From a virus (taxonomy: Duplodnaviria > Heunggongvirae > Uroviricota > Caudoviricetes): a stretch of 35,981 nucleotides of DNA. A model generated the notes under the pieces. The model was not told where the DNA came from. It saw only the letters and a list, made by a program, of their open reading frames with translations, and did not search any database. The stretch covers positions 1-35,981 of IMG/VR virus record IMGVR_UViG_3300044678_001935. One strand, written 5' to 3'. This document shows positions 1 through 35,981 of the stretch, piece by piece. A program made the translations under genes and the position numbers. Numbering within the stretch: position 1 is the stretch's first letter; each line of letters opens with the position of its first letter.

Positions 1-117
1 ACTACTGGTCTTCTACTGAGGCTAGTTCTACTAATTCATGCAACGTGAACTTCAATAATGGTAACCAGAACACCAACAGTAAGACTAATACGAACTGTGT
101 CCGTGCCTTCAGGAGTG
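1..117 (+). ncRNA. DGR template repeat (TR), 5' end truncated by window edge
   Basis: 104/117 nt identical to 2434..2550; all 13 mismatches are at adenines of this copy; rich in AAC/AAT codons in the target frame; ends 7 nt before the RT start. Confidence 0.95.
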
Positions 118-124
118 GGAAATT

Positions 125-1156
125 GTGAGTGACATCACATTAGAGGAAGTCATAACAGCTTATTATGATTGTAGAAAAAATAAAAGGAACACTCAACAAC
201 AAATTAAGTTTGAATTTAAATTAGAATCAAATATTTACGATCTTTATAACGAACTTAAAAACCGAACATATAGACCGTCTTCTCATATCTATTTTATTAT
301 AACTAAACCAAAACCAAGAGAAGTTTGGGCTGCTAATTTTAGAGATAGGATAGTTCATCATGTTCTTTATAATAGAACAAAAGACATAGAAAATAATTAT
401 ATTTCAAATACTTATGCCTGCCTGAAGTCTAAAGGAACTCTTAACTGTGCATACGACGTACAGAAAAGTTTGAGAAAACTTTGGCCAGAAAAAGATGTCT
501 ATAGGTTTATTCATGTGGATATCGCTAATTTCTTTGTATCCATTGATAAAAAGGTGTTAAAAAAATCATTTCTACCAACTATAAGAGATGAATTTTCTAA
601 TTATCTTGCTAATATTTTTATTGACCAAGACCCAACTAAAAATTACTATTATAAAGGCGATCAAAAGTTAAGAAGACTTATAATTGAAAGAAAAACTCTT
701 TTCAATAAAGATACAGGATTACCAATTGGTAATTTAACATCACAATTGTTTGCAAATTTTTATTTGAGTGATTTTGACCATTATTGTAATTCTTTGACTC
801 CGTATTACTTTCGTTATATGGACGACATGCTTTTTTTAATACCTAAAACAACTAATAGGAGTCAATTCTTAGAAAATATTAATAATTATCTTAAAACTCT
901 TAATCTTAAATTAAACGATTCTAAGACTAAGCATAATAGACTTGATGTTGGAATTAATTTTGTTGGTTATGTAATTAGACCTTTTTCCATATATGTTAGA
1001 AATTCAACAAAATACAGAGCAAAAAGAGCCATAAATACCACATCTATAAACTCATACTTCGGTCTTTTAAGAAAAGTTAATACATACAATTTAAGAAAAC
1101 ATATCGCAACAATCAATAATTTAAACATGTTTTATTATCAAAAAATCATTTTATGA
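125..1156 (+). CDS. DGR-type reverse transcriptase
   Basis: 343 aa; motifs KPKPREVWAANFRDRIVHH, DIANFFVSID, GLPIGNLTSQLFANFYL (DGR-type GxxxSQ), YFRYMDD, GINFVGY; no maturase/endonuclease extension; GTG start. Confidence 0.95.
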   Translation: MSDITLEEVITAYYDCRKNKRNTQQQIKFEFKLESNIYDLYNELKNRTYRPSSHIYFIITKPKPREVWAANFRDRIVHHVLYNRTKDIENNYISNTYACLKSKGTLNCAYDVQKSLRKLWPEKDVYRFIHVDIANFFVSIDKKVLKKSFLPTIRDEFSNYLANIFIDQDPTKNYYYKGDQKLRRLIIERKTLFNKDTGLPIGNLTSQLFANFYLSDFDHYCNSLTPYYFRYMDDMLFLIPKTTNRSQFLENINNYLKTLNLKLNDSKTKHNRLDVGINFVGYVIRPFSIYVRNSTKYRAKRAINTTSINSYFGLLRKVNTYNLRKHIATINNLNMFYYQKIIL

Positions 1157-2058
1157 AAACAATAATAACAATAGATGGTGGCCTTGGTCGCGCCATCACT
1201 GCCTTGCCTGCATTGATTTATTATGCACAACATAATAAAGATTTTAATGTAATGATTCATGGTTGGGATTTTGTAACCTGGGGAATTCCAGAATTACAAA
1301 ATAGAACATTCAACCCTGAAACCAAAGGAGTCTTTGATAATTATTTCTGGAATGCTGATAAGGTTATCGCACCAGAGCCCTATAGAATTCCTGATTATTA
1401 TAGAAATGAAATCTCTCTAATAGAGGCCTTTCATCAAGAAATCAATAATTCAACAGATTACGATAATTTACCAAAAGATTATTTTAGGCTTTCGGTTTTT
1501 GAAGAACTGAAAGGTCATGAGGTTGTTCATTATGCAAAAGAGCATCAGAAAAAACAAAAAACTATTGTAATTCAGCCTTATGGTAGTACAGCCAATAAAT
1601 GTCCGATGGGAGTTTATGATCCATCATTCAGGTCTATTCCCGAGAAGATGTATGTTAAGTTAGTCAATCTCTTATCAAAAGACTTTAATATAATTTATAT
1701 GGGAGCTGTTGAGTTTCAGGACTATCTCTCTTATAAACCTCAACCAGATCCGAGTCTAAGAGATTGGGCTGGTATTATTAAGGCTGCTGATTATTTTATT
1801 GGTTGTGATTCTTGTGGTCAACATATGGCAAAAGCCGTGGGTAAGGACGCATCTGTATTTCTAGCCGGAACTCATAGAAAGAATGTATCTTATGAGGACT
1901 TTCATATCATTGAACGGGATGATCATTATTATCCGGCTCCTATGAGAATTTGTTCTTATGATAGTACCTTGGCTTGTAGATTAAATGAAGATAGAATAAA
2001 CTTTACCGAAGATGAAATTATGGAGACCTATGAACAGATTATGGAAAGAGCTAAATAG
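1153..2058 (+). CDS. Glycosyltransferase family 9-like (ADP-heptose:LPS heptosyltransferase-like) protein
   Basis: N-terminal DGGLGRAITALPAL, VIQPYGS and IKAADYFIGCDSCGQHMAKAVG resemble GT9 motifs; ATGA overlap with the RT stop. Confidence 0.7.
   Translation: MKTIITIDGGLGRAITALPALIYYAQHNKDFNVMIHGWDFVTWGIPELQNRTFNPETKGVFDNYFWNADKVIAPEPYRIPDYYRNEISLIEAFHQEINNSTDYDNLPKDYFRLSVFEELKGHEVVHYAKEHQKKQKTIVIQPYGSTANKCPMGVYDPSFRSIPEKMYVKLVNLLSKDFNIIYMGAVEFQDYLSYKPQPDPSLRDWAGIIKAADYFIGCDSCGQHMAKAVGKDASVFLAGTHRKNVSYEDFHIIERDDHYYPAPMRICSYDSTLACRLNEDRINFTEDEIMETYEQIMERAK
2052..2057 (+). promoter_or_regulatory. T4-like late promoter (TAAATA) upstream of the DGR target
   Basis: TAAATA about 20 nt before the ATG at 2079. 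Confidence 0.55.
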
Positions 2059-2078
2059 TTGAGAGTTATTGAATTTTT

Positions 2079-2561
2079 ATGGCGATAGTAGTAGGTCCTT
2101 CTGATTGGTGGGTAGCAACACCAGATGCTATAAACGGTTTAGCCGCTGCTTGCCCTGAAGGTACTACATTGCCGGATGGAAGTAGAATTATCTGTAGGGC
2201 TGGTGGAGTTGCCTGGATTGTTGCTCCTTCCTCCACGGAAGTTGGTCAGACCTGGAACAATTCAACAACCACATTAGTCGGGAATAAGTGTTGTGTTTCT
2301 GATTGGCCTACGTTATGCGCCAGACTTATTGCTTGTGGATTTAATCCAAATGATTGGTGTGTTCCGAATATGACAGATTTAAATAATCCTGGTTATGTTT
2401 GTAGATCTAAGTGGGATACTTTCTCGGCCACTGACTACTGGTCTTCTACTGAGGCTAGTTCTCCTATTTCATGCGGCGTGGGCTTCTATAATGGTAACCA
2501 GTTCGCCGGCAGTAAGACTAATACGAACTGTGTCCGTGCCTTCAGGCGTGTAACATATTGA
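2079..2561 (+). CDS. DGR target protein, C-type-lectin (CLec/DUF1566-like) fold, probable virion adhesin
   Basis: C-terminal YWSSTE...CVRAFRRVTY is encoded by the VR; Cys-rich; preceded by a late promoter. Confidence 0.85.
   Translation: MAIVVGPSDWWVATPDAINGLAAACPEGTTLPDGSRIICRAGGVAWIVAPSSTEVGQTWNNSTTTLVGNKCCVSDWPTLCARLIACGFNPNDWCVPNMTDLNNPGYVCRSKWDTFSATDYWSSTEASSPISCGVGFYNGNQFAGSKTNTNCVRAFRRVTY
2434..2550 (+). repeat. DGR variable repeat (VR)
   Basis: Versus TR: A>G x7, A>T x4, A>C x2, no non-A changes; 9 codons altered (T>P, N>I, N>G, N>G, N>Y, N>F, T>A, N>G, S>R). Confidence 0.95.
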
Positions 2562-2600
2562 ACTTTGTATTTTATAAACAAATAATTCAGAAAATAACAG

Positions 2601-3194
2601 ATGAAACTATACAGCCCACCCAATAACGGTTTTCCACAAGAGCTTCCTGATAGATGGAAATTTGATAATGGAGAAGTTTATACAAATCTAAAGAGTCTAA
2701 CCGATAATGAACTTTCTCTTCTAGATTGGATTGGTCCGATAGAATATCCGGTAGCAAAACAAGTTGACGATCAAGGAAATCTAATAACACCAGAATGGGA
2801 TTACGACCCAGAAACCCATAGACCTATTTGGTATAAGTATTATCGTAGGTTTATTATTGCGGATAAGAATATTGATGATATGCCATATTTAGATGGTGAG
2901 ATTGTAGAACCTCTTGTTAAACCTGATTGGACAATGTTCCAAAGAACCGCTGTTGCATCTGTAGCATTGAATCAATATATCGCCCAAATGATTCCTTATG
3001 CCCCATTAGCAGCAGTTGCAGTTCCTAGTATTCTAAGAGATGCAATTGCCAAAGGTGATTACGGTGATTTTGTAACGGTCTGGACGACCCTTAAAAGTAT
3101 TATGCCACCGCCACAACAGTTAATAACTGAGATAACAACTCTAGCGACAGCTCTAAATTTACCACAAGAATTTATTGATATTTTTAATACTTAA
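2601..3194 (+). CDS. Putative tail-fibre-associated/assembly protein
   Basis: 197 aa; N-terminal LYS..FPQELPDRW..LTDNELSLLDWIGP resembles proteins found next to phage tail fibre genes; position after the target gene. Confidence 0.4.
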   Translation: MKLYSPPNNGFPQELPDRWKFDNGEVYTNLKSLTDNELSLLDWIGPIEYPVAKQVDDQGNLITPEWDYDPETHRPIWYKYYRRFIIADKNIDDMPYLDGEIVEPLVKPDWTMFQRTAVASVALNQYIAQMIPYAPLAAVAVPSILRDAIAKGDYGDFVTVWTTLKSIMPPPQQLITEITTLATALNLPQEFIDIFNT

Positions 3195-3199
3195 GATTC

Positions 3200-3427
3200 T
3201 CAGTCTTCCATCCGAGTCTTAAGAGCAATAATGGTATTCAATAGAATAATAAGGGTATCGTAGGAGTTTTTCTCAGAATTTTTACATACTTCGGATACAA
3301 TACTTTCTTGATTCCCAAGAATAGAGAATGGTAGTTTAAAATTACAGTTTATAAAGTCTATTGCAACAATACCTATTATAGACAGTGATACTATAAACAG
3401 TAGATTATTGAGACTATTTTTTGACAT
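3200..3427 (-). CDS. Hypothetical membrane protein
   Basis: 75 aa, N-terminal hydrophobic helix; overlaps the upstream minus-strand gene. Confidence 0.55.
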   Translation of the reverse strand: MSKNSLNNLLFIVSLSIIGIVAIDFINCNFKLPFSILGNQESIVSEVCKNSEKNSYDTLIILLNTIIALKTRMED

Positions 3428-3626
3428 GGAATTTCTCCGGTTTTTCTTGATTATGAATCCAAGCCTTCAAATCACGCAAATAAGTTCTTAATAAGTTTGA
3501 TTGGTGTAGATGAAAATCGTCTCCAGTTTCAAGATGCAATTCTGTATGAAGATCAATAGTTTTTAGAATGCTGTGAATCTTAGCATTCCAAGGATCTCTT
3601 GTTTCATTGCTCCATTCTCGTGGCAT
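3414..3626 (-). CDS. Conserved cyanophage-type hypothetical protein
   Basis: MPREWSNETRDPWNAKIH...; start moved to the ATG at 3626; minus-strand TAAATA at 3635..3640. Confidence 0.65.
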   Translation of the reverse strand: MPREWSNETRDPWNAKIHSILKTIDLHTELHLETGDDFHLHQSNLLRTYLRDLKAWIHNQEKPEKFHVKK

Positions 3627-3646
3627 TTTATAATTATTTAGAGGTA

Positions 3647-3702
3647 GCCAATATACAAACTGGCACACAAGCCATGACGTATCCAGGAATCTGTGGTAAT
3701 GT
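3647..3702 (+). promoter_or_regulatory. Early sigma70-like promoter with upstream dyad box
   Basis: GCCA-N10-TGGC, ATGACG -35, TG-G-TAATGT extended -10. Confidence 0.65.
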
Positions 3703-3785
3703 ATCTGGACATTGAGAAATCTTATTATTAGTAATGATTTATTGTTAATTAACTTAAGATTAAAAACAAATTGAGGTGAGTATTA

Positions 3786-4259
3786 ATGGACAGACAACTT
3801 AAAGATGAAATTGAGTCTCTTAAAAATAGACTAAACGAATTAGAAAAACGACTGAATAATCAAAAACCACTTACTATTAATGATGCAACTGTTGGTGATG
3901 TTATGGATGGTAGGTGGATTGTTGGGCATAAAGAAGAAAAGACCGCCATTCTAGTGTCTCCTAGATACTATCAAAAGAAATTAAAGTGGGTTGATATAGA
4001 GGATGCAGCAGACAGTTATCCAGATTTGTTTATACCATCAAAGGAAATTTTTGGCTTAGTTTTTAATAATTTATGTAAGGCAGATAAAATATCAGAAGTA
4101 TTTGAATCATATATGCACTATTGGGCTTCTGATAGTACCGTTGTGAAGCCTAATAGGGTTTATCAAAATATTGTGACCGTTAGTGGTGGTTGTATAGGTT
4201 CTTATGAATTTACTGCACAAGAAGCATATGCCCGTCCTTTTAAATTGGTATGCTTTTGA
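3786..4259 (+). CDS. Divergent CLec/DUF1566-like protein (possible paralogue of the DGR target)
   Basis: Motif order DGRWIV..AILVSP / KW / DLFIPS / YWASD / ARPFKLVCF parallels DGSRII..AWIVAP / TW / DWCVPN / YWSST / VRAFRRVTY of 2079..2561. Confidence 0.45.
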   Translation: MDRQLKDEIESLKNRLNELEKRLNNQKPLTINDATVGDVMDGRWIVGHKEEKTAILVSPRYYQKKLKWVDIEDAADSYPDLFIPSKEIFGLVFNNLCKADKISEVFESYMHYWASDSTVVKPNRVYQNIVTVSGGCIGSYEFTAQEAYARPFKLVCF

Positions 4260-4263
4260 CTGT

Positions 4264-4314
4264 GGCACTTCAACAACTGGTCATGTTGACAAATCTAGGA
4301 ATCTGTGGTAATGT
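4264..4314 (+). promoter_or_regulatory. Early sigma70-like promoter
   Basis: TTGACA(4286)-N17-TAATGT(4309) with TG; shares GGAATCTGTGGTAATGTATCTGG with 3686..3708. Confidence 0.7.
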
Positions 4315-4350
4315 ATCTGGGCACTGTACAATCAATTTTATTATTTAATT

Positions 4351-4728
4351 ATGATAAGCAAACCTATTTTAAGCACAAATAAAAGAAAAATGTCCTGGCT
4401 AGAATACTTTTTCACTCATTGTATTCCAACAGGATTTAAGAATATTAAGGACTCGTTTTATTTTTGGGTTAAACTCCTTCAAGGAGATTTTGAGGATTAC
4501 CGAATCTATAATGGCCGAACTTATAAGTATAGTGACCAAGAATTGTTTGAGTTGTTAAGGAGCGATTTTTGGTATTCTTTAGAGGAGGATATTTTAGAAA
4601 AGGAATTTCTAGAGTATCTTATTGGATTAGCTGAAGATGTTGAGAGTGGAGTTGTTGAAACTATTCCATGGTCTGAGATGGATTATGATGAGTTAATTAA
4701 TCCTATTGGAGATGAAAATCTTGATTGA
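4351..4728 (+). CDS. Hypothetical phage protein
   Basis: 125 aa ORF downstream of a promoter; acidic C-terminus. Confidence 0.6.
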   Translation: MISKPILSTNKRKMSWLEYFFTHCIPTGFKNIKDSFYFWVKLLQGDFEDYRIYNGRTYKYSDQELFELLRSDFWYSLEEDILEKEFLEYLIGLAEDVESGVVETIPWSEMDYDELINPIGDENLD

Positions 4729-4978
4729 ATTTCATAATAATAGTAATGTATCAGAGAAGTGTAAAGTTTTAATTGATGAGTCAATAAATCCCGATTCTGA
4801 GCCCCTGGAGGACTTTATTGCTTTTTTAATGGAGAAGATGGTTGAAGGTTGGGAATATATTAATTTGTCTTGGGGTTATGATAGTGCAGAATTAAGTCTT
4901 CAAAAATATAGAGACGAGACAGATCAAGAATACGCCATACGATTAAACAAGAATAAAAAGGTAAAAGCCGAGGAATAA
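4712..4978 (+). CDS. Hypothetical phage protein
   Basis: ORF in the co-oriented cluster; ATG start chosen. Confidence 0.55.
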   Translation: MKILIEFHNNSNVSEKCKVLIDESINPDSEPLEDFIAFLMEKMVEGWEYINLSWGYDSAELSLQKYRDETDQEYAIRLNKNKKVKAEE

Positions 4979-4983
4979 TTATT

Positions 4984-5892
4984 ATGGAAAACTCTATTAA
5001 GATTCAAGTTATTCATTTAACAGAAGAAGAGTGTTATCTAGTAAAATTAGGTAGCACTTTTAACCATTTTGAAGTTTCCGGTCTAAGGCTCCATGGATAT
5101 CAAGAATCTGTTACAGTAAAATCTCTAGATGAGATTAAGTGTTATCGCACCATTCCTAGTACCATAACCCACTTTGAAAATAATGGGATGATAATGAGTA
5201 ATAGTGATTACAAAAACTCAGTGGATGAACTTCTCTCTAAAGGAGAAGTTCAATTTGATGATTATGTTTTTGATAGTCTAGATGATGAGTATAGATACAA
5301 GAAATTTATTAGAGACTGGCGACCAGTTTATTCTGCATCTTATGAAGAACGCACACCATTAGAGTTTGTTATTACTGAGATTAGAACGAATTCTGGAGAT
5401 CCTGATATTGTCTCATTGTGGAACTCACCAACTCTTAATGATAATAGGTTATATTCTTTTGATAGACGCAACTTTTCCATTAAACATTTTAAGGAATTGT
5501 GTGAAGAAAAACAGTTAAATTACGATATTCCAAACCATGGTGGAATTTGTTATGCAAAAATTGAAATGGCTTATATTTTTGATGATAGTGTTAATTATGA
5601 TAGAAGTCCGACTTTTATTGGTACTCTAGAACAATGTAAAGAATGTAAAAATTCTCTTGCAAAATATATTGAGAATAAAGTTCTCTTATGTACTGCTAAA
5701 AACACTGAGCTTTTAAATTCAAAAGAAGTTCTAGGAAAAATCCAAAAGGTAACAGGAAATTTAGTGAAGGTACAACCAGTTTCAAAATCAAGAGATTCGC
5801 TCAATACGGTTATTAGAGAACTTAATTCTTTAGCTGCTAAGATTGAAGCCGATATTATCAACAATGTAAAGGAAGAGGAAAACAAATCATGA
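4984..5892 (+). CDS. Hypothetical phage protein (C-terminal coiled coil)
   Basis: 302 aa ORF, no recognisable motif. Confidence 0.7.
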   Translation: MENSIKIQVIHLTEEECYLVKLGSTFNHFEVSGLRLHGYQESVTVKSLDEIKCYRTIPSTITHFENNGMIMSNSDYKNSVDELLSKGEVQFDDYVFDSLDDEYRYKKFIRDWRPVYSASYEERTPLEFVITEIRTNSGDPDIVSLWNSPTLNDNRLYSFDRRNFSIKHFKELCEEKQLNYDIPNHGGICYAKIEMAYIFDDSVNYDRSPTFIGTLEQCKECKNSLAKYIENKVLLCTAKNTELLNSKEVLGKIQKVTGNLVKVQPVSKSRDSLNTVIRELNSLAAKIEADIINNVKEEENKS

Positions 5893-6290
5893 TTATTGAA
5901 CCCAAAACAAATATTAAAGTTAAAACCGCATTGGAATCAAATAATGTGGATCAAATAAGATCTCTTTTTGAAGAATCAAAAAACACGCAAATGAAAGTTT
6001 GTTACGAAAAAACAGAAACTATTTTTTCCGGTAAAGTTATTTTTACTGGTAAAGATTTAACTATAGAAGACAGACGTAAAACATACGTTTTAAGGAATTT
6101 ATGTAAAAATCTCCATACCCCGAAAGATATTTTAGAATCTTTGATTAAAATGGGTTATTGGTTAATGTATAAAGAATCTTTTTGCTCTGATGAGTTGAAA
6201 ACCCAAATTGCGAGTTTATGGAATGACTCTAATAATATAGTAGGTGAGTATATCATCCCTCCAAATTTTAGAACTATTGTTTGTAAGTAA
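5889..6290 (+). CDS. Hypothetical protein with one degenerate LRV-like motif
   Basis: ATGA overlap; LCKNLHTPKDILESL resembles NPNTPxETLExL. Confidence 0.6.
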   Translation: MIIEPKTNIKVKTALESNNVDQIRSLFEESKNTQMKVCYEKTETIFSGKVIFTGKDLTIEDRRKTYVLRNLCKNLHTPKDILESLIKMGYWLMYKESFCSDELKTQIASLWNDSNNIVGEYIIPPNFRTIVCK

Positions 6291-6295
6291 TTATT

Positions 6296-6580
6296 ATGAA
6301 CCAAGATAATAAAGATTGGGAAACTTCGCCAATAGGTAAAAATTGGTGGGTTAGAAAGTTTAGACGACATGCTAATTTAAGACTTGTCGCTCTTGAGTCC
6401 CAAATAAGTGGAATTATAAGGTCATTGGGTTTAGAAGAACCTGATGAAGATGAAATTGAAGTATCAATTTTAGAAAGGATTGATGCGTTGGAGGAAAGAA
6501 TTAAAGAACTAGAAGACAACCCACAAACTGGCACAGGGCTTTTGACAAATCTTGATTTTTGTGCTATGATACTATCATAA
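6296..6580 (+). CDS. Hypothetical coiled-coil protein
   Basis: 94 aa; the 3' end runs through the next promoter. Confidence 0.55.
   Translation: MNQDNKDWETSPIGKNWWVRKFRRHANLRLVALESQISGIIRSLGLEEPDEDEIEVSILERIDALEERIKELEDNPQTGTGLLTNLDFCAMILS
6515..6570 (+). promoter_or_regulatory. Early sigma70-like promoter with upstream dyad box
   Basis: GACA-N10-TGGC, TTGACA(6542)-N17-TATGAT(6565), TG extended -10. Confidence 0.8.
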
Positions 6581-6592
6581 CCAAATGAAATC

Positions 6593-7012
6593 ATGACAGA
6601 CACTATTAAGCTATTTGAAACTTTAAGAGAACTTGTTGACGCTGTTGAGAGTTATAACAAAGACCCTTGGTATGAAGATCGCATTACCGATGCCTTAGAC
6701 CACGCTCACCACATCTTGGATAATAAAGAAGTCCAAGAATTACGAGAATTATGTGCTACGGCTTATCAGGTAGTTGGTGCCGCTTCCGGCCCGGTTGAAT
6801 TATTGGATAATTTATCTGCCGCCAGTAATGGAGAATGCCTTCCACACAACACTTCTGCTGGATTACCATGGACTGTAGAAGACTCAGAAAAAGAATGGAA
6901 AGTCTTAGAAGTTACATTAGAGAATCCCAATTTTGATTATTATTTGTACACGGCATATAATATTAAGCCCAGGAGAAAAAGATTGACGATAGTAAAAGAA
7001 ACTTATTTATAA
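6593..7012 (+). CDS. Hypothetical phage protein
   Basis: 139 aa ORF directly after a promoter. Confidence 0.65.
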   Translation: MTDTIKLFETLRELVDAVESYNKDPWYEDRITDALDHAHHILDNKEVQELRELCATAYQVVGAASGPVELLDNLSAASNGECLPHNTSAGLPWTVEDSEKEWKVLEVTLENPNFDYYLYTAYNIKPRRKRLTIVKETYL

Positions 7013-7020
7013 TATATCAC

Positions 7021-7164
7021 ATGAAAAAACATTATTTATTAATAGCAGGAGATCATTATTATCCTGATTCAGGAACATGAGATTGGATTGAGGGAAGAAT
7101 CTATACAGCTACATTAAAAAATAACTTGAAAAATTATGCTAAAAATTTCAGGCGGAATTACTAA
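7021..7164 (+). pseudogene. Probable degraded small phage gene
   Basis: MKKHYLLIAGDHYYPDSGT*DWI; in-frame TGA at 7078 where, from recall, similar phage proteins have GDW. Confidence 0.4.
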
Positions 7165-7351
7165 ACATCTTTGTGATGGACATTCCCCATATTATGTTAT
7201 TGAAGAATCTGACTTGTCTAACGAGGAATGGACTACCTTTAAATCGGAAGGTATCAAAAATCAATATAGCGAAAATATTTGTCCAGTATGCGGAGGATTA
7301 CATCTCATGCAAGGTGATGGGGAAATTCTCTATGGACATTGCGATAAATAA
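7136..7351 (+). CDS. Hypothetical protein (CPVCG)
   Basis: 71 aa ORF in the cluster. Confidence 0.45.
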   Translation: MLKISGGITKHLCDGHSPYYVIEESDLSNEEWTTFKSEGIKNQYSENICPVCGGLHLMQGDGEILYGHCDK

Positions 7352-7365
7352 AACACAAAAACATT

Positions 7366-7575
7366 ATGAAAACATTTTTAACTTGCTTGTTTCAAGGTCA
7401 CGATTATGAGTTACTTTCTCATAAGTCTTTTGGTCCGAGGATGACAGAAATTAAAGCCGATAACGCGAATAGCTTGCCTTTTGCATTTCACGCAGGAGTC
7501 ATAGGATATACTAAAACAGTTCAGATTTGTAAACGGTGTGGAAAAGTTAATATAACCCAAAGTTTAGGGGAATAA
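7366..7575 (+). CDS. Small Zn-binding phage protein (DUF1660-like)
   Basis: CLFQGHDY ... CKRCGK pattern. Confidence 0.5.
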   Translation: MKTFLTCLFQGHDYELLSHKSFGPRMTEIKADNANSLPFAFHAGVIGYTKTVQICKRCGKVNITQSLGE

Positions 7576-7585
7576 CAAAAACATT

Positions 7586-7969
7586 ATGTCATTATTTTCA
7601 AATTTTACAATAGACGAAGATCTAGTTGAGATTTTCAAAGAACGAGGAATAGAACTACCAAGTTATAATATTCTTGAAGATGAAAGTGCAATAACTTTTG
7701 AAGAGAAAGATTCTATCAATAAAGATCTAGTTCCTATAAAAGAATATAAAATAACCATCAATAAAGAATCCGCAACAAATCACTATAGTCAGTGGCTTCC
7801 GATTTTTAGAGAGCACTACATGAAGCATCTTTCTCTATCAGAAGATTATTGTAAAACTCTTTTAGATGGATGTCTACTTCAGGGTATTGAAAGAAAATTT
7901 AAGGAAAACCTTCTTCGTGAGGTCATTCAAAAACAAGAAGATTATCGGAGAGAGGTACATGGCAATTAA
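7586..7969 (+). CDS. Hypothetical phage protein
   Basis: 127 aa ORF. Confidence 0.6.
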   Translation: MSLFSNFTIDEDLVEIFKERGIELPSYNILEDESAITFEEKDSINKDLVPIKEYKITINKESATNHYSQWLPIFREHYMKHLSLSEDYCKTLLDGCLLQGIERKFKENLLREVIQKQEDYRREVHGN

Positions 7970-8252
7970 TTTACGCGATTATTATGAAAATAGATTTCAA
8001 GCCCAGTGTATTTTCTCCAATTATGAGACTGAAAGATATGAAAATTTTGGTGAAATCCTATACCATAAAACAGAAGATTTATCCCGAAATATGACTAGAA
8101 AAATCTTTGACACACACAAGATTGTTACAGAAGGATATGGTATTACTGTTTCTATGGATGTTTATGTTTTGACGCCAGATCAGTTGTGTAATATTATCCA
8201 GGCCGCGATGGAAGAGGGTTCAAAATTTTACTTACCAAGAAATTTTTTATGA
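7959..8252 (+). CDS. Hypothetical phage protein
   Basis: Start moved to MAINLRDYY after GAGG. Confidence 0.55.
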   Translation: MAINLRDYYENRFQAQCIFSNYETERYENFGEILYHKTEDLSRNMTRKIFDTHKIVTEGYGITVSMDVYVLTPDQLCNIIQAAMEEGSKFYLPRNFL

Positions 8253-8323
8253 TTGCAATAGTGTTGTTCTTTTTGATTTTTCCTATTGTTCTTTTTATAT
8301 TATCACTGATTCACGAGAAGTAA
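8249..8323 (+). CDS. Small hydrophobic peptide
   Basis: MIAIVLFFLIFPIVLFILSLIHEK; ATGA overlap and fills the gap between genes. Confidence 0.35.
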   Translation: MIAIVLFFLIFPIVLFILSLIHEK

Positions 8324-8326
8324 GTT

Positions 8327-8632
8327 ATGGTTTATCAACGTTTACAAACAGATCAAATTGCACTATTTTTTGCTGAGGATTCGGAAGGTAGAATTCATAA
8401 GTATGAATATCTTAAATATAAAAACTCTGTTGATGATGGGTTTGTTTATCAGGGATTTCTTCTAGATGAAGACGCAGTTTATTCTAATATTAATTCATTT
8501 TTAACCGAATTCAATATTATTGAATTGACTGAAAATGCCCAGATTATTAAAAATATTAACACTCTAGGTAAGCTTTGTATTTTGTCTAAGAAAAAACCAG
8601 AAAAGCCCGTTTACACACCACAAGCAGTATAA
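8327..8632 (+). CDS. Hypothetical phage protein
   Basis: 101 aa ORF. Confidence 0.6.
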   Translation: MVYQRLQTDQIALFFAEDSEGRIHKYEYLKYKNSVDDGFVYQGFLLDEDAVYSNINSFLTEFNIIELTENAQIIKNINTLGKLCILSKKKPEKPVYTPQAV

Positions 8633-8644
8633 CATCAATTAATT

Positions 8645-8779
8645 ATGGATGACGACATGTGCCCAAATTGTATAACACCCTGGAAATGTAATGGCCCACA
8701 TATACCCTACGGTAGTGTTTGGCGAAAATTTCCAAGACTTTATAGCATCCTTTATCGTTTAGGTGTTTTCAATGGCTAA
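8645..8779 (+). CDS. Small Cys/His motif protein
   Basis: MDDDMCPNCITPWKCNGPH..., 44 aa, not in the ORF track. Confidence 0.5.
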   Translation: MDDDMCPNCITPWKCNGPHIPYGSVWRKFPRLYSILYRLGVFNG

Positions 8780-9032
8780 ATTTATTGTTGATCTTCAATA
8801 CTTTAAGCCAACGGGAAAATTTTATACTGAGGGTAAGATTGAAGTTCCTGAAACGTGGCAGATGTATCAAATTGCTGATCATGTTGAGAATTTGAGAAAT
8901 TCTGGAGAACTTCCAGGGTTAATAAAAGGAACAAATCATAATTTCTATAGTGTTTACATCAATGCTGAAAATCATCCAAATGGGTATCCGGTTTTAATTA
9001 ATTCAACACAAGATAAAAACTATGGGAAATGA
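8772..9032 (+). CDS. Hypothetical phage protein
   Basis: MAKFIVDLQYFKPTGKFYTEG; ATG start chosen. Confidence 0.6.
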   Translation: MAKFIVDLQYFKPTGKFYTEGKIEVPETWQMYQIADHVENLRNSGELPGLIKGTNHNFYSVYINAENHPNGYPVLINSTQDKNYGK

Positions 9033-9035
9033 AAC

Positions 9036-9260
9036 ATGAAAGTACAAATTAACAAAGACTACAAAGATGAATTAACATCCGTTGATTTTATTGCATCTGA
9101 TGGTAAAATATCCTTTAGTGTTGATATCATTGATGACGTTGAGATTGAGGTTAGATCTACGGACTATGTAAGATACAAAGATACTCTCTATGATAAGAAA
9201 CTAAATATCCAACCGATGTCGGCAAACTCTGTTGTTATTAATAAACCGCAGTATGAATAG
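9036..9260 (+). CDS. Hypothetical phage protein
   Basis: 74 aa ORF. Confidence 0.55.
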   Translation: MKVQINKDYKDELTSVDFIASDGKISFSVDIIDDVEIEVRSTDYVRYKDTLYDKKLNIQPMSANSVVINKPQYE

Positions 9261-9284
9261 AGTTGTTATCAATAATCTTTCATT

Positions 9285-9518
9285 GTGTCAATCCAAAATA
9301 AGAAAAAATTAATGAACATAAAAAACGCTGGAATGTATAAGAGACCAATGAATTTCTTTGAGAAAATTATTGTTGGGTGGCAACAGGTTCGTGATAATCG
9401 TTGGGAGTGGTATTATCACCTAACCGAGGCCGATGAGAAAATGTATCACGAATTTTGGTGGTATTTAAATATGGATTTTGTTCAATACGTTGAAGAATTT
9501 TATTATAATGGAAACTAA
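9285..9518 (+). CDS. Hypothetical phage protein
   Basis: Trp/Tyr-rich 77 aa ORF. Confidence 0.5.
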   Translation: MSIQNKKKLMNIKNAGMYKRPMNFFEKIIVGWQQVRDNRWEWYYHLTEADEKMYHEFWWYLNMDFVQYVEEFYYNGN

Positions 9519-9530
9519 CCGAATTAAACA

Positions 9531-9586
9531 GACAATCTAAAAACTGTCCACTTCAACCCACCCACAATCTAACTTCATGTTATGCT
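9531..9586 (+). promoter_or_regulatory. Early promoter with upstream dyad box
   Basis: GACA-N10-TGTC; TG-T-TATGCT at 9578..9586. Confidence 0.65.
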
Positions 9587-9610
9587 TATCAAGCAATCAG
9601 GAAATCAACT

Positions 9611-9742
9611 ATGAACGCAATCAAAGATAAACTACCAATCGTATTTCTTCTCGCAGCACTTTTTACTGGATCTTTTATCGTCCATACTTCTCTTTATTGT
9701 CACAATACTCCAGAGAAGTGTAACGTGGAGAATCTGCTATGA
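9611..9742 (+). CDS. Small membrane peptide
   Basis: MNAIKDKLPIVFLLAALFTGSFIVH..., 43 aa; follows the promoter, ATGA overlap with the next gene. Confidence 0.5.
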   Translation: MNAIKDKLPIVFLLAALFTGSFIVHTSLYCHNTPEKCNVENLL

Positions 9743-10194
9743 GTCGCTGTGAATATTATGATTGTGGGTGGTGTTACGCCCCTGATAATGTCATGAGTAA
9801 TAACACCAATGGAGCCTGTTATCGGCCACAGGAATGCCCTCAGATGACTAAAGAACATCAAAAACCAGATTGTCCCAAACCACAGATAATCAAAGAGGAC
9901 GTATTACCTGAAAAAACTCCTGATCTTTTTTTGGAAGATTATAGAATCAAAAAGGTTGTTAAGAACGGTGAAACTAAATTCTATCCCCAGAGAATGGGAT
10001 TCTTTAGATGGCGAAATTTTCTGCCTTTGGGCTATTCTTTTTTTCGCACTTATCATGAGGCTAACAAATACCTTTGTTATCATATCATGCAAGAGTCTGA
10101 ACGTTCTGTGGAATACTTTAATCCCGATTTTAGCTTTATTAAAAAAGAACCCAATCCTCAACCAAAAATCCCTGATGGAAGAGCTAAATTCTAA
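9739..10194 (+). CDS. Hypothetical phage protein (N-terminal Cys motif)
   Basis: CEYYDCGWCYAP...CYRPQECPQ. Confidence 0.6.
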   Translation: MSRCEYYDCGWCYAPDNVMSNNTNGACYRPQECPQMTKEHQKPDCPKPQIIKEDVLPEKTPDLFLEDYRIKKVVKNGETKFYPQRMGFFRWRNFLPLGYSFFRTYHEANKYLCYHIMQESERSVEYFNPDFSFIKKEPNPQPKIPDGRAKF

Positions 10195-10762
10195 CACCCC
10201 ACTGGAAACCTTAGAACGTCTGGCTAATGATGAGGATTGGTATGTTCGCAGTCGGGTTGCACAAAATCCCAACATACCACCAGAAACCTTAGATCGTCTG
10301 GCTAATGATGATTATATTGATGTTCGTCGTCGGGTTGCAGAAAATCCCAACACACTACCAGAAACCTTAGATCGTCTGGCTAACGATGTTTATCGGTGGG
10401 TTCGTGAGAATGTTGCAGAAAATCCCAACACATCTCCAGAAACATTAAAACGTCTGGCTAATGATAAGAGTTATTATGTTCGTTCTGGGGTTGCAAGAAA
10501 TCCCAACACACCAACAGAAACCTTAGAAAGTCTGGCGTATGATGAGTCTTGGGTTGTTCGTGTGAATGTTGCAAATAATCCCAACACATCAACAGAAACA
10601 TTAGAACGTCTGGCTAATGATGAGGATTATTGGGTTCGTGTGAATGTTGCATGTAATCCTATCATCCCACAATACATCAAAGATTATCTTAAAATTAAGG
10701 AGTTTCTGAAATCATATAATATAAAGCTTAAAACAATTTTAGTAAAAAGTATTAAATATTAA
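10175..10762 (+). CDS. LRV (leucine-rich repeat variant) protein A, 6 repeats
   Basis: Six 26-aa/78-bp NPNTPPETLERLANDxxxxVRxxVAx units plus the PQYIKDYLKIKEFL cap; start moved to ATG 10175. Confidence 0.8.
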   Translation: MEELNSNTPLETLERLANDEDWYVRSRVAQNPNIPPETLDRLANDDYIDVRRRVAENPNTLPETLDRLANDVYRWVRENVAENPNTSPETLKRLANDKSYYVRSGVARNPNTPTETLESLAYDESWVVRVNVANNPNTSTETLERLANDEDYWVRVNVACNPIIPQYIKDYLKIKEFLKSYNIKLKTILVKSIKY

Positions 10763-10779
10763 TAATAACAATTTTCAAG

Positions 10780-10992
10780 ATGAAATCATTCATTCAATTT
10801 TTAGCAGAAGCAAAAAAGCGACAAGAAATTCTTAAAAAAGTTAAGAAGAGCGTTAAGAAGGATAGAACTCCAGATATCGTTAGCATTGATATTGGTTCAA
10901 AACCTAATTCACCAGAACGGCAAGCTGAGATTGAATATATGATGAAGCATCACGGAGTTAGAGCACTCAAGCAACAGTTAAAACAACGATAA
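10780..10992 (+). CDS. Putative internal head protein
   Basis: MKSFIQFLAEA N-terminus resembles T4-like prohead-targeting/cleavage signals; TAAATA at 10753..10758. Confidence 0.45.
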   Translation: MKSFIQFLAEAKKRQEILKKVKKSVKKDRTPDIVSIDIGSKPNSPERQAEIEYMMKHHGVRALKQQLKQR

Positions 10993-11007
10993 TTTAAATT
11001 TTTTATT

Positions 11008-11601
11008 ATGAGAGAACAACACTACCTTGCACTGGATCTTGAATATAACAGTGATGGTAACTCAACGAGTGATATTATTCAAGTTGGATTAGCTGTTGGT
11101 TCACCACAACATGGTGTACAGTTTAAACAATCTTTTCTGGTTAAACCCACAATTAAAAATGTAATTCTTCACCCATTCATAACAGAGCTAACTGGAATAA
11201 CCCAAGAAGAATACGATGAAAAAGCTGTTTGTTGGAATGTCGTTGTAGATTACATCAGTAAACTACACGAGTCTTATAATCTTTTTGTTAATCCCGTAGT
11301 TTGGGGTTTAACAGACTCTATAGATCTTATAGAAACCGTCAAAGAAGAAGAACTTGATTTTCCGTTCTTTGGTAGAAGAATTATTGATGTAAAACATCTT
11401 TTCCTCTTTATTGAGGCAGCCAAAGGTAGATCTATGTCTGGTGGTCTAAGAACCGCTATGGGTAAGCATAAAATGCAATTCACCGGAACACCACACAGAG
11501 CAGATGATGACGCATTTAACACTCTTAGATTCTTTTTCTTTCTACTAAAAAGACAGAATATTCTAGAAGACAGTGTAAATCGGTTAAAAACGTTAACGTA
11601 A
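11008..11601 (+). CDS. DEDDh 3'-5' exonuclease (ERI-1/KapD/RNase T-like)
   Basis: ALDLEYN, IIQVG, ELTGI, IIDVK, HRADDDA. Confidence 0.85.
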   Translation: MREQHYLALDLEYNSDGNSTSDIIQVGLAVGSPQHGVQFKQSFLVKPTIKNVILHPFITELTGITQEEYDEKAVCWNVVVDYISKLHESYNLFVNPVVWGLTDSIDLIETVKEEELDFPFFGRRIIDVKHLFLFIEAAKGRSMSGGLRTAMGKHKMQFTGTPHRADDDAFNTLRFFFFLLKRQNILEDSVNRLKTLT

Positions 11602-11605
11602 TATT

Positions 11606-12286
11606 ATGAGAAAATTTATTCAAATTAACGATAACAATTTGGTTATCATATCACTCTACCAAAATAAAGATAATTTTGGTGTAAGCTTAAACATTGAATC
11701 TGATTGTGAGAAAACGATAAGCCTAGGCTTAAGGGTTCCATTCTTATTTTGCTTTTATTTCACGCTTAATTCAGCATTTTTAGCTAAACAAAAATTCTGG
11801 AAAAGTTTTATCAATACTGATTATGGACCTAGACTCAACTACTTAGATATTTTTAGAGATAATGACAGCGTTGATGGTGGATACAATATCTCTGTAGGAT
11901 TGTGGTCCACATATGAGTCTTCTAATACATTCTTTAGTTGGTTTGCTAATACCAATAGTATTATTTTCGGTGACTATAATCTTATTATAGAAACTAAAAA
12001 TATTTGGAATGAACGTGTTTTTATTCCTGGTGTTGGTAAATATGATGGAGATTATTATGATCTTATCGTAAAGGACGAACTTTATTCGTATAAATGGAAA
12101 CGGTTTAATCGTTTTATGGTCTACAACCGCTTCAGTGTTGATTGTGAAAAAGGTGTTCCAAATAGAGTCAAATGGGGAAGACAAGATCGCTCTTTTGGTC
12201 TTACTTTAGCTGGTAATTCTTGCTCATCAAAAGATGTGGCTATTCAAAAGTTTATTGAAGATATTCAAGAAACAAGACTTAAATAA
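11606..12286 (+). CDS. Hypothetical phage protein
   Basis: 226 aa, aromatic-rich. Confidence 0.65.
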   Translation: MRKFIQINDNNLVIISLYQNKDNFGVSLNIESDCEKTISLGLRVPFLFCFYFTLNSAFLAKQKFWKSFINTDYGPRLNYLDIFRDNDSVDGGYNISVGLWSTYESSNTFFSWFANTNSIIFGDYNLIIETKNIWNERVFIPGVGKYDGDYYDLIVKDELYSYKWKRFNRFMVYNRFSVDCEKGVPNRVKWGRQDRSFGLTLAGNSCSSKDVAIQKFIEDIQETRLK

Positions 12287-12297
12287 AAACATCAATA

Positions 12298-12352
12298 GAC
12301 ACCTATCAACTGTCCACTGACAACCCGCTGATCACCGTCTCCGTGTTATCGT
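12298..12352 (+). promoter_or_regulatory. Early promoter with upstream dyad box
   Basis: GACA-N9-TGTC; TG-T-TATCGT at 12344..12352. Confidence 0.6.
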
Positions 12353-12373
12353 AATTATAGTTTCGTAAAAAAC

Positions 12374-13828
12374 ATGATTCTTAAAACTTCTGAAAAAGCC
12401 AACCGCAACTATCTCGCAAAGATTATTCGCATTGATAATCTTCGTAAACATCCTAATGCAGATCGGATGCAAATTACAACCATTGATGGTAATAATGTAA
12501 TCACGGGTCTAGATGCCAGCGAAGGTATGCTATATGTGTATTTTCCGCTTGAGTGTGCTATTAACAAAGAATATCTTTCCTTTAGCAATTCTTTTGAGGA
12601 TAAGACTCTTAACTTAGATACCGAAGTAAAAGGTTATTTCCATTCAACCGGCCGGGTAAGAGCAACAAGGCTTCGTTCGGAAAAATCTGAAGGTTACATT
12701 GTTCCTGTTCACAATATTACAGAATGGATTCTGTCTTGTTCGGGAGAATCCGTTGAGATTACAGAAGCTGATATCAATAAGGAATTTGATTTGATCTGTG
12801 ATCTTGAGATCTGCCGTAAGTATATTGTTAAGTACGTCCGTGAGCAATCACAACAAAAGAATCAAACGAAAAAATCAAAAGTTAGTCGTCTTGTGGATGA
12901 ACAATTCCACTTCCACATTGACACTCCCCAACTGAAGAAGTTTATTGGAGATGTTAATCCCGAAGCTTATATCTCTATTACAAGAAAGCTTCATGGTACT
13001 TCTGCTGTTATCAGTAAGATTCTATGTGTCAAGACGCTAAATTGGTTTGAGCGACTACTGAAGACTCTTGGTGTCAACATTGTTGATACTCATTATGATC
13101 TAGTTTATAGCAGCCGAAAGGTTGTTAAGAACGGTTTTATGGATGTCGAACTATTTTTACGAATTCTTTCTTTACCAGGGAATAATATTCCTGAAACATA
13201 TGAAAATGTTGTTAATTTAATTGAAGATTTTAAGAAATACGGCATCAAATTGCAGCCAGAAGTGGTTCAAAACCATTTTTACATTACCGAGGTGTGGGGT
13301 GATTGTGCCAAGAAGATTGAACCTTATCTTAAGAACGGTATCTCTCTTTATGGTGAGATTGTAGGTTATCAAAAAGATGGTGCCGAAATTCAGAAAGGTT
13401 ATGATTACAAGTGTAAACCGAACACCTTTGAATTCTACGCATATCGTGCCACCTACACTTCTGTTGACGGTGATGTTTATGAAATGTCTCCAAGAGAGCT
13501 AAAGACCTATTGTGACCGTTATGGGATCAAGACTGTTCCTGAGGTTTATTATGGTAAGGCCAAGGATCTTTATGATCTTCCAACCGATAATCATTGGCAC
13601 GAAAATTTCCTACAGAAACTTTGCGATGAACATCTAGAGAAAGATTGTGATCTATGCGATAACAAGGTTCCTGACGAGGGCATTTGTCTCCGTGTTGATA
13701 AGCCCTTGGATATTGAAATTTACAAACTCAAGAGCTTCGCTTTTCTACAAATGGAAACCAAGGCTAATGATAAGGGTATTGTGGATATAGAAACCATGGA
13801 ATCCGAGGAGGTATCGGAAAATGAATGA
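12374..13828 (+). CDS. ATP-dependent RNA ligase with N-terminal OB-like domain (Rnl5/DRB0094-like)
   Basis: LRKHPNADRMQI and RLRSEKSEG (N-domain); ITRKLHGTS (motif I), LYGEIVG (III), FYAY (IIIa), DEGICLR (IV), YKLKS (V). Confidence 0.8.
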   Translation: MILKTSEKANRNYLAKIIRIDNLRKHPNADRMQITTIDGNNVITGLDASEGMLYVYFPLECAINKEYLSFSNSFEDKTLNLDTEVKGYFHSTGRVRATRLRSEKSEGYIVPVHNITEWILSCSGESVEITEADINKEFDLICDLEICRKYIVKYVREQSQQKNQTKKSKVSRLVDEQFHFHIDTPQLKKFIGDVNPEAYISITRKLHGTSAVISKILCVKTLNWFERLLKTLGVNIVDTHYDLVYSSRKVVKNGFMDVELFLRILSLPGNNIPETYENVVNLIEDFKKYGIKLQPEVVQNHFYITEVWGDCAKKIEPYLKNGISLYGEIVGYQKDGAEIQKGYDYKCKPNTFEFYAYRATYTSVDGDVYEMSPRELKTYCDRYGIKTVPEVYYGKAKDLYDLPTDNHWHENFLQKLCDEHLEKDCDLCDNKVPDEGICLRVDKPLDIEIYKLKSFAFLQMETKANDKGIVDIETMESEEVSENE

Positions 13829-14060
13829 AGTAACTTGGGCTTTAATCCAACTTATGGATGGTGTAAAAGAACACGACCTACAAAACAATACAGGATTATC
13901 ACAAGAAGATTGTGACCGAATTTGGAATGCTTATCAACTGGCTCTTAAAGAGTTGAAAGTCCATGGGGTTATTGATAATTTTGTTGATTCTCAAGTGCCA
14001 ATGGATTCAGATTCAGCAGGCGCCATTTATTCAAATCTTTGGGAGTTATACGACCGATGA
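13821..14060 (+). CDS. Hypothetical phage protein
   Basis: 79 aa ORF overlapping the ligase stop. Confidence 0.55.
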   Translation: MNEVTWALIQLMDGVKEHDLQNNTGLSQEDCDRIWNAYQLALKELKVHGVIDNFVDSQVPMDSDSAGAIYSNLWELYDR

Positions 14061-14437
14061 ACACAGAGGAAACGTTGCAGATGCTGAGAAGGGCCGCATC
14101 ACAGTTGGAGTCGGCAGGCAAGAAGACCGACTTGGCTCTGTCGCGGATGCAGTCGGCAGTATCGCGGATGAAATCTGCCTCCTCCGCGAGGAGCCATGAG
14201 AATGCACCAGATCAAGGGTTCGCAGCTCCCCAGCCAGTACAAATAGATCAGAAACCATGGAAAGTTGGTTATTGGTTAAACTCGCACAATAAATTATGGG
14301 TTTATAATCACCAAGGTAATTGCTCTTGGAAATTATTGGATGTTGAACTATGTGAGAAAATTCTTGAAGCGTTTCATCATCCTGACATTTGGTGCCTACC
14401 GTATTGGGCAATAAAAATTCCACCCACCCTTTATTAA
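14057..14437 (+). CDS. Hypothetical protein, GC-rich coiled-coil N-terminus
   Basis: ATGA overlap at 14057; frame continues into an AT-rich C-terminal domain. Confidence 0.55.
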   Translation: MNTEETLQMLRRAASQLESAGKKTDLALSRMQSAVSRMKSASSARSHENAPDQGFAAPQPVQIDQKPWKVGYWLNSHNKLWVYNHQGNCSWKLLDVELCEKILEAFHHPDIWCLPYWAIKIPPTLY

Positions 14438-14438
14438 A

Positions 14439-14699
14439 ATGGAGTCTTCAATGAATTTAGATGAAATGAGTTATAGAGAACTTCGCTCTTTACAAAATAA
14501 CGTTGCTAGGGCGATAATGAAAAAGAGTAGAACTCTAGAATTAGTGTTACACTTTACTGTTGAAGGTGTGGGAGATGTTGATTTGGCACCTTATCGTGAT
14601 ATTGATGAGTTAAGACGAGCATTAATGGAATTTTACAATGTTTATTATCCTAGTACACTAAAAATCGTAAGTCAAACTGAAATTACTGAAAAATTATGA
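14439..14699 (+). CDS. Hypothetical phage protein
   Basis: 86 aa ORF. Confidence 0.55.
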   Translation: MESSMNLDEMSYRELRSLQNNVARAIMKKSRTLELVLHFTVEGVGDVDLAPYRDIDELRRALMEFYNVYYPSTLKIVSQTEITEKL

Positions 14700-14932
14700 A
14701 ACTTTACGTTTACGAACGCACAGTTAAAGCTTATGTTCTCGCTGAGACAAAAGAAGAAGCAATGGATTGTTCTTGTGAGATTAATCTCTATGAGACCCCA
14801 GATGAATCCTGTTATGAGACATATTCTAATGGACTAGGGTGGGACTTGGATTGTTTTGTTTATCATAATGGTACTGGCGACATCACCGTAAGAGAAGCCC
14901 TTGAAATCGTTAAGAACCAATCTCAGAACTGA
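14696..14932 (+). CDS. Hypothetical phage protein
   Basis: 78 aa ORF, ATGA overlap. Confidence 0.55.
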   Translation: MKLYVYERTVKAYVLAETKEEAMDCSCEINLYETPDESCYETYSNGLGWDLDCFVYHNGTGDITVREALEIVKNQSQN

Positions 14933-14971
14933 CACATCTCACTTGACAGATTTGGTTTATTGTGGTATTCT
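14916..14971 (+). promoter_or_regulatory. Early sigma70-like promoter with upstream dyad box
   Basis: ACCA-N10-TGAC, TTGACA(14943)-N17-TATTCT(14966), TG; late ATAAATA follows at 15011..15017. Confidence 0.8.
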
Positions 14972-15038
14972 ATGACGGTGGTTGAGAAATCAATCCAACA
15001 AATAATCGTCATAAATAATCCATCATTATTGGATTATT

Positions 15039-15284
15039 ATGGAAGATTTAAGAATTCTATGTAAATCATGTAACACTGAAATTGTAAAGCAAGGAACCTG
15101 TGGTTGTCCTAATATGGCAACTATAAGAAACGACAGAATCTCTGCCGTTGATATGTCTCAAATCTTATTGCTAACACCTTTAAAATCAAAAACATATAAT
15201 AGTGTTTTCACTCCAACCGAATTGGCTGAACAAGAAGCCAGACGTAAGAGGAAGGTTAGAAAGTTAGAATTTGAAGTGAGATAA
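15039..15284 (+). CDS. Conserved cyanophage-type Zn-ribbon protein
   Basis: CKSCN..TCGCPNMATI..RRKRKVRKLEFEVR. Confidence 0.7.
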   Translation: MEDLRILCKSCNTEIVKQGTCGCPNMATIRNDRISAVDMSQILLLTPLKSKTYNSVFTPTELAEQEARRKRKVRKLEFEVR

Positions 15285-15305
15285 CAAACATTACACCAAA
15301 TTCTA

Positions 15306-15467
15306 ATGGACGAAAAAACTAAACAAAATTGGCAAAAGGTAAAAGAAGCCCTAGAGGCCGCCGGTAAGACTGATAGCATTTTTTATCGGCGAGCTGTCTC
15401 AATTATACACACTGGTCATGATCCATTTGAAAGTTTTTTGAATAACAATGAAACCCGAAGAAATTGA
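15306..15467 (+). CDS. Conserved cyanophage-type small protein
   Basis: MDEKTKQNWQKVKEALEAAGKTDSIFYRRAV..., 53 aa, not in the ORF track. Confidence 0.65.
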   Translation: MDEKTKQNWQKVKEALEAAGKTDSIFYRRAVSIIHTGHDPFESFLNNNETRRN

Positions 15468-15585
15468 AAGTTTAATTAATCAAAAAATTAAAGAACACGA
15501 AGTCCGCGTAGGTTGGATTAGTGGTGTTATAGGCTCATTGTTTACATTTGGAATTGTTCACTCTATTTGGTTACTACAACAATAA
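15448..15585 (+). CDS. Conserved cyanophage-type small membrane protein
   Basis: MKPEEIESLINQKIKEHEVRVGWISGVIG..., 45 aa. Confidence 0.6.
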   Translation: MKPEEIESLINQKIKEHEVRVGWISGVIGSLFTFGIVHSIWLLQQ

Positions 15586-15589
15586 TTCA

Positions 15590-15721
15590 ATGTCTGCTAC
15601 TTTTAACGATCCTGAAAAACAAGAGCTTGATTTTAGTAAGCTTTACCAACGAATACAAAAACAGAAGATGGAAGAATTATTTTCTGAACCTTATGACGGA
15701 GACATGGAAGATGAAGAATAG
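15590..15721 (+). CDS. Small acidic cyanophage-type protein
   Basis: MSATFNDPEKQELDFSKLYQRIQKQKMEELFSEP..., 43 aa. Confidence 0.55.
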   Translation: MSATFNDPEKQELDFSKLYQRIQKQKMEELFSEPYDGDMEDEE

Positions 15722-15905
15722 TGAATTTCATGAAGTTCCTTATTTGTTGGGAGAAATGATTACTGAAATTATTGCGTTAAAGTCCGAAAAAACCAAGCTC
15801 GTTGATGAAATTATTGCGTTAGAGGCCGAAGAATCTAGGCTCATTGAAGAAGAAGCCAGGCTCATTGAAGAAGAAGCCAGGCTCATTGAAGAAACTGAAT
15901 CTTAA
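15711..15905 (+). CDS. Small heptad-repeat coiled-coil protein
   Basis: Start moved to ATG 15711; RLIEEEA repeats. Confidence 0.45.
   Translation: MKNSEFHEVPYLLGEMITEIIALKSEKTKLVDEIIALEAEESRLIEEEARLIEEEARLIEETES
15837..15893 (+). repeat. 21-bp tandem repeat (2.7 copies)
   Basis: AGGCTCATTGAAGAAGAAGCC x2 plus a partial copy. Confidence 0.9.
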
Positions 15906-15912
15906 AACACAA

Positions 15913-16000
15913 GCCAGTCAGAACAGGTGTTCAGAGGGATTTTATAAATCCTTTGCCCTAGATGGGGGCCTTTGGGAGGGATCATTACCCTCGGCTGGTA
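15913..16000 (+). tRNA. Non-canonical tRNA-Ile (anticodon UAU) with long variable arm
   Basis: Acceptor GCCAGTC/GGCTGGT + A; D stem GAAC/GTTC; anticodon stem GGGAT/ATCCT with loop TTTATAA; variable arm GCCC/GGGC; T stem GAGGG/CCCTC with loop ATCATTA; no encoded CCA. Confidence 0.7.
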
Positions 16001-16001
16001 T

Positions 16002-16056
16002 GACACCAAACAATCTGTCCACTCAAAGACCATATGATCGTCTTTTGTGCTATAGT
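16002..16056 (+). promoter_or_regulatory. Early promoter with upstream dyad box
   Basis: GACA-N10-TGTC; TG-C-TATAGT. Confidence 0.7.
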
Positions 16057-16113
16057 TCTCATGGTTGAAAGACCAAACGTCCTTTATCATTATTTTTAAT
16101 TTCAACACTCAAA

Positions 16114-16338
16114 ATGACCCAAAAAGCATTCAATCGTAAATTCGCCAAAGATATGTCTATTATCATCCAAGCCACAAAGGGTGAGGTTTATCTTGGTAGT
16201 TATAATAAACTTGTTAAAAAACTGAAAAAATATTTCATCCAAGAACAAGGAGCACAATTTTACGACGAAGCAGAATCTGATAATCTTTATTTGTTAGAGT
16301 TGATTAGAACCGAACTAGACATTAATGTAGCTGCATAA
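16114..16338 (+). CDS. Conserved cyanophage-type hypothetical protein
   Basis: 74 aa ORF after a promoter. Confidence 0.65.
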   Translation: MTQKAFNRKFAKDMSIIIQATKGEVYLGSYNKLVKKLKKYFIQEQGAQFYDEAESDNLYLLELIRTELDINVAA

Positions 16339-16339
16339 A

Positions 16340-17092
16340 ATGGATACTAACATTTATTGGACTCTTCGTGGAAATTACGAAGAGAAAAAACAAAAGCTAG
16401 GTAAATGGCCTAGAGATCATATTGAGGCTATTATTCTAGATGTGACTTATAACAATTTCATTCGTGATTGTTGTGATAATAATTTATTAGCTCTTGAGTT
16501 TGGTGTTGAGACACCTATTCCAATTATTGGTTCACATTGGCGTCATATTGAATTTTCTTGCATCGGTAAAATCCCCATCGGTAAATCTCCTCGCATGGTT
16601 GGTTTCATGGTCAAAAACAAATGGGATTATCCCCAACGATATTTGTCTATTAATGAATCTCAAAATGTTATTGATTTATTAGACGAGGCTATTCAGCATA
16701 ATCAGGGTGAGAATTTTAAAGAAGTTGTGACTACTCTTTGGCGATTACGAGATTATATGCAAACACTAAGTTTTCAGCGAGTTGTTCAAGATTCTTATGG
16801 TGAGGGTAATTTCACCCGAGAAGAAGCTAAAAAAGCTATTCAAACCGTAAGAGGTCCAGATTTTTCACACCTTGTTGATTTTGAGCGAATCAATGGTGAT
16901 ACTATCGCTAGTTGTTTTAAAACCCAGGACGACGAAAGTGTTCTAGTGAGGCAACCGTTTAGGTGGTTACGGGACGGAAAAGTTGTTAGTAACGCTTATG
17001 AGTCTTATGATCTTGAATGTCTCTGCAATGAAAGGGGTTGGGAGATAGTTCATCGTTATGGTAATTCTTTGGCTATCGTAAGGACAAAATAA
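16340..17092 (+). CDS. Hypothetical phage protein
   Basis: 250 aa ORF. Confidence 0.7.
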   Translation: MDTNIYWTLRGNYEEKKQKLGKWPRDHIEAIILDVTYNNFIRDCCDNNLLALEFGVETPIPIIGSHWRHIEFSCIGKIPIGKSPRMVGFMVKNKWDYPQRYLSINESQNVIDLLDEAIQHNQGENFKEVVTTLWRLRDYMQTLSFQRVVQDSYGEGNFTREEAKKAIQTVRGPDFSHLVDFERINGDTIASCFKTQDDESVLVRQPFRWLRDGKVVSNAYESYDLECLCNERGWEIVHRYGNSLAIVRTK

Positions 17093-17095
17093 GCA

Positions 17096-17245
17096 ATGGA
17101 AATTCTTATTTTCTTAATTATCTTCTTATTACTTGGTCCTTCTCTTACTATTACTTTCGGAGAACCAATTTCTCATGAGAATAAGAACAAACCTAAAGGG
17201 GCGCCACCACTAAAACTTAAACGTAGGGAGGATACACATGAATAA
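17096..17245 (+). CDS. Small membrane-anchored peptide
   Basis: MEILIFLIIFLLLGPSLTITFG...KPKGAPPLKLKRR, 49 aa; fills the gap between genes. Confidence 0.45.
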   Translation: MEILIFLIIFLLLGPSLTITFGEPISHENKNKPKGAPPLKLKRREDTHE

Positions 17246-17525
17246 CATTCTCCAAATTTATGCCCAAAGTGGTCCTCATGACAGGGCTTTCATTTGCGGA
17301 ACCGTAGACGATTTAAAGCAGCTACGAGACCTTCTAGATTTAATGCTTCTGGAAAATTGGGATGGGGCTTATTTGGATACTTTCACTTCTGATGGTGAAG
17401 GTTACAGTCTAAAGATCATGAGACTAAAAGAAGAGGATTTTGATAAAATTATCAATCCTTATACTGAGAAAATCTTCTCAGAACAACCATCCAAAAACAG
17501 AAAACACCCTTGGTTTCTAACATGA
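17238..17525 (+). CDS. Hypothetical phage protein
   Basis: LQIYAQSGPHDRAFICGT...FTSDGEGY; GGAGG SD. Confidence 0.65.
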   Translation: MNNILQIYAQSGPHDRAFICGTVDDLKQLRDLLDLMLLENWDGAYLDTFTSDGEGYSLKIMRLKEEDFDKIINPYTEKIFSEQPSKNRKHPWFLT

Positions 17526-17875
17526 ATAAACTTACCGACGATCAGATTTTCGCCTTGACAGTCTTATCAGATCTATTGCGAGAGAGAACCAGTCTATTGC
17601 AGGAGAGAACAAAGCTCTCCAGGAGGTTATCAGTGATACGCCAAGCGTCTCCAGTCTTGGGGCGACGGATACTGCGGTCAAGATCAAGACAGGTGGTGCC
17701 AACCCCACCGCACCAGGCACCAGAGCCTGCAATGGTATCTGTTGGGGTCCTACACGTCTCAGATTTTAGGGGTTTTGAAAATTGCGAGTTTCAACAAACA
17801 GAAGATCTGCCTCCTGGAAGATATGAACTATTTTGCGATCCCCACAATCACAGCATTAATGGAGAATCTAACTAA
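17522..17875 (+). CDS. Hypothetical protein, GC-rich coiled-coil/Pro-rich N-terminus
   Basis: ATGA overlap at 17522. Confidence 0.5.
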   Translation: MNKLTDDQIFALTVLSDLLRERTSLLQERTKLSRRLSVIRQASPVLGRRILRSRSRQVVPTPPHQAPEPAMVSVGVLHVSDFRGFENCEFQQTEDLPPGRYELFCDPHNHSINGESN

Positions 17876-18072
17876 TGAATTGTCCTAAATGTTGTGCCTC
17901 TTGCGAATGTGATGAGGTAGATGTTGGAGCCAAAATCATTTATGGGCCGTGGAGTTGTCTTGAATGTGGGTGGTCTGAAGAAGAATATTATGACAGTTCA
18001 AATGGTATTCCAAAAGCACAAAAATATTCTAACACGCCACACCCTTATGGTGGTGGAGATTGCGACCATTGA
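17875..18072 (+). CDS. Small Cys-rich Zn-binding protein
   Basis: CPKC..CDEVDVG..IYGPWSCLECGWSE. Confidence 0.55.
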   Translation: MNCPKCCASCECDEVDVGAKIIYGPWSCLECGWSEEEYYDSSNGIPKAQKYSNTPHPYGGGDCDH

Positions 18073-18119
18073 TTTATTGTCAATGATAACATGGTAAATA
18101 GTTAAAACAATTCTCATCA

Positions 18120-18344
18120 ATGCAACGAACAACAATTCTGCGCTACATCGGTAATATATTTCTGATAGTTGGTTACTTCATTCTTCTTAATTCTGATATG
18201 TTGACCGGGTTAATCATAAAATGTATTGGTGGTCTCTTTGCCTTTCCTTTCGCTATTAAATACAAGTTGTGGGATGTGGTTTTTATATCCGCATTCTTCG
18301 GTGTTATTGACATTTCTAAAATTATTGAAATCTTAACAAAATAA
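18120..18344 (+). CDS. Small integral membrane protein (cyanophage-type)
   Basis: Three hydrophobic segments; TAAATA at 18095..18100. Confidence 0.65.
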   Translation: MQRTTILRYIGNIFLIVGYFILLNSDMLTGLIIKCIGGLFAFPFAIKYKLWDVVFISAFFGVIDISKIIEILTK

Positions 18345-18346
18345 TT

Positions 18347-19138
18347 ATGCTTGCTAATAATCTATTATGTAATCTCGGTCGTCTGGGTAATCAGATGTTT
18401 CAATATGCCTCGCTCAGAGGATTAGCAGCTAAGCATGATTATGAATACTGCTTACCACCAAAACAATTTCTTGGAACATTGGACCCTAATTGTGCAGTCA
18501 GTGATTGCACAATTTTTGACTGTTTTGAGCTACCAGAAGCACCAAGAATGATTCTTCAGGCTCAGACTTTAGAGGAATCTTGTTTTGAGTTAGACAAATA
18601 TCTTTGGAATTCTTGCCCGAACAATGTAACCCTTTTGGGTTATTTTCAAACAGAAAAATATTTTAAACACATAGAACAGGACATTAGAGATGCTTTTACT
18701 TTTAAGCCTTATATTACTACTCCTTGTCGTAATTATTACCTGAATAATTTTTCAACGGATACAATATCCTTACACATAAGAAGAGGTGATTATTTAAAAT
18801 ACACTCACCATCCAGTATTAGATTTGGATTATTATTATAGGGCTCTTAAAGAATTTCCAGATCTTCCTGTTTTAGTCTTTTCTGATGATCCTGAGTGGTG
18901 TAAAACCCAAGAACTATTCGCCTCTGATAGATTTAATATTTCACAATCAAACAATACAGCAGTAGATCTTTATCTTCAGTCTGTATGTAATTATCACATT
19001 ATCGCTAATAGTTCCTTCAGTTGGTGGGGTGCGTGGTTAGCGAAGAGTAAAAAAGTTATTGCACCTAAAAATTGGTTTGGTCCACCATTGACTCATAATA
19101 CCAAAGACCTATATCTTGAAGATTGGATTTTACTTTAA
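18347..19138 (+). CDS. Alpha-1,2-fucosyltransferase-like, glycosyltransferase family 11
   Basis: GRLGNQMFQYA, GYFQTEKYF, LHIRRGDY, IIANSSFSWWGAWL. Confidence 0.9.
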   Translation: MLANNLLCNLGRLGNQMFQYASLRGLAAKHDYEYCLPPKQFLGTLDPNCAVSDCTIFDCFELPEAPRMILQAQTLEESCFELDKYLWNSCPNNVTLLGYFQTEKYFKHIEQDIRDAFTFKPYITTPCRNYYLNNFSTDTISLHIRRGDYLKYTHHPVLDLDYYYRALKEFPDLPVLVFSDDPEWCKTQELFASDRFNISQSNNTAVDLYLQSVCNYHIIANSSFSWWGAWLAKSKKVIAPKNWFGPPLTHNTKDLYLEDWILL

Positions 19139-19156
19139 CCGTTACCGAGGAAGCTT

Positions 19157-19504
19157 ATGAATAATTTTGGAGAACTATTAGAGAATTGTCTTAAAGAAAC
19201 CGTAGATTCGGTTCTTTCTAAAAGAGAGGTTCCAGACATTGAATATGTTGAAACCGATAATCTAGGAGAAGTTGTAGAAAAGCTAGCTATTCTACACGTC
19301 CGAATGTGGATGCTGGAGGATCTAATCAACGTATCAACAACCGACGAAGAATTAGCAGATCTAAAACGTAAAATTGATATTTGTTTTAAACAAAAACGAC
19401 CTAAACTGGTTCAGGCAATCAACTTACTGGTGGATAACTCTATCACCAAAAATAAATCATTAAGAGAAGATTCTGTTAAAATTTATAAAGGTGTTCAAGA
19501 ATGA
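19157..19504 (+). CDS. Hypothetical helical protein (DUF4254-like)
   Basis: LGEVVEKLAILHVRMWMLED. Confidence 0.5.
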   Translation: MNNFGELLENCLKETVDSVLSKREVPDIEYVETDNLGEVVEKLAILHVRMWMLEDLINVSTTDEELADLKRKIDICFKQKRPKLVQAINLLVDNSITKNKSLREDSVKIYKGVQE

Positions 19505-20331
19505 GATATATTGTAGCTGGTCAATCTGACGCCAAAGGTGTTATTGGTGATGATTCCGCTGATTTGAATGTTTATTATGAGCTAGGTTGGGAAGTAACTC
19601 TCACAACTGTTATTGCAAAGACTCTTTTAAAAGAGGGCTCTCTATTTAAAACTGATACGATTGTAACGGCAAAGGACAGGGCCTTTTTCTACAGTAGTTT
19701 GTTTGACAATGTTATTGATTGGCATGAATTCAAACAAATAGAAAAAAGTCCAGAAGATGAAATCCATTTTCTCCCAAAGGACATAGATAACTGGTCTAGT
19801 TGGGAGAATAGAATAGATCCAGAGTTAGTCTGTAACTTTGATCTTATTACCGATGTGGAAAAAAGATTCAATGTTATCAAACCTTTCGGAATCTATTGTA
19901 TCCGGCTAAGAGATCATTGTTCTTGGAGAAACAGTAATATTGATGTTGCAAGAAGTGTAATTTCAAGATTTATCAATGAGTGTGGTATTGATATGTTTGT
20001 GATGGGTCAGAATTCTTCATTCTTATCCGAGGAGCTTGGTATTCCTAATATCTCATTACGAGAATATGCTTCTCTAATGGGTAGTAAACATTGTAAGTTT
20101 TGTGTTTCTCCAATGTCCGGTATTATTCAGATTGCTAACTTCTGTGGACACGAGAATCTATACAATTTCATTTTTGATCATAACAGCGAACGTGGACCCA
20201 CATTAGAAAACCATCCACTCTTTATGGGTAATAATATCAATCTTAAGAATGTAAAAAACATTATAATTCCTGGTCAAGAAACAGAGGAACAAATCTTTGA
20301 ATTATATGAAGAAAACGTTGTACATTCATGA
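19501..20331 (+). CDS. Hypothetical, possibly GT-B-fold glycosyltransferase
   Basis: 276 aa inside the GT island; IRLRDHCSWRN and VSPMSGI resemble GT-B C-domain segments. Confidence 0.4.
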   Translation: MRYIVAGQSDAKGVIGDDSADLNVYYELGWEVTLTTVIAKTLLKEGSLFKTDTIVTAKDRAFFYSSLFDNVIDWHEFKQIEKSPEDEIHFLPKDIDNWSSWENRIDPELVCNFDLITDVEKRFNVIKPFGIYCIRLRDHCSWRNSNIDVARSVISRFINECGIDMFVMGQNSSFLSEELGIPNISLREYASLMGSKHCKFCVSPMSGIIQIANFCGHENLYNFIFDHNSERGPTLENHPLFMGNNINLKNVKNIIIPGQETEEQIFELYEENVVHS

Positions 20332-21112
20332 TGAGTTATTTGCTCATGCAAGTACAAGCAGTTGGTATAATGAATCAGAATTATTTGAATGGTTAAGAGA
20401 GTACGATAAAGACTTTCTTGTTTTTACCGATAACTCAATTATGTTATCAGATTCTTATGATAATAAAAGAAAATATGCCTGGCTTGTTGAATCACCTGAG
20501 ATAAATCCAAACATATACGACTACATAAAAGTCAATTCGGATAAGTTCAATCTAGTATTTACTTTTGATAAAGAGCTACTAGAATTATCATCAAAATTTA
20601 AAGTAGCTCCTTTTGGTGGTTGTTGGATTAACGAAGAAGATAGAAAAATTCACAACAAGACCAAGTTGTTATCGGCTATTTTCTCATCAAAAAGATCAAC
20701 TTCTGGTCATTCTCTTAGAGCCGAAATAGAAGCTAATATTCCTAATTTAGATTACTTTGGTAATAAAAATAGAATTGAAAATAAGATAGAAGGACTAAGA
20801 GATTATCACTTCTCTGTTGTAGTAGAAAACACTAAAAGAGATTATTACTTCACTGAGAAGCTAATTGATTGTTTTGTAACTGGAACCATCCCAATTTATT
20901 GGGGTTGCCCTTCAATTGGAAATTTCTTTGATTCCGAAGGTATAATAACTTTTGATACAGTAGACGAGCTTAGGAATATTATTGGCACCCTAACCGTTGA
21001 ACAATATGAAGCCAAACTAGAAGCAGTTAAAAACAACTTTGTTATCGCAAAAAATTACTTAATCTGTGACGATATAATTTACAAAATACTAAAAAGACAG
21101 GAGAACCTATAA
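20306..21112 (+). CDS. Glycosyltransferase family 10-like (fucosyltransferase)
   Basis: YHFSVVVEN..YYFTEKLIDCFVTGTIPIYWG; start moved to 20306. Confidence 0.8.
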   Translation: MKKTLYIHDELFAHASTSSWYNESELFEWLREYDKDFLVFTDNSIMLSDSYDNKRKYAWLVESPEINPNIYDYIKVNSDKFNLVFTFDKELLELSSKFKVAPFGGCWINEEDRKIHNKTKLLSAIFSSKRSTSGHSLRAEIEANIPNLDYFGNKNRIENKIEGLRDYHFSVVVENTKRDYYFTEKLIDCFVTGTIPIYWGCPSIGNFFDSEGIITFDTVDELRNIIGTLTVEQYEAKLEAVKNNFVIAKNYLICDDIIYKILKRQENL

Positions 21113-21113
21113 A

Positions 21114-21725
21114 ATGTTATTAAATTTTAGAGACTTAAAAACCAAGTATAATATGAATATTACTGGTATTATTCATATTGGTGGTCATTATGGAGAGGAG
21201 ATACCAGAATACATTTCCAATGGTATTAATGATATTCTTGTGTTTGAACCACTATCGGAGAACTTCAGAGTCCTCTCTGAGAATGTAAAAAATCTGAGTG
21301 GTAACATTCATCTGTTTAATGTTGCTCTTGGGAATAGTGCCGGCCGGGCTACAATGTATGTTAGTGATAATGAGATGCAGAGTAGTTCAATTCTTCTTCC
21401 AAAGGTCCATTTAACACACCACCCAAATGTTGGATTCCCTACAACGGAAGAAGTGCAAGTTTGTGTTCTGGATTCTTATGATACTAAAGGATACAATTTT
21501 ATTAACATGGATGTTCAGGGTTATGAGCTAGAGGTTCTAAAGGGTGCAAGAGGAACATTGGCTCACGTTGACTATGTTTATTGTGAAGTCAATAGAGCCG
21601 AGGTTTATGAGAATAACGCCTACGTTGAAGATCTGGATGACTTTTTATCTCAGTACAATATGGTGAGAGTTGAAACCGATTGGGCTGGCGAAATTTGGGG
21701 CGATGCTCTTTATGTTAGAAACTGA
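21114..21725 (+). CDS. FkbM family methyltransferase
   Basis: IHIGGHYGEE, FEPL, NMDVQGYELEVLKGA, YCEV. Confidence 0.9.
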   Translation: MLLNFRDLKTKYNMNITGIIHIGGHYGEEIPEYISNGINDILVFEPLSENFRVLSENVKNLSGNIHLFNVALGNSAGRATMYVSDNEMQSSSILLPKVHLTHHPNVGFPTTEEVQVCVLDSYDTKGYNFINMDVQGYELEVLKGARGTLAHVDYVYCEVNRAEVYENNAYVEDLDDFLSQYNMVRVETDWAGEIWGDALYVRN

Positions 21726-21726
21726 A

Positions 21727-22365
21727 ATGAAAACATTAAACGATTATTTTGAAGGTGTCTTTTGTGTTAATTTGGAGAAAAGATCTGACCGATGGGCAAC
21801 TTGTAAAAAAGAATTTACCAAGCATAATATAGTAGCTCATAGATATTCTGCTGTTGATGGTAAAAGCCTAAATGAAGAGGTTTTTCCGAATTTAAGGAAG
21901 TTTGAGACGCCTGGTCAATTGGGTTGTCTTCTTTCTCAATATAATGTTATCAAGATCGCAAAAATGTGTAAATACTCTTCCGTTCTTATAATGGAAGATG
22001 ACGTTGAATTTTGTGATGATTTCAATGAACAGTTAGAAATCAAAATGCAAGATGTTCCAAAAGATTGGGATATGTTATTCTTCGGTGCCAATCACATCTT
22101 ACACCCTATAAAAATTACTGATAATGTTTATAGAATGACAAGGGCTTATTCCGCTCATTGTTATGCAATAAAAGATAATATTTACGATACTCTTTTAGAA
22201 TCATTATCACAATTCAGAGAACCCTTAGATGTAATTTATGCGAATCTTCAGCCAACGATTAACTCTTATGTTATCAATCCACATCTAGTCTGGCAGCGCC
22301 CAGGATATTCTGATATTTGTGAGTTGAATGTAGATTATAGGCACGTCCACAAAGTTTCGTTCTAA
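21727..22365 (+). CDS. Glycosyltransferase family 25
   Basis: CVNLEKRSDRW, AVDG, GQLGCLLS, IMEDDV; start moved to 21727. Confidence 0.85.
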   Translation: MKTLNDYFEGVFCVNLEKRSDRWATCKKEFTKHNIVAHRYSAVDGKSLNEEVFPNLRKFETPGQLGCLLSQYNVIKIAKMCKYSSVLIMEDDVEFCDDFNEQLEIKMQDVPKDWDMLFFGANHILHPIKITDNVYRMTRAYSAHCYAIKDNIYDTLLESLSQFREPLDVIYANLQPTINSYVINPHLVWQRPGYSDICELNVDYRHVHKVSF

Positions 22366-22367
22366 CT

Positions 22368-23018
22368 ATGTACAATAATGTAACAATGGTTTTGACAAGT
22401 TGTAATAGACTTGATCTGTTAGAAATCACAATTAATTCTATACCAAAAGAGACATTAGATAAAATTCCAAAGAAGATTCTTATTGATGATTCTGCCGATG
22501 TACAATGTTTCTCAGAGCTAGAAAAACAAAAAGAATCAGGATATCTGCAAAACTGGACACTACTTTTCAATCAAGAAAAACTGGGCCAGGCCGGAAGTAT
22601 AGATAGAGCCTATGCCGAAGTTGAAACAGAATACGTTTTTCATTGTGAAGATGATTGGTATTTTACCAATGGAGACTTTATTGATAGATCTTTAAAAATC
22701 TTAGACAAATACGATAACGTTCTTCAGGTAACTTTTAGAGAAGGTGAACCTCATAAATCTGCCGATGAGATATATGAATCAGACCAAGACCATGCTTTTA
22801 AGGTATGGATTCCTGGATGGCAAGGTTATCCAGGATTCACTTATAATCCAAATATCTTTCGGATCAGTGCTTATCAAGAAGTAAAACCCATTTGTGGTGT
22901 TAGCGAAAGAGATGTTGGGTTTAAATACGTTTCCATGGGCTGGCACACTGTCGTTTTAGAAAATAGATCTGTTCGCCACATTGGAGACGGAAGGCATGTT
23001 CAAAATTATGTTGTTTAA
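22368..23018 (+). CDS. Glycosyltransferase family 2-like
   Basis: LTSCNRLDLL, IDDS, FHCEDDW, HIG. Confidence 0.75.
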   Translation: MYNNVTMVLTSCNRLDLLEITINSIPKETLDKIPKKILIDDSADVQCFSELEKQKESGYLQNWTLLFNQEKLGQAGSIDRAYAEVETEYVFHCEDDWYFTNGDFIDRSLKILDKYDNVLQVTFREGEPHKSADEIYESDQDHAFKVWIPGWQGYPGFTYNPNIFRISAYQEVKPICGVSERDVGFKYVSMGWHTVVLENRSVRHIGDGRHVQNYVV

Positions 23019-23029
23019 TCAAGAATAAG

Positions 23030-23671
23030 ATGGTAAATTGTCAAGAATATTCTAATAATGGACACACTGTTATTATGGAAAATCATCTAGGGGGATTTGA
23101 AACTTCCACCGAAAGTTTTCCTAACGGTGATATGAATACTTTCAGCCCTAAACTTTGGGCGTATATTATTAAAAAATATAAAATTAAATCTGTTATTGAT
23201 GTTGGGTGTGGAATGGGATTCTCTCTTGTAGAATTCCTTAAACATTGTGAAGATGTTGTCGGTATTGATGGCTCTCCATATGCTCTTCAAAATTCACCAG
23301 TAAAAGATCATATTTTTGCTCATGATTATAGCAAGGGTGAGCTAGAGACCGAGGATCGTTATGATCTTTGTTGGTCTTGTGAATTCGTAGAGCATGTTAA
23401 TGAAGAGTACCGAGATAACTTTCTTTCAACATTTGCTTTTTCTAAGTATGTTGCAATGACATTCGCAGAACCAGGACAACCAGGACATCATCATGTGAAT
23501 TGTCAACCACAAGAATATTGGGTTGAACATTTAGCTCGCTTCGGGTTCAAATATGACGAAAAAGCAACCACATACATGAGAAGTGTTGCTAAGAAAGAAG
23601 GCGAAGAAGATGGTTATTTTAAGTATTTTGAAAAAACTGGACTATTTTTTGTAAAAGAGGATTTAACATGA
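23030..23671 (+). CDS. Class I SAM-dependent methyltransferase
   Basis: VIDVGCGMG, GIDGS, YDLCWSCEFVEHV. Confidence 0.85.
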   Translation: MVNCQEYSNNGHTVIMENHLGGFETSTESFPNGDMNTFSPKLWAYIIKKYKIKSVIDVGCGMGFSLVEFLKHCEDVVGIDGSPYALQNSPVKDHIFAHDYSKGELETEDRYDLCWSCEFVEHVNEEYRDNFLSTFAFSKYVAMTFAEPGQPGHHHVNCQPQEYWVEHLARFGFKYDEKATTYMRSVAKKEGEEDGYFKYFEKTGLFFVKEDLT

Positions 23672-24441
23672 AGAATGAAACCGTTGGTGCGCTCATGATG
23701 GTCAAAGATGAAATTGACATTATTGAGCATAATATCAATTATCTTTCAACCCAAGAATTAGATTTAATCTGTGTGTATGATAATAATTCTACAGACGGAA
23801 CCGGAGAAAAATTAAGTTGGTTATCTGATATTCATGACGAACTTCTCGTTCTGAATGATTCGGTTGTCGGTTATTACCAGGCCGATAAGATGAACAAATG
23901 GGCTAATGAAATATTTCAAGACGATATTGATGTTGTCATTCCTATTGATGCTGATGAGATATGGTATTCTAAAAATCCAAATTGTACTCTAGGTGGTGCT
24001 ATTAGAGCAACCGATGCTGATATTTTTGTGGCTAGATCTATGGATTATATCCCCACTCTTCTGGATAATTTTGGTGAACCTAATTTTATTAAAAGGATGA
24101 AGTATAGAAAGAAGGATTCTAATTCCTTTAACGCTGTTGCATTTAATTACAGCCCAGAGTTTTGGTTGGAAATGGGAAATCATAATGTTCTTAATCATCC
24201 AGGAGACAGAGTTTCCGACGTTATTGGCATCCGACATTATCAATACCGAAGTTTTGATCAATTTAGAAAAAAAGTTAGTAACGGTAAAAAAGCCTACGAT
24301 GCGACAAATCTTCCAGAATATATGGGAAGCCATTGGCGTAAATTAGGGGCTATGACTAATGATGAGTTGCGTGAATATTGGTTTGATTATTGCGTTGACT
24401 CGGTTGTAAATGATCCCTTTGTCGCTAAGAATTATGCCTAG
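23668..24441 (+). CDS. Glycosyltransferase family 2/92-like
   Basis: MMVKDEIDII, YDNNSTDGT, PIDADEIW, RHYQYRS. Confidence 0.8.
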   Translation: MKNETVGALMMVKDEIDIIEHNINYLSTQELDLICVYDNNSTDGTGEKLSWLSDIHDELLVLNDSVVGYYQADKMNKWANEIFQDDIDVVIPIDADEIWYSKNPNCTLGGAIRATDADIFVARSMDYIPTLLDNFGEPNFIKRMKYRKKDSNSFNAVAFNYSPEFWLEMGNHNVLNHPGDRVSDVIGIRHYQYRSFDQFRKKVSNGKKAYDATNLPEYMGSHWRKLGAMTNDELREYWFDYCVDSVVNDPFVAKNYA

Positions 24442-25135
24442 ATTATCTCTAGCTATTCCTACGTGTGGCTATCACGGTAAAGGTGATGCTCTATTGGATG
24501 ATTTATTAAGAACTGTTCAGATACAATCTTTTAAAGATTTTGAGATCGTTATTTCTGATCACAGTGAAGATGATAAGATTGAAACAAAAGTGCAAGAGTT
24601 TTCAGAACTCTTTGATGTAAAATATCATAGAAATTCTGATAAAAGAGGGAATAGTCCCGCGAATCTTAATAAAGCAATCTCTTTGTGTACTGGTGAAATC
24701 ATCAAGATTATGTTTCAAGACGACTTCTTTTATGACGATGAAGCCTTTGAGAAGATTTATTATAATCTAGCTGGTGACGATTCAAAGTCTTGGTTATTAT
24801 GTGGAACAAATCACACTCAAGACAATGGGCATAATTTCTGTTGGGATATTTTTCCACGATTTAATGATAATTTATTAGACGGTGTGAATACAATTAGTTC
24901 GCCTTCCGTTGTCGCATTTAAAAAAGATGTGCTAGTAAGATTTGACGAGGATCTGATCTATCTTATGGATATTGATTTTTATTATAACATGAGAAGGACT
25001 CATGGTGAACCGATTTATTATGACGATATATTAGTCACCAATAGAATCCACCAAGATAGTATCTCTAGCAATATTACAAATAGAGAAGAACTTCTTGAAA
25101 ATGAGTCCATTTATTGTAAGAAAAAATATGATTGA
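24434..25135 (+). CDS. Glycosyltransferase family 2
   Basis: LSLAIPT, EIVISDHS, NLNKAI, MFQDDF; start moved to 24434. Confidence 0.85.
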   Translation: MPRLSLAIPTCGYHGKGDALLDDLLRTVQIQSFKDFEIVISDHSEDDKIETKVQEFSELFDVKYHRNSDKRGNSPANLNKAISLCTGEIIKIMFQDDFFYDDEAFEKIYYNLAGDDSKSWLLCGTNHTQDNGHNFCWDIFPRFNDNLLDGVNTISSPSVVAFKKDVLVRFDEDLIYLMDIDFYYNMRRTHGEPIYYDDILVTNRIHQDSISSNITNREELLENESIYCKKKYD

Positions 25136-25712
25136 TTTTATCGTACCAAGTCTTGGTCGGGAAACTCTTCCAAATTCCACCAACTCTTTACTTAATCAAA
25201 CAAATCCAAATTGGCGATGTTATGTTGGTTTTGATGGTCTGGATGAAAACCAAATTTCTTCTGATCTTCTTGTTGAAGATTCCAGAATTCAATACTTATA
25301 TCTAAAAGAAAAATTGGGAACTTCTGAGTTTCATGGTAATGCTGGTAGAGTTCGCAACAGAATAATGGAATCTATTGAGAATCCTTCCGAATGGACTGGT
25401 TTTCTGGATGATGACGATGCTCTTTCCCAGTATTACGTTGAGATTCTAAATAACGAATTAGAAAAAGAAGCCTGTGATTGTTATGTTTTTAGAATGAATC
25501 ATGGTGGAAATATCATTCCGCCTTTTGATATGAATGTTCTCCAACAGAATTTTGTTGGTATTTCTTTTTGTGTTAGAACTAAATTCTTAAAAAGCCACAA
25601 TATCGGTTTCGTAAATAACAATGCAGAAGATTTTCTTTTTCTACAAGAGATTCATAAAAATGGTGGCAAAATAAAAATTCTTCCTGTTGTTGGTTATTTT
25701 GTTAGAGTATAA
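25128..25712 (+). CDS. Glycosyltransferase family 2-like
   Basis: FIVPSLGR, GFDG, FLDDDD; start moved to 25128. Confidence 0.75.
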   Translation: MIDFIVPSLGRETLPNSTNSLLNQTNPNWRCYVGFDGLDENQISSDLLVEDSRIQYLYLKEKLGTSEFHGNAGRVRNRIMESIENPSEWTGFLDDDDALSQYYVEILNNELEKEACDCYVFRMNHGGNIIPPFDMNVLQQNFVGISFCVRTKFLKSHNIGFVNNNAEDFLFLQEIHKNGGKIKILPVVGYFVRV

Positions 25713-26500
25713 TGGATAGAAATAAAGCATCTTATAAATTACAAGGATTCGGTCCTGTATATTATATCAATTTGGACGATAAAGAAGACCGAAAGGTTTT
25801 CATGGAGCAACAATTTGAACATTGGGATATTAAAAATTATGAACGAATTTCTGCTTTTGATGGAAGAAATAGTGATCTAAGTGAACACATTATCGGTAAG
25901 TATCCTGAAGGAATAACGACTCCCGAGCTAGGATGTACTTTATCACATTTGAAGGCTATAAAGCATTGGTATGACACGTCTGATACTCCTTATGCGATCA
26001 TTTGTGAGGATGATTGTCTGATTGATAATGCAAAGCATTGGAGCTTTACCTGGCAGGAATTCATGTCTAGAGTTCCTTATTGCTGGGATTGTCTACAATT
26101 AGCGATCATATCAACGGGGAATATCTCAGTCAATATCCACACGAGATTTGTTAACAATTTCTCCACTGCGATATACTGTATTAATCGTAGATACGCAGAG
26201 AAGTTATTGTCATTTCATTGTAAAGGTAATAAATTTAAATTGGATCAAAATATCAAGCCAAGAGCGGTTGCCGACGATTTGATCTATAATGGTGGCCTGA
26301 CCTTCTCATCACCAATATTTTTGTATGAGTTACGATTAGGAAGTTCAATACATGGTGAGCATTTGGATTTATTTCATAAGAAATCTTATGAAGGTCTGAG
26401 CAATTTTTGGTTTAATCAAGGAAAAGATATGTCTTTGGAACAAATAACTTTCTTTGATCCTTATTTCAGTAGAATTACAAACCCTGAACCCGTAGAGTGA
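25712..26500 (+). CDS. Glycosyltransferase family 25 (cyanomyophage-type)
   Basis: YYINLD, ISAFDG, ELGCTLSHLKAI, ICEDD. Confidence 0.85.
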   Translation: MDRNKASYKLQGFGPVYYINLDDKEDRKVFMEQQFEHWDIKNYERISAFDGRNSDLSEHIIGKYPEGITTPELGCTLSHLKAIKHWYDTSDTPYAIICEDDCLIDNAKHWSFTWQEFMSRVPYCWDCLQLAIISTGNISVNIHTRFVNNFSTAIYCINRRYAEKLLSFHCKGNKFKLDQNIKPRAVADDLIYNGGLTFSSPIFLYELRLGSSIHGEHLDLFHKKSYEGLSNFWFNQGKDMSLEQITFFDPYFSRITNPEPVE

Positions 26501-26548
26501 CAGTCTAAAAATCGTCCACTTGACAAGCATCGCGTTTCGTGGTAAAGT
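26499..26548 (+). promoter_or_regulatory. Sigma70-like promoter (late ATAAATA follows at 26572..26578)
   Basis: GACA-N10-CGTC, TTGACA(26520)-N17-TAAAGT(26543), TG. Confidence 0.7.
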
Positions 26549-26610
26549 GTCAGCGAACTCAAAAGGTTCACATAAATACTATTTCGTAATGAATTAGTAT
26601 GAAACCAAGA

Positions 26611-26675
26611 GCCGTGGATGAAGATCAACTGGGAAGTTGATAGTGACACTTCGTCAATGCGCGGATGCCGAATTC
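26611..26675 (+). ncRNA. Putative structured RNA leader upstream of rlpA
   Basis: Nested helices CCGTG/CGCGG, GATGAAG/CTTCGTC and ATCAACT-GGGA-AGTTGAT in a GC-richer noncoding gap. Confidence 0.5.
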
Positions 26676-26686
26676 AGTAAAAATTA

Positions 26687-27160
26687 ATGCTTTTTAACGA
26701 CAAAATTTTAACACTTTTTGCTTGTGGTGCTGTTGGAGCCGCAACAATGACTCCAATGACTTCACAGGCAATTTCTGTATCTACTTACAATCCTGACTCG
26801 TTTAATTATCAAACAAAATGGGACAGAGAGTTTGAACAAAAAACTCCAACATATAAAACTCCTCTAGCGAGTGTGTATTACGGTCAGGCAAGTTGGTACG
26901 GTCCAGGTTTTTATGGAAACACCACAGCTAATGGTGAAGTTTATCGTCCAGGCACAATGACTGCCGCTCACCGTTCACTTCCTTTTGGCACCAAAGTTCG
27001 GGTTACCAACCTCAATAATGGCCGCTCAAGAATCGTAAGAATCAACGATCGCGGTCCTTATGTTGGTGGCCGAATTCTGGATCTCTCGGAATCAGCAGCA
27101 CAATCTTTAGGTGTTATTAATTCCGGTGTGGCTTCCGTAAAAGTTGAAGTGTTAAATTGA
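26687..27160 (+). CDS. rlpA: RlpA-like (DPBB) lytic transglycosylase
   Basis: GQASWYG, TAAHRSLPFGTKVRVTN, VRINDRGPY, ILDLS; N-terminal signal-like segment. Confidence 0.9.
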   Translation: MLFNDKILTLFACGAVGAATMTPMTSQAISVSTYNPDSFNYQTKWDREFEQKTPTYKTPLASVYYGQASWYGPGFYGNTTANGEVYRPGTMTAAHRSLPFGTKVRVTNLNNGRSRIVRINDRGPYVGGRILDLSESAAQSLGVINSGVASVKVEVLN

Positions 27161-27170
27161 GCCGGAACTA

Positions 27171-27626
27171 ATGTTTTATCAAATAGAAGAAGTACGCTTT
27201 ATACAACCTGATTATTATCAGGTTTTTTCTAACAATAGAGAAAAATTCAATAGGTTTAACGGATACCGCAATAATTGCGCAAATACAGTAAGAACCTTTC
27301 TTACTCTTTTAGGTTACGATTCCTCAGACGTAACAGCCTGGGCGGATACGATTAGAAACGTGGGTCATATATCTTATGATCCAAATAAACTAAAAGAAGG
27401 TGATATTGTGGCCATGGGCCGCCCCGGTGATACCTGGCATGTTGGTGTTTATCTCGGAGATGGAAAGGTTTTACATCAATCTGCAATGAGAGGCTACAAT
27501 GTCGGGGTCTATAATGATCTCAATGCCTTTATCAATGACCGAAGAGGATTTTACTTTGTAAGACCGACAAGTTCTTATAAAAAGATTCTAGAAAATCAAT
27601 TCTATGCCTTTCCGACCGTCTCATAA
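27171..27626 (+). CDS. NlpC/P60 family cell-wall peptidase
   Basis: NNCANTV (catalytic Cys), EGDIV, WHVGVYLGDGKVLHQS. Confidence 0.8.
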   Translation: MFYQIEEVRFIQPDYYQVFSNNREKFNRFNGYRNNCANTVRTFLTLLGYDSSDVTAWADTIRNVGHISYDPNKLKEGDIVAMGRPGDTWHVGVYLGDGKVLHQSAMRGYNVGVYNDLNAFINDRRGFYFVRPTSSYKKILENQFYAFPTVS

Positions 27627-27648
27627 ATAGAACAAAACGTTCTACTTT

Positions 27649-27858
27649 ATGATTGGTTTTATTACAGAAGATGGTTATGCGGCGGTTCCTTTCGGTAAAG
27701 AACTTATGATAATTTACGACGGAAAACAATTGGACGTTGTAAAAACAGTCAAAAAAGCGAGAGACTATATCGCTAACCATAAAACCAATTCCGAAACTGT
27801 CCAACCCACACCCAAAAAGTCAGCTAGTTCTGCTAGAGTGAGAAAAACTAAAACATGA
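27649..27858 (+). CDS. Conserved cyanophage-type hypothetical protein
   Basis: YAAVPFGKELMIIYDGKQL; ATAAATA at 27623..27629. Confidence 0.65.
   Translation: MIGFITEDGYAAVPFGKELMIIYDGKQLDVVKTVKKARDYIANHKTNSETVQPTPKKSASSARVRKTKT
27784..27839 (+). promoter_or_regulatory. Early promoter with upstream dyad box (intragenic)
   Basis: ACCA-N10-TGTC; TG-C-TAGAGT. Confidence 0.55.
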
Positions 27859-28061
27859 ACATATTACTCGCCGAATACATTGCTATTTGCAACACTTTAA
27901 ACTTTCTTTATGAGTTAGTGGATGAGACAAAAACACCAAAGATTTCTAATAATATTAGAGAAAAAGCAAGAATGTGTTTGAAGAATTATCCAAACCCAAC
28001 GACATTAAAAGAATTATACGATAAGACTGATTCTTATCACAAAATTCCTAAAAGGTATTAA
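27855..28061 (+). CDS. Hypothetical phage protein
   Basis: IREKARMCLKNYP. Confidence 0.55.
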   Translation: MNILLAEYIAICNTLNFLYELVDETKTPKISNNIREKARMCLKNYPNPTTLKELYDKTDSYHKIPKRY

Positions 28062-28065
28062 GAAT

Positions 28066-28227
28066 ATGGAATTTCTACTAGCCACTGTAATTACTTGTTC
28101 CCAATTAAATGTTATTTTGTTAAGACTTAATAATAGTCTTGACTTAACACCGAAACAAAAAATAGAAGTGGTTAGGGAATTGTCTGCATTTGTTAAAACG
28201 TGTCCTATAGTAATTAAAAAAGGCTAA
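28066..28227 (+). CDS. Conserved cyanophage-type small protein
   Basis: MEFLLATVITCSQ...KQKIEVVREL..KTCPIVIKKG, 53 aa, not in the ORF track. Confidence 0.6.
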   Translation: MEFLLATVITCSQLNVILLRLNNSLDLTPKQKIEVVRELSAFVKTCPIVIKKG

Positions 28228-28475
28228 TGAATTCAATCTACTATTATTCGCTCTTTACTGTATTCGGTATTGTCGCATTTATGATTGTTGTGGATAAGAA
28301 TGTGGGAGAATACCTACTCCTTTCTATTAAGATGTTGAAGATTAATATTGAGCGTTTAAAGTGGATGACCATTTATCACCCAAATAATCCTATTACTACT
28401 TGGTGGATGAATCGCAAGTTGAAAAAATTTATTAAGGAAATGCAGGCCAGATCAGAAACTGTCCAGTCTGAATGA
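28227..28475 (+). CDS. Conserved cyanophage-type membrane protein
   Basis: YSLFTVFGIVAFMIVVD..HPNNPITTWWM. Confidence 0.7.
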   Translation: MNSIYYYSLFTVFGIVAFMIVVDKNVGEYLLLSIKMLKINIERLKWMTIYHPNNPITTWWMNRKLKKFIKEMQARSETVQSE

Positions 28476-28501
28476 GAGGCAGACCGAACATGTGCTATAC
28501 T
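28446..28501 (+). promoter_or_regulatory. Early promoter with upstream dyad box
   Basis: GCCA-N10-TGTC; TG-C-TATACT. Confidence 0.7.
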
Positions 28502-28521
28502 GATTTCAGTTGCGAAAGACC

Positions 28522-29076
28522 ATGCCTGAAATCTTTGATAGTGAGAATCTAACAGAACGCATTAACAAGATCCGAAAAGAAGGAGAAGATTCAACAGAAT
28601 TTACACTAGAATTTCTCCAGTGTTTAATGGAGAGGCATAATCTAGGGTTTTCAATTCCTACCGACTTTTCAGATCCAGATGTTCCTCAAATTATTTTTGA
28701 AACTCTTACTTCTGGTGAATTGCCAACAAAGGAACAAATTCTTTTGATGGATAGTGATACACAAAATCATCTTATTATTGAGTTGATTTGGTTGTGTGGT
28801 ATGTACGCAATCCATAATTACTCTGTTGAATGGGGTGAAGACTACCTAGAATCTATTTTGGCGATGTTAGATGTTGATGCCGGACATTTCATCGGTTGTT
28901 ATCTAATTTCCGTTTTTACTCTTTTAATGGGGACAGTTCCTTCTATAAGTCTCGTAGAATCACTGACTAATAATTTTGACTGTTCACCAGAAATCTTGAA
29001 TAAGACTCAGGATATTTTTCTTGAGACTGCTTATTCTATTCTTCTTCGTTGGAAAGAAGACCAACAACATTACTAA
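28522..29076 (+). CDS. Hypothetical acidic helical protein
   Basis: Start moved to ATG 28522. Confidence 0.65.
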   Translation: MPEIFDSENLTERINKIRKEGEDSTEFTLEFLQCLMERHNLGFSIPTDFSDPDVPQIIFETLTSGELPTKEQILLMDSDTQNHLIIELIWLCGMYAIHNYSVEWGEDYLESILAMLDVDAGHFIGCYLISVFTLLMGTVPSISLVESLTNNFDCSPEILNKTQDIFLETAYSILLRWKEDQQHY

Positions 29077-29108
29077 TCTATTATCAATTTATCCAAGGAG
29101 ATTTAATT

Positions 29109-29330
29109 ATGGCTTTATCTGAAAGTGTGGAGCAAAGTCTTGACGAGGCTTCTTCGGCTCTTAAAAATGCTCTCGCTTATTCCGCAAGACAAGAAGCACC
29201 CTTTGTGTCCGTTGGGATCGCAAATATGATTCAAACAATTGAAAGTATTAAACAGGCCGATAAGTTTCAGGACAAGGTGCAGGACTTTATTAACAAAAAT
29301 AATAATATTGACGGATTTTTTAATTCATAA
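29109..29330 (+). CDS. Conserved cyanophage-type hypothetical protein
   Basis: MALSESVEQSLDEA..LKNALAYSARQE; AAGGAG SD. Confidence 0.7.
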   Translation: MALSESVEQSLDEASSALKNALAYSARQEAPFVSVGIANMIQTIESIKQADKFQDKVQDFINKNNNIDGFFNS

Positions 29331-29380
29331 TTTCAGCTCTTAATATTGGGAATCTATTGTTTTGGAATTGAATAATTATT

Positions 29381-29941
29381 ATGATTAATTACGATCTAGC
29401 AACAAGTCCCAACACATCGCCAGAATCCTTAGAACGTCTGGCTAACGATAAGGATTATATGGTTCGTCGTGGTGTTGTATTAAATCCCAATATACCACCA
29501 GAAACCTTAGAAAGTTTGGCGAATGATAATAGTTATTATGTTCGTGGCTGGGTTGCAAGAAATCCCAATACACCACCAGAAACCTTAGAGCGTTTGGCTA
29601 ATGATGAGGATTGGCGTGTTCGTCGTAGGGTTGCAAATAATCCAAACACCCCACCAGAAACGTTAGAACGTCTGGCTCATGATGAGGATTGGCGTGTTCG
29701 TTATGGGGTTGTAGGGAATCCTAATACAACAACAGAAATCTTAGAACGTCTGGCTGATGATGAGGATTTAAATGTTCGTTATTATGTTGCAAGAAATCCC
29801 AACACACCACCAGAAACCTTAGCTCGTCTGGCTAATGATGAGGATTGGTATGTTCGTGAATGTGTAGTAAGAAATCCTAATACACCACAATACATTAAAG
29901 ATTATCTTAAAATCAAAAAGTTTCTGAATTGTTATGAGTAA
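29381..29941 (+). CDS. LRV repeat protein B, 6 repeats
   Basis: Six 26-aa units with MINYDLA N-cap and PQYIKDYLKIK C-cap. Confidence 0.85.
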   Translation: MINYDLATSPNTSPESLERLANDKDYMVRRGVVLNPNIPPETLESLANDNSYYVRGWVARNPNTPPETLERLANDEDWRVRRRVANNPNTPPETLERLAHDEDWRVRYGVVGNPNTTTEILERLADDEDLNVRYYVARNPNTPPETLARLANDEDWYVRECVVRNPNTPQYIKDYLKIKKFLNCYE

Positions 29942-30197
29942 TTTTGATCTTGCAAAAAATCCCAACACACCACCAGAAACCTTAGAACATCTGGCTAATG
30001 ATAAGGATTGGCTTGTTCGTTGTAGGGTTGCGCGAAATCTTAACACAACAACAGAAACCTTAGAACGTCTGGCTAATGATGAGGATTGGTATGTTCGTTA
30101 TGAGGTTGCAAAAAATCCCAACACCCCACAATACATTCTAACTTATTTTAAAATCAAAAAGTTTTTAACACACTATAACTGTTTTAATCATGAATGA
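29934..30197 (+). CDS. LRV repeat protein C, 2 repeats
   Basis: Same caps; start overlaps the stop of gene B. Confidence 0.8.
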   Translation: MSNFDLAKNPNTPPETLEHLANDKDWLVRCRVARNLNTTTETLERLANDEDWYVRYEVAKNPNTPQYILTYFKIKKFLTHYNCFNHE

Positions 30198-30429
30198 ATT
30201 CACAATTTACTCTAAACCTGATTGCCCATACTGTGTAAAAATTAAGCATATTATGGAGTTAAAGAAGTTTCCTCATAAAATTTATACCTTAGGTGTTGAT
30301 TTTTCAAAAGAAGAATTTTACGATAAATTTGGAGAAGGGTCCACGTTTCCACAGGTTATTCATGAGAACATTACTCTTGGTGGATGTGTGGATACGGTAA
30401 AATATCTAAAACAAAAAGAATTAATTTGA
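30190..30429 (+). CDS. grx: Glutaredoxin
   Basis: IYSKPDCPYC, TFPQV, LGGC. Confidence 0.9.
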   Translation: MNEFTIYSKPDCPYCVKIKHIMELKKFPHKIYTLGVDFSKEEFYDKFGEGSTFPQVIHENITLGGCVDTVKYLKQKELI

Positions 30430-30430
30430 C

Positions 30431-30787
30431 ATGGATGAGATCTATAATGATATACAACAGGCTATTGATTATGCTTTTATTGACAAAAAATATTTGTTAG
30501 ATTCCTTCAAATATCTCAAATGTAAAAACGTCAAAAGGCTTCATGCTCAGACGATTTTAAGGTCTGCATTAACAAGAGAATTACAATCCTATGTTATTGA
30601 ATTAAACCGATACGTTAAAGGATCCAAAGATCCAGAAACTGAATATGCTACAGAAGCCTATGGTTTTCTGAGTAAACCAGAAGCCAGAAAGTTAGCTACC
30701 TATTTTGATAACATCGTAGAGGGAATCAAGAAGTATATAAATGACAAAAAAGGAGCACTCAAAAAATCAAAACGACCAACTAAATAA
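30431..30787 (+). CDS. Conserved cyanophage-type hypothetical protein
   Basis: EAYGFLSKPEARKL. Confidence 0.7.
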   Translation: MDEIYNDIQQAIDYAFIDKKYLLDSFKYLKCKNVKRLHAQTILRSALTRELQSYVIELNRYVKGSKDPETEYATEAYGFLSKPEARKLATYFDNIVEGIKKYINDKKGALKKSKRPTK

Positions 30788-30965
30788 AGTTGACAGGGGC
30801 CTACAATTTATGCTCCATTCAAAATTAAAGGAGGAACACATCTTTAGTTTAATATGGGGAAAGATGGTTACTTTTTTTGATAAGGAATACCATCTTCGTT
30901 TTGAGTTTTACATCAAACCAAAAAGGAGATTAACTAATGATCGCAGCCACAATATTAACGCTTAG
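30741..30965 (+). CDS. Conserved cyanophage-type hypothetical protein (start uncertain)
   Basis: LNKVDRGLQFML..KMVTFFDKEYHLRFEF. Confidence 0.55.
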   Translation: MTKKEHSKNQNDQLNKVDRGLQFMLHSKLKEEHIFSLIWGKMVTFFDKEYHLRFEFYIKPKRRLTNDRSHNINA

Positions 30966-31182
30966 TGTTCTTGTTTTAGTTTCATTTATGGCCATCGGGG
31001 TTATCGTAGGATACCTAGTCCGACAGTATTTTGAAGAAAATAAGCCAATTTATACCTCACACCCTGAGCTTTGGGACCCAGAAACCGGAAGACTTATTGT
31101 TGATTCTGACATTTTAGCTATAAGAGTTGAAAATGAAAGTGGCCTACCCCTGGGAATGGAGGACGAAGACTCCGAAGAATAA
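30937..31182 (+). CDS. Conserved cyanophage-type membrane-anchored protein
   Basis: N-terminal TM helix, HPELWD..ILAIRVEN, acidic tail. Confidence 0.7.
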   Translation: MIAATILTLSVLVLVSFMAIGVIVGYLVRQYFEENKPIYTSHPELWDPETGRLIVDSDILAIRVENESGLPLGMEDEDSEE

Positions 31183-31204
31183 ACTACACATTGAAGAATA
31201 AGAT

Positions 31205-31741
31205 ATGACAACAAAAACAAAAGAGGTGAAATTATCACCCAATCCATTCATGTTTGAAGTTCTAGATTTAGTTCTGAAGCAGAGAACAAAAGCAAACAAA
31301 ATTAAGGTATTAAGAGAGTACAGAGACGATAGTATTATTGCCGTTTTTCTCTGGAACTATGTTCCAGCTTTAGTGTCAGCTCTTCCACCCGGAGAAGTCC
31401 CGTATGCGGCTCTTAAAGATCTTGAAGTGGGAAATGATACACTTTCAGATACGGTGAAAAAACAGATTGAATCTTCAACAGCAATGGACTCCATGGGTTC
31501 AAACCAAAGAACCAGCATTCGTAGAGAGTTTCAGATTTTTTATAATTTCTTAAAAGGTGGTAATGATAGTCTCTCTAGTGTTAGAAGAGAAACAATTTTT
31601 ATTAACTTAATAGAAGGTCTTCATCCAAGAGAAGCAGAGATTCTTATGTTAACAAAAGATAAGAGACTAACCGATCGTTATAATCTGCCTTTTGATCTGA
31701 TTCGTGAAGCATATCCTGACGTTACCTGGGACAGATCATGA
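31205..31741 (+). CDS. Conserved T4-like cyanophage hypothetical protein
   Basis: NPFMFEVL, LPPGEVPY, RRETIFINLIEGLHPREAEIL. Confidence 0.8.
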   Translation: MTTKTKEVKLSPNPFMFEVLDLVLKQRTKANKIKVLREYRDDSIIAVFLWNYVPALVSALPPGEVPYAALKDLEVGNDTLSDTVKKQIESSTAMDSMGSNQRTSIRREFQIFYNFLKGGNDSLSSVRRETIFINLIEGLHPREAEILMLTKDKRLTDRYNLPFDLIREAYPDVTWDRS

Positions 31742-32043
31742 TTTGGAGTGAAGACGAGAAAAAGACATTACCCATACAATATAATTGCGAACTTCTTTTC
31801 CATAACGCAGAAGAAGCACAGATTAAAAGCCTAAGTCTTCCTAGTGATGCTTACATTGTAGAATATACAACGGAAAAAGGAGAACATGTAGACTTATGCC
31901 GGTCCAGTAAGATGTCAAATATATTTGATTTATATTATGATAAGATTGGTAATAACATTCGTAAGATTGACTTTGGTTATGGAAGAGTTAATCCTAAACT
32001 ATGGGGATATTCTGCACCGGAAAAAAAGAGGAGAAAACAATAA
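31738..32043 (+). CDS. Conserved cyanophage-type hypothetical protein
   Basis: LPSDAYIVEY, IFDLYYDK, FGYGRVNPKLWG. Confidence 0.75.
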   Translation: MIWSEDEKKTLPIQYNCELLFHNAEEAQIKSLSLPSDAYIVEYTTEKGEHVDLCRSSKMSNIFDLYYDKIGNNIRKIDFGYGRVNPKLWGYSAPEKKRRKQ

Positions 32044-32234
32044 TGCAAGGGTTTGAATCTGCAAAAGTACAAGGAAAAATAAACAGAGACGAACTGAATA
32101 ATATTATCCGTAAGTATAAAAAGGCTAAAAAATACATGAGATCCGGCGTCTTTGCTATTAAGACAATGGACGGAACCGAGGAATATATTTCCTCTCTTAT
32201 GAATGAATCAAATGATCCCTCGCTTGTGAACTAA
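32043..32234 (+). CDS. Conserved cyanophage-type small protein
   Basis: MQGF..IIRKYKKAKKYMRS..FAIKTMDGTEEYI. Confidence 0.7.
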   Translation: MQGFESAKVQGKINRDELNNIIRKYKKAKKYMRSGVFAIKTMDGTEEYISSLMNESNDPSLVN

Positions 32235-32560
32235 TGGGTAAGCATTATCTACTGAATCTCTATGGTTGCCAATTTCATTCCTTGAATGATTTGAATTTTA
32301 TTACTCAACTATTAAAGGATGCCGCCATCTTATGCGAGGCGACTATTCTTAATGTTGCCACACATCAATTTGATCCATATGGGGTTACGGTAGTTTTAAT
32401 GCTCGCAGAATCACACATAAGCATTCATACATGGCCCGATAAAGGAACCGCCGCATGTGATGTTTATACTTGTTCACAAACAGATCCTAAGATTGGTTGT
32501 GATTTTATTATAGAGAAGTTAAAACCTTCTAATTACGAACTGACTTTCATTCAGAGGTGA
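32234..32560 (+). CDS. speD: S-adenosylmethionine decarboxylase proenzyme
   Basis: GKHYLLNLYGC, HQFDPYGVT, LAESHISIHTWP (self-cleavage site), CDVYTC. Confidence 0.92.
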   Translation: MGKHYLLNLYGCQFHSLNDLNFITQLLKDAAILCEATILNVATHQFDPYGVTVVLMLAESHISIHTWPDKGTAACDVYTCSQTDPKIGCDFIIEKLKPSNYELTFIQR

Positions 32561-32616
32561 GTCAGTTCGTAAACTGTCCACACATTACGACAACTCTCGG
32601 CTGTATGTGATATACT
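32561..32616 (+). promoter_or_regulatory. Early promoter with upstream dyad box driving the riboswitch transcript
   Basis: GTCA-N10-TGTC (CAGTT-N4-AACTG); TG-A-TATACT. Confidence 0.7.
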
Positions 32617-32644
32617 GGTAGAAAGCTAAGAGATTAGCTTCATC

Positions 32645-32693
32645 CGTTGACTGGAATTCTCCAGTGGAAGTAGTCTTATGACGAAGCAACGCG
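32645..32693 (+). ncRNA. Glutamine riboswitch (glnA motif, type I)
   Basis: CGTTG-A-[ACTGGA/TCCAGT hairpin]-GGAAGTA-[GTC/GAC hairpin]-GAAG-CAACGCG matches the glnA aptamer consensus. Confidence 0.85.
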
Positions 32694-32721
32694 AAATTCC
32701 ACTTTCAATTAGGAGAAAACC

Positions 32722-32823
32722 ATGAAACCAACTTTCGTTCATATTATCAAAAATAAAATTCGTAAGGAAGCTCTTATTAAAAATAGTCAATACGAAATGG
32801 CCAAGAAATCACAAATTTGTTGA
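32722..32823 (+). CDS. Riboswitch-controlled 33-aa basic peptide (possible glutamine synthetase inactivating factor-like)
   Basis: AGGAG SD at 32711; MKPTFVHIIKNKIRKEALIKNSQYEMAKKSQIC; not in the ORF track. Confidence 0.7.
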   Translation: MKPTFVHIIKNKIRKEALIKNSQYEMAKKSQIC

Positions 32824-32897
32824 TTATATTAGTGGTTTATTTTTTGATTTGCATGAGAATTTCTCAATCAGCCCTAAATTAAAGTTTTTGAATCGTT

Positions 32898-33152
32898 ATG
32901 AGTAATTATGATCTAGCAGAAAATCACAACACACCACCAGAAACCTTAGAACGGCTGGCTAATGGTGGTAATGCTAATCTTCGTTGGCTTGTTGCATTTA
33001 ATCCCAACACACCACCAGAAGCCTTAGAACGTCTGGCGAATGATGAGGATTCAGAAATTCGTTATGAGGTTGCAAATAATATTAACACACCACAATACAT
33101 CAAAGATTATCTAAAAATCAAGGAGTTTCTGAATCGTTATGAGCAATTATGA
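32898..33152 (+). CDS. LRV repeat protein D, 2 repeats
   Basis: MSNYDLA N-cap, two units, PQYIKDYLKIKEFL cap. Confidence 0.8.
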   Translation: MSNYDLAENHNTPPETLERLANGGNANLRWLVAFNPNTPPEALERLANDEDSEIRYEVANNINTPQYIKDYLKIKEFLNRYEQL

Positions 33153-33465
33153 TCTAGCAAGAAATCCCAACACACCACCAGAAACATTAGCGCGGCTAGC
33201 TACTGATAAGGATTATAACGTTCGTCGTGAGGTTGCAAGAAATCCCAACACACCAATAGAAATCTTAGAACGTCTGGCTAATGATGAGCATCTGCATGTT
33301 CGTTGTTGGGTTGCATTGAATCCCAACACATCGACAGAAATCTTAGAACGTCTTGCTAATGATAACGATTTTTGGGTTCGTAGCAGTGTTGAATTAAATC
33401 CCAACACACCACAATACATTAAAACTTATTTCAAAATTAAAAGAATATTACGTTGTTATGAATAA
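33139..33465 (+). CDS. LRV repeat protein E, 3 repeats
   Basis: Same caps; start overlaps the end of gene D. Confidence 0.8.
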   Translation: MSNYDLARNPNTPPETLARLATDKDYNVRREVARNPNTPIEILERLANDEHLHVRCWVALNPNTSTEILERLANDNDFWVRSSVELNPNTPQYIKTYFKIKRILRCYE

Positions 33466-33700
33466 GAAAAAAACATTATTACTTATAGATAGCTTACAGA
33501 ATTTATTAGATGTATTAAGAGAAGAGCTAACAGAAAATGATATTACTCCAGCAGATAATAAGATATCCATAAATGATCTTTTATCACGAGATATTTCTAA
33601 AGAAATAGAATATGCTGAAGAAGGAGTTGATGGCCCGGATATATTATTGAATAGTGAAGAAGAAAGAAAATTTTACGAAAGATTTAACTTAGGAGAGTAA
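33458..33700 (+). CDS. Conserved cyanophage-type hypothetical protein
   Basis: LLLIDSLQNLLDVLREEL. Confidence 0.6.
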   Translation: MNKKKTLLLIDSLQNLLDVLREELTENDITPADNKISINDLLSRDISKEIEYAEEGVDGPDILLNSEEERKFYERFNLGE

Positions 33701-33703
33701 CTT

Positions 33704-34387
33704 ATGAGACCCGATGTAAAACTTATAGCCATAACTCAGGGGGCAGGAGATCTTGTCAATAAAAATGCACAAGAGGTTATTTCTTATGTCGCTAGAGTTA
33801 GTAATCCAAATAATCAGCTAAATTTTGATACAGCTAGCGGACTCATTAGATACTGTATTAAAAATAAACATGTAAGCATTTTTGAACATTCTTATATGAC
33901 GCTGGAGATCAATACAACCAGAGCGATTGCGGCTCAAATTTTGCGCCATAGATCCTTTTGTTATCAAGAATGGTCCCAAAGATATTCTGATGTAAATTCT
34001 TTAACAGAAACGATAGTGGTTCCAGAACTTCGTAGGCAAGACACTAAGAACCGACAAAATTCTATTGACGATCTTGATAAGGAAGTTAAGCAGTCTTTTG
34101 AAGATGAAATTAAAGATTATTTCAAACAAGGACAAGAACTTTATAATTCGCTTCTTGATAATGAAGTCGCAAAGGAATCAGCACGTTTTATTTTGCCGTT
34201 AGCAACACCAACAAGAATTTATATGACGGGCAATGTTCGTTCTTGGATGACATATATCGCTCTTAGAGAGAAAAATGGTACACAGAAAGAGCACCAAGAC
34301 ATTGCAAAAGAATGTAAGCTCATCTTTAAAGAGCAGTTTCCAGATTGTTATGAGGCTTTAGGTGGGGGCGAAGAATGGACTATCTAG
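33704..34387 (+). CDS. thyX: FAD-dependent thymidylate synthase
   Basis: YVARVSNP, HVSIFEH, QILRHRSF..SQRY, ESARFILP, GNVRSW, TQKEH. Confidence 0.95.
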   Translation: MRPDVKLIAITQGAGDLVNKNAQEVISYVARVSNPNNQLNFDTASGLIRYCIKNKHVSIFEHSYMTLEINTTRAIAAQILRHRSFCYQEWSQRYSDVNSLTETIVVPELRRQDTKNRQNSIDDLDKEVKQSFEDEIKDYFKQGQELYNSLLDNEVAKESARFILPLATPTRIYMTGNVRSWMTYIALREKNGTQKEHQDIAKECKLIFKEQFPDCYEALGGGEEWTI

Positions 34388-35643
34388 ATTACTTACAACA
34401 ATACCGCGAAAAATATCATTTAGATGATATCTTCAATCACAATAATAATGCTGATGTAGAACAAGTAGAGAAGTATATTGGGGAATTATGCGGTGTTTCT
34501 TATGTTTTACTTGAGTTGTTTTGTGGCGCGCGTTCGGAAGAACATTACAAAGGTGGACGGACGTTCCCAAGCAATATTCATAGATTTGTTATGAAAAATA
34601 GTGTATTAGAAAATACTGGTAAAGAACCGAAAAACATTGATTATCTTACCAGAATGCTGGTGACAACTCTAGGTAATCCCGATTCTGAGATTTTAGATTC
34701 TATAGCAAGAGAAAATAATCCAGTAATAAACAAAATTATTTCACGCCACCAAAACACATCAAGCGACACTTTGATGTATCTTGCGTCTTCCAACATTTAT
34801 GCTTCAAGTATTATTTGTCATAGTAATATAACCTCTGATGTTTTATTGGAGATAACAAAAGTCTTATTATCTGATCTAAGTAAAAAAATTTTTTGGGTTC
34901 AATATCCAGAATGTGATGATTGGGACTTTGTTCAGAAACTTCCTTATGTAAGTGGAAAGCCGAGTGGAAGGATATTAGATTTTTTGGAATATATTGTGGG
35001 CTCTTCTAATTTTAATGAGGATACGATGAAGTTGTTTTTATCGGTAGACGATGAAACAATGAAAACGTTAGTGTGGGATCAAATCTTTTATAGTATGGGT
35101 AGAAATCCTTATATTTCACCTCAAATAATGGATATATTGTGTGGGGATCAATTCGTTACTTTAAAGTATAATGGCGTTCTTGAAAATCCTAATGCGCCTA
35201 AACATATTTTAGAAAAGTATTCAACACATAACAAAATGTTTTATCGTGAGCGTGTTGCATATAATACTAACACACTAACAAAAACATTAGAACGTCTGGC
35301 TAACGATAATCATCCTGATGTTCGTTGTGGAGTTGCATGTAATCTCAACACATCACCAGAAACATTAGAACTTCTGGCGAATGATGATAATCGTTGGGTT
35401 CGTCTTAGGGTTGCAAAAAATCCAAACACACCCACAGAAATACTAGATCGTTTAGCTAATGATAAATCTTGGGGAACTTTGGAAGAGGTTGCTCATAACA
35501 GAAATGCTTCAGTAAAAACGTTACAAAATATTATTAATAACTTAGAAACTTTTGAAAGAAAAGGTGATTCTAGTGATTGGCTTATTGGACATCTTAAAGA
35601 TTTTTGTACTCAACGATCTTTATTTTTAACGTCTAACTCGTAA
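34375..35643 (+). CDS. Large protein F with C-terminal LRV repeats
   Basis: 422 aa; 4-5 LRV units in the C-terminal third, degenerate units earlier. Confidence 0.75.
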   Translation: MDYLDYLQQYREKYHLDDIFNHNNNADVEQVEKYIGELCGVSYVLLELFCGARSEEHYKGGRTFPSNIHRFVMKNSVLENTGKEPKNIDYLTRMLVTTLGNPDSEILDSIARENNPVINKIISRHQNTSSDTLMYLASSNIYASSIICHSNITSDVLLEITKVLLSDLSKKIFWVQYPECDDWDFVQKLPYVSGKPSGRILDFLEYIVGSSNFNEDTMKLFLSVDDETMKTLVWDQIFYSMGRNPYISPQIMDILCGDQFVTLKYNGVLENPNAPKHILEKYSTHNKMFYRERVAYNTNTLTKTLERLANDNHPDVRCGVACNLNTSPETLELLANDDNRWVRLRVAKNPNTPTEILDRLANDKSWGTLEEVAHNRNASVKTLQNIINNLETFERKGDSSDWLIGHLKDFCTQRSLFLTSNS

Positions 35644-35677
35644 TAGATACATTATAATAACAAAGGAGGTAAACAAC

Positions 35678-35926
35678 TTGCCAACATACCCAATTTATAA
35701 TAAGGACACCGGAGAAAGAAGTGAAATCGTTCTTTCTTTAGATGAATGGGATAAATTTAAAGACGAAAATCCCAACATTATTCGGGATTGGTCTGATCCA
35801 TCAACAGCTCCTTCCTCAGTGGAACAAGGAGAATGGAAGGATAAATTAGCCAAATCTCATCCAGGTTGGAATGAAATGCTTGGAAGAATGTCAAAGGTTC
35901 CTGGTTCAAAAGTACAAAAAATCTAA
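35678..35926 (+). CDS. Conserved cyanophage-type FmdB-like small protein
   Basis: MPTYPIYNKDTGE..EWKDKL..HPGWNEML..PGSKV; GGAGG SD, TTG start. Confidence 0.7.
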   Translation: MPTYPIYNKDTGERSEIVLSLDEWDKFKDENPNIIRDWSDPSTAPSSVEQGEWKDKLAKSHPGWNEMLGRMSKVPGSKVQKI

Positions 35927-35930
35927 CCAT

Positions 35931-35981
35931 ATGTCAAGAAAAAGAAAGCCCTCAGGTCAAGTCGGAATTAGTACAACCTTT
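35931..35981 (+). CDS. phoH: 5' fragment of probable PhoH (truncated by window edge)
   Basis: MSRKRKPSGQVGISTT resembles cyanophage PhoH N-termini and follows the usual upstream neighbour; only 17 codons visible. Confidence 0.4.
   Translation, partial: MSRKRKPSGQVGISTTF

Follow-up and report, generated by a model that had tools for sequence, protein, structure and literature searches.

In Bordetella phage BPP-1, the diversity-generating retroelement (DGR) has the order mtd-avd-TR-Sp-brt, where TR is the template repeat and the target protein Mtd, of 381 aa, carries the variable repeat (VR). A 144-nt spacer lies 3′ of the TR and is needed for priming (PMC6182149). Magia-type DGRs, represented by Burkholderia phage Magia (MT701587; PMC7883833), encode a small lectin-fold target of ~120 aa, in some cases more than one, and avd, followed by a TR directly before the reverse transcriptase (RT) gene. 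Two-target phage DGRs of the gut virome use one TR for two C-lectin-domain targets (PMC10743442). DGRs of lytic and crAss-like phages are also published (PMC7981956), so that a first-pass annotation of the present DNA, which saw novelty in a DGR outside temperate phages, is dated on this point. The mechanism is well known; a published report of a DGR in T4-like cyanophages was not found in the literature.

Among the major killers of picocyanobacteria are the T4-like cyanophages, whose host range is usually ascribed to recombination of fibre genes and to point mutation. The stretch of 35,981 nucleotides analysed here, termed the window, confirms a DGR in a lake cyanophage, with real adenine-specific differences between TR and VR. 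Its positions 1–2561 form the right-hand part of what is very probably a complete two-target DGR, recoding two small Lcl-type C-lectin proteins in a T4-like freshwater cyanophage.

Host phage and layout of the cassette

By its gene content, the contig appears to derive from an uncultivated T4-like freshwater cyanophage of Kyanoviridae type, the context proposed at first reading. A tail protein matches 260 phage records, all of them Synechococcus or Prochlorococcus phages, cyanophages or marine viruses, and is closest (54% identity) to those of B23, which is classified in Kyanoviridae, and B3. Photo_RC genes lie 4 kb away in a related strain. The host phage genome is ~240 kb and of lytic type, and its DNA is matched in many metagenome runs from lakes and other fresh waters. 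B23, the closest isolate, has no RT or target of this kind; window positions 1–6000 have no DNA match in the phage GenBank collection, and a tblastn search of the same collection with target2 gave no match.

The contig begins within the TR, and the full order is read from longer contigs of the same phage: tail fibres, target1, bAvd, a structured RNA, TR, RT, a GT9-like gene and target2. The whole cassette is carried by L035 and L039, which match the window without a mismatch over 2,654 nt, and by L038, with 10 mismatches over 4,831 nt. On these contigs target1-avd-TR-RT forms a canonical cassette directly downstream of the tail-fibre genes. Target2 is an additional, remote target that lies beyond an unrelated gene, 2.4 kb downstream of the TR. 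The order TR-RT-GT9-target, initially read as a departure from BPP-1, is therefore an effect of contig truncation combined with this remote target. The upstream extension suggested at that stage did recover the TR 5′ end, avd and a further VR (VR1) on near-identical contigs, and a search of the whole 99,981-bp contig with the TR, also suggested, returned two copies of the repeat only. Avd was not found in the window or in the entire 100-kb contig, and an Rfam search across the whole cassette gave no match. An assembly contig that breaks off at 3708 and goes on with the sequence of 4320 is most simply the second copy of a 47-nt repeat aligned at the other place, and does not indicate a deletion.

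The proposed neighbourhood of tail-fibre-type genes holds for the upstream side, where fibre genes lie directly before target1, outside the window; it fails for target2, which no fibre gene adjoins within the window and which has no recognisable fibre gene downstream. A late promoter assigned to TAAATA at 2052 is not supported: the motif occurs 20 times on the plus strand, and the copy in question, CTAAATA, shares bases with the stop codon that precedes it. For the T4 late consensus TATAAATA the window has a single match, on the minus strand, against 4.5 expected, which is fewer than chance.

Repeats, reverse transcriptase and accessory elements

Features of the retroelement within the window
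Feature	Position	Strand	Match or remark
TR, 3′ 113 nt of the 129-nt core	1..113	+	same sequence runs on upstream in L035, L038
GC-rich TR 3′ end (96–113) and TR-specific tail (114–124), IMH*-like boundary	96..124	+	
DGR RT, 343 aa, GTG start	125..1156	+	RVT_1 2e-14; phrog_1423 1.4e-80
Passenger gene, 301 aa, weakly GT9/heptosyltransferase-like	1153..2058	+	phrog_8954
Target2, 160-aa stand-alone Lcl_C/DUF1566 protein, C-type-lectin fold (predicted)	2079..2561	+	Pfam Lcl_C 1.8e-5, below gathering score
VR2, 129-nt core	2418..2546	+	13 differences from TR, all at TR adenines
VR-specific 3′ tail through stop codon, IMH-like side of boundary	2547..2561	+	

Positions 1–117 and 2434–2550 share 104 of 117 nucleotides, and all 13 mismatches fall on adenines of the TR, which has 36 in this span. 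This recount agrees with the first-pass annotation, and the repeat was also recovered by an independent search. The hypergeometric chance of 13/13 mismatches on A in this 117-nt comparison is 3.7e-8. Each mismatch is at codon position 1 or 2 of the target2 reading frame, and together they alter nine codons. The repeat is real but its limits, first given as 1–117, have moved: homology ends at 113 (2546 on the VR side), and L035 and L038 show another 16 nt of TR ahead of the contig start. The RT gene, placed 7 nt after the TR, is indeed so when counted from 117, but lies 11 nt from the true core end, with its ribosome-binding site inside the TR end. Over the 129-nt core, VR1 and VR2 each carry 13 mismatches to the TR, all at A (p ~2e-8 each), and the TR holds 38 adenines and, in the target reading frame, 11 AAY codons.

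An A>C difference at 114/2547 is common to VR1 and VR2 and falls inside the RT's AGGAG ribosome-binding site (110–114), and for these reasons it is read as the mark of an IMH/IMH*-type boundary and not as a mutagenesis event. The 18-nt GC-rich run before it (96–113, 2529–2546) is identical in the TR and both VRs; past it the TR and VR tails differ, and the tails of VR1 and VR2 are nearly identical to each other. The VR2 core ends 15 nt short of the end of the target2 reading frame. No hairpin or cruciform 3′ of the VRs rises above shuffled sequences (Z = +0.7, −0.5 and +1.1).

The RT is intact, as first described, and contains IGNLTSQ and YMDD; IGxxxSQ is invariant in five relatives, and a sister strain has ATG in place of the GTG start. 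It aligns to Brt, the RT of Rauchvirus BPP1, at 31% identity over 283 aa, with PIGxLTSQLFAN and RYMDD in register. The best solved-structure match (1.7e-26) is the 328-aa RT of 8ub7, which we take to be bRT, and Drt2, retron and group II RT structures match at 1e-8 or weaker. Among the best 30 of 91 matching phage records, the top matches all come from phages in which DGRs are known or annotated (Magia, BPP1-type, crAss-like). Identity is at least 61% within the cyanophage clade and at most ~46% outside it. These comparisons place the enzyme, as judged from its sequence, with the DGR RTs and nearest to bRT among solved structures.

On contigs identical to the window, bAvd lies 145 nt upstream of the TR and is annotated as PF22296. 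The L038 Avd matches NF033474 at 8.6e-17, below that model's 80-bit cut-off, and phrog_3206, "Avd protein of DGR", at 2.4e-24; the homologue in L009 matches PF22296 at 2.5e-18. Between bAvd and the TR, and hence 5′ of the TR, is a structured non-coding RNA of ~145 nt, at 10,337–10,481 of L038, in which 17 of 36 pairs show compensatory changes and 97.5% of cells are paired, against 38–48% in slid controls. Searched against 82 other DGR loci, its covariance model finds same-clade loci and, weakly, L057 (a 40%-identity relative; E 0.018, in the position expected); Magia and a BPP1-type phage, also among these loci, were not detected. Covariation 3′ of the TR supports no structure. The start of the RT gene (first 180 nt) was considered as a stand-in for the spacer, but just 2 of 32 pairs covary there, and third-codon-position identity is not clearly raised.

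By analogy with BPP-1, one RNA covering the TR and the structured domain 5′ of it would be reverse-transcribed by RT and Avd, with random misincorporation opposite adenines during cDNA synthesis, and the cDNA would then replace VR1 or VR2. Up to 11 AAY codons would be recoded on the ligand-binding face of the targets, giving at least 8.6e12 combinations from these codons alone.

Target proteins, natural variation and rival readings

The AlphaFold2 model of target2 (pLDDT 88.2) has as its best Foldseek match the C-terminal domain of Legionella Lcl, 8q4e (prob 1.00, TM 0.71), followed by C-type lectin-like domains. Target2 is thus predicted to fold as an Lcl-type C-lectin domain, matching the fold first assigned to the VR-bearing protein. 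Target1, of 156 aa, carries VR1 and is a paralogue of target2; both belong to one family of 154–165 aa, which counts 713 clusters at 90% identity (E ≤ 1e-10) in a metagenome protein collection. The passenger gene between RT and target2 is not a DGR component and occurs in strains with and without the DGR. It matches PF01075 (GT9) at E=0.023 and 14.5 bits, below the 22-bit cut-off, and TIGR02201 partially, over 37 residues, at 3.9e-4. Homologues are found in S-CAM1, S-SSM7 and vibriophages, and PDB sequences gave no match.

Both targets vary almost only within the VR. Differences within the 90% cluster of target1 (11 members) fall mainly at TR AAY codons, and in target2 orthologues (78–90% identity) residues 1–113 are nearly constant and 114–155 hypervariable. 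Across assembled contigs from four lake metagenomes, 20 of the 21 variable VR2 positions listed are TR adenines; VR-like contigs from the same metagenomes, aligned to the TR, give 10 of 10 listed. These data are contigs and not reads, so that depths and within-sample frequencies are unusable. In an independent sample, a contig spans VR2 into the unique 3′ flank of the locus with 18 differences. The direction of transfer is indicated by L043, whose RT is 83% identical: its TR has three non-A substitutions, the same three are present in both its VRs, and the remaining VR differences fall at A in 17/17 and 14/15 cases. This comparison points, indirectly, to information flowing from TR to VR.

That no retroelement activity is involved, the TR being a pseudogene copy of the target 3′ end that differs through divergence or gene conversion among paralogues, is hardly credible. 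The TR can indeed be read in frame as a copy of the target's C-terminal end, and the targets are paralogues of each other, but all 26 core differences of the two VRs sit on TR adenines, which effectively refutes such an origin. An intact DGR-type RT and Avd also flank the TR, and the same A pattern is seen in L043, whose TR is different, and in L007/L009, for 22 of 24 differences. It is a good deal less far-fetched, if still quite improbable, that the element is real but now inactive, with VRs frozen after past retrohoming and strain variation inherited. The same VR2 sequence is found in the window, L035/L039 and L038, in one run at full contig depth; since one VR2 recurs in several assemblies and samples, turnover is not so fast that every sample differs. 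Several related strains have lost avd-TR-RT while keeping both targets with fixed VRs, and the TR of the relative L008 has only 8 of 20 mismatches at A. Against inactivity, RT, Avd and TR are intact in the window's strain, the TR retains its full stock of adenines and AAY codons, and the VRs show no drift at other bases. Both VRs of L043 track their own TR, and close relatives hold many different VRs.

What the targets do is a separate matter. From their position and fold, a receptor-binding role is plausible, and target1 and target2 may be host-recognition modules, perhaps adhesins on the neighbouring fibres, whose diversification would widen or shift host range. A same-strand gene for a 1,400-aa fibre-like protein ends 24 nt before target1, and the targets of relatives always lie downstream of fibre genes. 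An N-terminal GPxxWW motif, invariant in 70 family members, would suit docking. The C-terminus of the 1,400-aa fibre shows no similarity to the 117-aa protein of L009. A possible but doubtful alternative is an active DGR whose targets are soluble or host-directed binders and not virion receptor-binding proteins. Such a role has been proposed for the small DUF1566 proteins that temperate phages of Magia type use as targets, and the nearest isolate RTs (37–39% identity), among the best 30 of 91 matching records, belong to Burkholderia and Pseudomonas phages. In Magia the 120-aa target, avd and RT sit among early, non-structural regulator and recombination genes. The present targets have merely 156–160 aa, no separate anchoring domain is recognised in them by Pfam or in the model, and the gene before target2 is glycosyltransferase-like and not a fibre. 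The place of target1 behind its fibre gene, conserved in relatives, and the invariant N-terminus argue for host-recognition modules instead.

Because several related strains do without avd-TR-RT, the element is dispensable. It is conceivable, although unlikely, that avd-RNA-TR-RT is a dispensable module with a 5′ priming RNA domain, found in some strains and precisely missing from others, all of which retain both targets, and that VRs of DGR-less strains are rewritten in trans at co-infection with a DGR-bearing relative. The mutator would then be a shared good of the phage population, and a priming domain 5′ of the template would imply a fold-back geometry different from that of BPP-1. A working DGR would mean programmed exploration of at least 10^12–10^13 variants of two binding proteins in part of the lineage. 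Given the large target family and the occurrence of the phage's DNA in many lake and freshwater metagenomes, the effect on lake phage-host dynamics could be substantial. DGR-bearing and DGR-less strains that share these targets occur side by side in nature, and comparing them could show what a lytic phage gains from a DGR.

Comparison with described systems

The small, stand-alone targets of the cyanophage stand apart from Mtd, and the host is a large T4-like phage of lytic type where BPP-1 is a 42-kb temperate podovirus. The target1 cassette has the BPP-1 order target(VR)-avd-TR-RT. In both systems TR and VR differ at adenines only, a C-lectin-fold protein (predicted here) has the VR at the 3′ end of its gene, and a GC-rich identical 3′ stretch is followed by TR- and VR-specific tails. 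Unlike BPP-1, the cyanophage DGR has a second target beyond an unrelated gene downstream, a TR that abuts the RT gene without a non-coding spacer, a covariation-supported RNA 5′ of the TR with none supported 3′, and no hairpin 3′ of the VR. The abutting TR and 5′ structured RNA make it a useful contrast to the BPP-1 priming model.

Magia-type DGRs, with the nearest isolate RTs, share the small lectin-fold targets, the TR directly before RT and the capacity for more than one target. Magia is a 45-kb temperate phage with its cassette among early, regulatory and recombination genes, whereas the present one is at the end of a tail-fibre block. In the gut-virome DGRs the two targets differ in topology (PMC10743442); here they are paralogues that flank the RT or, in the relative L040, stand in tandem upstream of it.

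The cyanophage targets also bear comparison with a system that has no retroelement. The T2/T6-type tail-fibre adhesin gp38 is a small protein whose gene comes right after that of the distal long fibre; its receptor-contacting loops are hypervariable, and its variation arises by recombination and point mutation. The likeness is a functional analogy only.

Architecture of the element

Positions 1-128 of the window are repeated at 2434-2561, and the adenine-specific differences reported by the first-pass annotation are borne out: the copies differ at 13 sites over positions 1-117, and at every such site the upstream copy has an A (13 of its 36 As; hypergeometric chance, 3.7e-8). All 13 fall at codon positions 1 or 2 of the downstream target gene, target2, and alter 9 codons. 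The window covers positions 1 to 35,981 of a linear IMG/VR contig (99,981 nt, estimated to be 41% complete) that begins within the template repeat (TR). Exact look-up of the reverse transcriptase (RT) and Avd proteins retrieved further assemblies of this phage: L035/L039 (3,189 nt; 0 mismatches over 2,654 nt of the window) and L038, a 15.5-kb JGI contig (10 mismatches over 4,831 nt). Upstream extension, proposed earlier as a check, thereby supplies the TR 5' end, avd, and a second variable repeat, VR1. No avd occurs in the 100-kb contig because the gene lies just beyond the contig end. L035 starts directly after the expected end of VR1, so assemblies break at the TR/VR repeats.

The element is a bona fide diversity-generating retroelement (DGR), with features in the order tabulated from target1 to target2. 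Upstream of target1 are, in order, an endolysin-like gene, a fibre-assembly gene, a 791-aa tail fibre, a 108-aa ORF, and a 1,400-aa fibre-like protein. VR1 and VR2, carried by target1 and target2, each differ from the TR core at 13 positions, all adenines and all at codon positions 1 or 2. An A>C change at window 114/2547 is common to both VRs and lies inside the AGGAG ribosome-binding site of the RT. We read it not as mutagenesis but as the point (IMH*/IMH-like) at which the homologous part gives way to tails specific to the TR or to the VRs.

Coordinates of the element and associated features
Feature	Sequence	Coordinates	Length	Remarks
target1			156 aa	Lcl_C
bAvd			111 aa	PF22296 in contig annotation; NF033474 8.6e-17, below its cut-off; phrog_3206
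Non-coding stretch	L038	10337-10481	145 nt	avd-TR interval
TR core	window	17th base at 1; end at 113	129 nt	
RT	window	GTG start at 125	343 aa	RVT_1; phrog_1423
301-aa gene	window	1153-2058	301 aa	
target2	window	2079-2561	160 aa	the window's own target gene
197-aa ORF	window	2601-3194	197 aa	phrog_28130; no Pfam
Intergenic repeat	window	3675-3721; 4287-4333	47 nt	83% identical; third partial copy 4743-4763
Cassette-free junction	L041; L042	5447-5520; 839-912		reference L038 9973-11633
Cluster 3' of RT	L009; L008; L040	9040-12285; 9041-13010; 12741-16858		
L008 TR; VR	L008	7860-7989; 7166-7295		

The RT is intact and of DGR type, as first annotated. In a tblastn search of 50,697 phage records, the best 30 of 91 matching all came from phages in which a DGR is known or annotated (30-39% identity), with Pseudomonas, Burkholderia, Bordetella, crAss-like, and Bacteroides phages among the matches listed. 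Among solved structures, the RT is closest to the 328-aa RT of 8ub7 (1.7e-26), which we take to be the bRT of BPP-1; all other RT classes score 1e-8 or weaker. Identity to the Rauchvirus BPP1 RT is 31% over 283 residues, with KPR, PIGxLTSQLFAN, and RYMDD conserved. The predicted model of target2 (pLDDT 88) best matches the Legionella Lcl C-terminal domain (prob 1.00, TM 0.71), with C-type lectin-like domains next.

The 301-aa gene, labelled GT9 previously, is weakly GT9-like. Since strains lacking the cassette also have this gene, it does not belong to the DGR. In relatives, 2OG-Fe(II) oxygenase, carbamoyltransferase, sulfotransferase, and glycosyltransferase-like genes cluster directly 3' of the RT. 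They make up a glycan- or small-molecule-modifying island that adjoins the fibre/DGR block and includes the 301-aa gene. The 197-aa ORF directly downstream of target2 is conserved in all strains examined.

Comparative evidence for writing of both targets, and strains without the cassette

In the sister strain L043 (RT 83% identical, flanks about 88%), the TR carries three non-adenine substitutions relative to L038. The same three appear in both L043 VRs, and the remaining VR differences fall at adenines in 17/17 and 14/15 cases. Mismatches in the relatives L007/L009 are at A in 22 of 24. Within the 90% cluster of target1 (11 natural members), differences lie mainly at codons corresponding to AAY in the TR. 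Among target2 orthologues (78-90% identity), residues 1-113 hardly vary and residues 114-155 are hypervariable.

Natural VR variation was compared from contigs, not reads, of four lake-water metagenomes placed on the window. Among the variable positions listed, 20 of 21 in VR2 are TR adenines, as are all 10 for VR-like contigs placed on the TR. A contig from one independent sample spans VR2 into the unique 3' flank of the locus with 18 differences, and an identical VR2 was found again in several assemblies. Contig ends left unplaced at window 112/2545 and before 2390-2421 show that these metagenomes contain more VR-like segments, joined to four or more distinct upstream flanks and to two distinct 3' tails. 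None of these segments lies within this 100-kb contig, and they therefore indicate more target-family genes, either in strains that co-occur with this phage or in the part of its genome beyond the contig. In the related contig L008, the TR is adenine-poor and A accounts for just 8 of the 20 TR/VR mismatches; by its sequence, the TR of L008 looks like a mutagenised, VR-like copy, and may be a disabled template or the product of VR-to-TR conversion.

The cassette, avd-TR-RT, is a natural presence/absence polymorphism among related strains. Five contigs (L041, L042, L128, L129, and L130) carry the fibre, target1, the 301-aa gene, and target2 but lack the intervening cassette. Where both targets are readable both are intact, and target2 of L041 is broken only by a scaffold gap. 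The junction of target1 and the 301-aa gene lies in an A-run, where DGR-bearing strains have the avd ATG and the RT 3' end. Scorable VRs of the closer DGR-less strains were compared with the L038 TR: differences are at adenines in 17 of 18 for VR1 of L041/L042 and 21 of 23 for VR2 of L128. A similar TR therefore accounts for most of the writing in these VRs; VR2 of L041/L042 departs from this pattern (17 of 38 differences non-adenine).

Host phage and distribution

A tail protein matches cyano- and marine phages only, the best being Synechococcus phages B23 and B3 (54% identity; 243-245 kb). B23 is classified in Kyanoviridae; neither the RT nor a target was found in it, and target2 has no match among GenBank phages. 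Photo_RC genes lie nearby in a related strain, and the runs containing this phage DNA are lake and freshwater metagenomes. RT identity in IMG/VR is at least 61% within a clade found on contigs up to 125 kb, then about 46% and below. The target family comprises 713 clusters at E <= 1e-10 in a metagenome protein collection. Targets number one in L009, two in tandem on the 236-kb scaffold L040, and one either side of the RT here. The intergenic repeat of the window lies immediately 5' of successive small ORFs (3786, 4351) and may serve them as a common promoter or regulatory element.

RNA structure and comparison with known elements

Self-priming in BPP-1 depends on a 144-nt spacer located 3' to the TR (PMC6182149). 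Here only 11 nt separate the end of the TR core from the RT start codon, the RT 5' coding region has no structure with covariation support, and no hairpin was found 3' of the VRs. The avd-TR interval, upstream of window position 1, folds into a hairpin and a three-hairpin junction (four hairpins plus a closing stem). This fold is conserved in nine relatives, with compensatory changes in 17 of 36 pairs and 97.5% of cells paired, versus 38-48% with partners slid. Invariant single-stranded motifs include GAGCAGAAU and CACGCGAUUU. No Rfam family matches the RNA. Its covariance model recovers every same-clade locus and also gives one weak match, at the expected place, in a relative with 40% identity. 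The RNA may act in priming or RT-Avd binding.

The earlier remark that phage DGRs are best known from temperate phages is dated: DGRs in lytic phages are already published (PMC7981956). No paper was found on one in T4-like cyanophages; metagenome catalogues may include these contigs. Among the matches listed, the nearest isolate relatives are the Magia-type DGRs, whose targets are likewise small lectin-fold proteins and whose TR likewise abuts the RT. The gene order, initially thought to depart from BPP-1, proves canonical for target1 once the full element is read on the longer contigs. The element differs from BPP-1 in its remote second target, its very small, stand-alone targets, the lack of a 3' spacer or VR hairpin, the structured RNA 5' of the TR, and its host genome, that of a large T4-like cyanophage.

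Follow-up and report, generated by a model that had tools for sequence, protein, structure and literature searches.

A glutamine-I aptamer and a conserved gene for a small basic helix in a T4-like cyanomyovirus of lake water

The locus and its genomic setting

The DNA considered here (the window, the whole stretch of 35,981 bases, which forms part of a 99,981-base IMG/VR record) has the gene order of T4-like cyanomyoviruses (Kyanoviridae), and its S-adenosylmethionine decarboxylase, SpeD, is closest (60%) to SpeD of Synechococcus phages B23 and B3. The stretch, including the cassette described below, is present in lake-water metagenomes from about 14 studies, which identifies it as a freshwater phage. 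A DUF6433 gene (31205-31741) and two small open reading frames (ORFs) are followed by speD (32234-32560, plus strand; Pfam PF02675, E 1e-35), which marks a conserved slot for the cassette. In this slot lie, all on the plus strand, a promoter candidate, a leader hairpin, a glutamine-I (glnA) aptamer and a gene of 33 codons whose product is a basic helical micro-protein, and further downstream come genes with LRV repeats and then thyX (33704-34387). Two observations concern this wider setting. Summed contig depth at the start of the LRV-repeat gene (32883-32964) is 10-200 times that over the cassette, and many joints of the 'goes back 42-82' kind occur there across four lake metagenomes, consistent with LRV genes that form a large and variable family, present in multiple copies, in these phage populations. 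In addition, neither a tRNA nor a tmRNA is found by ARAGORN anywhere in the window and Rfam gives no tRNA match at E <= 1, results that bear on a candidate non-canonical tRNA-Ile(UAU) at 15913-16000.

The promoter candidate (32587-32616) is sigma-70-like and consists of a weak -35 element, ACGACA, an 18-nt spacer and a TG-extended -10 element, TATACT (32611-32616), which lies 27 nt before the aptamer and predicts a start near 32623. It scores 9 of 12 with the TG in a consensus scan, a value that taken alone does not rise above shuffle expectation; a promoter-like element also stands at the matching relative place after speD in related cassettes. The hairpin that follows (AAGCTAA paired with TTAGCTT around a GAGA loop, 32623-32640) forms in the minimum free energy (MFE) structure of 32620-32740 and of longer stretches, and is absent from the leaders of relatives. 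As a terminator for speD it was ruled out because no T-run follows it. Beyond the 33-codon ORF the window has no terminator, in contrast to the relatives, and read-through into the LRV genes is thus possible.

Of 127 distinct phage glnA leaders, 48 have a canonical NtcA box (GTAN8TAC) in the 130 nt that precede them, as against 3.7% of background windows of 130 nt. The box, often in the form TGTA-N8-TACA, stands 30-60 nt upstream of the aptamer at loci L322-L327, L006, L025, L126, L147, L048, L009, L015 and L067, and all near relatives that were checked have it. It is absent from positions 32513-32642 of the window, where only GTA-N8-ACA occurs (32572-32585).

A glutamine-I aptamer with an intact core

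In an Rfam 15 scan the Glutamine model, RF01739, matches the plus strand at 32643-32695 over its entire length (model positions 1-53 of 53) with 43.8 bits against a gathering threshold of 35 and an E value of 1.6e-6. This is the single Rfam match above gathering in the whole window, and the element occurs once in the 99,981-base record. A preliminary description of this DNA, made from its letters alone, had named a glnA aptamer here, and the Rfam match confirms it; the helices and E-loop strands that it gave are all correctly placed: P1 (CGTTG, 32645-32649, with CAACG, 32687-32691), P2 (ACTGGA, 32650-32655, with TCCAGT, 32660-32665), P3 (GTC, 32673-32675, with GAC, 32680-32682) and a binding core made of GGAAGTA (32666-32672) and GAAG (32683-32686), with the tail CGAA at the 3' end. 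All 14 pairs of the three helices are standard and a three-helix junction is present. The core, GGAAGUA ... GAAG.AACGC, is intact, the sole departure from consensus being a U for C directly before GGAAGUA.

For comparison, a core-pattern scan of IMG/VR (at least 120 loci) and a narrower second scan (24 further loci) were combined into a set of 115 distinct glnA-type phage sequences. The U-for-C departure is common to 14 of these 115, and at the fifth P1 pair these sequences show covariation (C-G in 76, G-C in 29, U-A in 7), the window having G-C. In almost all of the loci from the first scan a small ORF with a Shine-Dalgarno sequence (SD) begins 20-35 nt downstream. By its sequence and predicted pairing the aptamer belongs to the glutamine-I class, RF01739, glutamine binding being its predicted activity, and it is nearly certain that a real glnA-type glutamine riboswitch lies here. 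Were it a decaying or non-regulatory remnant, the peptide would be made constitutively with the neighbouring genes. Such a state would suit the missing NtcA box and terminator, the core departure, and a score at the low end of the 42.9-57.4 bits seen among relatives; it is nonetheless very improbable, given that the score exceeds gathering with core nucleotides and helices all intact, that the same U is found in 14 independent aptamers of phages ahead of conserved peptides, and that a diverged natural variant, about 97% identical, retains the cassette with only a changed P2 loop base and K28R, differences that are uninformative for the alternative pairing considered below.

The 33-codon gene and its peptide family

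The gene occupies 32722-32823. Its start codon lies 26 nt past the aptamer, with AGGAG six bases 5' of the ATG, and the translation is the one given in the preliminary description, a small and basic peptide (pI 10.0, net charge about +6). AlphaFold2, supplied with the family alignment, predicts one helix over residues 5-29 with a mean pLDDT of 87.9. The family profile, built from peptides that resemble the window's and stand behind aptamers in the IMG/VR pattern scan, describes a basic helix of 25-30 residues, h-N-x-L-x-L-I-K/R ... K ... A-Q-L-x-M-A-K, where the window peptide scores 50.6 bits. Searched against 1.84 billion proteins, it matched 37 cluster representatives with E <= 1e-3, almost all of them between 28 and 37 residues long; the nearest relative, P0015, is 73% identical to the window peptide.

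Substitution patterns in the peptide genes show purifying selection. The genes at L322 and L323 differ by seven synonymous and no non-synonymous changes (pN/pS 0.00), and pN/pS is 0.07-0.38 for the remaining relatives; the divergent window copy compared with relatives gives 0.46-0.63, with synonymous sites near saturation. Judged by its sequence conservation, the 33-codon ORF is a genuine conserved gene. The ORFs on the minus strand over the region (34 and 54 aa) have no relatives, run antisense to the conserved gene and the aptamer, and were set aside.

The 99,981-base record has one copy of the peptide. With the window peptide as query, tblastn against 50,697 phage records gave no match at E <= 10; with the family member P0002 it did recover the cultured phage S-SRM01. 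A megablast of the locus against phages, a profile search of the PDB with the peptide family and a SpeD-based search for related loci in viral contigs were each negative. A DNA pattern for the C-terminus MAKKSQIC had 0 matches in viral contigs, and its 52 matches in metagenome contigs, which have neither an aptamer nor a similar ORF, were rejected as chance. The peptide had been called unannotated, and so it is in this DNA; a member of the family is, however, on record as the hypothetical protein QPX47984.1 of S-SRM01.

The cassette in related phages

Starting from the profile-found proteins alone, independently of any RNA, a glnA-type aptamer was found upstream in every relative whose DNA was examined (L322-L327, L269 and S-SRM01, the last scoring just below threshold). 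The slot in these relatives is the same, after speD and before thyX and phoH, and the contig of P0015 is syntenic with the window gene for gene: DUF6433, ORFs of 101 and 76 aa, SpeD, a gap of 91 nt, the 33-aa gene and an 84-aa gene. Two layouts occur. In the first, which the window shares with L322-L324, the aptamer is directly followed by the helix peptide. In the second (L269, L325-L327) the aptamer is followed by a YRG protein of 45-52 residues, the helix peptide and an intrinsic terminator, and the stop codon of the YRG gene overlaps the start of the helix-peptide gene (ATGA). At L147 and L048 a single ORF encodes both as a fusion. The YRG protein of L325 is a DUF4278 protein by a narrow score (25.7 bits, cut-off 25.3); a complex predicted for this 52-aa protein and the 33-aa helix peptide had a score of 0.00 with low pLDDT, a result that is uninformative either way.

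Among cultured phages the closest parallel is S-SRM01 (MW015081; QPX47983.1 and QPX47984.1), like the window's phage a freshwater cyanomyovirus with a glutamine-aptamer cassette for a 33-aa helix peptide. Its order is aptamer, 45-aa YRG protein, overlapping 33-aa helix peptide, terminator, thyX and phoH. It differs from the window, which has one simple aptamer and the helix peptide alone, in its YRG gene and in an aptamer split around a 55-codon ORF, the more complex element scoring 28.9 bits and so below the gathering threshold. In more detail, the S-SRM01 locus (L328, 2119-2345) has a first core (28.9 bits), the annotated 55-codon ORF, a second 'GACGGAAGGAACGC' core end and then the YRG gene, so that this riboswitch appears to enclose a gene. 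The aptamer is absent at the speD locus of B23, the nearest isolate by SpeD (60%), and at those of S-SCSM2R and S-RIM32.

That cyanophages have glutamine riboswitches is already published. The glnA motif (RF01739) was described by Weinberg 2010 and by Ames and Breaker 2011, and the first of these also described Downstream-peptide RNAs and the YRG peptides found downstream, with an unannotated YRG ORF of P-SSM2 in the supplement. McCown 2017 counted two cyanophage glutamine aptamers (PMC5473149), Table S7 of the S-CREM1 paper lists five cyanophage isolates with such RNAs (S-CREM1, P-TIM68, ACG-2014f, S-PM2 and S-ShM2; PMC9964418), and Melnitz-like phages also bear them (PMC9004378). These earlier cases are like the present one in having a phage-borne glutamine aptamer, which in P-SSM2 also precedes an unannotated mini-ORF. 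The literature that was searched holds no description of the non-YRG helix family, of the slot between speD and thyX, of the coupling or fusion with YRG proteins, or of the host counterparts linked to type-2 aptamers. What is new here is modest, namely a peptide family that links the glutamine switches of phages and hosts.

Counterparts in picocyanobacterial hosts

Hosts were sampled as 201 genomes of the picocyanobacterial family to which an uncultured Synechococcus metagenome-assembled genome (MAG) led, and 53 of them match the profile of the peptide family. Directly upstream of 14 of the best 15 host loci is a glutamine-II (Downstream-peptide, RF01704) riboswitch of 38-57 bits. The host products take two forms, stand-alone peptides of 33 residues and proteins in which the same helix is followed by two YRG motifs, where DUF4278 scores 29.5 bits. 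Given that these host proteins align with the phage peptide across the whole helix, the window peptide is, on the evidence of this alignment, the form that phages have of the helix module found at the N-terminus of host mini-proteins under riboswitch control. The family, which is delineated here and has no published name, is recognised by the helix profile and by the position of the gene, directly after either a glutamine riboswitch or a YRG gene that itself follows one, and the window's gene has both features.

The phage gene stands behind a type-1 aptamer, whereas its host homologues stand behind type-2. The glutamine-II systems of marine and freshwater picocyanobacteria (the 33-codon ORF of Yfr6, PMM1846 and 'IF17-like' proteins) have a homologous product; the window peptide differs in lacking the YRGxxY motif by which the literature defines the peptides linked to glutamine-II.

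Other aptamers came to light alongside these. In the picocyanobacterial MAGs G002 and G001, near-threshold glnA-type aptamers (L161, 4017-4086, minus strand, and L170, 7189-7258, plus strand; 34.9 and 31.0 bits against 35) precede 71-aa YRG proteins, and both MAGs also have clear glutamine-II riboswitches (L329 and L330); type-1 and type-2 together in G001 and G002 would run counter to the mutual exclusivity that has been reported for these aptamers. Single-cell genomes of SAR116 and other alphaproteobacteria have tandem glnA-type aptamers (L162, L173, L183 and L231) before ORFs resembling ammonium transporters and glutamine synthetases, in line with environmental associations in Weinberg 2010.

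Relation to IF7, IF17 and DUF4278

The natural point of reference is the type-1 glutamine riboswitch in the gifB leader of Synechocystis sp. PCC 6803, which controls the glutamine synthetase (GS) inactivating factor IF17 (Klahn et al. 2018, PMC6212724). In both systems an RF01739 aptamer lies in the 5' untranslated region directly before the gene of a small basic protein, and the translational ON control proposed for gifB, by release of the ribosome-binding site (RBS), is the logic predicted for the window. The window differs in being phage-borne, in a product with neither DUF4278 nor an IF7-like GS-binding part, and in having no NtcA box.

The preliminary description had gone further and proposed a peptide that is IF-like or DUF4278-like, and here it is not supported. 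A set of 31 IF17 homologues from cyanobacterial gifB-type loci has three YRG motifs followed by an IF7-like region with three invariant arginines. The helix core compared with that region gave an hhalign probability of 0.45%, hmmsearch against the 31 homologues gave matches at E >= 1 only, the three spaced arginines have no counterpart in the window peptide, and profile-profile comparison with IF17 yields an alignment to the fusion proteins at their YRG motif only. Pfam, DUF4278 included, has no match to the window peptide at E <= 10, nor does the peptide have a YRG motif, and DUF4278 (PF14105) has no match anywhere in the 100-kb record. With no detectable similarity to the IF7-like part and no relative in Pfam or the PDB, the peptide falls by its sequence outside IF7/IF17 and DUF4278. 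As read from the sequences of relatives and hosts, its link to DUF4278 is one of partnership, by overlap or fusion in relatives and by the helix preceding DUF4278 in hosts, and not of homology.

The peptide might still be an inactivating factor of the IF7/IF17 type, which would bind and inhibit host GS at high glutamine. This proposal has the regulatory logic of gifB behind it; in its small size, its basic character (pI 10) and its helical form the peptide resembles IF7 and IF17, which bind electrostatically; and its relatives in hosts are the 'IF17-like' proteins under riboswitch control, considered in reviews as potential regulators of GS. Set against this, besides the missing similarity, arginines and PDB relative, reviews call IF-mediated GS control in picocyanobacteria ruled out or unclear, and they describe GS regulation in picocyanobacteria and the roles of DUF4278 mini-proteins as unresolved (PMC6316151). 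We consider such a factor improbable here; in the looser sense of a small basic binder made at high glutamine, an IF-like mode of action is possible by analogy.

A predicted alternative fold and the likely direction of switching

The leader can also fold in another way. The 5' strand of this alternative (32657-32669) is made of TTCTCC (32657-32662), the anti-SD, and AGTGGAA (32663-32669), and overlaps P2 in its 3' arm as well as the beginning of the core that binds glutamine; the 3' strand (32697-32717) is made of TTCCACT (32697-32703) and the SD, GGAGAA (32712-32717). TTCTCC is the exact complement of GGAGAA, and AGTGGAA that of TTCCACT. Because the alternative draws on P2 (its 3' arm) and on the opening bases of the core, it and the aptamer are predicted to be mutually exclusive. 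For 32643-32733 the alternative is the ViennaRNA MFE structure, at -20.3 kcal/mol as compared with -16.0 kcal/mol with the aptamer enforced, and in the folding model its 13 bp beat any aptamer-containing fold by 4-6 kcal/mol. The free ensemble of the window leader leaves no part of the SD unpaired; once the aptamer is enforced, the SD becomes 23-74% unpaired.

How much weight this fold can bear depends on how often the like arises elsewhere. When the downstream 38 nt are shuffled, 3.4% of the shuffles yield by chance a competitor as strong, and when the linker alone is shuffled 6.7% do; among 112 phage leaders the window ranks at the 6th percentile for competitor strength. The SD opens on enforcement of the aptamer in just 4% of these 112, the window being among them, and pairing between SD and aptamer occurs in only 2 of 66 phage leaders. 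The anti-SD fold that the preliminary description had drawn thus exists and is the predicted ground state, with modest support (p 0.03-0.07) and no equivalent in the nearest relatives; the release of the SD upon aptamer formation that it had proposed is likewise reproduced by the model, only partly, and as a rarity across the 112 leaders. ON-type translational control is likely, by analogy with the reporter and mutant data for gifB (PMC6212724). That the specific anti-SD fold is its working mechanism is, on the folding models, an evenly balanced proposition.

Alternatively, the riboswitch and peptide may be as described and the long-range fold incidental, with glutamine releasing or capturing the nucleotides just 3' of the aptamer and so modulating a short local helix at the RBS, in ways beyond secondary-structure energy models. 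Klahn et al. propose pairing between tail and RBS for gifB (PMC6212724). The near relatives keep a small hairpin, TTTACT/AGTAAA, abutting the SD (GGAG), and in two-dimensional models their SD accessibility is independent of the aptamer; in the window, the tail UUCC still pairs in part with GGAG when the aptamer is enforced, and the anti-SD fold has been seen in one lineage only. The TTTACT/AGTAAA hairpin is, however, gone from the window, and the 13-bp alternative, 4-6 kcal/mol more stable, should form unless kinetics prevent it. Control through a local helix would be possible but rather unlikely. The long-range fold would set the window apart from gifB, in that its predicted OFF state invades P2 and the binding core whereas gifB uses only its 3' tail.

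A further complementarity lies within the coding sequence. The conserved Thr-Phe codons ACUUUC (window 32734-32739; codons 4-5 in L322 and L323) are complementary to GGAAGU of the aptamer core, and in the free MFE structures of L322 and L323 the two are paired, which may be chance or a second competitor helix.

A probable nitrogen-sensing cassette in a freshwater cyanomyovirus

Taken together, the locus is probably best understood as a self-contained cassette for nitrogen sensing in a large T4-like cyanomyovirus of fresh water, in which a glutamine ON switch would govern a strongly basic, single-helix protein that has homologues in hosts. Lying between speD and the LRV and thyX genes, the cassette would probably be transcribed as a short leader from its own sigma-70-like promoter. 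At low glutamine the two-helix alternative fold would break P2 and the core and pair the Shine-Dalgarno sequence; once glutamine is bound the aptamer would be stabilised, the Shine-Dalgarno sequence released and translation switched on, with the same logic as in gifB. The likeliest action of the product would be for its basic amphipathic helix to bind a host protein of nitrogen metabolism or partner proteins of the YRG/DUF4278 kind. A bolder proposal, which we hold to be improbable and offer as speculation, is that the helix is the effector module of a picocyanobacterial glutamine-riboswitch regulon and the functional counterpart of IF7, and that the phage uses the helix alone, under its own type-1 switch, to block an enzyme with which the host assimilates nitrogen (e.g., glutamine synthetase) or to hijack the host's YRG/DUF4278 partners when glutamine is plentiful in infection.

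The at least 120 loci and 24 more in IMG/VR add to the evidence that phage riboswitches are less rare than was stated in 2017. For the study of the family itself, the helix made as a synthetic peptide would be a very small reagent for pull-downs and enzyme assays. More broadly, the phage retains only one piece of the host system, a 33-residue helix that is under purifying selection, has its own glutamine sensor and keeps a fixed slot in the genome, and this combination points to the helix as a functional unit.
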